Shown one piece after another: positions 1-64,000 of a DNA stretch of 64,000 bases; within the stretch, counting starts at the first letter, position 1, and every line of letters begins with the position of its first letter. The DNA is taken from contig NMRA01000217.1 of assembly GCA_002633005.1 (NCBI GenBank), positions 372,001-436,000 on the forward strand, given 5' to 3'. This DNA comes from Phoronis australis (lineage: Eukaryota; Animalia; Phoronida). The notes beneath the pieces are model-generated. The model saw only the letters and a program-made list of their open reading frames with translations. It was not told where the DNA came from and made no database searches. Made by a program: the position numbers and the translations under genes.

Positions 1-1200
1 CTTAGTCACTGACTTTGATTTCAGCGAATGCCTGCCAGACAATGGGGAAAATTATTTTTCAATTTGTACTAAAGTCACAAAAAAATACATTTTGTTGTCA
101 AAACTAATAACTTAGAAAAGTCTCTCTCATGTAACATTAATCCCAAAAATGTTTTCATTTTTCAGCCGTATAACCAACAATGTGAGAGTTAGTTATTGCT
201 TCATGCCTGGTCTAAGAAATATGTACTTCAGGGCACATTCCATGCTTTACAACCAGTTGGAAGAGCAAATAAAATTGTGAAGGAATTTTTTTTTTCATAC
301 CTGATTTGATGGATTATTTCGGTTTAATGATTTAGTGATAAGATCATGTATGGCACAGCTAACAACTGAATTGAACTGCTAAATTTGTTGTTTGTGTCAT
401 GCAAAGGGTGTCCAATGGAACTTAAAAACTCTTGAAGTTCAAATAAGGCATGTCGCTGATGGTTGAAATGTCACAGGTGGTAAAAATGGTTATGGTTCTG
501 CATACAGGAGTTTCTCTTGGTACAATGTACCTTGGCCAACATTTTGAATGAAATTGCTTTTAGTCTATAGTAAATGTTCTGATGTCATATCGAAAACCAC
601 TTATATGATTATAGTAGTGTCACCAATATTCAGTATGCAGTCTGGCGGATAGGTGACATTTTACCTTCTTGTTTTTTTTCATACGGGACATGTAGAACCA
701 AATCAATGCTTTACCATTTTTAAATTTTATTCCGTAGTTTGGCAGCAGTCACTGTTTTGAACAGTAAAACTGCACTTGATCCCGTTTAGCTGGCTTAAAA
801 TGAAAATCGAGTTAGGCCTATTATTTACAACGCTGCCATTCTAATGTCAGTACCTTCAAGGACATCGAATCCATTCAACAATTCAAGAGAATCAGAATTT
901 TTTAGGGATTGGCCAGCCCTAAAATTGTGAATTTGAAAATGGCACACTATCTGTGACTTAAGTTTATAAGACTGGAACTCGAATTTGATCACGGTAATGA
1001 ATATTGTGATACCAAATTATATGTGAGAGTAAAAATGCTGAAATTTGATTTTTGTTTTTAGGTAGTTAAACAGGGTGAAATTTAACTTTAAACAATTTGA
1101 ATGATGAAAAAAGATAACTTTTGGCAATTATTTTTTGTCCGAAATTGATGAAATTTTACTGTTATACTGGTTGTGAGCTGTACACTGTTTATTGTTACAG

Positions 1201-1284
1201 GGTTTAGAATCGTTGGTGAAAGACAAGGAATTTGGAACACCGCTTACTATCACCATGGATAATGGGAAACCACGCATAAACTGA
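1201..1284 (+). CDS. Probable terminal coding exon of an unidentified gene starting upstream of the window (GLESLVKDKEFGTPLTITMDNGKPRIN*)
   Basis: Acceptor ttattgttacAG ends at 1200; 28 open codons end in TGA at 1282-1284; T-rich UTR-like sequence follows with AATAAA near 1418. Protein not recognised. Confidence 0.5.
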   Translation, partial: GLESLVKDKEFGTPLTITMDNGKPRIN

Positions 1285-2259
1285 CCTCATTTTGATATTA
1301 TATAACCAAAATGTACTTTCGTTTTTGCTGCTTCTATGCTAGATAGAAGGCTGGGGATATTTATGGATGACATTATGTTGAACTGTGTTTATTGGAAGAC
1401 TTTTGACATCATTGTCGAATAAATGCGGGTGTTAGGCTTTAGGCATCTACATGCACATGTTTGGTTTGTTTTGATTTTTGTGCTTCTTCATAATCCCAGT
1501 TCACTGCAGTCAGGCAGGTATACTGTTCTGAATGTTTCCAAATTAATAGGGTTACAGCAGAAACTGCATCTCAGTTGAAGAGTCTCCTTTCTTATTCTTA
1601 CCCATGTTATTGGCACAGTAACATAAAAGTTTAATGTGCTTGTACTGCTTTCAGTTGTTGAGGGGTACCTATTGTTACATAGTGGTGGGCGAACCAATGA
1701 TTTATGGACCAGTGATTTTAGGACAAGGGGCTGAGAACATGTCCACCTTGGGTTAGTGGACTAACTTGGTGACAAATTCCTTACAGGATGGGGGTAGATG
1801 ACGCTGTTTCTTCAAGGTTAACAATGTCACTGTTGAGTTTTAGTTGTAATTATTATTTAATTTCACGTTAATTGTGATCGTTTTGTTTCTTGGGATTTTT
1901 GTGTGCCATTGTCTGACACTAGGTGGAGTTGCAAAATGTTATTCAAGTGCCATGACTTAAAACTTTTATCAATGAGAGGACATAGAAATGGTTTTGGAAA
2001 AATGTGGATATCTTGTCAGAACTCTGTATTTTAGTTATTACGGTCGAGTGTTTTTCTGGAATAAGAATCTTAGGGTGACAATAATTTAGTTATTGACTTT
2101 CTCCTCCATTTATTTTCCGTGATTGTTTTTTTGTTGAACTTGAGTTTAATTCCATAGTCCTGTCTACTGTTGCAGCTGGTGGCAACTGTCTTTCATGTTA
2201 TGTTCAGTAAAAATACAGATCCTTGTTTATCTTGGAAATGTATTTTTCCATGTAAAATT

Positions 2260-2507
2260 CATGTGTGCACCCAGCCTAAAATATAGGAGGGCTCGAATTT
2301 TTTGATATGCGGACATTTTGCTGAAAGAAATCAGCGACGACTAAAAAAAAACGGAGCCACTAGGTTCAGGCCGACTTCCCCTGGATTTTGTGGACTTTTG
2401 TCTTGTTTACTCGGACTTTTTGTTTCACTGAGACGGACCTTTTTGCCCAATTCGCCAATTGGGGGCTCATTTGAACCTCTCGTGTCTCCCCCCCGGGTGC
2501 TCCCATG
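2260..2507. mobile_element. MITE-like non-autonomous DNA transposon, copy 1
   Basis: Imperfect terminal inverted repeats CATGTGTGCACCC...GGGTGCTCCCATG flanked by AAATT on both sides; internal GGACTTTT...CGGACCTTTTTG..TTCGCCAA block shared with 6255-6456. Confidence 0.6.
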
Positions 2508-4899
2508 AAATTGTGTTTCCTTAGCATGTATTTACTTTCCTTGTAACAATAGAAAGTGATGTGAACGGCTAAGCAAAAGGACTGTATCTTGACTTTACAT
2601 TCTTGTTTTATAAACAAAAACAATACTCACGGCTTATTGAACACGGTCTTTGTCAGTCATTCATGTTTGCTCAGAAGTGAATACGCTTTCCATTGTCTCA
2701 TGGAAAGAACATGCGTGACAAGGGAACAGCAATTTACATTAAAAATGTCTGTCCAAAGTAGAGGATAATGTATTTCTACTTAAGATGACGTCAAGAAAGA
2801 TTGCTTTCCTCTTTAAGTGTCTGCTTACATGTCTGCAGGAGTTAGACTTGGTAGTAGTTTTGAAGCCATCGCTAAGCTGCAATATTAAAATTGTAGCTTT
2901 ATAGACTAATTTTGTTTGGATGTTCTTGTACTGTTACTGGCTTTGTTTTATCTTGCAATGTTTACTAAAATCTCTATTCTATGAATTTTTAGGTTTAAAA
3001 TTACTTTACAATGGCTGTCTTTTTATAGTAAATGATGTGATTAGTGAATGATTAAACAGAATGTGAAAAAATCGTTTCTATACAACCTGCATGCGTTCAT
3101 GTTTGCCTGGTTTTTGTATTTACTTTTGTCTCATGGGTCCTGTTCTAACAAAGACTATGTCCATTATCCATAATTAAGAGGGTTGTAGGCAGGGCATTAA
3201 TGCCAGATGCATTGGAAGATCCAAAATGTTGCATCTGACAAAAAAAATTAAAGAACAAAATGTTTTTAAAGGACCGCCTTTTTAGTTTATAAATTGAAAT
3301 AAAAGTTAGACCATTTTAGCTGAGGTCGATGGAGGACATTTGGCCAATTTGACCACGATCTCTGGGGGACACAGTGTCTTATTATCAAAATAAGCTTTTC
3401 CCATTCTATAGCTTTAGAAAGTAAAATGCACCCTATGGTGACGGTATGTCCAAGTTAATGTAAACACAGTATGAAAAGTGTTACCGACTTTTCTGTGCCC
3501 GTACCATTGGTCGGTTTAACCCAAGTGTGTGCCACTAATGAAATATAGCATGGAAGATGTCCCTCCACTACGGTTTAACGGGTGCACCGGGTGGACACCA
3601 TAGCTAGTTCTAATGACGTAATATCCGATTTGGGTGAGTATCACGGTAACTCGAAACTAAGTGCACGTGAAGGTCTTCTAGGGGAGAAAATCACAGAAAC
3701 TTTTCTTTTAAGATGACGTAAGCTGCAAGAAATACGATCAATGCCTTTGAATAAGTGCTAAACGATTGCTTTGTGGTTTCCTCGACCTATTAGACATGTG
3801 ATGTACTTGGACACTTCGTGTATACATTGTAAGTATGGAATTTATAGAGAGACAAAGTGAAAATTTCCTCTGGGGCATGACTACCGTATGAAAGGGAGCT
3901 CCTTAATCAGAAAGACTATAATCATTAAAAACCGGAAAAGAATGACTGGTCAATCCATCATCGGGTGGAGGTGACCTTACTGTATCGGAAAATGTTAACG
4001 ATTTCACAAAAAACGCAGAATTGATTCTATCGTTGGGGCCCCGCCTAGCTCTTGAGTACTAACAAAAACAAGAAATGGTGGTTATGGATTAACGACTCTG
4101 AAAGAAATGACAATTTCAAAAACAATATGTGAGTGGCAATTGACATCATCAGCAGAGGGTCCCATTCCGTCAACTTTACCAGTTTCTATCGGTACTATTT
4201 TAACAAAAACTGTGAAATAGCCAAAGATGACTCCATTATCCATAGATGAACACAGCTTTGCAATCCTTAATAACCGTCATCTTGAATTTAAATATTTGAA
4301 TCGAATTGCTTTAGAAAATACGTTCATAACAAGTTTTCCAGACTTTTTCTAAGTATGTAAGTTTAAGTGAACTTCACAGCATGATTATCGATCTGTATTG
4401 CACAAAACTGGGGATCCCGTAGCAAAAATATGTCCTGATTAGGTCCTAGAACTGGTAGAGAGAGAGATCCAAACTTAGTTGTTTTTTTCAATCGTATGAA
4501 AACATACATTGCTAAATGGCTGGATGGCCAGTAAAGGCACGGACCGTTAATAGCTGACCACCGAGTAAAAAAATAAATAGATAATAACAAGACTAACAAT
4601 ATGGATGATAACAGAAAAAAGTACATGTACTATGAAATAAAATAGAATGAATGTTTAATTAAAATAAATATATTTTACAAAGATTTGCACATAGAGACTA
4701 TAGATATAAGGGAAACAGCACGGTTAGAAAAGCACATGGCTAAGAAGTAAGGTTATCACGGTTACTTCAATTAGAACATGTGTAACAAATGAATGTAGAA
4801 CGTTACACTGAGAGCCGTAAGTGCTTAATTTGTAATTTTTTAAATAGATGGAGAACACATGTAAGCTATGGGTGTCGATGTTGTCTATTGCATATCTCG

Positions 4900-6250
4900 G
4901 GAGGAAACATTTTTTTTTAAATTTAGTATTTTTAAAAACATTCATGAATTTTCATAACTTTTTCTGTTAGTTTTAAGGTGGGTTGTTGTCTGCATATTCT
5001 GGGAAGATGTCTTGGTGACTAATGGAATTGGAAAAAAATGTTATCGTAGTGAAAATGTTTATTTACCAAATCTAAAAGAATTGTTTTAAGTCAAGTGATT
5101 ATAATTTTTGTTAGGATTTTGAGACACATCCTGATGTAAGAATGATTCTAAGTCAATCGAAGCCAAATCAGTTTTAAAATTGGCATGAGCTTTTTTGACT
5201 GACTTTATCTGAATATATTTATGTTTGTAAGGATTACTTTTGTAATTAGTATTGAGAGACAAAAATACGGTGAAATGGTCCAGTAAATTACTTAATAGTA
5301 TACCGGCGTCGGACATGTTCGTGATTGGAGAGAATTTTGTATAACTTTGATCAATGAGACTACACGTATTGTTGGTGAGACGGGTTATCTAAGAAGAAGA
5401 GACAGTTTTTACATGCGGTCAAAAAAAGCAAGTTTTGTGTTACTGAAAATTTGTAGTAATAAATTGACATTGAAGTCACCAGCTATCAAAAAGTCACCCA
5501 ATTTAGAAATAAACTTTGAAATTGTTGAAATAAAGTCAAACCTGAAGTCATCAAAGTGTCAGTATTCGACGGGGGTCTATAGATGTTAAATATGGTCAGC
5601 TACTAGTGGTCAAGTTCGCGTCCCACGTCGGTCTTGCTTTAACTGTTCTTTCTTGATAAAATCTTTCTTATATTTGTTGAGTTCTTTGTGAAAATAAAGT
5701 TTCATCGCAGTTTGAGTATGAAGTTTTACTGCAAGTAGTTAGGTTCCTCTTTGGCGCTCGTCAAGTAGGCTAGTTGTACATTTTATTTTTTACGGTCTAT
5801 CCTTTTCAATTGGAATAAGAAGACCCTGTATGATCCGAGTTTATTTTGTGGCTTGTATTTGTTGAACCCGACGGGCTTTTGCAGGGAAAGAATGTTTTAA
5901 ACAACTTTGGGCCACGGTGTTGAGTATTTAGTGTCTGGCGTGTTTGAGGGTTGATTTCAGGCCCGTAGCCAGCATTGCACGGTGAGAGGTTCGAATTTCT
6001 AAAGTGGTGGACCTCTGGATCATATTTCGCCATTGTTTCTGCGCCGTTAGGCAGCTATACCCTGCAGAAGGGAAATCCGTGTACACGAAGATGACTCTTT
6101 GGTGGGCCATTTTCCTGAGATAAGACGGAGTTCGTAGGCGTAATCCAGGAAATGATGATGCCATGGCGGTTACTCGCAAAAAACGGGACCCAAGTTCGGA
6201 TGCATTGTGGTCCACAATTAAGTTCTCTTGTTACCCTCTGCCAAACTTTC
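4900..6250 (-). mobile_element. Decayed non-LTR retrotransposon (LINE) with APE-endonuclease remnants and possible ORF1 remnant; boundaries approximate
   Basis: Minus-strand translation gives APE motifs in the right order across frameshifts: IYRPP (~5580), IAGDFNVN (~5480), PTIR/LID (~5350-5370), LLDHF (~5280). Upstream IFVYTDFP...EIR...LKHAR (5928-6100) resembles the C-terminal part of LINE ORF1. Confidence 0.6.
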
Positions 6251-6254
6251 GAAC

Positions 6255-6456
6255 CATGCGTACTCTTAACAATATCCGAAGATGTGGACCTTTTACCGAA
6301 CGGGGTACCGCGTCCACATCTGCGAATTGTGCGTTTGCGCCTGTTTGGTGGACTTTTCGTCTCGTTTTGTCGAACTTTTTGTTTCTCTGAGGCGGACCTT
6401 TTTGTCCACTTCGCCAAATGGGGGGGGGGTCGTTCCAGCCCCCCTGTGCGCTCATG
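6255..6456. mobile_element. MITE-like element, copy 2 (family of 2260-2507)
   Basis: Shares internal GGACTTTTCGTCTCGTTTTGTCGAACTTTTTGTTTCTCTGAGGCGGACCTTTTTG block and CATG...GTGCGCTCATG ends with copy 1. Confidence 0.55.
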
Positions 6457-7211
6457 AAATGGTAACAGCCCACTCAGTACTCTAAAGGCATTACTCCGAA
6501 GGTTCACTACTTTGAAGGTTCACTACCCCAATAATGGTATGAAATTGCGGACTGAAGTGTAATTTTTATACTTTCACACGAAAAATACGCATTTCCGCTT
6601 AGAAGCAGTGGCGTAGTACCCAGTAGTAATGCGGATACTGAGAACAACGCCGGGTATTAATAAACGTTAACTGTTTGGGGTTTCTTGGCTATGCGCCAGT
6701 GCGGGGCTCCAAAAGCCAAGGCCTGAAATGAAATACCTTCGTGCCCCTGATGTTGTCCTTAATTGTTTTAAAAATGAGTAGTTTTACATTCAAGAATTAC
6801 GATCTGAATGATTGGAACTGAGCTCATTTGCTAAAAAAAGCAATCAATAATTTAACCACTATTAATTTTTGTTATCCCTTTAAATAGTTACTAAATGAAC
6901 ACAAATAGAATAAACTGTCGAACTCAGTTGTGAGCATGGTTTGCAATAGTGAACCTTGGGAGTAGTGTTACGTAATTGTGGGAATCTCTTTCATCAAGTT
7001 TGTTGACCATATGAAGCCTGCAATGCTTTGCATCATTTTCAATAATTTACAAGAGAAGACGTTTCTTCCTTGACAATATTTAGTAGGTCTAATCATATTT
7101 TTATCGAATAATGTGAACATGCTCGTCGGAAGGATTTTATCAGCTTGTGCAAGAAAACAGTAGCGAAATGTCTGTTTTTTAAGAAACGGACTGCCTATTA
7201 AGTTACGTGTG

Positions 7212-8126
7212 CTAAAGGATTAGCAGTTGTTATAATGGACAAGCAGAAATATATTGACGAGGCTCTCCGACAACTTAATGACACAGCATACTACAAACTT
7301 TTAGGTAATAACCCCAACACAAAACATATCAGCCTTATAACTAAAACTATTTTGAATGCTTTCCATTTAGGTCACATTGACAAAGACACCAAAAACTACC
7401 TCATTCCTAATGCTCAACCTAGACGCTTTTATCTCCTTCCAAAAGTCCACAAAGAAGGTAATCCTGGGCGCCCAATTATAGTCAGCAACAACTGCCCTAT
7501 GGAAAAAATTTCTCAGTTTGCCGACTACCTTCTTCAGCAATTTGTCCCCACCCCGGCTTCCTTCATATGTTAAAGAGGCGAACCATTTTCTTAATATAAT
7601 TAAAAACATCAGTGATTTACCTAAAAATGCCCTTCTCGTAACTCTTGATGCTAAAAGCTTATACACTAATATTCCTCAACATGAAGGCATAGAAGCCTGT
7701 ACCAAGTTTCTGAGTCAACGTAATAACCCTAATGTACCTACATCTCATATTCGCTCTCTTCTTGAACATGTACTTACCATGAATCATTTTACCTTTAATA
7801 ATAATCACTATCTCCAAATATTAGGCACAGCTATGGGAACTAGGGTTGCTTCTACTTTTGCCAACCTTTTTATGGGAAATCTTGAAAACAGATTCATCAA
7901 ATCCTGCTCTGAAAAACCCCTTCTCTGGCTAAGATACATTGATGACATTTTTATGATATGGCCGACCCATGGTCCACAAAAATTAGAAGTATTTTTAGAA
8001 AATATTAACAAATTTTACCCTACTATAAAGTTCACTCATGACATTTCTCAAAATAAAGTCTCATTTTTAGATGTAACTGTCACTCTTAATAATGATAAAC
8101 TAGAAAATGACTTATTCTATATTTAA
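7212..8126 (+). mobile_element. Penelope-like retroelement reverse transcriptase fragment (frameshifted, truncated)
   Basis: Overlapping ORFs 7235-7573 and 7518-8126 give PLE RT motifs KGLAVVIMD, FYLLPKVHK..PGRPII, LVTLDAKSLYTNIP, GTAMG....FANLFM, WLRYIDDIF, IKFT, FLDV; one frameshift near 7550; stops before any GIY-YIG domain. Confidence 0.92.
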
Positions 8127-8599
8127 AAGAATGAAAACGCACACATCAGATGCATGTCAATCCACCAATACGCAACCAAAGCGTAGGGCCTACACTGGAT
8201 GAACAACATATTCGACGATCACGTATTTCAATTCGAAAATTAAAAAAGCCTGCACATCACTATATATGCTGGCAACTATACCGAAAAATCAAGTAATATC
8301 TTTTGCCGCTGCGCCGCACAAGTGTTCTTATTAATTGTTGATATGTTCCAGTCTCTAGTAGCTTTTGTGTGTAACCTGCCTGAGCAACAATGAGAATAGG
8401 ATGAAATATACACGTACGACAACACAGAGGTCAACACCCAAAGAATGCAGTGAAATATGGGGAACGCAGTCATGGCCTAGACTGCTGCAACATGACTAGA
8501 GCATGCAGTCCGGTTAGCCACCCAGCTAGCTGTGTGAAGACTATATTTAGTACACAGCTTTGTACGAAGGCTGGCAGTCAGCGTCGTAATGTCAAAATT

Positions 8600-8650
8600 G
8601 GGTTTCCGGAAGATGTCGCTAGTGTGTTTCCTTTTTCATCGCCATTTTCA
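8600..8650 (+). promoter_or_regulatory. RPL12 core promoter: ETS-like site, TCT/5'TOP initiator, YY1-like site
   Basis: TTCCGGAAG (8604-8612), pyrimidine tract TTTCCTTTTTC (8627-8637), CGCCATTTT (8640-8648), about 120 nt upstream of the ATG; typical of ribosomal-protein promoters. Confidence 0.65.
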
Positions 8651-8749
8651 GGTGTTAGGTGCAACTATTTTGGTCGTCCTGTTAAATCAGGTACATCCAA
8701 CACCCAACACCTTTTAACGTGAGACGTTTAGTTAAAAAAGACTTTCACA

Positions 8750-11700
8750 ATGGGCCCCAAGTTTGATCCAACTGCTATTACTATCGGTAAGTCCAATATT
8801 GTACCTTTAATATGCAAGGATATCGGCTAGGCCTCAAAAGCCCGGTCAGCTGGCGAATGAATGATTGAATCCGACGAGTAGCCGAACACAGAGCCAGGTC
8901 GCTCTCTTCTTTTAAATATTGTTATTTCCAGTACTCAAAAGGTCCCGTTTAACGTTGGGCACTGGTCGGATATAACGGTCCCTGATTTCATGTGATGGCT
9001 TGGATAGTGACCACTGGCATAGCTGGCATGTTGAGCAACACGTAGGCAAATACATGGCGATGGTACATCCCCATAAAAAGTTACGCATTTCAAAATACAG
9101 CAAATAAAATCTAATGAAACATGCATAAATGCACATGGAGTTATAATTAACACATACCATGACTCTGAATACAATAATAGTCAACATAACTTGAACATAT
9201 CCATGAAAGCTGTCGGCGGTTCGCTTAAGTTTCTCTCGCCGGGTGCCATTTCAAGAAAGTTACGAGAAATCATGCCTGTTAATGAACAAAAATTCCAAGG
9301 GACACAAAACTCACAAATTCCACCTGATAATCTTCCCATGCTATTTTGCAGGTGTTACGCGCCAGGTCACTCGCTTTGCTCAGTCTCGCGCTAGCTTTAG
9401 CCTAACTCACGTGACTCGGTTGATATATTTTGTGGTTATCGCGACCAAAAAGTGGAGTTGGAATTCTTCTCCCAAGTCTGCTTAATTCTAGTAGAAATGC
9501 TTCATCGAAGATATGTGTAGGATATGTGTTAAGAGTTACTAATGCTTATTGCTTTAATTAAGGGATTTGTCACTGAACCTTGTCCTTTGTTTGTGGCAGT
9601 TTTGTGTAGCATTTCTTCTCTACTTGCAGTTTACCTGCGTGCTGTAGGCGGTGAAGTGGGTGCTACTTCATCCCTTGCCCCCAAGATTGGTCCCCTTGGT
9701 CTGGTAAGTTATCAGAATAGGCCATGATTAATGTAGAACATTGTTTTATTAAAATTGTCTCTGAAACCAGGCTTGAACAGCAGTGGGGATTATTTACATT
9801 CCAATCTAGCAACAAAGTTCGTGCTCCAAATTAGTCATCCAAAAGCAGTTTTTAGTTCTTGATTTTGACTGCCACCTTGTCCCACGTTACGGACTTTTAA
9901 AGGAAACACAGGTAATAGCCATGTATTTGCAACACTCTCCTGCTTTTTCAACAATGAAAGAATTTGTTCATCAACTTTAGGATGCAACGATTGTGATGTG
10001 CGGTTACGGGGGGGGGAGATGATTTCCAATAAATCGACCATCACCTCAATGCTGTGTGTTTTAGGGAGCATAGATACATGTAAGCACCAAAAATTCCTTG
10101 AACTCTTGCCGGTGAGGTACACAAACTCAACTTGAGCAGGTTCATGTTTTGGTGCTCAAAGGGTGTTTTAAATATATAGAAGGGTCTGGTGGCTAATGTA
10201 ATTACGTGGTGCCCAAGTCGTAGTGTAGTTTGTTGTTTTTCCATTACTAGGCATATATTCGGTCATTATTTCAAGTGCGACTACAGTTTTTGTTGAATTC
10301 CTGAAACATGCGATTTAATTCATTGATGCATGCAATTCATTGACGTATGCGTGTAACTGAATTGAGTAGCGATTACGGTGTGTAGATTAAATCTGTTTAT
10401 TGCACTCTCCCATAGTCCCCCAAGAAGGTGGGTGATGACATTGCCAAGGCAACGCAAGACTGGAAGGGCCTCAAAATCACGGTGCAGCTGACCATTCAGA
10501 ACCGTCAGGCCAAGGTTACCGTGGTGCCCACAGCCTCGTCCCTGATCATCCGCGCTCTCAAGGAGCCGCCACGTGATCGCAAAAAAGTGAAGCATGTCAA
10601 ACACAGCGGCAATGTGGCCTTCGATGAGATCGTCAACATTGCGCGCACCATGAGGGAGCGTAGTATGGCTAAAGAGCTGAGCGGTACCGTTAAAGAGATT
10701 CTCGGTAAGTTTTGTCGGGTCTCTTTTTATTATGCGCCCACACATATATATGTGGGCGCATTAGGCTGGCATCCCCGTCTGTCCGGCATCCGCTGCTATA
10801 TCTCCAAAACCCTTGGATTTATGCCCATGAAATTTTGTAGATGTGTTTCATGAATTTGATGGCATGAGCGAATTTTCGGACAGTTGCGACTACTGGTGTG
10901 CCCCTTACTGGCAATATTAGGTTTATGCACCCAAATATTTACATATGTGCATATTGCCGTCACCTCTGTCTGTGCGAGTGTCCGCAGCTCTAGCTCCTAA
11001 ACCTGTCACAGAATCTTGATGAGATTTGGCAGCTGGCAATGGATGACAACGAATTTCGGACTGATCCGACTACCGGTGTGCCCCCTAGGGGCAATTTTAG
11101 TTTTTGCGTTTACCTCTGTTTCATGAAACTTGGCTCGTAGGCATCTGTTAATAAGATGATGCTACCCTTCTGTGCTCGGATGGATTCAAGGTATTTTGCA
11201 CCCGTGGTGGCTATTTTTACTGTTTTTCAGTCAGTTTATCGGCGTCTGCCCTTCTATCGAACAACCCGCTCTAAGGATGGTCATGAAAATTGGCACACAT
11301 GTTCTTACTGTGAAGAGAGTGGCTAAGAATGATTTTCCGGCAACTTTGATTACTGTGGTGCCTCCTAATGGCCGTTTCGTTTTATTTTGGGCCTGTGGCA
11401 GTATCTTTATTAAACTTTGTAAGTATATTTGTTTGATGTTGAAAACGGACAACAAGGACTTTCAGATGGATCTGACTACTAGTGTGCCCCCTAGTGGCAA
11501 CTTTAATTTTAAGGTCCTCAACGGATTTTCATATAATTTGGCAGATAGGATTTATTAGTAAGATGACGATTTGCTTCTGTTTTCGGATGGATTCAAGGTA
11601 TTTTGGGCCACCTAGTGGCCATTTTTACTTTTTTGAGTCTGTTTTTTGGCATCCGCCCCTCTGTCAAGTAAACCACTCTAAGAATGATTGGCCTACTGTG

Positions 11701-14448
11701 AAGGGGACAGCTGACATTGATTTTCCGAGGACTTCCAACTTCTGTGGCACCTTCTAGTGGCAGTTTTGTTTATTTTTTTTGTGCCCATACCTGTGTCCTC
11801 TAAACCCACTGCAGGAGCTTTATTTAATTTAACAAATGTATTGAAATGAAGTTGATTACAGACGACAATGACTTCTGGATGGATTCAACAACTACTGTGC
11901 CCCCAAGTGGCAATTTCATTTTTTCCATTTTCTTCTGTTTCTCTGAAGTTCCTTAACAGATTTTTATAAAATTTAATAAATAGCTTTGTATTAAAGAAAT
12001 GTTGACATGTTCCCGTTTTCAGATGGATTCAACGTATTTCGCGCAATCTAATGACCATTTTTACCGTTTTCGAGTTTTTTTTAGCACTCATGCCTCTATC
12101 AACAAAACCTTTCTATTAAAGAAATGACATGTTGCTGTTTTCGAATGGATGTGACATATTTCGTGCAATCTAGTGTCCATTCGTAGGATACAAATTGACA
12201 CCTCTAGAAGCCCACCGTTTGCAGTGCATCAGTGGGTGCATTTCAACACTCTGCTTTGCTCTTGTTTATCTTTACCTCTGTATTTTCAAAGGTCCTTTAA
12301 TAGCGGATTTTCATAAAATTTAGAAAATGGATGTGTTTTAGAGAGATATCGCCACCACCACGTTTATAAATGGATCCAAGGTATTTTGCGCCACCTCGTG
12401 GTCAATTTTAGTGTCTTCGAGTTTTTTGGCATCCGCCCCTCTATCAAGCAAACCATTATAAGAGTGATTATAAAAATTGGTGTATATATTCCTACTGGGA
12501 AGAGGAAGGTTGGGGATGATTTTGGGGGAGCACTGACTAGTGTGACTCCTTGTGGCAGTTTTTTGTTTTTTTTGCATCTGTGGCTTCATCCCCTGAACCC
12601 TCTGCAAGGTCTTCGTTAAATTGGGCAAGCGTATTTGCTGAAAGGTGGTAACAAATGATAATGACTTTCAAGTGGATTTGACTATGGCTGTGACCCCTAG
12701 TGGCAATTATATTTTTTCCCATTTTCTCTGTATGTTTCTTAACACCATTTTATGAAATTTGGCAAATAGGTGTCAGGTGTCTCTGTTTTCATATGGATTT
12801 GACATGGTTTATGCCTCCAAGTAGACATTTTTATTATTTTGGAGTTTGTTTTTGGTGCCCATCGCTCTTTCTACCAAACCACTCTAAGAATCGTAATGAA
12901 AATTGGTACATGTGGTAAGAGCATGACTGCCAATGATTTTTGGACAGTTTTGACTACTGTGGGTCCCCCTATTGGCTGTTCTTTTTTCGTATCCACACCT
13001 GTTTTGTTACTGATGAAAGGCGATGCTTGGCAGATGGTTTCGTGGAATTATTTTCATTTACAACTGGCATTGAACCATTCTGTTCTGCGCAAAAATGCTC
13101 ATTTAAAATGTATTTTAATGTACATTTCATTAGAAATTAGTTGAACAAAGTAAAGATAAATTATCCTCTTTTAAATTAACAGTAACGCCTGCAAATCACA
13201 TCCCACTGGAACTTTAAACTGCATAGAATGAAAAAATCGACCCAGCTCAAGGCTTGAGTGTGTTAACTAGGTCAGCCATACCACCGAAATTAGTCTATTA
13301 AGCGAAGATCTGACCTATGCAACTTTAACTTAAACTAAAATTTCACCAATTTGCCAAAATTGAACAAAGGCTTCTTGCCCACATTTTCACATTATCTGAT
13401 GGTAGACCTCAACGGTGATAAACACATTTAAGCAGTGCTACTCATATTTCTTTGAATAAGACGAGATGATACTTGTCCATCATATCTGTTGTGTCAAAAA
13501 TTGGCACGATTTTATTTTGGTAAAGTCAACAATTTTTTTTTCGTGTCCTCATGGGTTTCACTCTACCTTTGTTACAGGAACCGCCCAGTCAGTAGGTTGT
13601 ACTGTTGATGGCATGGCGCCACATGATGTCATTGACCAGATTAACGATGGATCTATTGAGGTGCCGCAGGTGAGGAGAATATAATTGCACGCTCTGTATT
13701 TTCTGAGGTCATATCAAAATGAACTACGTCCAGTATAGCCATGTTGTTTCCCAAAAAACTGCAATGGTGTTGTGGCTAACCAGTGTTTGCTCTCCACAAA
13801 TAGAATTCTTTTCTCATGTACTGTTGATATTTCAAGCTTATGTCCTTCCACTGTCTTGCCAGGAGGCCTGAGCAAACACGCGCTTGGCAAACTAAATTTT
13901 CATGACACCGGCGATAATTCAGAGCGTTTCTTCAAAGTACCGTGATATTCTTTTAACAGGTAGCCAGTCAAATCTAGTTTGTACGTGCTTGCTTCTGATT
14001 CTGACAGTGGGGCAATGTCTTAATTTAATTTGTGTTGCTTTCACCATGGTTCGGATGGTACACTACCACTTCACAGGGATGACACATATTAACTATTTCA
14101 TTAAAAGTTGTTTGTAGTAAGCATTAAGGTCAACAGTATCTCCAATCCATTACACTACATGCTCGTTTTAGTATAATAGGAAGGGAAATTTTCATAACCC
14201 TTGGCTAGTAACTTTTTCCATTGAATCCATAAAGATGTGGATCTGGACACCATTCTTGTAGTATTACTGATGTAGATAGTGTTGCAGTCTGCTAACCTAA
14301 GGTATTTCTTTGTTGCCTTTCATTGACGTTCAAATACTGGCTTTTCTTTTCACCAAACTACATATTAAGAATGGTGATGTTGCTACTTAATTTAGATTTC
14401 CACACTGACTTCAACTTGAACAGCTTTGTTTCTTTTTTGCAGGATTAA
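8750..14448 (+). CDS. RPL12: 60S ribosomal protein L12 (uL11), 165 aa, 5 coding exons
   Basis: Exons 8750-8786, 9630-9703, 10416-10704, 13578-13669, 14443-14448, all GT-AG and in phase (498 nt). [69 protein letters not shown]...[15 protein letters not shown]...EVPQD*. AATAAA at 14494-14499. Confidence 0.98.
10724..13000 (+). mobile_element. Helentron-associated non-autonomous element (HINE/DINE-1-like) with degenerate internal tandem array, in RPL12 intron 3
   Basis: T-tract start, perfect 11-bp hairpin ATGCGCCCACA/TGTGGGCGCAT (10732-10761), GTCTGTCC motif, about 12 degenerate units containing GCCCCCTAGTGGC and GATGGATTC, 3' subterminal GTGGGTGCAT (12232) then CTTGTTT (12267); related units continue to ~13000. 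Confidence 0.65.
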
Positions 14449-17124
14449 AGATCAAGTCTTCGAATTTGATCATTTTTAACTAAAATGGTTGAAAATAAAG
14501 GTATAAAAATGGAAAGTTCCGATTGTTTTTCCTTAAGTGCCAATGCCATCTATTCATCTTGTCTTTTACATGCACACAAATATGGTCGGAGTTGTTCCAG
14601 TCATATTTATAATTGGACCAAATACCAGTCGTGAATCAATGATTGACTAGGGTTGAATCTGACGGGGTAGACATTGGGCCAGTTTAGATTTCTCCTGAAC
14701 AGGATGATCTCTGAGCCGCTGGATCTATTACAGAATTTACTTGAAATTTGGGTTCAGATGTTAAAAGAAATCTTTCTTCATCTTGTGGATGTCAAGTCCT
14801 CAAAGTAGCAAGTGTTACACAGCTGAAAGGCCACGTTGCATTCAAACTTGTTCTTTGAAAATGGAAGGTGCATGTGAATATGTACACAGATAGAACCCTT
14901 GGACTTTGGTATACTACAGATTTCTCTTTAAAAATGTTTGGAATCATTTTGGGAGGTATTCCAACTACTTATACAGGCATGCACACACACACGAGCAATG
15001 TTCACATAGTCACTTTGCTGATTTCATGTCCTGCACTAGGAGATTCGCATCTTCCAATGTTCAAGCATTTTGTGCAAGCAATTTTGCAAAGAATATTGGT
15101 ACTTATTGTAAGCAGTTAAACCACTTTAAACCCTTTTTTTGTCATAACAAATCTCATCTTGTAACCGACTGTATATCTTTCGGGACATCCGTGGAACACT
15201 AAAAAGAAGGTATGCAATACATGTTTCTCAGTGTGAACGAAAAAACCAGTGACTTCAAACTCGTATAAAGTTCAACCTATATATTGAACACAAGGGTTTT
15301 ACAGAAACATCGACGATGGTTGCGTTCTAGTAGGTGACAACTTCCAGGTATATTGAATAACGGTCTGGCTTGTGACAACCTGGCGTACACGATGACTCAT
15401 CTGACATCCAATTGTCAAAGTGTATGTTAAAAGTGGTAGATTATTCGAACCGCGAATGCCACTTCGGAATGAGACGTGCAATAAGTAATTAAAACCATGA
15501 TTTTTATACAACAATCTAAGATGACCAAAAATTTGTAATTTAACCAAAACAGTTACTCTCCCCTCTAAGGAACACTGAGCGCCCAGTTGTGTTTGCTGTT
15601 AGGGCAGCGGACGGATGTGTCAATGACGTCACACCTCATGACGTAATAGATTTAGACCCGTTAGAGAGGCACCTCGATGCTTTCGTGGCACGTTTTGCGC
15701 TCATCGCAACGGATTGAGAACCGAAACAAAAGAGGGATTACTCTGCTGAATAAGAGCAAAAGGTTGATTATTTCGCGTGCGCCAAGTGTCGTCGTGGTAT
15801 ATTGTATTCATTCATCAAAAACAAATGTTGCGTATATTCCGTTACAAAAGGGGATATTCACCCAACTCATCAACAGATGCCGCGTAATGTCTAACCCAGG
15901 TACCGACGGTACTAAACTAATAGTATTAATAGTAAGATGTGACCACCTAAAGTAGATCATAAAACTGATATTGTTTAAACATGTATTAATGACAAAGTAA
16001 ATTCGAATACACTACAAAAAATCATCAACGTTTCTGTGGTCACAAATTCAACTTTGAACCTGAGTTTAGGTTATAAACTGCGCTGACTGTTACTTAAAGA
16101 ACTGATAACGTTTCTTCACCCTTCACAAATTTGAGCAAGCTCTGTTGATCGGTTGCTTACAGACCAACCTGCTTTCTAGGAAGTTCTACTGGAATTTGAA
16201 CGTATCTGCGATAATAATTTTCATAGAAGCGAGTGCAAAATTAAAAGCATGCACGTCCCAGGGGCGTGCAAATTGGAAGAAGCTCCAATGCCCAGCTGTT
16301 GGTTAGATTAAAACCTCGCAGCAGCATTTTAATAGATGAAATATGGTTCTGCTAGTCACATTCATGCATTTCTTCTGCTGAAGCTGGTCTACAGGTTGTA
16401 CTTGAAACTCGCACTTTTTTCCAGTCCCGAAGAAATATCGGTGGCGTAATTTTTTTAATCGAGTGGGTTATCTGCAACTAGTAATCTGATTTGTTTGTGC
16501 AATGGAACGCTTTTGTTTATTTGTTCTGTACCTTTACTCATCAGCCTAAAATCAGAGAAACGCTTGAATTGCCCATTCATTTTATTTAAGCAAACTCACT
16601 GGTTAAAATTCAGCTCACAGCAGAAAAGTGGTGGCTGTGGGAAATATATGTATGTGCAGCGTACTTATACTATCTAAAAAACAACAACAAAAAAAAAAAC
16701 GAAAAGCGCTCAGCACGGAGGTAGTTATATTAGTCCATTAGATTCTACTTATTCATCATATTCGGCGGCAATGCAGCATATTTCACGGCTCAGTTGTTTT
16801 GCGAAGTGGTCAAGTCGAAAGAAACACTTTTCCATGCACTGAAATTTATTCATATTTGCCAAGTGATATAAGCTAGCATTCACATCTAAGTGGAGTTTCG
16901 TCCACGGCAATAAAGAAAGGCAAGCAGAGCTTTGGTACTCCCACCGCTATAATAATTATATAATTTGTAATTTCAAAGGTCATTAACACATGTAAAATGA
17001 TAAAGTCGTTTCCAAGTGTAGTTACTGACACTTCTAGTAGCTAAAAGCTGGAGCATAAAATGTTGCACCCTGGGAAAAGTAATCATCTGTGGCGGAAAAG
17101 CATCTTTTTACGAACTGCGCCGAA

Positions 17125-20100
17125 CTAGCCGCAAGTTTGGCACCGACACGTGGGGCAGCCGTTGTTGTCGTAGATCCTGCCACATGGACATAGGTTCTTG
17201 CACAGGGGAGGACACTTCGGACAACGTTTGCATTTGCAGATGGGACAGCCGTCAACCACCACGTTTCCACACGGACAGTAAATCTGGCAGAGTACGGGAG
17301 AGCACTTTTTGGCTAAAATATACGGGAATGCCCATAAGCATACATGAAAAATTTAGTTTAACTATGCTATAAAACATACCAGAAACAACTTTGTGATTTA
17401 AACCATGCCGTTATAAAACTGGTCTCAGTTTGCTCCTTGGGCTACTCTGATGAGAAGTGATGCTTAGGCTTGGGAAGCACTGCTAGGTTTTATTGCCAGA
17501 GACCTTGTAGGCTCGGACGACTAGTTGATTTGTAACAGTGCCGCGGCTCATCTCATGTGCCGACCACGGTCCCGAGCAATGACACACTACCAGGTCTCAG
17601 TTTTTACCATAAATCTCGATATCATCTGCCGGAGTATAAAGGACAAGTTACGAACAAGTTGGTGGGAATTATTTGGACTGCACGAGCATGCTTTAAATTT
17701 AGTGGAGACAGTCTCAAGTGGCTCAGTGGTTTGAGCTCCGGACTCCGGTTTGGGAGACCAGGGTTCGACTATCCTGGTTTTTAGTGGCTGACAAACGAGC
17801 ATTGCACAAAGGTGTCTCTGAGCTCGGTCTTACCAGTGAATGTATGCAAGAGAATGAATGAGAACCTGGATATAATGCAAACGCTTTTCCTGGAGTTGTA
17901 CTTAAAAATCATGCTTTCAGTGGTAAGATTAAGTACAACGCTGAGTATAATTGTTCAAACTTATAGGTAGGCCTACTTTACTTTTAAACAGAGGCGCGGA
18001 CGTGATCCGACTTACCGCAAACACATTCTCTCCTGCGGGCAAAGAACCAGACAGTCCTCCTGCGGCGGCACCACCAGAATCTGCACCATCGTCTGCAACT
18101 ACCGTGGGCAAGAAAAACTACGGAGCGCGTCTGACATCTTCCTTTCTGTGGAACGTCGCACGCAGCGCTGGAAAACGGCGAAAGCAGAACAACAAGTGAA
18201 AGAGATCTCACAACGTGAAGTTCAGGAGCAACTTAATGCTGATAAACTAAAACGTCTATAAACACAATTTATATGAGAGACTGAACTGGCAAATACAAAA
18301 ACTATATTATACAGTGTTAATACTGGCGAAACTTGAATATGACGTTCGTGTGGCATTAAAGATGGGTTTCGGGCATTTCAGATGGTGCACGATGATTGGT
18401 TCTCGTACATGTATTTACGAACCATTAATGGGTCCAAAAGCCCTTATATCTTCGGTCGCACAACCGGTGGCATCTTTAGGAAACGTCTGCCATCCGAGTC
18501 ATTCATGACGAACTATCTCAGCCTACTCGAGTGTAAGGAAAATTGACACTCGACGTCCTCTTCGTGTTTTCCCTCGGCTTCGTTTGATACTTAACCACGA
18601 ATCTTACAGAGCACTGGTAACATGACCATTGGCACATTTTTTTTCAATTTTTCTGAATTAAAATTCAACTCAAAACTGTACCTACATGAAATTATCGAGT
18701 ACTTACTTTTCCTTACGACAAACTGTGTTCTTCACAGGCGTGGTGTAATACACTCCGTTGTAAGATCTTGAATAAAAAGTCCTCACTTCGCATGGGTTGG
18801 GATTTGGTGGCGCTGTTGTTGGTGGCCGCGTTGTTATTGATGGCGTTGTTGTTGATGGCGGCGCCGTTGTTTCATTTCCCACTTCCTTTCTCTCTTCCAA
18901 GCTTATGTCTTCGTCTGTGGCTGCCAACTCATCATCAAACGTCTCTTCAAAGTTTCTCTCATCGAAAATATCAAACCCATCTTCAACGTCATCTTTCACG
19001 TCATGTGCAAGCGCCTGCAGGGACAGGCAGAGCAGGAGTACGCCGAGGACAGTCTGTAAGTATAAGAATAGCGGTTCGTTGCCAAGCTACGCTCAATTAT
19101 CTGATAACTCGGAACATATAGGAACACCAAAGCATGGAAAGCTAAATTAAATAAGTAATTTTTTCACTAAATCAGTGAACCGGCATATTTTCACAATTTT
19201 CTGTTTGGAATTAATTTGGCTATACGTTAGGTATTCATGTATCAAAGTCCCTAGGCCTGTCGACCCCCTGTATTCATTTGCACAAAAACTAAACGATATG
19301 CAGTACATGTAGAAATCCGCAACAAAAGTTTTGATTGAGGTAAAGTAATTTTTAATATTACTGGTTTAATGTACATGTAGGCCTACAAATTACATGTACG
19401 ACACTCAATAAGGTAGATCCTTGCAACAATTAAAAATTCTTGAAATTAATTAGCTTTAACTGTTAATAAATAATTTAGTGACTTGTGGAAATTAGACTTC
19501 CATTACAAAGCCAAAACAAACGAACGAAATCTAAAATGAAACGCGGAGAAATCAAATGTGAAACTGTTTAATTGAAGATTACAGTATGTTTAACCATTCA
19601 ACTGTTGACAAGACAGTGTTTTCTGGCATCATTACTTTGCAAGGGCAAATCAAAGCGGTTTACATTTCCACACGCCCTTGGCACAATGAACAACCAAACA
19701 CAGGGCTTTTTAAAACGAAGGCCAATGATTAAACACAAATTAACAATAGCGCACTTTATTTTAAATGAGTGCAAAAACTTAATATCAGCAGAATATCTAT
19801 TTGCGAGAGATAAAAGAAATAAATATTTACAAACTCTTTGATCTTGGTCGCTTAACACAATGGGTTGGTGTAAAATACTTATACGTTTCACACATACCGA
19901 ACTTGTTATTATAGACATGGGAAGTCATGATCGACCGTGATCTTGCCGTTACATTGTACGAGACACACTTCAATAAGAAACAACACATCCAACACTCATT
20001 TCTTTTTACGCCGTTGTATGTCAGCAAAAAGGTTAATATATCATAATAACCGTTTTTTTTGAACTGAGTTCCCAAAATTCACCCAGTTACCTGGACCCTC

Positions 20101-21385
20101 AATTAATTGCAACTGTCAAGTTTAATACAATAATGCTTTTATGCTGGTGCGCATAGACTTTTAAAAACTTTCCTTCCTTTACTCACGGTTTATAATACAG
20201 GAGGAATTTCGTAGGTGGAAAGGTATGATCCCTAAAATATAGATTTCGTAATTTTCAGCTCTGTTGGAATTTGTCTCGTTTTACCATCAGTTTTTAATTT
20301 AAACAATGGCGAGGCCATGTGAGACACTACAAGATTACGATTTACATTAAAGTATGCATCTTACATGTTGAGACTACCTAAAACCATTGAACTAGTGATA
20401 CTTGGTATTACGCATGCTTGCCGGAGAATTTTAATTGGTTACGAAACGCCCTTCATATGCCAGAAGAAAACCTTACCATTACAAAAGTGTTTGAAGCCAT
20501 GCACCAGCCGCGCGAAATGACCACTGTTTCCAGAGACAGCGAGCGATACGATCAGTCCTCACACGGGACTACTTCTAATTTGAACAAAAAACAAGTTGAG
20601 ACCGGTTTTACAAGAACAGCTGACCTAATTTATTCAAATCTAGTTCTTGTGGCGGAACAAGTAGAACACATTTAAATAAGATTTTGTTAAAAGGATACCA
20701 AACCCGGTTTTAACATATACTAAAAACAACTTTCCAATACAGTTCTCTGAAACAAAATAATGCTCAGTTACCCTCGACAACACTCCAAAGTTTGGAGGAA
20801 AACATGAAAATTCCTTTCAAAGTCTGCTATAAGGGCAAGCGTAACCTACACTTTAGCTAACCCGGCAACTGTGGGAAATAAAAACCGGCCAAGGACCACA
20901 CGGTCCAATATATCACATAAGAAGAATGAGTTTTTAGTTAATTCCTGTCTTTAACTTGGAAAATTGACACCAATGATGCATTAGCAGGTGGCAGAATGGG
21001 GATTGGTAGAAATCGTCAAAACGGGGCTCAGTATCCTTTTAATAATAAAAAAACTTGTTGTGTTAAAAAGGGGAACGTCCTTTTAATGAGCTGAAATACG
21101 ACACGTTTTTCCACCATTTAAGACATTTGTCACATTGATGGAATGCAACAGTATCATAAACTAGCAGACGGTTTTTAATATCAACTCATTCAGTCATAAA
21201 TTTAAATGCTTAAAACGTGTTTTACATTATGATCTCTCCTTATAATGTCTTTGTCATGTTTATATATAAACATTACAAAGACACATCATAAACCAAAATC
21301 CATGTCAGTCACGTTTCAGGTAATACATGTATCTTATTTGACCTTTTTTCGGTTATGTGATCCTTCTCACTAGTAAGCCGCCCAT
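17125..21385 (-). CDS. Secreted cysteine-rich protein, 233 aa: signal peptide, acidic pro-region, Thr/Pro linker, Spaetzle/neurotrophin-like cystine knot, two antistasin-like repeats
   Basis: Four GT-AG exons in consistent phase: 21385-21371 (MGGLL), 19053-18707 (TVLGVLLLCLSLQALA...DDVEDGFDIFDE...CEVRTFY...VCRKE), 18167-18016 (NAACDVPQKGRCQTRS...RECVC), 17312-17125 (AKKCSPVLCQIYCPCG..DGCPICKC...GCPTCRCQTCG*); 702 nt with no internal stop. Confidence 0.85.
17715..17890 (+). mobile_element. tRNA-derived SINE (family also at 31660-31810)
   Basis: A-box TGGCTCAGTGG (17719-17729), B-box-like GGTTCGACTATCC (~17762); body CGAGCATTGCACAAAGGTGTCTC...GTATGCAAG...TAATGCAAA matches the reverse complement of 31660-31810. 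Confidence 0.7.
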
Positions 21386-21806
21386 AGGCTACAGGCTCGT
21401 CTTGTCTGTATTTGCCAGAACTACATGTACCAATGGGCTTGGTCTCTGGGGCCATTTTCAAGTTTGAGTCAAAAAGCCATCTGTCAATTGGTCGTCACTT
21501 CGTCGATTATACTCCCACTGACACGGCAAAACACATCGCCTTCTTATTTGGTGTGGCAAAACATAGACGTGGCACATTTCCCTTAGATGGAAATGTGACC
21601 TTTGACCGTTGACGTAAACAAAATAATATGGCAATTCCAAGCAGCAGCTCTCACTGGCACTCTTTCACGGCTCTACGAAAGGTAGGGCCACTTTTAGATG
21701 ACGCCTGTGTCAGAGAGTCTCGCTTGTTCCCTGCGTGTCCGAACACGCAGCCATCATTCAGTAGCACGCGTTTTATCACTGGTTGATGTAACCTCGGCAG
21801 CCATTG

Positions 21807-22587
21807 TGTCAGAATATAGTCTGACAGTATTTTTAGTTGTATTGTTTTGTTTTGTTATTCTGTTTGATTGGCATGACCCGGCCCTGAGTTAAGTACCATG
21901 ATGATGTAATTTGTTTACTACAGAATAGTATGGAACTTTCTAGAAGACTGAGGTCAGAACAGTGATGATGTAATTTGTTTACTGTAGTATAGTGTGGAAC
22001 TTTCTAGAAGACTCTAGCATGACAGTGATTAATGCAGTCTGGAATAATCTAGAGACTAGTACGTTGTTTGTAGAATGATTGGGTAGGTTCCAGAAAGTTC
22101 TGGTATGTGCTTGAATTGAAGAACAATGCATTAGGCTATAAATACACAAGCACGGGTTTGTGTTAGTCTGTTGAGTCCAAGAAGGTCAAGACCGGAGATC
22201 AAGACAGTTCACAAGAAGATCACGTCAGTTAATCAAGAGAAGATCAAGTCAGTTCAAGACAGTTACAGTTGAGTTGCAGCCAAGAGAATCAGCAGTTACA
22301 GCGATAGTCAATAGAGAGCCAGCTACAGAGACAGCAGGTTATTGAATCGAGTGTAACAGTTGCTGGACTGTATCTCAGAAGTTCAATACAAGTCAAGGCT
22401 TCGCAGCACTGGCTGGAGCATAAACAGACATTACGTCGGACGTTTTGTTTGAGTAGGCTTGTGAACGTACGGTCGGGATTAATAAAGGATTAACTCGAAC
22501 CAGTCTTCGGTCAATCTTCGCACCGAAAGCTATTAGCACCGGTCTGTAACAACCTGCGCCCACCCACACACGGGGAAAAACGTGACA
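21807..22587 (+). mobile_element. Solo LTR (781 bp) with 5-bp target-site duplication
   Basis: Begins TGTCA, ends TGACA, flanked on both sides by CATTG (21802-21806, 22588-22592); internal ~64-bp direct repeat (21899-22012), TATAAATA (~22137), AATAAA (~22481). Confidence 0.85.
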
Positions 22588-23129
22588 CATTGGTTAGCTT
22601 TACAGACAAAGTAAGAAAATGGCGCACTACGTTTTGTAGCCTTGTCAATGGCATGACAGCAAATATTTCGTTTCTGTCAATGCGGTTTAATAGCTGCGTG
22701 CTTAAAGCACATACATGGACAGATGCACACACATCTGGCCGATTTAACCAGTGTATTGTTCATACTGTGTGAATACAGAAGAGCAACATAAACAAAAGTT
22801 CGGCAACAATGAGAATAATGCACTCCGAAAAGGCACAATCACAATTTTCTGATTCACATTTCTTGAACATGAGTTAAGCACCGATTTGTCTGTAAACCTA
22901 GGTCCAATATCAAATGTATATTACTCCCAGGTCTGGTATAACAAACCACAAATAGTATCCACATTTACACTTCCTCCATCAGTCGATTTGTTCACGTAAA
23001 GCGCTACCTGTTGAGAATTCAACCTACCAATCTGAAACGCCGGTGTAATATTTCCCGATACCTGCGTGTTCACTACCACCTCAGTAGCTGACAGGGAACC
23101 AGCGAATCAGAGGGTAAGCAATATGCAGG

Positions 23130-24285
23130 TCGAATGGAGAATCTTGACCAAGCACCTTGACCAATATTCAACAGCTTTAGATCGTTTAATTGCTGATATA
23201 TATTGAAACCAACCTCTTTTGGCTTAGTGTTGGTATACATAATCATCACAGCCGTTCTTCTAGGGAATGAACCATTGACGGAGCTTATATGTTTTGTCTG
23301 CCGGACCGTTGTTGACTAACGAAACACTACCAAAAATATCTGAAGAGAATAGAACCTAACCGGTACATCACCATATAGAATTCAAGTACAATTCAAAAAA
23401 ATATGGATGGATGGATTTCAACCTTAGTAGAAGTTATGATTTGTGAGTTGCCAAAGAAAATCTCGGGCGGTGTGGTAGCAAAGTTAAGGTACATGCTCTC
23501 CAAAGGTTTGAAGCATTGAGGCTACACATTGAAATATGCATTTCACCTGCTGAATTACATAGCTGTTGGTACGTATAGCTACAAACTTCTCACCGAAAAC
23601 CGCCGCGGCACTCGACAGATTCTCAACACCACGTCGGGGTATTATGTAACAGCCAAAAGTGATTTATCAAAATTCTATATGCATTTTTGACATAAAGGAT
23701 TAATTTTCATTATCCTAATTCACCTATCGTCTTCACTTATCGTCTTTGAAACTGAAATTTACCGCATGGTGAAAAGATTTATTATATACAGTTTATTGGG
23801 TGAACGTTAAGTGACCATTATTGACCAATGAGTACGCCGAAAAATTGAACAGCAAAATCGGCTCATTTGACCCACTTAAAAAGTCGGTTACCATGGTCGC
23901 GTTCTTTGAATATACCCGCATTTCGAGGCCGAGCGACCTCAACAGGTTTGTTGATTTTCTGAACGCTGTCATCCTTATCAGTACGTTACTAATAATTATA
24001 CAAAGTTTTTAAACAAAGAGTTGATTCAACGCCGGACACAAAGATTTCTTTTCCACACAAAGTTGCCACTCACTCCACTGAGGGACTTACGCGGCCTCGC
24101 TGGTCCCCTACGTGCCTAGTACTGACCACCTAGCGGCACGCAGGGAACCAGCGAGGGACATACGCTTCCGTCGGATCCTGCCGGGTTGATGAACTCTCTG
24201 TGGCAAATCGCGCGCCCTCCGCCTGGTGTGACATCTGCATCTGTAGAAGTATAGGTCAAGATGTTTGGTCAAGATTCTCATTCTA
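23130..24285. mobile_element. ~1.15-kb inverted-repeat-bounded non-autonomous element
   Basis: GAGAATCTTGACCAAGCACCTTGACC (23137-23162) is the reverse complement, with 2 mismatches, of GGTCAAGATGTTTGGTCAAGATTCTC (24254-24279); no transposase ORF inside. Confidence 0.6.
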
Positions 24286-24302
24286 ACAAGGAGAGTAGTA
24301 TA

Positions 24303-24458
24303 ACTGGCGGATTTAGAGGGGGGCCAAGGGGGCCATGCCCCCCTAACTTCTCCCAGATTCCATTAGGCAGTTCTGGGGTGCGAATGTCTTACGGGCAAAA
24401 TCCCGGGTTAATACTCTGCCCTGCCCCCTCCTAACTCAAAATCCTGGATCCGCCCCTG
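24303..24458. mobile_element. Short MITE with GGCGGAT-type termini
   Basis: CTGGCGGATTTAGAGGGGGGCCAAGGGGGCCATGCCCCCC ... CCTGGATCCGCCCCTG, flanked by TA. Confidence 0.6.
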
Positions 24459-24673
24459 TATAATTCGTACACTCCTTGATTCTACTTAGCCATTCCGACT
24501 ACTTTGAGCGCATGAGAGCATATATTATCAGAAGTGAAGAATTCGAAAACTTAATTTTAGCCAGAAATATAGCTGTTACCTAGAAAATCACGTGATTGGG
24601 CGAAGTGCCACCTCGTAGGCAGAATCAATGAGATAAATATAAATATATTATGTATATATAGCTCACTGGGCAT

Positions 24674-25831
24674 AATGGTGAATGTTGACGACCCTTTTGT
24701 ACCTCAGACGTCACACGTACGCTGGCTCCCCTAGTAGAGGTAACCAAGTTCATAGACCAGTTGTGGAAAGCTTAGTGGCCCTGACAGGCGAACCGATTTG
24801 AATTGTAGGACGTAGAGTCATTGTTTTTGTAGAAACATAACGTCAGAAAAAATGAATGGTGTATAAAATCAACTTCATGTAGATAATTGTAAATGTCATA
24901 TTAAGTCACCAGTTATGAGTGAAACGTTGCTGTGGTTATGGCGTGAATCGGTGTAGCCTACGTCTTTTGTCATGAAACACTACGGAAAGTTTTCGAGCAA
25001 CTTTTGTCAATAGTTCTGGCTATGCCAGTGAACCACAGAATATTTAATACATCAAGCGCTGACCTTTTTCGCACCAATTAATCAAATTTGTCAAATAAGA
25101 AAATCAGGCAGGAATAACCTGCTATGAAAGTGCTGTAGCCGGGTTTTGTGAAGATTGACATTCATAAAAAACTTTCTATGAAAACATATTTTGACTGATC
25201 ATTTTGTATTGAAATCAGAACATTGCAGGCTCTGCAAAGGAAGGTCAATTAGGATACCAGTGCCCAGTTTGTTTACACAACTGGCAACTCTACTAAGGGT
25301 GATGACACCATTTGTATTCCAGGCCACAGACTGTTGTTCTTCAGTGGAAATATTGATGGATATGTAGGCGAATCTTGGCAATGTAATGTGGGTCGATTTT
25401 GAACAAAAGCATTCCGTTGTGGTCGACAAAACTTTCAGAATTATAGAGAAAAATGAAATAACCGAATGCTCGGCCACATTCCACCCATAGACAGCAGACG
25501 TCTTATCACTGCCGTAAATCGAAAGTGAAACGTAAACACAACCTCTGCATACTTGACAGCTGGCCATTGCAGTATCGGACAGTCAGATGAGCAAAATTAT
25601 TTATCATTCTGCATCCTCAGAACTCACCATGTAACATACATTCTTAATTCTGAACTTTTGAGGATTAAAGAAGATTACATTACAGAGAATTATTTGTTAC
25701 AAATCTATATGTAACTCGTCTGATGCTACTTAATTCAGTAACTTCAGTGGTTAACTCATGAGCTCCACTGGGGGGCGCCAGCAAGCGTGTGACGTCAGAG
25801 GTACAAAGGGTCTTTGTCAACATCAACCATT
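24674..25831. mobile_element. ~1.16-kb element with ~70-bp terminal inverted repeats, just upstream of the cephalotoxin-like gene
   Basis: AATGGTGAATGTTGACGACCCTTTTGTACCTCAGACGTCACACG...CCCCTAGTAGAG (24674-24740) mirrors CTCCACTGGGGGGCGCCAGCAAGCGTGTGACGTCAGAGGTACAAAGGGTCTTTGTCAACATCAACCATT (25763-25831). Confidence 0.7.
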
Positions 25832-26152
25832 CTGCACCTCGTAGTCATCAAGCTCTTGTGGAAGAGTGCACAACTTCTGCGAATTTGGCGAGATCAAGCA
25901 AGACCACACAAAATTACGCGAGTGAAAGGAGGTGTTTAAAGGGCACGGTCCGACCTTAATTGCGAAAATTAGCAATCTGGAACCATTGGAATACTTATGA
26001 GATAGGCGATTTTTCACCGCAACCGCATGTCTCTCCACTGAGTGTCTTGCGTTTACGGCGCCCCTGGATGTATGTAGTTTCTGTTAATATTAACCACTGA
26101 GCCAGTTAGAGTCACTGGAGATATACCACCACTTCGCCACCGTTTTGTAGCA

Positions 26153-29100
26153 ATGATCGTTGCTCATTGTTTAGTTTGGTGGAGCGTGGTGTGTATGGCA
26201 ACTATAATTTCGCCATCCAACGCCAAGCTGAACTCTAGCGATACCGCTGTCAAAATGGAAATGGCTCAATATCGCACGAAGGAAATTGCAAGAATCATAG
26301 AGAAGGAAACAACGATAGTTCGACGTGCTTTTGAATCAACATGGGACTCCCGCGTGATCAAAGGCCTTTTAAAGACAGCATCATTGATTTCCCAATTTTT
26401 CGACGTTGTTGATGTTTTTTCCTTTTTTGTCGACATTATTGATTTGTTTGAGAACACTCAAGGTCACATTCTGGAAGAGATTGAAAAACTGAGCAAAAGC
26501 ATAGACTTTTTGAGCGACCAGCTTGACCAAATGCAACAAGAATTGAAAAATGCTTTTGTTTACAATGAATTATTGTCCGATTTCAATGATGTTACGAACG
26601 CAGTTGAAAACAGTGACAAGAAACTGAGACAAGTACTGCAGTATTTAGCGACCGTGAAAAGTGAAAGGAAAGTTTGGAAATTAGCAGAAGAGTACGTGAA
26701 CCGTTACGATGGGAATAACATCGATTTGCATATTGACAATTTGATATTGATGACTACACAACAAGAAACAGAAACACGGAACAACATTTTTGACAGGTAA
26801 GATATTTCAAATTGGACACCTAAAGGAATCGGAACAAAGAAGGCCATTTCGTGTAAACGGCCTCTGTACAAGCTCTGGTACAGCTGGAAACTTAGTAAGT
26901 AGGAATTCTGTTAAAATACAAAACGACTAAGGTCTTCGTGAAGCTGTAAAACCGACTCGGGCTTTCGTAAAAAATCGCAAAATGCTGCCGTTAGCATTGC
27001 GCCACTAGTGCGGACAGTGTCGTAGGCCACACATGACATGTACATGTAAGCTCATAGCAGAATCTCAGTTTGATAAAATCAGAAGCTTAGAACGACAGTC
27101 CCATCGAAGTCTTGATAAACAAAAGCCACATGTTGCAAGTAGTTTATCCCGTTCAATCAGGCATCTTTTTGATCACATCACGTGACCTAATGAATATAAG
27201 TCCAAAAAGATTTCTGCCCCCGACTACGACAGCCACATGCTACATAAAGTCATACCCAACAGACGCCTTGGCAGGCTTGGAGTCACATAATAATGACCCA
27301 GATTCTAAACCAGGGTCATATTATTCACTTCTGCAATAAATAAATTAGCCTACCCTGAACTTCACTGGCACACAGAACGGAAAAAAAAAACATTGAACAA
27401 ATTAAATACCACGCACTTGCGGTAGCTTGATCACACTAGGGTACACAGAACGGAAATAAGATTGAATAAAAACATTTAAACGCATTTATCTTATGTCAGT
27501 ATTGTCATCCCTCGGTGCACAGAACAGATGGAAGACTGAATAGATTACAATACTGTGCACTTAAGTGTACGGATGACCCTGGAAAAATTTACAAATTTGG
27601 CTAACTTCGAAAAATTTCTCACAAAGGGCAGCCTGATTCACACGAAACTTTCAAATATTTTGCTTTATGTAATATTCTCCAGAATGGGCTAGGAATTGTA
27701 TATCAAAACTTGGAACTGTTATGGTATTCATGAAAGAACTCGAGTTGCATCAGAGGTATACGAAATAGTTTAGAAAACTGTAACAGTGTTTTTGAGATTT
27801 TATCTTTAACATTAATATTTCATATGTAAAACGAAAATCCTTAATATTATTGATGTCATTGTTTTGCACTTTCATTTTTTATAAATTTCAATGAAAGACA
27901 TGGTCGCGTGACCCAATTAATGGAGAATTGGTAAAAAGTCTACTTTCAGAAAAAATGCAGTTTTACTAAACTAAAATCTACAAGTTTGGAGATATTTGGA
28001 TAAATACCGGTACATAAACTTCTCGATAACGTCCTACATAATCGGTTATAAACACGACTTACTTCATCAATCTATCTAATTTTGACAGGCTCTTACGTAC
28101 TGTTAAGAAATTAGTCTCGAACTGTTCCTTAGTCAAATTAGGTGTGATTTGTGGGTTTTGAAAGAACTGACAAATCCCTATTATTGCGTCAGGCCAGATT
28201 CTACAAGATGAGTTGTCACGGCATGTCGCGGCATTGTTCGCCAAGTATAGTGTAAAGCAATAACGAACTGCCAGTTTATTGCAAGATCAAAAAAATCTCT
28301 GCTCACCTGTGTGAGGGCTAAGGAATAAACTGACACCAATTTTACTGGTCTGAATCAAAAATCAGCTTGTGAATGAATGTCTGGGACGTGTTGCCTCATG
28401 ACATAAGCTTTCCGTACCTAACTTATCACAGTGGACACCCTCTCTCAAGCAACTAGAAAACTGGGCTACGCTCCGTAAATCTAAGGCAACCGCGAGAAAA
28501 GTTAATGGTAGTCACGTGCTTCTGTTGTAATGCAAGGTGATATCTCGCGAAGCTTCAAATAACCTTGAATTTTCGCGTACCTGATTGTAACTGTTAATGT
28601 ATTTCAGATTTATTGTAGAAAAGGGTTGCGACGTCAAGAAACTGGCAATAATTATGCTGCAAGTGAAGCGAGTGGTGGCGCTCGCTGCCCGACAAGTTAT
28701 GGCGTACCATGTCTTTAAAGGAGACGGCGACAGGGGTGCTAGGAGGTCCACAGACATGAAGAGAGCCATGTACAAAATTCGCCGCGTGTTTCAGTGGAAA
28801 GTATGGCAGTGCATGGGATATACACGTGAGCTTGCTCAAGCTGACGTCGTAAAGATCTTAAAGTCGATGAGAAACTTCCCTGACGAAACAGTTGTTGACG
28901 CAGTCTTCGGCGAGTTAGCTGAGAGGTAAGGTGACTCGATCAACGATCCCAGTCCCATTTCATTTTGTTAAAAACTTAAAACGCCCTAAACGTTAAGAGA
29001 ATAGGAGGTAGTGTGGCCTAGCGGAATAGCTCTTCGCATCCGTTGCTGAAGGTCGTGGGTTCAAATCCTAGCCGGTGCAGCACACTGCTAGTCTTGAGTC

Positions 29101-31387
29101 AAGCTCTGGCTCCTCAGCTAGGTTCACCATATAGCCTTGATAAAACTTAAAAATCATTTTGCTGGGGATGGAGATGGGCAAGAGGGACGGGTGGGGCGGG
29201 GGGTTGGAAGATGAGAGACGTGTGGGGTTACCAATGATGTATGGGAGGAGGAAGAGAGATGTGAAACATTTCTGTTCAATTGTCCATAATGAAACTTACA
29301 GATATCCATGGTATTCCTGGGCAGTAGCGTCGATTGACAAACACCAACGACGTCGTAAAGAGTGGAAAGGCCAAACTTACTTCACTGCGGAAGACGGAGA
29401 CAAAAGGACGCTTCTCGTTGTGTACTATGGAGAAGAATCATTTGCGAGTTGTTTCGACTTACCAAAGGCCGAGACCTTGGTAAACTTTAGAATATGTGCT
29501 GACTGCGAATGGGTTAAATACATGAACGCTTCTGAAGAGAAATTCCTTACCAAACAAAGGTGTAGCTATTTAACACCAGACTCCACAGACAGGTTCAAGG
29601 ACTTCATAGCAGCTGGAACACAAACAAGTGTCGACTCATGTAAAGTTGGGAAGAAATGCAGTGGCAACGGAGTATGTAATTCTGTTCCTCACTCAAAGAC
29701 TATTCTGTGTATATGCAACGACTTTGTTGAAGGGGAATCGTGCGATATTACCGTCAATCCGGATGATTCAGAGAAAATTGTGGAGCTGATTGCAAGTTTG
29801 AGAGAAGACGTCAATCGTGCTTTTAAAGTACCAACGACAGTCGACACATACTTTCAAATTCTCAATCTTTCGGCTAAGATTGACTCCTTGAAGCGAGACC
29901 TGATTTCTGTAATGACAAATTGGGAAGTGATAAAAGATGCTGATCTTGTCGTTGGGTTCTATATTAAAATGAAGAAAGGAAATGTAGATTTTGATACATT
30001 CGGGCACACAATTCAAAAGCACTTATTGACAATATCGGAACTTAAATTGACGACAAGTCTATATAACGGGATTCTCGCCAAAGGTCTTCTAGGCTCACCT
30101 GGTAACGATTTCTATAATATTTTTAAAAAGCAATGGTTTGATAAGAATCCACAAAGCCTTTGTACTGAGGAATACAACACCGCGGTTTCGCGGTTGATGC
30201 GGAATTTAGCCACGCTTGATCAAAATTTGGGCGAAGCTTTGATCATGTACAGGGAATGGCTTAGAAAAACGCAAGCGAAAACACAACAAGAGCGCGATCA
30301 ATTCTTTGAGGAAGCAGATAACCTAAAGACAGAATTTGAATCACGGCAACGTCACTATCAAGATTACTGGACGAAACACAGCTGTGGAGATTTGAAGCTA
30401 AGCGAACTAAGTAACGGAAAGGTCTGTAAAGACCAGCTGAGTTACGAAGGGATGACTGTCTCGGTGGCTTGCGGTCATCAGCGTGTGCCAGAGTATATTG
30501 CTTATGAATGCAAAAATAAAGGAAACGTTTTGAACTGGGTTCCAAAAGGGAAATGTTTTTATCGGTGGGGGGCGTGGGGAAGTTGGAGCCGGTGCTCAAG
30601 GTCTTGCGGTGGTGGTATTCAGATGCGTAGGAGAGCATGTAAAGGCACGACCAACGTTGAAGACTGCAAAAAGGACAACAACAACACGCCCGCACTAGAA
30701 CAGCGACGATGCAAAACCATTGACTGTTGCACTGCTAAGAAAATGTTCAAGTGTCCCTCGGGCAAATGTATACCTCTTAGATATGTGTGCGACGACGATA
30801 ATGACTGCGGTGACAATGCTGACGAAAACAACTTGTCATGTCCCGGTGCATTGCGGTCTGGTGATGTCGTTGCTTTGAGAAATCATAAAACAGGCAAGTG
30901 GTTTGGATGTTGGCACTGGCAGTGTGCACTGACCAGTTGTAACGTTTACGGAAAACCATGGAATAAATGCAGAGGAGAAAAATTTCGGTTTATAAGTTTG
31001 TCTCGAAGGGAAGGGTCCATTCTCCGGCATGGTGACGAAGTCGGCGTCCAGTACAATCTTCATCACGACAATTGGCTAAGTTGTTGGAATCTCGAATGTG
31101 GGCGCTCCACTTGTCCTGGCTATTCTGTACCTACTTCTAGCTGCAATGGAGAGCGATTCCAAATATTCTCTTCCGCGCGAAAAGGCAAGTGTAAAGACGG
31201 CGAGGTTAGCTGTCGTGGAGATTATATCAGAAAGAATGATTACGTATCCATTCGCTATACCCATAAAGAGAAGTGGGTTGGGCCAAACAGACATGGGGAA
31301 ATTTTACGGATGAGTTATGGGCATACTTTTGGTTTTTTCGGATACTATTACCGTTCATTACCGCGTTGGCAAATTGTGACACGCTAA
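26153..31387 (+). CDS. SE-cephalotoxin-like secreted protein, 1015 aa (signal peptide, coiled-coil N-terminus, EGF, helical region, Sushi/CCP-like, TSP1, LDLa, C-terminal three-repeat domain)
   Basis: Exons 26153-26796, 28608-28925, 29302-31387 (both introns phase 2, GT-AG; 3048 nt). EGF CSGNGVC...[12 protein letters not shown] (~29640-29745), TSP1 [25 protein letters not shown] (~30566), LDLa [27 protein letters not shown] (~30745-30830); domain order and size match my recollection of Sepia esculenta cephalotoxin. Confidence 0.88.
27365..27560 (+). repeat. Degenerate tandem repeat, about 3 units of ~75 bp
   Basis: Recurrent CACAGAAC(GGAAA)...(A/C)TTGAA at ~27370, ~27444 and ~27518 in intron 1 of the cephalotoxin-like gene. 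Confidence 0.5.
29007..29120 (+). mobile_element. tRNA-derived SINE head in intron 2 of the cephalotoxin-like gene
   Basis: A-box TGGCCTAGCGG (29014-29024), B-box GGTTCAAATCC (29058-29068); no convincing cloverleaf. Confidence 0.6.
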
Positions 31388-31659
31388 CTTTCAGGTCAGT
31401 GACATCTGAAAACTGAGTTTTATACCTCTCATGTTTTGTAAGAGTCTTCTTTTGTGATAACGGTTTTGATTAGTTTGTACACATCAACTTTACAACACGT
31501 ACGTGTAATTCGAATTATACATATGGAAATACATAATTTATAAAACTATTTTAACAGCTAGTCTATGTCATTCCTTGCAGGCACAGGTCTTCCAACCAAC
31601 ACTGCCTGCGTTTGGCAGTAAATAATTATTATTTAAATGTGAACCCACCCCCCCAAAAA

Positions 31660-31810
31660 TCGCCTTTGCATTACACCCAGATTTCCCGTTCAATCACTTG
31701 CATACACTCATTGCTAATACCAAGCTTAAAGGAATAGGAGACGCCTTTGTGCAATGCTCGATTGGCAGCCAGTAACTTAAAAGTAAGGATTCGAATCCGG
31801 GTCCCACCCG
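31660..31810 (-). mobile_element. tRNA-derived SINE, second copy of the 17715-17890 family
   Basis: Reverse complement GGGACCCGGATTCGAATCC...CGAGCATTGCACAAAGGCGTCTC...GTATGCAAG...TAATGCAAAGGCG aligns with the 17715 copy. Confidence 0.65.
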
Positions 31811-31978
31811 TGCAACAGGAGACACTGTTCAGAAACGTATGTTCTCTGACTTGAAATTTTACGGATACACGTTTAAATGTAAACACTGTAATTAACGAAT
31901 GGGGCCCGTTAACGTTATTTTGATATTTGCGACAACCGGGGAAGAAGGTGGCACTATAGATTAATGGATTAATGGGGG

Positions 31979-31983
31979 NNNNN
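31979..31983. other. Assembly gap or ambiguous bases (5 N) inside a G run
   Basis: nnnnn between GGGGG and GGGGGG. Confidence 0.99.
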
Positions 31984-34900
31984 GGGGGGTGACCTGCTCA
32001 TGGAAGGAAGCAGCGCTACCAGCTACCATGCACTTTTGACGTAATCGGGGAAGACGTCGCAAATTTCCCCCTCGTTTTGTGAATCTTATAATTGCATTTT
32101 AGATACAGGGGTTAATAATAACCGTCAACATTTTGACGTCGTTTGCGACGTGAAGGTGATAATCGCTGGGGTATAACTTACTGGTGAATCTACCAAGGCC
32201 ATGTTTCTAGGAAGTTCCAGATAATTAGTGAATTCAACGGTACAAAACCTGTCAAAAAGTTTTTATTTAGGCCACATGTGGTCATAAATTGACCTCAAAT
32301 TGTCTTTTGTCAAACCGGAGGTGATTTCAGGGCGTCAATAGAAACTTAATGACGGTTCGTTATTTCTTCAGACCAGGCTGATGAAATGTCAGGTCACGCG
32401 CGGCCGTGACCAAAAGTGACAAACTGTCAGTTCTTTACGAGCCCAGCGATTACTTCCAAACAAAGCGAGGAACAATATTAGACCAATTCTATAATGGTTA
32501 GTGGTCTAAATTAAACTTACTTTTTGACAGAAAGCACGGATTTCACGCCACCTAACAGCTGAGAGGTGAATAATGGATGAGCTCCAACTTATCAAGCAAG
32601 CTATTGATTACAGCCAATCATGGCTCGGGAAATGTTAACTCTCCAATCGTCCACCATGTTACTGAACCACAAACATTCGTTCCCGACGGAAGCAGAAAGA
32701 CGTTTTAATTATCTATTAGCTTCTGGCGATTAAAACACAGATCAACAATTTACAGAAAACGAGCAAGGAAACGTCATTCCGAGATATAAAAACCTGGTCG
32801 ACTTCACGATCCGAGCAGACAAGGCTATTTAAGCTCGAATATAAGTAGGAATTAACTAGCCTAAATTTAAATAAAATCACCTTCCTAACGTGTTTCAAAT
32901 ATTTCATATGGAGTGAAATAGGCTACCAATTAATTGGAAAACAGCGTATGTGACCATACTGATTTGACTTGTGTATTCTTATTTCTACGCACCAGACCGC
33001 AAGTGGCTACCTATAGAAGTGCTATCTGGTTGATAGTCACCAAAGTCGTTGAAGACGCAAACTAGTTGAATCTAAGCGCACCGAAACTCCCTCCATTGTA
33101 GGCGACGTTCAAACGACTCAAAAGCTTCGTGTAAAAAAACTCCCGCCGGCGAAGGCTCAGTCCGAATATGACTTTTTGATGTGTGAGAAGGATGCAGTGG
33201 AAATTTCTCAAAAATTTTGTGTCTAAATTTGGTTACTTCAATAACTAGTTTTGGATGAAATAAAAAGTTGAGATTTGAAGTACGTCGACTTCGCATGGAA
33301 TTCCATCATTGGGTGATTCAAGTTTTCTCCTTTGACGAGTATGTGCCATACATGGAGAAAAATACGTTTGCTTGCTTGGCGGTGAATACGTGCCATATAC
33401 TGAAAATAATTCATTTACAAAATGTCATGTGTGGAGCACCTTTGGCAATTTAAGCGTCATCGAAAGGAGAGGCCTTCCGATAAGGGTGAAATAACTAAAA
33501 TTTGAAAGTTTCATTTTCCTTAACTATCTTTTAACGTCTGTTATTGTCCTTAATATCATCATCAAAACAGGGTAAAAACATTACTGGTTTACTAAGTCCT
33601 CATCGCGTCTATTATTTTCGCTGCTCAGCCTATTTTTACGACTTGGAAATTCGCGAATTTCATTCAAAATTTGCTCATTTCATATCATTTTCGGAAGCTG
33701 TCTGACACGGCAAGTTGCAGGCAGATTATGATCGCTTCAAATAATGAGTGTGCAGTATAATATAAAAATGAAAACTAACGGTCTATTGCAACAATTTAGG
33801 TCTAACATGCTGCATTTTGGTTTGAAAATAGATGAATTTCTATGATACTACTTTTAAAAAGATTGAAAATAAATACGCCAAAAAACGTTTTTCAAACAAC
33901 AACCAAAACAATGCCTTCTGCGTCACGGGCAGCAACAACGTCTGCGAAATTAGTAAAATCTGTCTTTGTTTTAATGCCGTCAAGGCAGCGGCCAATCATT
34001 GCGCAGAAGGTATTTTCCATAACCAAGTCTCAAATGGCTAAAACGATCAGCGCCATCTTGAGGCTCGAAACAACCTGTTTCTGGTATCAAAAATTATATA
34101 TCTATGTAAAATGTGCACATGTATTTTAATACTGAGATATTTGTCCCTTGTACATGCTTTAAAAAGTATAAACTACCGAGGCAACAATAGGAGAAACTAA
34201 AATAAGGTATAGATTAAGAATGTTATAACCTAAACTTTAACATGTTTTGCACAAAAAAAGGAAAAAACAGAATGAATACGTTATACATTATATTATACTG
34301 CAAGAAGAACCCAATACAAAGAAAAAACTAAAAATAAAAAATGTCTAGGCAGGCGTCACACAGTTGAAATTCATTATACAGCAAGAATCAGCTGTGATAG
34401 GCAAGGCACTTAACGATGCTGAGAAGATGCACAGATTCTGCAGTTGGATCAATGGAGCATTTTTCTGAATGGTTTGTAACAGGCAAGTTTTTGCAGCTGA
34501 GGAGAATGAATGAATAAATATCATTTCAATTATGTTTGGTGGAATAATAAAACAATTAAGAAGTTCTGGAAAAAAATACGCAAGTTCTTGGCTTTAGTGG
34601 GAGGTTTTGGTAATAATGTGTTGTGTGGTGGAAGTGATACACAAAATCGACGTATCTTTAGGAGACATTTCTTTGTCGTTTTGATGAATCAATATTGATA
34701 TCATCATGAAAATCTGAGAAAAAGGGGCATATTACAATACTTGTCGAAAAATTTTAGACACGAAATATGAAAATGTCGTTGAAGGAAAGAAGATTCCGGC
34801 AGTGACCGAAATAAAGGGTCAGTATGAGCTAGGATGTATGGTGAGGTAATATTTCGAACATCACGTGTCTGTAATCATTACTTTTAATCGGTGGCAGTTG

Positions 34901-36049
34901 TGGAAACCCCAACATGTTATAGCGTCAGTAAAGTGTGTTAAAATGAGAACTTTATAAATCAAAAGAAGAACAACTTGTGGAAACGTTCGTTTTAGATTGT
35001 GCAGTGTTGAAACGAATAGTTTAGTTTTGACTCACCAGATAAAGGTGGCTTTCATTCTAGCGATACCCGGCCTTAGACGGCTTTCTTTTTGCATGTCAAA
35101 TTGTTTTGATATTTGAAAGAAATCAATGACTATAATTATATATAATTACTGTCTTAGTAAAACTTTAGTTTAGTCCAGTATTTACCTTTGCCTACTACAA
35201 TTCCCATGCATTCGTGTCATTTTAAGTTGCTCTGCAGTAGTAATTAGGAACGACTTCATTGTGTTTCAGATGCATGACTATTTGTATTATGAATGGTTAA
35301 ATAAACTATTTATCTCCATCTACTTCATCGCAACGCCACCGCGTGGACTAGTTGAACGAATATCTTTCAGGTTCGTTAGCGATAGAGGTCACTGTAAACA
35401 AGGGAGTTGTGGGAACTTCCGTTTTGTGACGTCATATCTGTATTTTGTGACTGAGCTGGAGTTGCACGATTCTTTTCGCTCGTAATTCATATTTGGAGAC
35501 TTATTCCTCCAGGAAAGAAAGGTACTTGTATATTAACGATTTGTGACTGATTTCTATCAATCACTTGGGAAGTAGGCAGAAAGTCGTGCTTTCCACCGTC
35601 ATAAAAAGTGAACCGTGCAATCGGCAAATTCAAAAAGAATGAATCGTCGACGACGCCGATGGTTGATAGGGTTGATGGGTTGTCAACCAACTTTAACCCC
35701 GTTAACACGACTTACGACTCGTCTTGTTCTTTTAGTATTAATCATATGAGTTGTTTATAGTCCGATTCTAAAACCATAGTTCCTTGATATTTTCTGAATT
35801 CCCAAAAGTTAGGCATGTATGATGTATGACATACAAGTCACTGGGCACTGGCCTACCCCCCTGAAAATACTGGGAATAAAATCAAATGAAGCATACATAT
35901 GTACACAGTGGGTAATCAGAAACCATTACCATTACTCTGTACAAAATTTTGTTTAAATAATTACACCAGTCCATGAAAATCTGCTCAGTTTCACTCGAAC
36001 TTCACCTTGTTGGGTGCCATTTTGAGAAAGTTGCGCCGGTTGTTAAACA

Positions 36050-36384
36050 AACGTCCAACATGGCTGGCGCAGCACTGAAAAAAGTGGGTGTTGGACACAA
36101 ATCTTACAAATTCCATCAGATATCTTACTTTTTACAAAAGCCACGTGCCAGGAGTGCCAGGCCATATACTTCACTCAGTCTCTCATTTGCTGGTGCCTAA
36201 CTCACGTGACATCAATCGAAATTCTCTGTGGTTATTGTATTCGGTGAAAAAGTTGACGGCGACCAAAAAAAAGTGGACTTGGATTGCTTCGTTAAACTCA
36301 TCTTTACTCACGTAGACATGCTTCATCGAAGACATATATAGAACCAGAAAAGGATCATTGAAGAAAGTACTTGTAAGCACTTTG
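36050..36384 (+). promoter_or_regulatory. Likely SKP1 promoter and non-coding first exon; start approximate
   Basis: YY1-like AACATGGC (~36057), E-box/CRE-like CACGTG and TCACGTGAC, donor TTG|GTAAGA at 36384/5; the SKP1 ATG directly follows an acceptor, so an upstream non-coding exon is required. Confidence 0.5.
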
Positions 36385-38614
36385 GTAAGAGATAATTATA
36401 AGTCTGAAATGTATTATTAATGAGGTGAAAACCACTTATTTGGCGATTTTTTTATTGGTTAGTGCCTGTTTAAAGCACACGAGATGAGATGAGTACTGGT
36501 ACGGAAAGTGACGAGGAAAACTGTAGCCCCTCTATACCCAGCTGAGTGGCGATGTATTGCCTATCTCAAAGTTAAACTTACTGATTTTCTCTTCTCAAAG
36601 TTTCAAAAACGTCATTTCTTGCTGTACTATTTTACGGCCTGACTTGAATATTGCGTATCACAGGATAATAGTTTGGCTTTCAATCACAGACTGTTACTGG
36701 TAGGTTGGGGCCTCTGACCCTTGATCTTTAGGGTTGCACTTGCCACGATTTTAGGGTTAAGGTGACAGTCTTCCAATTCTTCCCCACTGCTGTTGATGTA
36801 GTCTATCATTAGGGCGACAATACTCTAATCATGCTGTGTATGCATTTCAGCCCCGTTCTAGTAAATGCATTTCACACTTAAAAATGTCAATTACAATATA
36901 GTCAAGCTGCCTAAATATCGTACGCGATGTCACATTTGCCATTGTACTTAATTTAAAATATTGTGGATTGTTGTAACTTCTTTACTGAAATGAAGACTTG
37001 CGTTCACGGAATGTTTCTGTTTCTAAATCTTTTCACTACAAGCCATGTTTGCGCTCTGACTGCTATTTAACACAGCTAGTAAACCCTTGGAGAACTTAAA
37101 CATAGGACACCATGTTTCCGCATATGCCGCACCGTCGTAAACGGACTAACCATGTAGTGGCCGAGGGCACCTTATCACCAAATTGCAGGTGGCGTGGTTT
37201 GATATGTTTGCTGCTACAACACAGCTCTGTTCACAACAAAATTAGCCATGAAATGTAATCTGATGTTGTTTCAGTGAATCGAAGCAAATGGCCAAAGCAG
37301 TTTAAGTATTGCTTTGCCTCTTGGATTTCACTTATGCATGTGCACGACCGGGGTTTGACTTGAATTTAAAGACTAATGAAAAAAAATGTAATAGTGGAGA
37401 ACTGTCAGTTCAGATGTTTTCAGTTTGGACAAAGATTTTAGTTTCAAGTTTAATAACAGTTTCATGAGATTGTCCAGTTTGGGACGACATAAGGGTCTAA
37501 ATTGCGCCTGCTCTATGCGAAATCAAAATGAGGCAATAAAAAATGAGATGTTGCCGGACACTGAATGCATTACAATGGAACGGAACTCAATGTCATTTAT
37601 TTCTAAGATTATGCTTCAGGTAACATTTTATAAAATTGTCCAATATTTAGGCTCGTCTGATATTTAGGCCCGTCCGATATTTAGGCACACTATCTGTAGC
37701 GATCCTTTCTATTTCTGTGCATGCCCTCGATAAAGCATTTGACGAATTAAGACGAATTTCTAAATCCATTTTTTGGTAGTTGTGAAGTTCTTTACCACGC
37801 ACGATAATGACAGTGGTATACCGAATCCTAGAATAATCGTAGTTGCCAGCTGACTGAATGAGTCAGGAAATCTAATCACCCAGCTCAGTTGGGTGATGTG
37901 TTAATTATGGCTTGCTTTTCAGGATTCAAAATTTGTTTTGCATCGGCACAGCTGATAAACATCCTACCTAGCTTTTCGCTTACTCAGAGATTCCCTGTGT
38001 GCAGTTTATGGTGGCCTACATATTAGCAACATTTCAGGTTGATCTACATTGTGGCTGAGGGCAGCATGGTGTTATGGTGTTTGTCCTGATACTCTTTGGT
38101 CTGCTTTGATTGACGTGATTAGGGAGAAGGTGTTCACTCTTCTCAAATGCTGATATTTTGAACTGAGTGCATGGATATTCTTTTTTCTTGTTAAAAAGTA
38201 AATTCCGGACCTTAACTGTGTTGGGAGTGCATATTGCAATCACGTCAATGGAAATTATAGGCATGTGGTATTGATAACCATTTTCTGAAAAAGCAACGGC
38301 TTGATGAAATACCCAAAAGTTGTCACTCGACGGCGATAGAATAGTTGATGGACAGCACTCGCACAATATTCTTGTACGGATTTAAAGCAGTAGGAGGTTT
38401 TTTAGGTATTTTTTATCAATTCTTCTCCAGAAAACTATCACTGTCCGGTGGATATTCATACAAACACAAGGGTGTCAAATGTCTCAAAATTTATGTTAAT
38501 TAGAGAAACTTCATTTCAGTCAAGTCAACCCATCTTGCACATTGAATTCGTAATTAGTGCCAACGAAAAATGCTTTTGTGCTCATACAGTGCTACGTAAA
38601 TAGTTGCATGTTAA

Positions 38615-42466
<3,852 letters not shown>

Positions 42467-44529
42467 GGCATTGCAGGGAATACTACCTACTCACCAGATG
42501 GAGGGATTTCTTCTACCAAAACCATGGCTCACTTAGAATTATCTGCTCGTGTTGGCGTGTTCCCTCCGTTCGAACAGGGAAAGAAGTTTTTATACTTTTC
42601 ACTAAAACCGAGGACACTGACTTGTAATTTCTCCAGTGCTTGTAGACTTCTGGTAAAGAGTCGTATGTATTGCAAATACTGGTCGTAGTGGATACCTTGT
42701 TTGTGTTTTGTGTGTATTGACTTTAGTTAAATTATTTTACCTTGGTCAAAATAAAATGTTTCTCAATTTTGTCAAAAACCAATCACTTATTTTTATTTTT
42801 TTGCGATGTGAGAACCGTACAAGCCTTCAAGACAGATATAAACACCTGTTATAAGATACTTAAAGTTTAATCACAGCAAATGAACTGTTCAGTGAACCAA
42901 ATGCTTTTACAAAATCACAGTACAGAAGTCTTAATTCCATGATCCTAAAACATGCAATCTTCTGCCTTGGTCACATATCGAGCGATGCACGACAGGATAA
43001 TTTCTTATTGGATCAGCCTGCCACTCCCCAAATTTCCTGACACAAATTCATTGTATCGGTGTCGTAAACTTTATGTGACCCAGGCATTAGAAGTTTGGCA
43101 CAAATGATCTATATAGATGAATACACTAATCTTGTGATCAGTTTTTACGAATTAAACCATCAGTCAATCTTGATTGTCTAAAACCTTTTCAAATTGAAGT
43201 TGCATCAGACTAGGAAGCCTTCACAATACTAATTGTCTCCCCTCGCCCGCAATTCTACATCAGTAGGTCTGCGGGTAATTTAAAATAAAATATTCTGCTG
43301 TTTTTCGTTGTATGGGTACACTGATTTTCGCTGAATCTAATCTGTCATATTTGCAACAGAAAAAATGATTCGTTTGTCAATAATCAAAAATATTTTTGAG
43401 TTGCATACATATTTCCTAATCAATCACTTAAGGGAAACCACACTAATTTTGTTTGTGCCCTGTGTAGCAAAACATTTTCTTCAAGACATCCAATGTAAAA
43501 ACACGCAGGAATCAAAATGCAACATTTAAAATGAAAACTCTTAATCTTTCTTAAAAGGATCCTACACATTTATTGGATAAATAACATGCCAATTGTCAAA
43601 GGTGACCGACAACCAGAGGTATTCCCTCGTTCTCAACTCGCCAGAACCAGCTAGACGAACGAGAGCCCACGGAATGCGGATTAGCTTCAAATAAGCACAC
43701 AACACTACAGTACAAGCCAAATGTATTCAGACAAAATGACAGGAATTCCCCCCGTCATGACACCTAGCCAAGAGCCAAACTCATCATTAGAACTGTTTTT
43801 CTTTGTGTCCCAGCATGAAGGAGAATTAAAAGAAAGGTGGCCATAATAAGCCATTCTTTACTTAGAATTTTATCCCCACGACAGTAATTACTAGTAACTT
43901 GGTGTTAACCAGTGGGGAGACTGCATTTTGTCTGAATAGTTTTACTGTAACCCACTTTTGTATGCAACTTAAGCAGAGTCAATACATTTAGGCCAAACTT
44001 GAAATATAATTTTCCGTGTATGGTTTTAGGCAAAGCTAAATTTGTGTGTTGAATGATCTTTTGTTACGATATAGTTTCGATCCATTCAATTGATAAGGTT
44101 AGACGCACTTAGTATTTCATACATTCATCAAGAAAATGTGCAAGTATCTGAAATTGAAAAAACTATTTTGAATACATACAAATAGTCGATTGAGAAAAAA
44201 TCCTAAAAAGAAACAATTTGTCAATTTTTGAACAGCGATTTTGACAATTTTTGAAAGTTCTCACCAGAGTTTTAATTTCATATTGTTCCAATATGGCAAA
44301 GTGTTATTACGAGATTGTGTATCATTTCATATGAAAAAGGAAAATGGGACATCACCTATTTGCCACATTTTGTCCTAAACAGGTGAAACACATTCACTAA
44401 GCATGGACTTGCTGGGAAATCTGTCAGTTTTATATAATGTAAATTTACAGCTTCGGCGGTTCAGGATGAAATATGAACGACTTGCTTGACTGGGTAACGT
44501 ACGCGATCCACAACTCTGACCAGGCGCTT

Positions 44530-47500
44530 TCAGAAGTATGTACTGAAAAAAAATCAAAATGCATGAAATGAATGTTAAAAATAAACTTCAACATACACGG
44601 GCAAAACAACTTCTACAGAGTTTTAAGCGTGTTCAAAGTAATTCTGAATCATGGTTTTGCCTTAAGCCTACTAGCAGTCGTGCATCTACCTCATACAGCA
44701 AATACAGTGTAGATCAGTCTAACGGTGCACTGTACATAGACCGAATTACAACTTGAGAAAAGGATTCAACTAAACTTTTATTTAGACTTATTTTACAAAC
44801 CTAGAACTCCTAGAAAACTGTATTCAGTACTTTAGTGAGCAAATTTTGGGAGAAAGCAGAAAGGCAGAATGAGGTTGCAAATAAGGAAGGGCGTTGCAAA
44901 GCATGAAGCAACTAAGCTGGGTTATGAATAAGCAAAACCAACTGTGAGAGTATCGAGCAACACTCATTTGCCCACTTCTCATATGGACTGAGGCTTTGCG
45001 AAATTTGTATATATGATACACTATGACGAGATCCTAAAGAAACCAGTGGGATCCAGCTGATGTCTTCTGCTGGCACGCCATCTTCTGGTCAGATTGTCAA
45101 GAAATCATGGACTCTTCAAATAGACACGTATGTCTGGTCACAGAGTCTAGCTAAGTTTCAACAGATTAATATGCAAAGTACAAAAGAGACCACCGTGTAC
45201 AGTGAAACACACAGAATGGAGTCTACCTGGTTTGCAAATGCTCTTCTGATTTCAGGTGATCATGCAAATGGAAAGAAATTTACTGCCACTAAACAGAGAT
45301 CTACAGTGCTGACTACAGTCTCAAGAGGACGGGATTAAGATGCTGTTGTGGAAGCAAATAAACAGCACATCTAGCTGAGAAACAACAGTTACCATAAGAG
45401 CACAAGTCTTCACAGACTAAACAAATCTAGAAATACGAGAAATGAGCTTGTCAGGCAGCAGACTAGTTTGCTGCTGAGATCTGCATTCGGATGCATAGTT
45501 TGAGAACTGGTGTAAGAGTTATACCAAGGTACCTAAACTACACGGTCAACGGACTCATAAACATGGGACACGGACACATGAACATGAATTACGGATCTGC
45601 AAACACCGTCCACTGACTCACAAACACGGGAACGGACTCACAAAACACGATCCACGCACCCAAATACATGGGACACGGACTCATATTCACGAGGAAACAC
45701 GGTTAACGGACCGTCAGACACGGGTCATGGACTCATCAGCTTCCTAGGTCAGCTGACATCTCCATTTTGTTTGTGACCCGTGTTTGGCAGTCCGTGTTTA
45801 TGAGTCCGTTGACCGTGTAGTTTAGGTACCTTGTATACTTTGAGGGAATATGACGAAAAAGTGACATACAAGATCATGTGCCGAGCAACATATTCTTTGT
45901 ATTTATTAAATTGAAAAGCATCCTTTTCTCTTTAAAGTTGCGGACTCCTTGTTTTTCTACCACTTTCAAATTGTTTGGAAATGAAACTAGAGAAAATTTT
46001 AAAGTTTTAATATTTTTCCACAAACATGCTTGAGGCATTTCTGGGGACGATGATTAACTTTTCCGCGAATGTTGTTGAAGAATGCAGACAGGTGGCTTTG
46101 GCAATTTTTGTACCTGGATCAAAGATCATGATTCATATCAATGTATAACAAATAATTCAGTTTAAAGTCAATTAAAACCATCTTAAACACTCAAAAGCAG
46201 ACTTGCCAAATAATTCTTGAAGTAGACTTTTGCGCCGTATTGCATCACCACGAAAAAACAGTGAACAAACAATGGCCGATAGGTGTAATTTTGAACATTT
46301 GCCTGCAACTGCAGTAGCAGTATGTATCCACCGCGGGTACCAGAGTATCCACCGCGGGTACCAGAGTATATTGAATAGAACACCATGTGATTAATTATTT
46401 GTTCGTAGCTGTTTAAATTAACAGATGACTTTCGTCATGGCATAGATGAGAGTCAGGTAATAATACGCCAAACAGTTCAATACTTTGGCAAATTATTATT
46501 TCAGAGAGGTCAGTGTAACGCATTAACAATATTTCAGGAACGGAATTTACCTGTTCGAACAAGGCAGGTTCAATAACAGAAATTTACTATAAACATTGAG
46601 GGTATCTATGAACATAATAAACAGCTTCTGTGGAGGAATAATTCTAATATACTGAAAAGAATTTAGAGCAGATCACTTGGCAAGAACGTTATTGACAGCA
46701 CAGCAGCTATTAAATGAAAGACTGGGACATTAAAGCAGATCTAAAAACAAAGAATGCTTCATAAAGGAATTTGACATCAGGCCTGCACACTGCATTTTCA
46801 GATTCATCTTCACAGAACACTTACATTTCATCTTCATACTCTTTAGGGGGCGCCACAGCTACTATAAATTGCACCATATCCTGCAATTCAAAATCAGTAA
46901 ACATTCACAGTTATATTTTAAGACTATTAAATTAAGGCTTATTTAACAACTCAGAGCTATAATTAAACACTTAATTAAAACCTTTTGTGAATTCACTTTA
47001 AAAAAATATCCTAAGTTAATGAAAACCTGGCAAAGTTTTAATGCCAAAATCCTGACTATGATAAAATCTTACCAGTTAAGAACATGACGGTAAAATTTTC
47101 ATAAAGGCTAACAACACCAAGCAACTGCTTTATGGGTTTATAGTTCTGCTAGCAACAGGCAAAGTTGTAAGAAACTGGGTGTCCATAACAAAGTTCTAAA
47201 TCTTTCAAAAAAAGATCAATTTTGGCAAACTGTTTATAGGTGAGATTTTAACATACACCTGACTTATCACAATTTTCTTTTGAAATTCTTCACAATGGTC
47301 ACTCAGTAACTTTGACAAAACAAGATGACTCACCAACAAAATAACTTCACTATTAGGCTTATAATCAACAGTTACTTCATGGAGTTTTAAGTCGCGAAGA
47401 TAACGGGACATGTTCAACATCAGTAACAAGCCGAGAACGGATAATATGTCACTCGCCTTTAACAAATGAAGGACTAGTTGCAATCAACGCACACAGCTCT

Positions 47501-50500
47501 ATACTAATTCTTGGCATATTAGTTTTGGTTCAGAAATAGACTACAGTGCGTGCACAGCATAGGTCGCAAATTTTTATACGATCGGTCAAAAACGAGTAAG
47601 CGACTGAGCGGTAGGAAAAACTGTGGGGTTAGAAATATACTTTAATAAAAATATGTTTTACCGCCTTGCTGAGATAAGCGTCCTGAATAGACTTCTGTGC
47701 TGAAGACAAAGTGACATCCAGCAGCGATGTGCCATTAACCATCATCAACTGATCGTGTTTGTGAATACCACCTGAAAGACATGCTACATATAATGAAATT
47801 TTTATCCCTAAATTGCGGAATCGGGGAAAACTAAGCGAAATTATACTACTCTAAATTCTTGACAAAAACGAACGTACGTTCAGTACAACAAAGCCGATAG
47901 ACATCTGTCACTTTCCTGAAGTTTAGTTACAGTTACACTACAAAAGAACGATTAAAGTCACAAACAACATTCTAGTGATGTCCAACACATGTTTGACAAA
48001 TTTCATTATGATCTGGCCAGCATTTTTTGAGATAGTGAGCAGACACTTTGACAGGATGACAACAATATGCAATATGTGGGTGCATAAAAAACTGTGCCAC
48101 CATGCCATTCTTACCGCTAACAGGAAGGCTTGTTCCCTAAAACCTGTCGGACCCCTCTCCTGATATCCTAGATCTGCCACAGACTTTGATTGGCGGATAT
48201 TAAGATCTTAGTACAAGTAAGCATGTATTAAGGATATGAAATGGGCCATCACACACACACAAACAAGAGCACATTGTATGGAATTACAAAGTCATTTTCA
48301 TACCATGTCTTTGTACTGAGCCACCTTCCAGAATGTCTGTGACAATAACACGGCCGGCGAGAGGCGAATCACTCCCGCCCTCCACATGCATGTCAAGAGG
48401 ACCATCTTTGGGGACCCGGATTAACAAGATCTGCCTGCCATCTATCTGCTGGTCACTGAACTACAAATTGACATCAAGCAGCAGGTTATGTAGGATTTTA
48501 TCAACAAGTCTCCGTGTTCAGTCAAATGTATACAAAAAATAACCCACTATCACCAACCACAAGGCATCAGTGGCTGGACGTTAGCACAGGTTCTGTAATT
48601 ATCAATACAATGCCACCTGCTGTACAACTACAATGTACTCACCATTTGGTCTGGGTCAAAGTCTTCCTCCTTAATATACCATGGCTCATCAGGAGTGCAA
48701 ACCGTCTTTACAGCAGGGAGTCCCATATTGGGGCTCAGAAGTACCGGTTTTTGACCGAGGTAACTTGGTGCTTTCTCAACCTTACGTGGAGACTGGAAAA
48801 ATTTTGACAGCAATAAAAACTTCAGACAAAGTGTGTTATCCTGAAACAGTTAATCTTCAATAAGGCATTTTTCACGCCTGAGCATATGTACAACAACTGG
48901 TTCAAAAAGTTGACTAGCGATTTCACTTTCAAAGATTTGCCAAAGGTAAATCCCAGTTTCAGAAATGCTGAGCCCAAGAAAAACAGGAATGTAATTTCAT
49001 GTCCTACCCATGATCTGATCACATGAAACAAACCACATTATTCAACATGTCCCTAGGAAAACCTGTTGCATTTCTCAACACATTCAGTTTTTAGATGTAA
49101 CCATGGCAACAAACCCCACAACACACAACACATCAAAACCACAAACAATTACAACATACAAAATGCGATACACACGAGAGTACAAAACTAAAAAACAAAA
49201 CAAAACACGAAATTGAGGTGTGAAACTCAATTAAAACATCACATTCCTAGTTGGTTTTTGAGAAAATATTTCCTAAAAGGAAACCAGTCAATAGCCTGTG
49301 TGACCCAAACATATACGCTTGCCCCGAGTCCATGCCATTTTTTACTAAAATTGATTGTGTCTACAATGCGCCTGGATAGTACCACTATCTCTAGCTCTGT
49401 AACGTTCCAATGAAAGGATTGTATTGTCTGATAGGTGTCACTGCCTTGAGGTTGTGTTAAACATTGAAGACAGCATTACAAAAATAGAGACTTCACTCTA
49501 AGCTTAAGACAATGAAACTATGTCAGCATACACCGGTGAAGAAGAAACGAGATGCTTGTCATACGGCACAATTTAAGACAAGGTAGCACAAATTGTAAAA
49601 GATAAATTAAAATTAATGTAATATTCTATTTGGTTGTTGGTTCCTGGGTCTCACTCAGAAAAAACATCAAATTACACACTATGAACAGCACAGAATAGAC
49701 AAGGCAAATGAAGAGTAAAATTACATCCCACCTGAAAATTAAAAAGCAGTAACACGCAAACAGTAACTACAGCTGAATTTTCTCAAAAAGAACATGTATC
49801 TTCATAAGTGTCGCCATCACCTTTTTAGGGAAATTGTATCTAAGATGGTAAAAACTACGAGCATTCTGAGTGTAGCTGCACTATTTCTACTAAGCAGTAC
49901 TTAAGGGTGAACTGGCGACTCCTGGATCAAAATGTTTAAGAAACGGACATCAGTGTTGACTAGAAGATACAGCTCTGTAAAGTAGTACAAACTGCAGCCA
50001 CAGCACCAGGCTGAGTGCAAGCAAAATTCAGAGTTGCTAGAACGAACTGCCAGTAATGACTGGGAAAATGGTATTTTGTTCCATTACTTTTGGGGTGTAC
50101 TGTATGACGTAAACTTCAACGTCAACTCATGTATTAACAGGAAGACATGATGATTAATGTGAATATTACCAGTGTCTTACCAATGCAAGGCATTCCCTTT
50201 TCACAAAAATGAAGTTCCTTTTTTCCAACAAACATAAAAATTGATGGAAAATACCAAAACCAAAGCCAAAGAATAATGCACACTTGAACAAACAACAGAC
50301 ACTTGAACAATAAACATTCAAGTACATAATTATGCTAAAAATGAAGCGAACAACTCACAGACTTGAACATCTAGAGTGAAATCTTAGCAGCTCCAGAGTT
50401 AGCCTTGCCACAGCTGTTGGAAAACTTGAGGAATTTTGGTAAAATTGATAAGATTGTGTAAGAATTGATAAAAAATTGAGATTTTACAATTGGCTCAGTA

Positions 50501-53500
50501 TTTGACTTGACTTCAGGTTATGTATCTGATGAAAATGGCGGATACATTCTGCAGTAATCTCAGACTTCCAACAGCAGATTTACATCAGTCATAAAATGAT
50601 TCAACACTACACTCAGCAATGCCCCCTACAGGGAGCTATGTTAGTTCCATCAAGACAAACCAGCAGCTACAAAATGGCCACACTACAAACTAGAAAGCAC
50701 TACACAGCTAACACCAGGGATACCTTCACCACAAGCGGCTGCATTGGTGGCATAGAGGTCGGCTGCCGATCCTCGTCCGTGATGGCCACCGTCCGCAACG
50801 GGACGACGGGCAACTTACGAATAGCCTGTGGAAGCAGCATGATGGGATGCTTGAATAAAGCTTTGTGATTGGCTAATTATGATTTTGGTCAAAGCTGATG
50901 GGCACCAGTGCCTGGTTGCACAAGACAGTCCCAAATAGGGACTCAACTAAGTTCCCTAAATCTGTAGCGTATTTGCGAGCTTGTGAAAACAGATTGTCCT
51001 TTCTTACGCTGTTTGAGTATCATTACTAAGTAAATTTTTGGCTTTGATGCAAATTGAGAGTCAATTCTTCGTTGAATTCTCAATATTATTGAAAATAAGA
51101 AGGGATCTTTTCATGCAATGCCCCTTATTTATGGACTAAGTCCCTACTAGTAGATATTTTGACTGAAGGGCTCAGTTCTCAGTTATATTATTAGAAAAAA
51201 AATGTCATTAGTTAAAGAAGAGCTTATAATAAAGATAAAATGATGGAAAAATAATAAACCTGTAGGTATAGAACGAAATAAATACGCGCAATATTTCAGG
51301 AACTTAGTTCAGTCCTTATTTGGGACTGTTTCATGCAACCCAGCACTGGAGTCTGTTCCATGAAAAGTGACTTAAGATTTAACACGGAATTTTGGTTTTA
51401 TGCTCCACATAACTATTTCTGAAAAAAAAAATTAAATCTCACCTGTGCAAAAGGGCAAAGCCTCTGAGAATAAACACAAAACTGCAAAATACAGACTGAA
51501 ATAATTTCTACGCAAGACCGAAACGTTTATGGCTAAATCTTTATTCTGTATTATAAAGCAAGAGCGCCACCTTCTGTCTTAAGTCTTAAGACACTTTCAC
51601 CCCTGAGCGTGCTGTCGAACAATATAATTAGCTCAATATTTATGTACACGACCAACAAGCATAGGGTGTAGCATACTACATATTAGACACATTGCATTTC
51701 TGATATGACCACATAATACAGATTGACAAAAGCTCCAGAATTTCAGACATAGCTACTAATTATGATCAAAATAATTCGGACATTCACTACCAGATAACAA
51801 AACGCGACTCTAATTTTGACAAGTGCCATTGAATCCAGGGATAGACCAAGGAATTCACAGCTGTTTAAAGCGCACATATATTCAAACATAAAAGCATAAT
51901 ATTCTGTAATAAACAAGGCATCATTAATCAAATTCAGTTTCATTGATAAAGTAGCATCACATATCAAACCCATGTCATCAAGCTTGTCTTTTGTTTAAAG
52001 ATATGAATATCATCAGCATTGATCAATTGTTGCAGTTACTGTAACGTGACATGTTATAACGCAATGCCATTGACAGCAGTCTTCAAACAAAGAATGAAAT
52101 AGAGATGTGAGGTCACTCCTGTCAAATGTTGCATACCTTACCACAGATTAATGGTAGCACTTTGAAAACGTGATGTGACGTTGTTTCTTTATAACAGCGA
52201 AACATTAGAACTGACAAAACCAATTTAATGGACAGACTGTCAACAAAAACCTAAGATACGACAATCTTTCCTGCATATGACATTTCATAAAAGAAGACCT
52301 GGTTTTCAATAATGTTCAGCCCATTTTTCAAAACCCATTTAATAACTTTGCAAATTAGACAGTTTGAACTGGATCAAGTCAATGCTATTACGTATCTCAT
52401 GATTTATCGCACATACAATACACATAAAACCAACCTCTGACTAAGGATGAACAATAAGATAAAACTACTCTAGTGCAGTGTCAGAGGAAGACACGAAAAA
52501 TAATTCAGACTCTAGCAAACAAACTACAGAGATGCAAAAGACAGTCAAGACTTTGGGAAAGAAACTGAAACAAAAGAACAGCAAACTACACGTCATATAA
52601 GTGTTGAAATTCAGTAGGAACAAGTCCAGCAAATCAGCCACCTGGGAAAGAAGTTGAAACTTTGAAGGAAGTATCTCGCCATAAAGAGAAAGTTTAATAG
52701 TGAAGAAAAGGTCAAGCAGATCCCCGGCTAGTCTAGGAGACACGTTGCCTTACCCCCGGGGTCTGAACCTCGTGACGCTGTCTCTCACGCTCTGCCTCTG
52801 TCATTTCCTGTTTGACCCTGTCCTGTTTGATACTGAACTCTCGCTTGAGTTCCCTCAATTCATTCGCCTGCAGTGATGTCATCAGCTGGTTTTCCTTCCC
52901 CTGTCGCTTCTCCCGCTCCTTCTGACGCTCCTGACGAGCATTCAGGGGAGATAACAACTGATTGAGTGCTTGGAGTAAATCATACAATACGCCCTAGTAA
53001 GACCTTGTTACCAGACGAATGGTAAATTTAATAGACCATTTTTGACGTGATAAGTATATTAAGTTGTAACCTCTGCAAGAAACCACACTAAAAAAAGCGG
53101 CCATAATTATTCTGATTTCTCATACCAGGTCATTTGAAGTGAAACACGTTCTCCTAATTGTGGATCTCTGTGTTCCTTTCAGTTATTTAAATTATTAAGG
53201 CAAGAACTCTTAAAGGGCTATGACGTCCACAAGTCAATGGTTTCTATGGCAACACGGTTAAGAATACAGGCACAGCCATCACTAACTTAAATCTATATTT
53301 CCAAATCCCTAAATAAACAAAGATGGTAATGGAAATGAACGCAAGAGTGGTTTGTGCTGTTGATATCCCAACCACGATGGATCCGAGTTGGCCGTTGAAA
53401 AATTGATTGAAGCGGGCATCATGATATACCAAGCTTATAAGCATGGGATTGACCCAGCAAACAGGGATCACACACACACACAGAGCCAGTCAGTCCACAG

Positions 53501-56500
53501 CTCATGTTCTTACCTCTTCCTTCAGCCATTCCTGCTTCAACCGCTCCAGTTCTCTCTGCTCTCGAAGTTCCAGTGTCATCCGTCGCGCTTCTTCCCGTTT
53601 GGCCTCTTGGTCTTTCCAGAACTGCTCTTCGGCATCTGGAAACAAAATCAATGTGTGCTGTATAATGACATTTGGTCACAACGTCTCTGAGATTGCTGTA
53701 AAGCGAGATTTTTGACAGATGAAGTTCATGCCAAGTGCAGTTCCAGGTAAGGCAAAATTCTTGGTCACGACTTAATCAATATGGATCGTAATGGAACATG
53801 CAGAAGAGCACAGAACACAGCAATTATCACATTTTTACAACCTAAAACGTAAATAAGCACTGAGTTTTAGTACCACAAATATTGTGAGACATTCTTAAAT
53901 GTTGTCTTCTTCTTAAAAATTAATATATAATGAACTAGTGACAGTCAATTCATAAAGTATATAATCTTTTGAAACTAGGAATCAAGACAAATCTAATCTT
54001 GTCACAACACTGTGCTTATTCTGTTGGTCACATGACAACGCATTTTCGGCAAATGTCATTTTTGAAAGGTACATTCATTTGATAGGGATATAGCGCCGAC
54101 TTTTTAATGATACTTTTTGTGCAATAGAGGTAGATGTAACCCTAAGGATGCACACCCACACATGGACTGTGATATCTTATTGATATGCGATTAGTACTCA
54201 CCGTAAAGTAAAGGTCTGACTGAACCCTTCAAGGGGACTGTAACTGTTCTTGATAGAGAAAAACAGACCCCCCGTTACTTTGGAATGACAATTTTTTCGA
54301 CTTTATTAATGCTCTCTTGGCATGTATTTACTATTCAATGGTAACATTAATGGTCCAACAAAAGACGCACATCTTATGTCTGCATTCACATCCACTGAGC
54401 AAACATAACATCACACTCGCTATTGATTGCATTCTGTGGCACTCACTAGACATTTACTCACTAGAGGTGAATGCAGAAACAAGATACAGGACTTTTGCTG
54501 GGACATTTGCATCGCTTTTTACTCTTTCATACAGATCAGGAGAACAGAAATCAACTCAGTTTGTAAACGTCTCTTCAGGATAACCAGCGATCTGCATCAA
54601 TTTTTTTTTACTAAAAGGTAAAATAAAAACCGGCAATACTTTCCACTCTATACTTCAGGAAATGCATGACTGGGTAGCAACCATTCATTGTTACACCCAG
54701 TGACAATCAAAAACCATTTTGCTTCTAATACTAATACCTCTGAAAAAACATGTAAAGATTGAATTTAGAATTAAATAAAAAATCTACCAGCTGGAGAGTG
54801 CATAGACAAGAAGTAAGAATGTTGAAGAGAATTCGAAGGAACCAATTTGAAAGTTATTGATTTTCATGTACAGCTTTGAATCCATATGTTGGAACTGCTG
54901 CTCCAAACTGTTTATGAAATTACTAATCTAAAAGTTCAAACTCAACACATAATAAGGTGCGTTTTTCTAAACACAAGCACCCCAAACTCGTCGCTGTGAA
55001 ATTCAATCTTATAGTGCATCAACGAGTCTGTGCAAGACACTGCAGACTAATTGGTATGGTTAGTCACCAGCCAAATATAATCATGTCATGTGACGTATTT
55101 TTGGAATAAGGTCGACTTAATTGCACATTACCTTCCGATGATTTTTAAATATCTACTTGTCTGGCAATATACCTGAGGTACACCGTGCCAAAATTACATG
55201 TACATTATATCTTTGCAACAGCTTTTAGCAAAGGAATACTTGTCTCACTTAATGCTCACCCCAATGGAACAGCCACAGCAAGTTTCAGTGAACACACACA
55301 AAGGAATTCACATCACTAACTATAAACAGACTGTGAAACCACACAAAGCCTACCATATACTCTCTATCTGTAGACAACAAAGCTATAACTAACATCACAC
55401 ACATATCATCTACACTAAGTTACCCAGATTTGTGGAAACACGTTGCTGTTTTCGTTCTTTTTCTTGCAAACTCAGCTGAATCATTCTTGACTCAAGGTTA
55501 TAGCAATCTATGTGATTAGGAAAACCAAGCGTAAGTGAAGACAGGAGACATTGGAAGGGAAAAGCCAATGTTTAGTGGTGTGGTTTTCAACGTAGAAATA
55601 CATCTCACCAGGTCCCTTAGATTTAGACAACCTTGCTTTCACCATATTTATTGCTCTCTTTGCAAAGCAACATTCAAAGTGGCAATAGACCCACCTTTCA
55701 TCACAAAAAGTAATTTTTGAATTAAATCACTTAAAACGTTGTGACATTGGTATAAAATTTGTTCATTGGTCAAATTAGAGGTGAGTTCAGGGGTTAAATA
55801 GAACTAACACTTCCTTAATGCACGAAAACAAGACTGAAAGTTGGCTTGTCATGTCACGGTCATGGTCTCAAGCAATTCATTTCAAAACCTTGAAAACACT
55901 TCTCACCTGAGTTTAGGAAATATTGAGAGCAATTGTACAGTCACTGGTAAATCTTAAGTTTCTTTGACAGAACGTGGCTTTATAGCTGCACTTAGTCAAT
56001 CAGCCGATGTAACTGTCATGTGACTGTACACTCAGTCCACTACAGCAAACACAATCATGTGTTATATTACCACCAGAGGGCACTTGTGACTGCTCAGTGA
56101 AACAAATCACAGACATCACGACAGTCAAAACAACTACAACCACTCACTAAATAAATGTTTCACGCATGCACAGTTAACAGGAGGCAGGACAATTAGTATT
56201 TAAAAGTGAAATACATCTAAGATTGTAATAACTTGCATGTTTGATGACAAAACATATAGTTGCCTGGCACGAGGCGAACAAAAAGCCATTGGAAGTTATT
56301 ATGATGTTGGCACGCTAAAGCACTGTAATCGCCAAGGTCAAATTATGCAACACACAGGAACTGGGCAGGCTATAAAACTTTCCACCGATGAACCATCCCA
56401 GGGGAAGCCAAAATTTCTAATACGAATACAATATTTAAGCAAACAAATTCAGTGGCATACACAGACTGCCTAATAGGCCTGTAACTTCTTGCTGGTACCT

Positions 56501-59500
56501 CAGTTATGTGTTCATCACCTGCCAATAAAAGTAGCCTATTACACATACAGTACAATCAAATTAGGACACCCATGGCACACGTAAAATGAAATTTTATTTT
56601 CTTACGTTTTTTATAACAACACATGAATGGTGCACCATGTTCAAGTCTTGTAGCATAGCTACAACCAGAAAATGTTTCGAGAATTGTAGAAATTCACAGC
56701 AATGTTAGAAGACGAAAAAAGGGCGATTCTTGTAATTACTTCCGGCCAGAATTGGTAACATTTTACTATAAGAAACATCACTTCAAATTTCCCATATTTA
56801 AGAGGTCTGCGGGCAAAAAACCAAGTTGCTAACAACAGAATGCGAAATTCATTTCTTGGTCATAAAATAACAAATTAATTCATATGCTGAATGAAAGTTT
56901 TTGTGACAAATGCAATTCCTTTTATCTGGTGAATTTTACAGGCACTAATTAATTGGTTTCCTTAATTCAACTTCTACTTTGTTACGCAGGAATACCTGAA
57001 ATGGACATGTTCAACTGGGTTTATCTTTTATTGAACAATAATTCACGGCAGTCTACGGAGTTCAGTGAAAGGACCCTCAGTGCTCAGACAGCTGTGTAGG
57101 TGAACCTGGACACGATTTTAATACTGATGATGCTACTATCCTAGACTGTGAGGCAGATTGGATCAGAAGAGGTGTCTAAAAAACTCTCCACAATGCATCG
57201 AGAGCCCTCTCTGAATAAACAAAGTGGATTAAGGTTCCATCTGTCACACTTATCAAGTAGTGCGTAGTCTGGTTAAAATGCCACCTATAGGACAGAACGA
57301 CAATAACTCCACTAACCAAGTTGAAGTCCGTGAGAGACAGATGCAAAGTCGCCAACTCAAGTAAGAAAATTCCAGTATTTGACTCACTTTTTAAGTATTT
57401 TTAATAATATCAGTGCCTTCTGTCAAAAAATGCTTATGGCTACTCACAATTATTAAATTTGTCACATCAGAACAGAAATTATGACTTCCAGAGTTCTGAA
57501 GAACTGAGTTTGTTATTTCTTCAGACCAGGGTGCTGACGTTTGCTCGTCAAGGTGGGTTAAGTTCAGATGCTGATGGCCGTCAGGTATTTTCAGGTGTTT
57601 TATTGCAAACAATTTCAGTTCAAGCAAAGGACAACAACACACCGACCTTAAATCAAAAATGATTGCACGCAGTATGATACAGGATGCTCAGGAGGGTCCA
57701 TTACACTGATCAGCTGGTGATTTATTAAAATATAGTTTAAACCGAGGAGAGGAGCTACTGACAGACCTGACTCAAAGATCAAGCTAAGTGCCTCAGACAC
57801 TTATTTTACAAGGTCACATTGCATGTTCACTAGCTAGAGCAAATAAGAATGTTAATATGGCAGGAAAAGAAAATGTTGATGAAGTGTCAACTATCGCCAT
57901 GGTAACCAGATGTGATATTCATAAAAATAATAGTTAGGTATTACCTAAATCTTCTTTTTCTTGCTGCTTCTGATTTAGTTCGACCACTTCAGATTTTCTA
58001 AAGAACAAGACAGATGATAAACTTCATCATTAAGCACTCCATCTCTGTCCAAATAAAAGAAGCCAGTCATAAAACTCCAGAAGCTGTGCTAACTGGCCAA
58101 TCATATCCTGACCAGTATAAAGTATTCAATAATAATACTTGGAAATAAGATGTAGCACCTTATCTATTATGGAAAACAATCAGTATAACAGAAAGTTAAA
58201 CTGTTTTACACAAGTTAGACGTCTATTGTTTTCTTAAGTATCACATTCAATAGTGTTCATTTTGAGGGAAAAAACGAAGCCAAAGTAGAACATACTCAGC
58301 CTCGTCTGTAGATGATGACTTTCCTTTTCCTTTTCCTTTGCCATTAATAGTCAACCGCTCGGACAGCTCTACGTTTTCATGTTTCTTTTTTACCACTTCA
58401 GCCAGTCGCTCAGGAGACAGGAAGAGATGAAGGCCCTACATGACAAGCGCAGGATGTTAAAGAGGAGATGAATTTTCATTTCAAAAACAGTGACCAGTAG
58501 GTAAAGCTGTGGTAGAATTAATTAAAGTTCTAAAAAAAGTTGGTGAATTTTGTCCACACTCGTGTTAGCTTTGCTGCAAATATCGTAAAAATACAAAAGG
58601 AAAACAAACCAAAAGTACAACCAAATCGTTTCAAGATTAGACGAAAACGTTTGTTCCAAAACTTTGGGGATTTTGTTGGCCTTTTTGAAATTACTAATAA
58701 AAATGCTTGGTCCTACACAGCAGGAACCATTTCACAATGCTGAAGTTAAAAATTTGCATAATTTGGTTTCAATAACTGGCATCTAAGACAGGTACGAAAA
58801 GCTACAATTAAATCAAAAGGCACCCACTCCCCACGTTTAAAAAGAAAAGGGCCGCTTCAAAAGTGGGGTCCAGCAGGTATAGCCTAAATAGCCGCTTTGA
58901 CCCAGGCAGCTATGCTGTAAGCTTGTTATAGTGACTCTAAATAATGGAAACACAGATTGAACAAAAAACTGGCAACTCGTTATGAAACAGAGCAGTGTAA
59001 GGAGCTCTTAACACTAGATTGGTAGACAGAATGGCATTGAAATGTGACACTAGATTGGTAGACAGAATGGCATTGAAATTCGACACTAGATTGGTAGACA
59101 GAATGGCATTGAAATGTGACACTAGATTGGTAGACAGAATGGCATTGAAATGCGACAAAATGTAAAATGTACAGAGTGTTCAGTAAAATAGATGTATTAA
59201 TATTTTGAACTTTATAAAACTAGTTGGAAGCCAAAAAAAGCCAACATACCGTGCCCTTCCATAAAGTTAGGTTGAGTAATGTACTCTCCTTGAGTGCAAG
59301 TATTGCCTGGAAGATAACAAACAAAATCACATACCAGCAAAACTTCATTTTGAGCTGTTACCCAGAATTTACAATGCTGCATTGTTCAATTACAATTTTC
59401 TTACAATCAGACTTTTTAAAAATTCAGCCCAGCCTGTATTTAGGCTATGCCTACCTCTGAATGACTGACATTGAAGAATCTAGTGCCGTTGACCTCCACA

Positions 59501-62500
59501 ATTTGATCTCCCACCTCAAGGCCAGTCTCCTGGGCGAGGCTGCCCTCGCGGACAGACTGGATGAATATCCCTGGTTGGTTTAGAGGGCCACTGCATATGC
59601 TGCAAGAGAGAGGATGAAATTCATTTTGATAAATATACAATTGTTATTGTACTGCACTAGTAACCAAAACTCTAAATTAGTTAATCTTGATTAAAAAAGA
59701 ATTATTATACGATTCAGACAGATTGTGGAGTAAGTTTGGAGACAATAAATCACAACATTGACTGTCACTATCGCAAGTCCATTTCAAATTTTGCTTTACA
59801 TTTTTTTCTTGAAGCTTCAACTACTTCATTGAGATTCAAGCCTGCCCTCTTTACCACTGCACCACCTACACATCACCGGAGGGGTAGGACTTTGAAGTCT
59901 GTATTTTATCCAGATTCTGATATCTAATTTGTGTTACGATACCCATAAAAATGAACCACCAGGTGAATTCAAACCAGCATCTACTGCACAAAATGCTTTG
60001 CTTAACTAACAACTGTTGTACAACTTCAAAAACATTTCTCAAAATAAAATCAACTGCTCCTTTGTTCATTCTGAGCATATCCTAGAAGTTTTTCAAAACC
60101 TCTCCACAAATTTTTGGATAAAAGATTGTAGCTCACTGACCAAACGAGTGATCGACATATGATTGAAAGCTCAAACACAACCTCCTTCCACAAATATTGA
60201 CTTTCCAGCGCAGTCAATATTTTGATTTTCAAAACAAAAATGTGATAATGACCTCAGCTCTACTTTGGTCATTGTCACATTTTTGGAATCTGAAAACCAA
60301 AATACTGACCTTGTACTGGTAGATATACTTATCATACCCAAAACTGACAAAATCTATAGCATAATTCACAATGTTTTATGTCCTTCAGCTCAGTGCCGCT
60401 CAGTGAATTATTAATGTGTAACAAAATAACAAAATAATAAAGGCGTTGCCAATAGTCGGATATAATGTGCCCGTATTTTGAGTACCAGTTTGATGCCGGT
60501 ATATAGCAGAGAAAACTGGTTCTCAAAATGTGGGGATGTTATACCATTACCAAAGCGTTTACTCGTATTAGCACAAGCCTGGGTGTATGGTAGTCATTAC
60601 AGCCAATATCTCCCACTTCAAGATAGTGGTTTGCGAGAAAAAACGCAGCTCGTGCAAAGAAAAACACCAGGATGGCGAAAAAAGATTAATGTATTTGAAA
60701 GAATAACATTCTGGTGATCGAATAAATCAAATAGAGCTCTTGAGAAAAAATTGTGTTCACGAGAAAAGAATCTTTTTAATTAGAACACCTGCAAGGAAGT
60801 CACCTGGCAGGACTTAAACATCCTTCTTACCTGCAGCCTAAACTGCCACCTATCACATGCACGCACAGTTTGACTTCCTCAAACTCTGTCTCGATTGGTG
60901 AGACTTGGGCTGGCACCTAAAATTAACATGCAAGGTAACTGAAGAACATTACTTGGTTAAAGGCACTAGCAGCGCCACCTTTAAACTAACGCTAAAAGCT
61001 GATGCTAAAAGGAAATCAGTGCAAAATATATTTCAATGCAGCTAGTACACTGTACTTTCATAGACTTTTATCGTAATACTCAAGATCTAAACAAAACAAT
61101 CAAGTCCGTTAGAAAAAAATCACACTGCCCACAAATACAATTCGCCCACTCATGCTAACTCAACTCAGATGCTGGGAAAAGATTAATGTTCATCAACTTT
61201 ATTATTCAGCTGCGTTAGGCCTACCGTTCTTTTGCAACAGGACTGGGTATTTTTGAATAAATAAAACAGTATTCACCTTCAAAACTTATTTCCATGTTTG
61301 AGCTAGCAGTTGTAAAATAAAACTTACTTTTGGTGATCTTTTCATTTCCTTCCTTTCAATGTATTTCCAAGATACGCCCTCAGTCGGTCTTCTATAAATA
61401 AAATTGAAAATCATCTCACATTGAAATCTATACCATTCTTTAAAGCTTAAACTTTGAATCGGAACATGAACGACAAAAAAACCTCCGTCCACGATAACAC
61501 CCTAATTTTTTAATTAAATAGCACTTATTGAAACATCATTTCTCAATTTATGGTGGACAGTGTTGAGGTAATACAATTCATTTCCAACAGCCCATTTGAC
61601 ATTCTACACAAGGCAAAAGAAAAAATGAAATAATAAATACCAAGTCTGCCCTTATGTATTATGTACCCGCAATTACCAACTGTGTAATAAATAGAGCACC
61701 TCGTTCGATGCACGGCACCTCACAAAGAAAAAATCACAACTTGTTGCTTTTAAGTTGGTTGGTACGGCAGGATGGGGGGGAGGGGGCAAATGTCGAATCT
61801 GATGTGAGTGAAGTTAAACATGGTCCATGTTATTTGAAATTCTGTACAACACAGCTCACAGCATCAGCTCAATTCTAACTTAAATGACAAGCCTTGAGAA
61901 CTCTTGGATAAATCATAGAAATCAAGCCATACCCGCTAAAACACTTAATGTATGCTGTCTGAAGAACTGGTAGTCAGATTGTTTCGCAATTATTCCTTGA
62001 ACTTCTGTGATGAGAATAGATAGGCCCATTCAGAGGAACAGATGTGTTGCTTCGCTGTGAAAGTGCATTCCATCAGTTGTTGTAATACCATGAGGAGTAA
62101 CAGAACAAGACAAGAATATTGCCCCCCCCTTATTCCAGGCCACCCAGTGTATGTTATTGTGATGACACATAATTTATACGAAACTCAAACTTACTGCTTT
62201 TCAGGAATCATTCCGATGCCTGAAATAAAGGAAGGCAAGAGTTGTATAAACAAGTGTACGCTAAGGGATACGTGTTCTGTTGTCAGTGTTGTGATGATGA
62301 GAAAACACATTATGTCGCAACTACCTAGTAGTAAGTTAAGGAAACATTCAACATGGAAAGAAAAGACTACCCAGACTGTTGACAAACAATTATGGTATGT
62401 TCAACTACGCGCTACCATGCACAATACCACAGCAAAGACTAACTGGCATTGAAATGGACAAATTTTGTTACATATGTTACAAAAAATAACCACAACAGCT

Positions 62501-64000
62501 AGGCTGAAAAAATGACTGACGTTACTGCAGCATTGTGGATAATTAATTAATGGAGTTCTTTCAGCGAGGCAAAACTCTTGTCCGTAAATAAAGTCTTAAA
62601 AGCAATTTTACGTGCACTTTGGGGTACATACACAAGGCATCATTCATTCCTACACATCAGATTGTCAGTAGAAGCAAACCATTAAAGGAATTTGGCGAAC
62701 TTTTTACTTGCAAAGTTTGCAACCCAAAGTTTGCTAGACAAATGTGGAGAGGTTGCCAAACACAGCAGAACTAGTTTGGTGAACTCTGGACATGCGCATT
62801 AATTTGAAAGCTGTTTAATGGAGTTACGTGCCTTAACCAATCAGCAACCAGCTAAAAATCATGTGGTTGTCACTGTTTCAAATGCCAGTCCTCATAACGG
62901 GAATGCTGGAGGAGTTTGCTAGTTTGTACTTATTGAGAAACTATTCAAAACATCACTGAACTCCGAATTTTCAAACAAAAGTTTGGTAGAGTTTGCCAGT
63001 GTAAGGCCTTTAGCTTTCACAATTGCTCCATCATGACTAGAAATCGGCTCAAAGTGACTGCCTTCGGCAATTGAAAATCAACACTTCAATACTAGGTAAA
63101 ACACGTTCTTTAGCACAGGGATTCAACAATGACGAAATGAAAAATCTCTCAAAATCTCCTTAAAAGATCAAATTGGGATTTCATAATAAGTGATTCCGGT
63201 GACTTCCATGGTGTTTAAATAACAGCATGCATCAATTAAATCATAACATTTCTCTTATTTCTCAAGTCATCTAAAACTCAGCTCTTCTGATTGTTTGATT
63301 GTTTTTACACAAAACATGTCTCAGTACCACAGTGACATATGTAGCTTGATACCATTAATGCATTTGTGAGAATATGAGGATTATGTTGAATTGAATTTTT
63401 CAATGGATGTATCTACTATGCATTGCCGCTATGAGTTGTCTGTGTGAGATTTATTTATTTGCAATTTTCGATTTAATGTCACTTCAAAGCATGGAATGCT
63501 AGGAAGACAAGATTCACACATTTTGTAAAGAATGCTCTTAATTTTATTGAATGGGATGTGAATTTCAAATAAATTAAATTTAAAGTCATTCAACAACTCT
63601 TTGAACCTTGGAATGTCTTTTGATACAGTCAACGTTAACATTCCTCTCTAGGTATACATTACACACTTAACAAATGATTGCTGGACAAGGAATGACGGTC
63701 AGTCATCTGTGAGCAAAATGGAAGTAAGCTGGTTCCAAGTCCAAACAATAGATGGAGTTAGTAGTCAGAATTTTAGTACTTAAGAGATTTCATTCACAGG
63801 CAGCTGAAAGACGCTTAATCAAGCAATGCAACAGACCACAGTTTAAGTGACGGGTCAGGGTGTCATTACTAAGTCTTTTTATATGGCTTGCTTACTTCTA
63901 ACTTTAAGAATGATCTCAGGCTTGATCCTGATAAGGTTCAGTGCTTCTTCATGTATGGCTTGGCTAATGGTGTACCCGTTAATCCTGACAATCTCATCAC
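44530..64000 (-). CDS. USH1C: Harmonin (Usher syndrome 1C homolog), 5'-partial: end of PDZ1, PDZ2, coiled-coil region, PDZ3, C-terminal PDZ-binding motif
   Basis: In-phase GT-AG exons: >64000-63896 ([18 protein letters not shown]), 62219-62195 (IGMIPEK), 61391-61328 (VSWKYI), 60916-60831, 59599-59455 ([14 protein letters not shown]...GDQIVEVNG), 59306-59250, 58435-58296 ([13 protein letters not shown]), 57997-57945, 53635-53514, 52993-52754, 50825-50724, 48792-48643 (EEDFDPDQM), 48460-48304 ([12 protein letters not shown]), 47771-47662, 46880-46825 ([12 protein letters not shown]), 44542-44530 (ITYF*). These match human harmonin [33 protein letters not shown] and PPKEYDDELTFF. Central exons are less certain. 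Confidence 0.93.
45525..45833. mobile_element. MITE with 39-bp perfect terminal inverted repeats and internal ACGGACTCA sub-repeats
   Basis: CAAGGTACCTAAACTACACGGTCAACGGACTCATAAACA (45525-45563) and its reverse complement (45795-45833). Confidence 0.85.
46324..46369 (+). repeat. 21-bp tandem duplication
   Basis: GTATCCACCGCGGGTACCAGA x2 + GTAT. Confidence 0.9.
50905..51349. mobile_element. MITE (~445 bp) with ~50-bp imperfect terminal inverted repeats
   Basis: CCAGTGCCTGGTTGCACAAGACAGTCCCAAATAGGGACTCAACTAAGTTCC ... GGAACTTAGTTCAGTCCTTATTTGGGACTGTTTCATGCAACCCAGCACTGG. Confidence 0.8.
59011..59157 (+). repeat. Minisatellite, 36 bp x 4, intronic in USH1C
   Basis: ACACTAGATTGGTAGACAGAATGGCATTGAAAT(GT/TC/GC)G repeated head to tail with no spacers. 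Confidence 0.95.

What the first reader, a model, noticed from the sequence alone, without database searches (positions are those of the whole stretch)
17125..21385. Apparently undescribed secreted pro-protein: Spaetzle-like cystine knot fused to antistasin repeats
Seen: a four-exon gene the ORF track shows only in fragments. It encodes signal peptide MGGLLTVLGVLLLCLSLQALA, a very acidic segment ending in EERK, a Thr/Pro stalk, then C-EVRT...VCRKENAACD...RCQTRS..FLA...ECVC and two antistasin-like units. Established: the Drosophila Spaetzle C-106 knot has the comparable layout C...EECEGADQPCD...ICKQHY...LA...CKC and is released from a pro-domain to activate Toll; antistasin domains inhibit serine proteases. 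Inference: a protease-activated cytokine-like ligand carrying its own protease-inhibitor modules, an architecture I do not recognise.
Basis: partly seen in the sequence, partly recalled or inferred. Interest (0 to 1): 0.85.

Follow-up and report, generated by a model that had tools for sequence, protein, structure and literature searches.

The report
Noggin-like knot fused to antistasin repeats
A spliced, expressed gene, most likely of a horseshoe worm, encodes a likely secreted protein that joins a predicted growth-factor-type cystine knot, spaced like noggin rather than Spaetzle, to two antistasin protease-inhibitor-type repeats; far more abundant sister transcripts suggest a family that likely acts as a bulk defence secretion rather than as a Toll signal.

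Summary
The gene is real. The 236-aa product has a signal-like N-terminus, an acidic segment, a Thr/Pro stalk, a basic 79-aa Cys-rich domain and two repeats that each pass Pfam's Antistasin cut-off. The host is most likely a phoronid. The putative knot's Cys gaps (23/6/7/36/1) nearly equal human noggin's (22/5/7/35/1; 18 of 20,000 random placements fit as well). Spaetzle's Trp-loop and dimer Cys are missing. The fold itself is untested: the knot spans two exons and could not be folded whole. No homologue of the knot exon was found among 1.84 billion proteins. Paralogous transcripts, 17-83 times more abundant, keep the last knot strand, CxC and the Lys reactive-site candidate but change the hairpin tip. 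Best reading: a co-opted noggin/trunk-type scaffold secreted as a masked cationic effector with a trypsin-type inhibitor module. Earlier scan notes describe orphan knot genes in other animals, none with antistasin repeats. New architecture of known modules; interest 0.5.

The parts
20477..20550 (-). True exon 1 (5' UTR plus first 8 codons, ATG at 20500, MASNTFVM); the 5' end may lie a little further upstream
   Evidence: Joint 19053^20477 in 4 of 4 runs, CT..AC; X1 contig covers 20477-20550; donor GTAAGG
18707..19053 (-). Exon 2: rest of signal peptide, acidic segment, RK site, Thr/Pro stalk, first part of the putative knot (C96, C120)
18016..18167 (-). Exon 3: second part of the putative knot (C127, C135, C172-x-C174) with extra C148, C152, C157
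17125..17312 (-). Exon 4 coding part: two antistasin-type repeats and the stop codon
16839..17124 (-). 3' UTR, with AATAAA at 16845-16850
   Evidence: X1 contig ends at 16839; AATAAA on the - strand
19006..19053 (-). Hydrophobic core and A-L-A end of the likely signal peptide (residues 9-24; residues 1-8 are in exon 1)
   Evidence: Kyte-Doolittle above 1.5 for windows centred on residues 9-20; no SignalP run
18886..19005 (-). Acidic segment (residues 25-60, net -14) ending in R63-K64, a candidate pro-peptide and cleavage site
   Evidence: the cleavage is inferred
18793..18873 (-). Thr/Pro stalk (residues 69-95), after an N-E-T sequon at N68
18017..18792 (-). Putative cystine knot C96-C174 (79 aa, net +14), split by intron 18168-18706; Cys gaps 23/6/7/36/1
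   Evidence: fold inferred from spacing, not modelled whole
18056..18097 (-). Arg/Trp-rich hairpin tip (C148-R161) with three extra Cys and an R-R-R-R furin-type motif; replaced by a shorter tip without C152 and C157 in the paralogs
   Evidence: loose ends behind 18051, hand-translated
17221..17304 (-). Antistasin-type repeat 1 (C178-C205, 8 Cys); P1 candidate Gln184
   Evidence: Pfam PF02822 E=3.7e-4, 21.4 bits
17131..17214 (-). Antistasin-type repeat 2 (C208-C235, 8 Cys); P1 candidate Lys213, kept in the paralogs
   Evidence: Pfam PF02822 E=1.7e-5, 25.6 bits; aligns to the Lys of bdellastasin's C-K-V-K-C (E=0.14)
21371..21385 (-).
   Evidence: zero depth in bin 21284-21467 in 4 of 4 runs

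Best explanation
This spliced, transcribed gene encodes a likely secreted 236-aa precursor whose basic core is predicted from Cys spacing to be a noggin/trunk-type cystine knot fused to two antistasin repeats, and which likely serves, with its more abundant paralogs, as a bulk extracellular defence protein rather than a Toll ligand. Proposed working: (1) shown: four exons are spliced into one mRNA; (2) inferred: the signal peptide sends the protein into the secretory path; (3) inferred: the acidic segment (net -14) masks the basic knot (net +14) in storage and is cut off at R63-K64; (4) inferred: the knot (C96-C135, C120-C172, C127-C174) is a protease-stable scaffold that displays a variable Arg/Trp-rich hairpin tip, which would bind anionic surfaces such as microbial membranes or sulphated mucus; (5) inferred: repeat 2, with Lys213 at P1, would inhibit trypsin-like proteases and protect the protein or the secretion, while repeat 1 (Gln or Glu at P1) is probably a spacer or aims at another enzyme.
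For: Splicing, strand and expression in 3 of 3 raw RNA runs. Charge split. Cys gaps 23/6/7/36/1 against noggin's 22/5/7/35/1 (C155-C192, C178-C228, C184-C230 in PMC9929448): summed difference 3, reached by 18 of 20,000 random placements, against 27 for BMP-2. Strand propensity falls as two hairpins with a non-strand stretch between C120 and C135, as in growth-factor knots (crude scale). Both repeats pass the Pfam cut-off. At position 17206 paralogous reads are 186 of 197, 578 of 585 and 422 of 445 in X2, X3, X4, roughly 100-340 reads per kb per million by hand estimate, a level more usual for bulk secretions than for cytokines (general knowledge). The paralogs keep the strand W-F-F-A-R-R-R-E-C and CxC (hand translation), all 13 Cys in residues 183-230 and Lys213; 17 of 26 listed differences are silent, while the hairpin tip differs. 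Arg or Lys at P1 marks trypsin-type antistasin inhibitors (PMC6265900). A small secreted antistasin-bearing protein in limpet mucus was read as defensive (PMC7333891).
Against: The fold was not shown. Pfam has no cystine-knot family hit on either knot exon even at E 10. The spacing test is post hoc: I chose the segment ends and came to noggin after recalling several families, so its effective probability is nearer 1 in 100. The cationic Trp-rich tip is specific to this copy; the abundant paralogs have a shorter tip, so a membrane-binding role may not hold for the family. This copy itself is modestly expressed (11, 7 and 23 reads at 17206). The paralogs are seen only from the last knot strand onward. 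Tissue of expression is unknown. Antistasin-like repeats also occur in a structural leech cocoon protein (PMC7851590) and in a CRIM1-like protein, so inhibition is not implied by the Pfam hit.
Confidence: 0.4

Rival explanations
1. A noggin-like or trunk-like signalling protein: the knot binds BMPs or a Torso-type receptor kinase, the acidic segment is a pro-domain, and the antistasin repeats tune its processing or tether it, as such repeats accompany BMP regulation in CRIM1 (recalled).
For: Noggin-type Cys gaps. Clip-less noggin-like proteins exist and can inhibit BMP or activate RTK signalling (PMC9071555). Trunk is reported from cnidarians to amphioxus (PMC11087794). One of 2 hits for the repeat exon is a Mytilus CRIM1-like protein.
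Against: No clip: no proline in residues 25-72. Noggins are conserved across animals, yet exon 3 found 0 relatives among 1.84 billion proteins and no noggin chain among PDB sequences at E 10. High paralog expression and a variable tip.
Confidence: 0.22
2. A structural component of the secreted tube or adhesive mucus: the knot and repeats are disulfide-stabilised building blocks that cross-link through the odd ninth Cys and through cationic-aromatic contacts once the acidic segment is removed.
For: Abundant paralogs; 25 Cys after the signal peptide, an odd number; the leech cocoon protein is built of antistasin-like repeats (PMC7851590). An unchecked scan note gives this reading for a mussel knot gene with an acidic pro-region (e1-9279196).
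Against: Conserved Lys at the P1 position of repeat 2; only two repeats; the extra tip Cys are not kept in the paralogs.
Confidence: 0.18
3. One reading: a Spaetzle-like pro-cytokine that is cut by a serine protease, activates a Toll receptor, and carries its own inhibitor modules to limit the cascade.
For: Signal peptide, likely unstructured pro-region and a knot-like layout with a 6-residue II-III gap (Spaetzle also has 6, recalled). Phoronis australis has 24 TLRs (PMC8609888). Unchecked scan notes report Spaetzle-shaped proteins in mussel and oyster.
Against: Finger 1 is 23 residues without Trp, while Spz1C's Trp-loop alone spans His18-Gln40; there is no Cys before knot Cys V to match the central dimer bond (Cys-94, PMC9427763; its place next to Cys V is recalled); no PF16077 hit on the separate exons. 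No Spaetzle ortholog was found in the nemertean Lineus ruber, and spiralian TLRs are thought to be activated directly (PMC9835746). The candidate cut lies 31 residues before the knot, not at its edge.
Confidence: 0.1
4. Residues 96-174 are not a growth-factor knot but another disulfide-rich beta fold, and the noggin-like spacing is chance.
For: No profile or structure match for either half. A loose knot pattern is met by 2,802 of 200,000 shuffles (1.4%).
Against: The close noggin fit and the kept CxC and last strand in the paralogs.
Confidence: 0.1

Closest known systems
Noggin / noggin-like / Trunk / PTTH branch of cystine-knot growth factors (human noggin; Pfam Noggin, accession PF05806 recalled)
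   Same: Cys gaps of the knot within one residue at each step (23/6/7/36/1 against 22/5/7/35/1); extra Cys in finger 2 where noggin has its fourth intrachain bond (four bonds per PMC9929448; position recalled); secreted; basic patch.
   Different: No clip; acidic segment and Thr/Pro stalk in place of noggin's N-terminal half; two antistasin repeats after the knot; no sequence-search hit; several paralogs with a variable tip and high expression.
Spaetzle / Drosophila neurotrophins (PF16077; Aedes Spz1C, Drosophila Spz C-106)
   Same: Signal peptide, likely disordered pro-region, knot-type Cys order with final CxC; DNT1 also has a C-terminal tail after the knot (PMC2586362).
   Different: Shorter knot, no Trp-loop, no central dimer Cys, no Pfam hit on the halves, antistasin tail.
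Antistasin family (PF02822; bdellastasin, hirustasin, Hydra antistasin)
   Same: Both repeats pass the curated cut-off; Lys213 aligns with the Lys of bdellastasin's C-K-V-K-C (E=0.14).
   Different: Six-Cys core as in Hydra-type repeats plus two extra Cys (C-P-C-G and a trailing C-x-x-C), not the ten-Cys leech domain; Gln at P1 of repeat 1; fused to a putative knot.
Gordionus repeat protein P0004 and Mytilus CRIM1-like P0005
   Same: Same repeat type (63% and 47% identity to exon 4).
   Different: Neither shows the eight-Cys form or a knot-like domain before the repeats.

Membership tests
Spaetzle (PF16077) | Profile match to the Spaetzle domain | tested here: inconclusive
   No hit at E 10 for exon 2, its last 31 aa, or exon 3; the domain is split by an intron and could not be scanned whole
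Spaetzle (PF16077) | Long finger 1 carrying the Trp-loop | tested here: not met
   23 residues and no Trp between C96 and C120; the Spz1C Trp-loop alone spans His18-Gln40 (PMC9427763)
Spaetzle (PF16077) | Central inter-chain Cys for the covalent dimer | tested here: not met
   E171 precedes C172, also in the paralogs; Cys-94 is conserved in Spz1C and DmSpz; its position beside knot Cys V is recalled
Spaetzle (PF16077) | Pro-domain removed by a protease at the knot boundary | tested here: inconclusive
   Candidate R63-K64 lies 31 residues before C96, with a Thr/Pro stalk between; cleavage not shown
Spaetzle (PF16077) | Binds and activates a Toll receptor | not testable with these tools
   needs binding and reporter assays
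Noggin / noggin-like / Trunk | Knot Cys spacing 22/5/7/35/1 | tested here: met
   23/6/7/36/1; summed difference 3; 18 of 20,000 random placements reach it (noggin numbers from PMC9929448); post hoc choice of family and segment
Noggin / noggin-like / Trunk | Cystine-knot fold with I-IV, II-V, III-VI disulfides | not testable with these tools
   The spliced domain could not be folded whole; exon 3 alone gave pLDDT 58 and no clear match; the complex queue was full
Noggin (canonical) | N-terminal clip with Pro35, Leu46, Glu48 | tested here: not met
   No proline in residues 25-72; clip residues from PMC9071555. Noggin-like proteins and Trunk also lack it
Noggin / noggin-like / Trunk | Profile or sequence match to the family | tested here: inconclusive
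   No Pfam or PDB-sequence hit on the separate halves at E 10
Noggin / noggin-like / Trunk | BMP antagonism or Torso-type RTK activation | not testable with these tools
   needs animal-cap or cell assays
TGF-beta/BMP-type eight-membered-ring knots | Three residues between knot Cys II and III and a long III-IV stretch | tested here: not met
   Best six-of-nine fit to BMP-2 gaps 28/3/31/31/1 differs by 27
Antistasin (PF02822) | Six-Cys repeat above the Pfam gathering score | tested here: met
   21.4 and 25.6 bits against 21.2; 30.2 bits together
Antistasin (leech inhibitors) | Ten-Cys domain with the N-terminal subdomain | tested here: not met
   Eight Cys per repeat: six-Cys core plus two; ten-Cys pattern from PMC6265900
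Antistasin (trypsin-type inhibitors) | Arg or Lys at P1 | tested here: inconclusive
   Repeat 2 has Lys213, kept in the paralogs; repeat 1 has Gln184 (Glu in one paralog form); P1 placed by alignment to bdellastasin (E=0.14) and recall
Antistasin (PF02822) | Inhibits serine proteases | not testable with these tools
   needs enzyme assays

The most novel reading that the evidence does not exclude
Horseshoe worms have built a gene family in which a noggin/trunk-type growth-factor knot with a swappable finger tip is released from an acidic pro-peptide and carries its own trypsin-type inhibitor: a self-limiting, protease-gated ligand family that would supply endogenous ligands for the expanded phoronid Toll-like receptors or for a Torso-type kinase, in an animal group where no Spaetzle is known.
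Probability: 0.15. Interest if true: 0.8.

Novelty: new variant of a known kind. Interest (0 to 1): 0.5.

Why it matters
Both modules are known, but I found no protein or paper that joins them. If the knot is confirmed, it shows a developmental-signalling scaffold of the noggin/trunk branch recruited, duplicated and diversified in a little-studied phylum, invisible to Pfam and to sequence search. That would add to the evidence that lophotrochozoans hold many uncatalogued cystine-knot proteins. It also gives a small, expressible candidate for three simple tests: protease inhibition, antimicrobial activity and BMP/RTK/TLR signalling. If it is only a secretion protein, it still bears on how phoronids protect their tube and body surface.

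Full report
Gene structure. The window is animal DNA with introns. I laid four public runs under the same species label on 16500-22000 (about 18-19% of each of three raw RNA-seq runs, and one whole contig set). All four show the joints 17312^18016, 18167^18707 and 19053^20477 with GT..AG ends, and one 1,080-nt contig chains the four exons. In the three raw runs, first mates lie on the + strand over the exons, which fits a minus-strand mRNA. The real first coding exon is 20500-20477 (MASNTFVM). Joining 20500-20477, 19053-18707, 18167-18016 and 17312-17125 gives one open frame of 236 codons. The 3' UTR runs to about 16839, next to an AATAAA at 16845-16850.

Host. The RPL12 exon at 10416-10703 is 94% identical to Phoronis muelleri and at most 86% to any other of the 120 best hits listed, of 2,270. 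The host is most likely a phoronid.

Anatomy. Residues 1-24 look like a signal peptide: hydrophobic core 9-20, ending A-L-A; no SignalP was run. Residues 25-60 are acidic (net -14) and are followed by R63-K64. An N-glycosylation sequon (N68) and a Thr/Pro stalk (69-95) follow. Residues 96-174 are basic (net +14) with nine Cys. Residues 178-205 and 208-235 are two eight-Cys repeats.

The repeats. Each passes Pfam's Antistasin cut-off alone (21.4 and 25.6 bits against 21.2). They are the short six-Cys form, as in Hydra antistasin (PMC7851590, passages), not the ten-Cys leech domain (PMC6265900, passages), and each has two extra Cys. In the weak match to bdellastasin (E=0.14), C-K-N-L-C of repeat 2 lines up with C-K-V-K-C, so Lys213 is the P1 candidate; Arg or Lys there marks trypsin-type inhibitors. 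Repeat 1 has Gln. The only database hits for this exon are a Gordionus repeat protein and a Mytilus CRIM1-like protein (2 of 11 candidates); neither shows a knot-like domain before the repeats.

The putative knot. Taking C96, C120, C127, C135, C172 and C174 as knot Cys I-VI gives gaps of 23/6/7/36/1. Human noggin's knot is C155-C192, C178-C228, C184-C230 (PMC9929448, passages), gaps 22/5/7/35/1. The summed difference is 3; 18 of 20,000 random placements of the seven inner Cys do as well, and BMP-2 differs by 27. This test is post hoc: the segment ends were chosen by me, and the noggin lead came from recall after considering several families. A looser knot pattern is met by 1.4% of shuffles. 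A crude strand scale gives two hairpins with a non-strand stretch between C120 and C135, the layout of growth-factor knots (PMC11087794, sections 7 and 10; PMC4079206, passages). Spaetzle fits worse: its Trp-loop alone is as long as this whole finger 1, and its central dimer Cys has no counterpart (PMC9427763, passages). Canonical noggin's clip is absent, as it is in noggin-like proteins (PMC9071555, passages and supplement text). Against the knot: no Pfam, PDB-sequence, Atlas or fold match for either half. These tests were weak because an intron splits the domain and only the halves could be submitted. The fold remains inferred; I put it at about 0.75 that the domain is a noggin/trunk-type knot.

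A gene family. Laying the same runs at 80% likeness showed other transcripts that match the end of exon 3 and exon 4 with 31 other letters between; that joint is seen in 4 of 4 runs, from two studies. At position 17206 they make up 186 of 197, 578 of 585 and 422 of 445 reads, 17-83 times this gene's own. Loose ends show at least two or three forms. By hand translation they keep W-F-F-A-R-R-R-E-C and the C-x-C, have a slightly longer linker, and replace the tip with a shorter one lacking C152 and C157. Of 26 listed differences 17 are silent; all 13 Cys in residues 183-230 and Lys213 are kept (the table shows only the best-supported rows, 109 more were not shown). Their upstream part and genomic loci were not seen, and none lies in this window.

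How it likely works. An acidic N-terminal piece balancing a basic, Trp/Arg-rich, disulfide-rich core is the usual plan of stored antimicrobial and surface-active precursors (general knowledge). Several copies, a variable exposed tip, high transcript levels and a kept Lys at P1 point the same way. I therefore favour a secreted defence effector built on a co-opted knot (0.40), over a noggin-like or trunk-like signal (0.22), a tube or mucus building block (0.18), a Spaetzle-type Toll ligand (0.10) and a non-knot fold (0.10). The effector and structural readings were prompted in part by an unchecked note on a mussel gene (e1-9279196). For the Toll reading, P. australis has 24 TLRs (PMC8609888, passages), but no Spaetzle ortholog was found in a nemertean (PMC9835746, passages). 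No function was tested.

Novelty. Exon 3 has no relative at E<=0.001 among 1.84 billion representatives (a 50-aa query has limited reach). The paper searches listed under Tried and rejected showed no knot-antistasin fusion, but noggin with antistasin was not searched and most subscription papers are not held. The scan's notes list six cystine-knot findings in other genomes for the words used, none holding all of them, one noggin/trunk-like orphan pair in Trichoplax, and no look-alike by sequence. Other papers seen as passages only: PMC2586362, PMC6672746 (nothing relevant), PMC7333891, PMC11768458, PMC6670124 (nothing relevant). Verdict: a real gene, a corrected first exon, a new combination of known modules in an apparently lineage-restricted family, with fold and function unproven. 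Interest 0.5.

Noticed in passing
window 10416-10703 (+): Exon of ribosomal protein L12 (uL11); best hit Phoronis muelleri at 94%, used to place the host.
   Followed up: yes
window 26078-26797 and 29144-31384 (+): Two long ORFs (240 and 747 aa), probably exons of one large secreted protein; the second has TSP1 and LDL-receptor class A hits. The layout recalls SE-cephalotoxin-like proteins (recalled label, not tested).
   Followed up: partly
window 7202-8123 (+): Reverse-transcriptase fragment in two overlapping frames (RVT_1, E=6e-12), likely a decayed LINE-type element.
   Followed up: partly
window 17700-17900, 20700-21050, 21500-22000: Reads pile up on both strands with many differences and loose ends: dispersed repeats in introns 3 and upstream of the gene, not exons.
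   Followed up: no
window 18837, 18860, 18995, 19020, 17193: Replacement differences between the window and runs X1/X4 (I81V, P73R, K28T, L20V, L215V) fall in the signal, acidic and stalk parts and at P2' of repeat 2; the X1 contig has none in exon 3.
   Followed up: partly
window 18056-18067 (-): R158-R161 forms a furin-type motif inside the hairpin tip; it could nick finger 2 in this copy, but the paralogs lack it.
   Followed up: no
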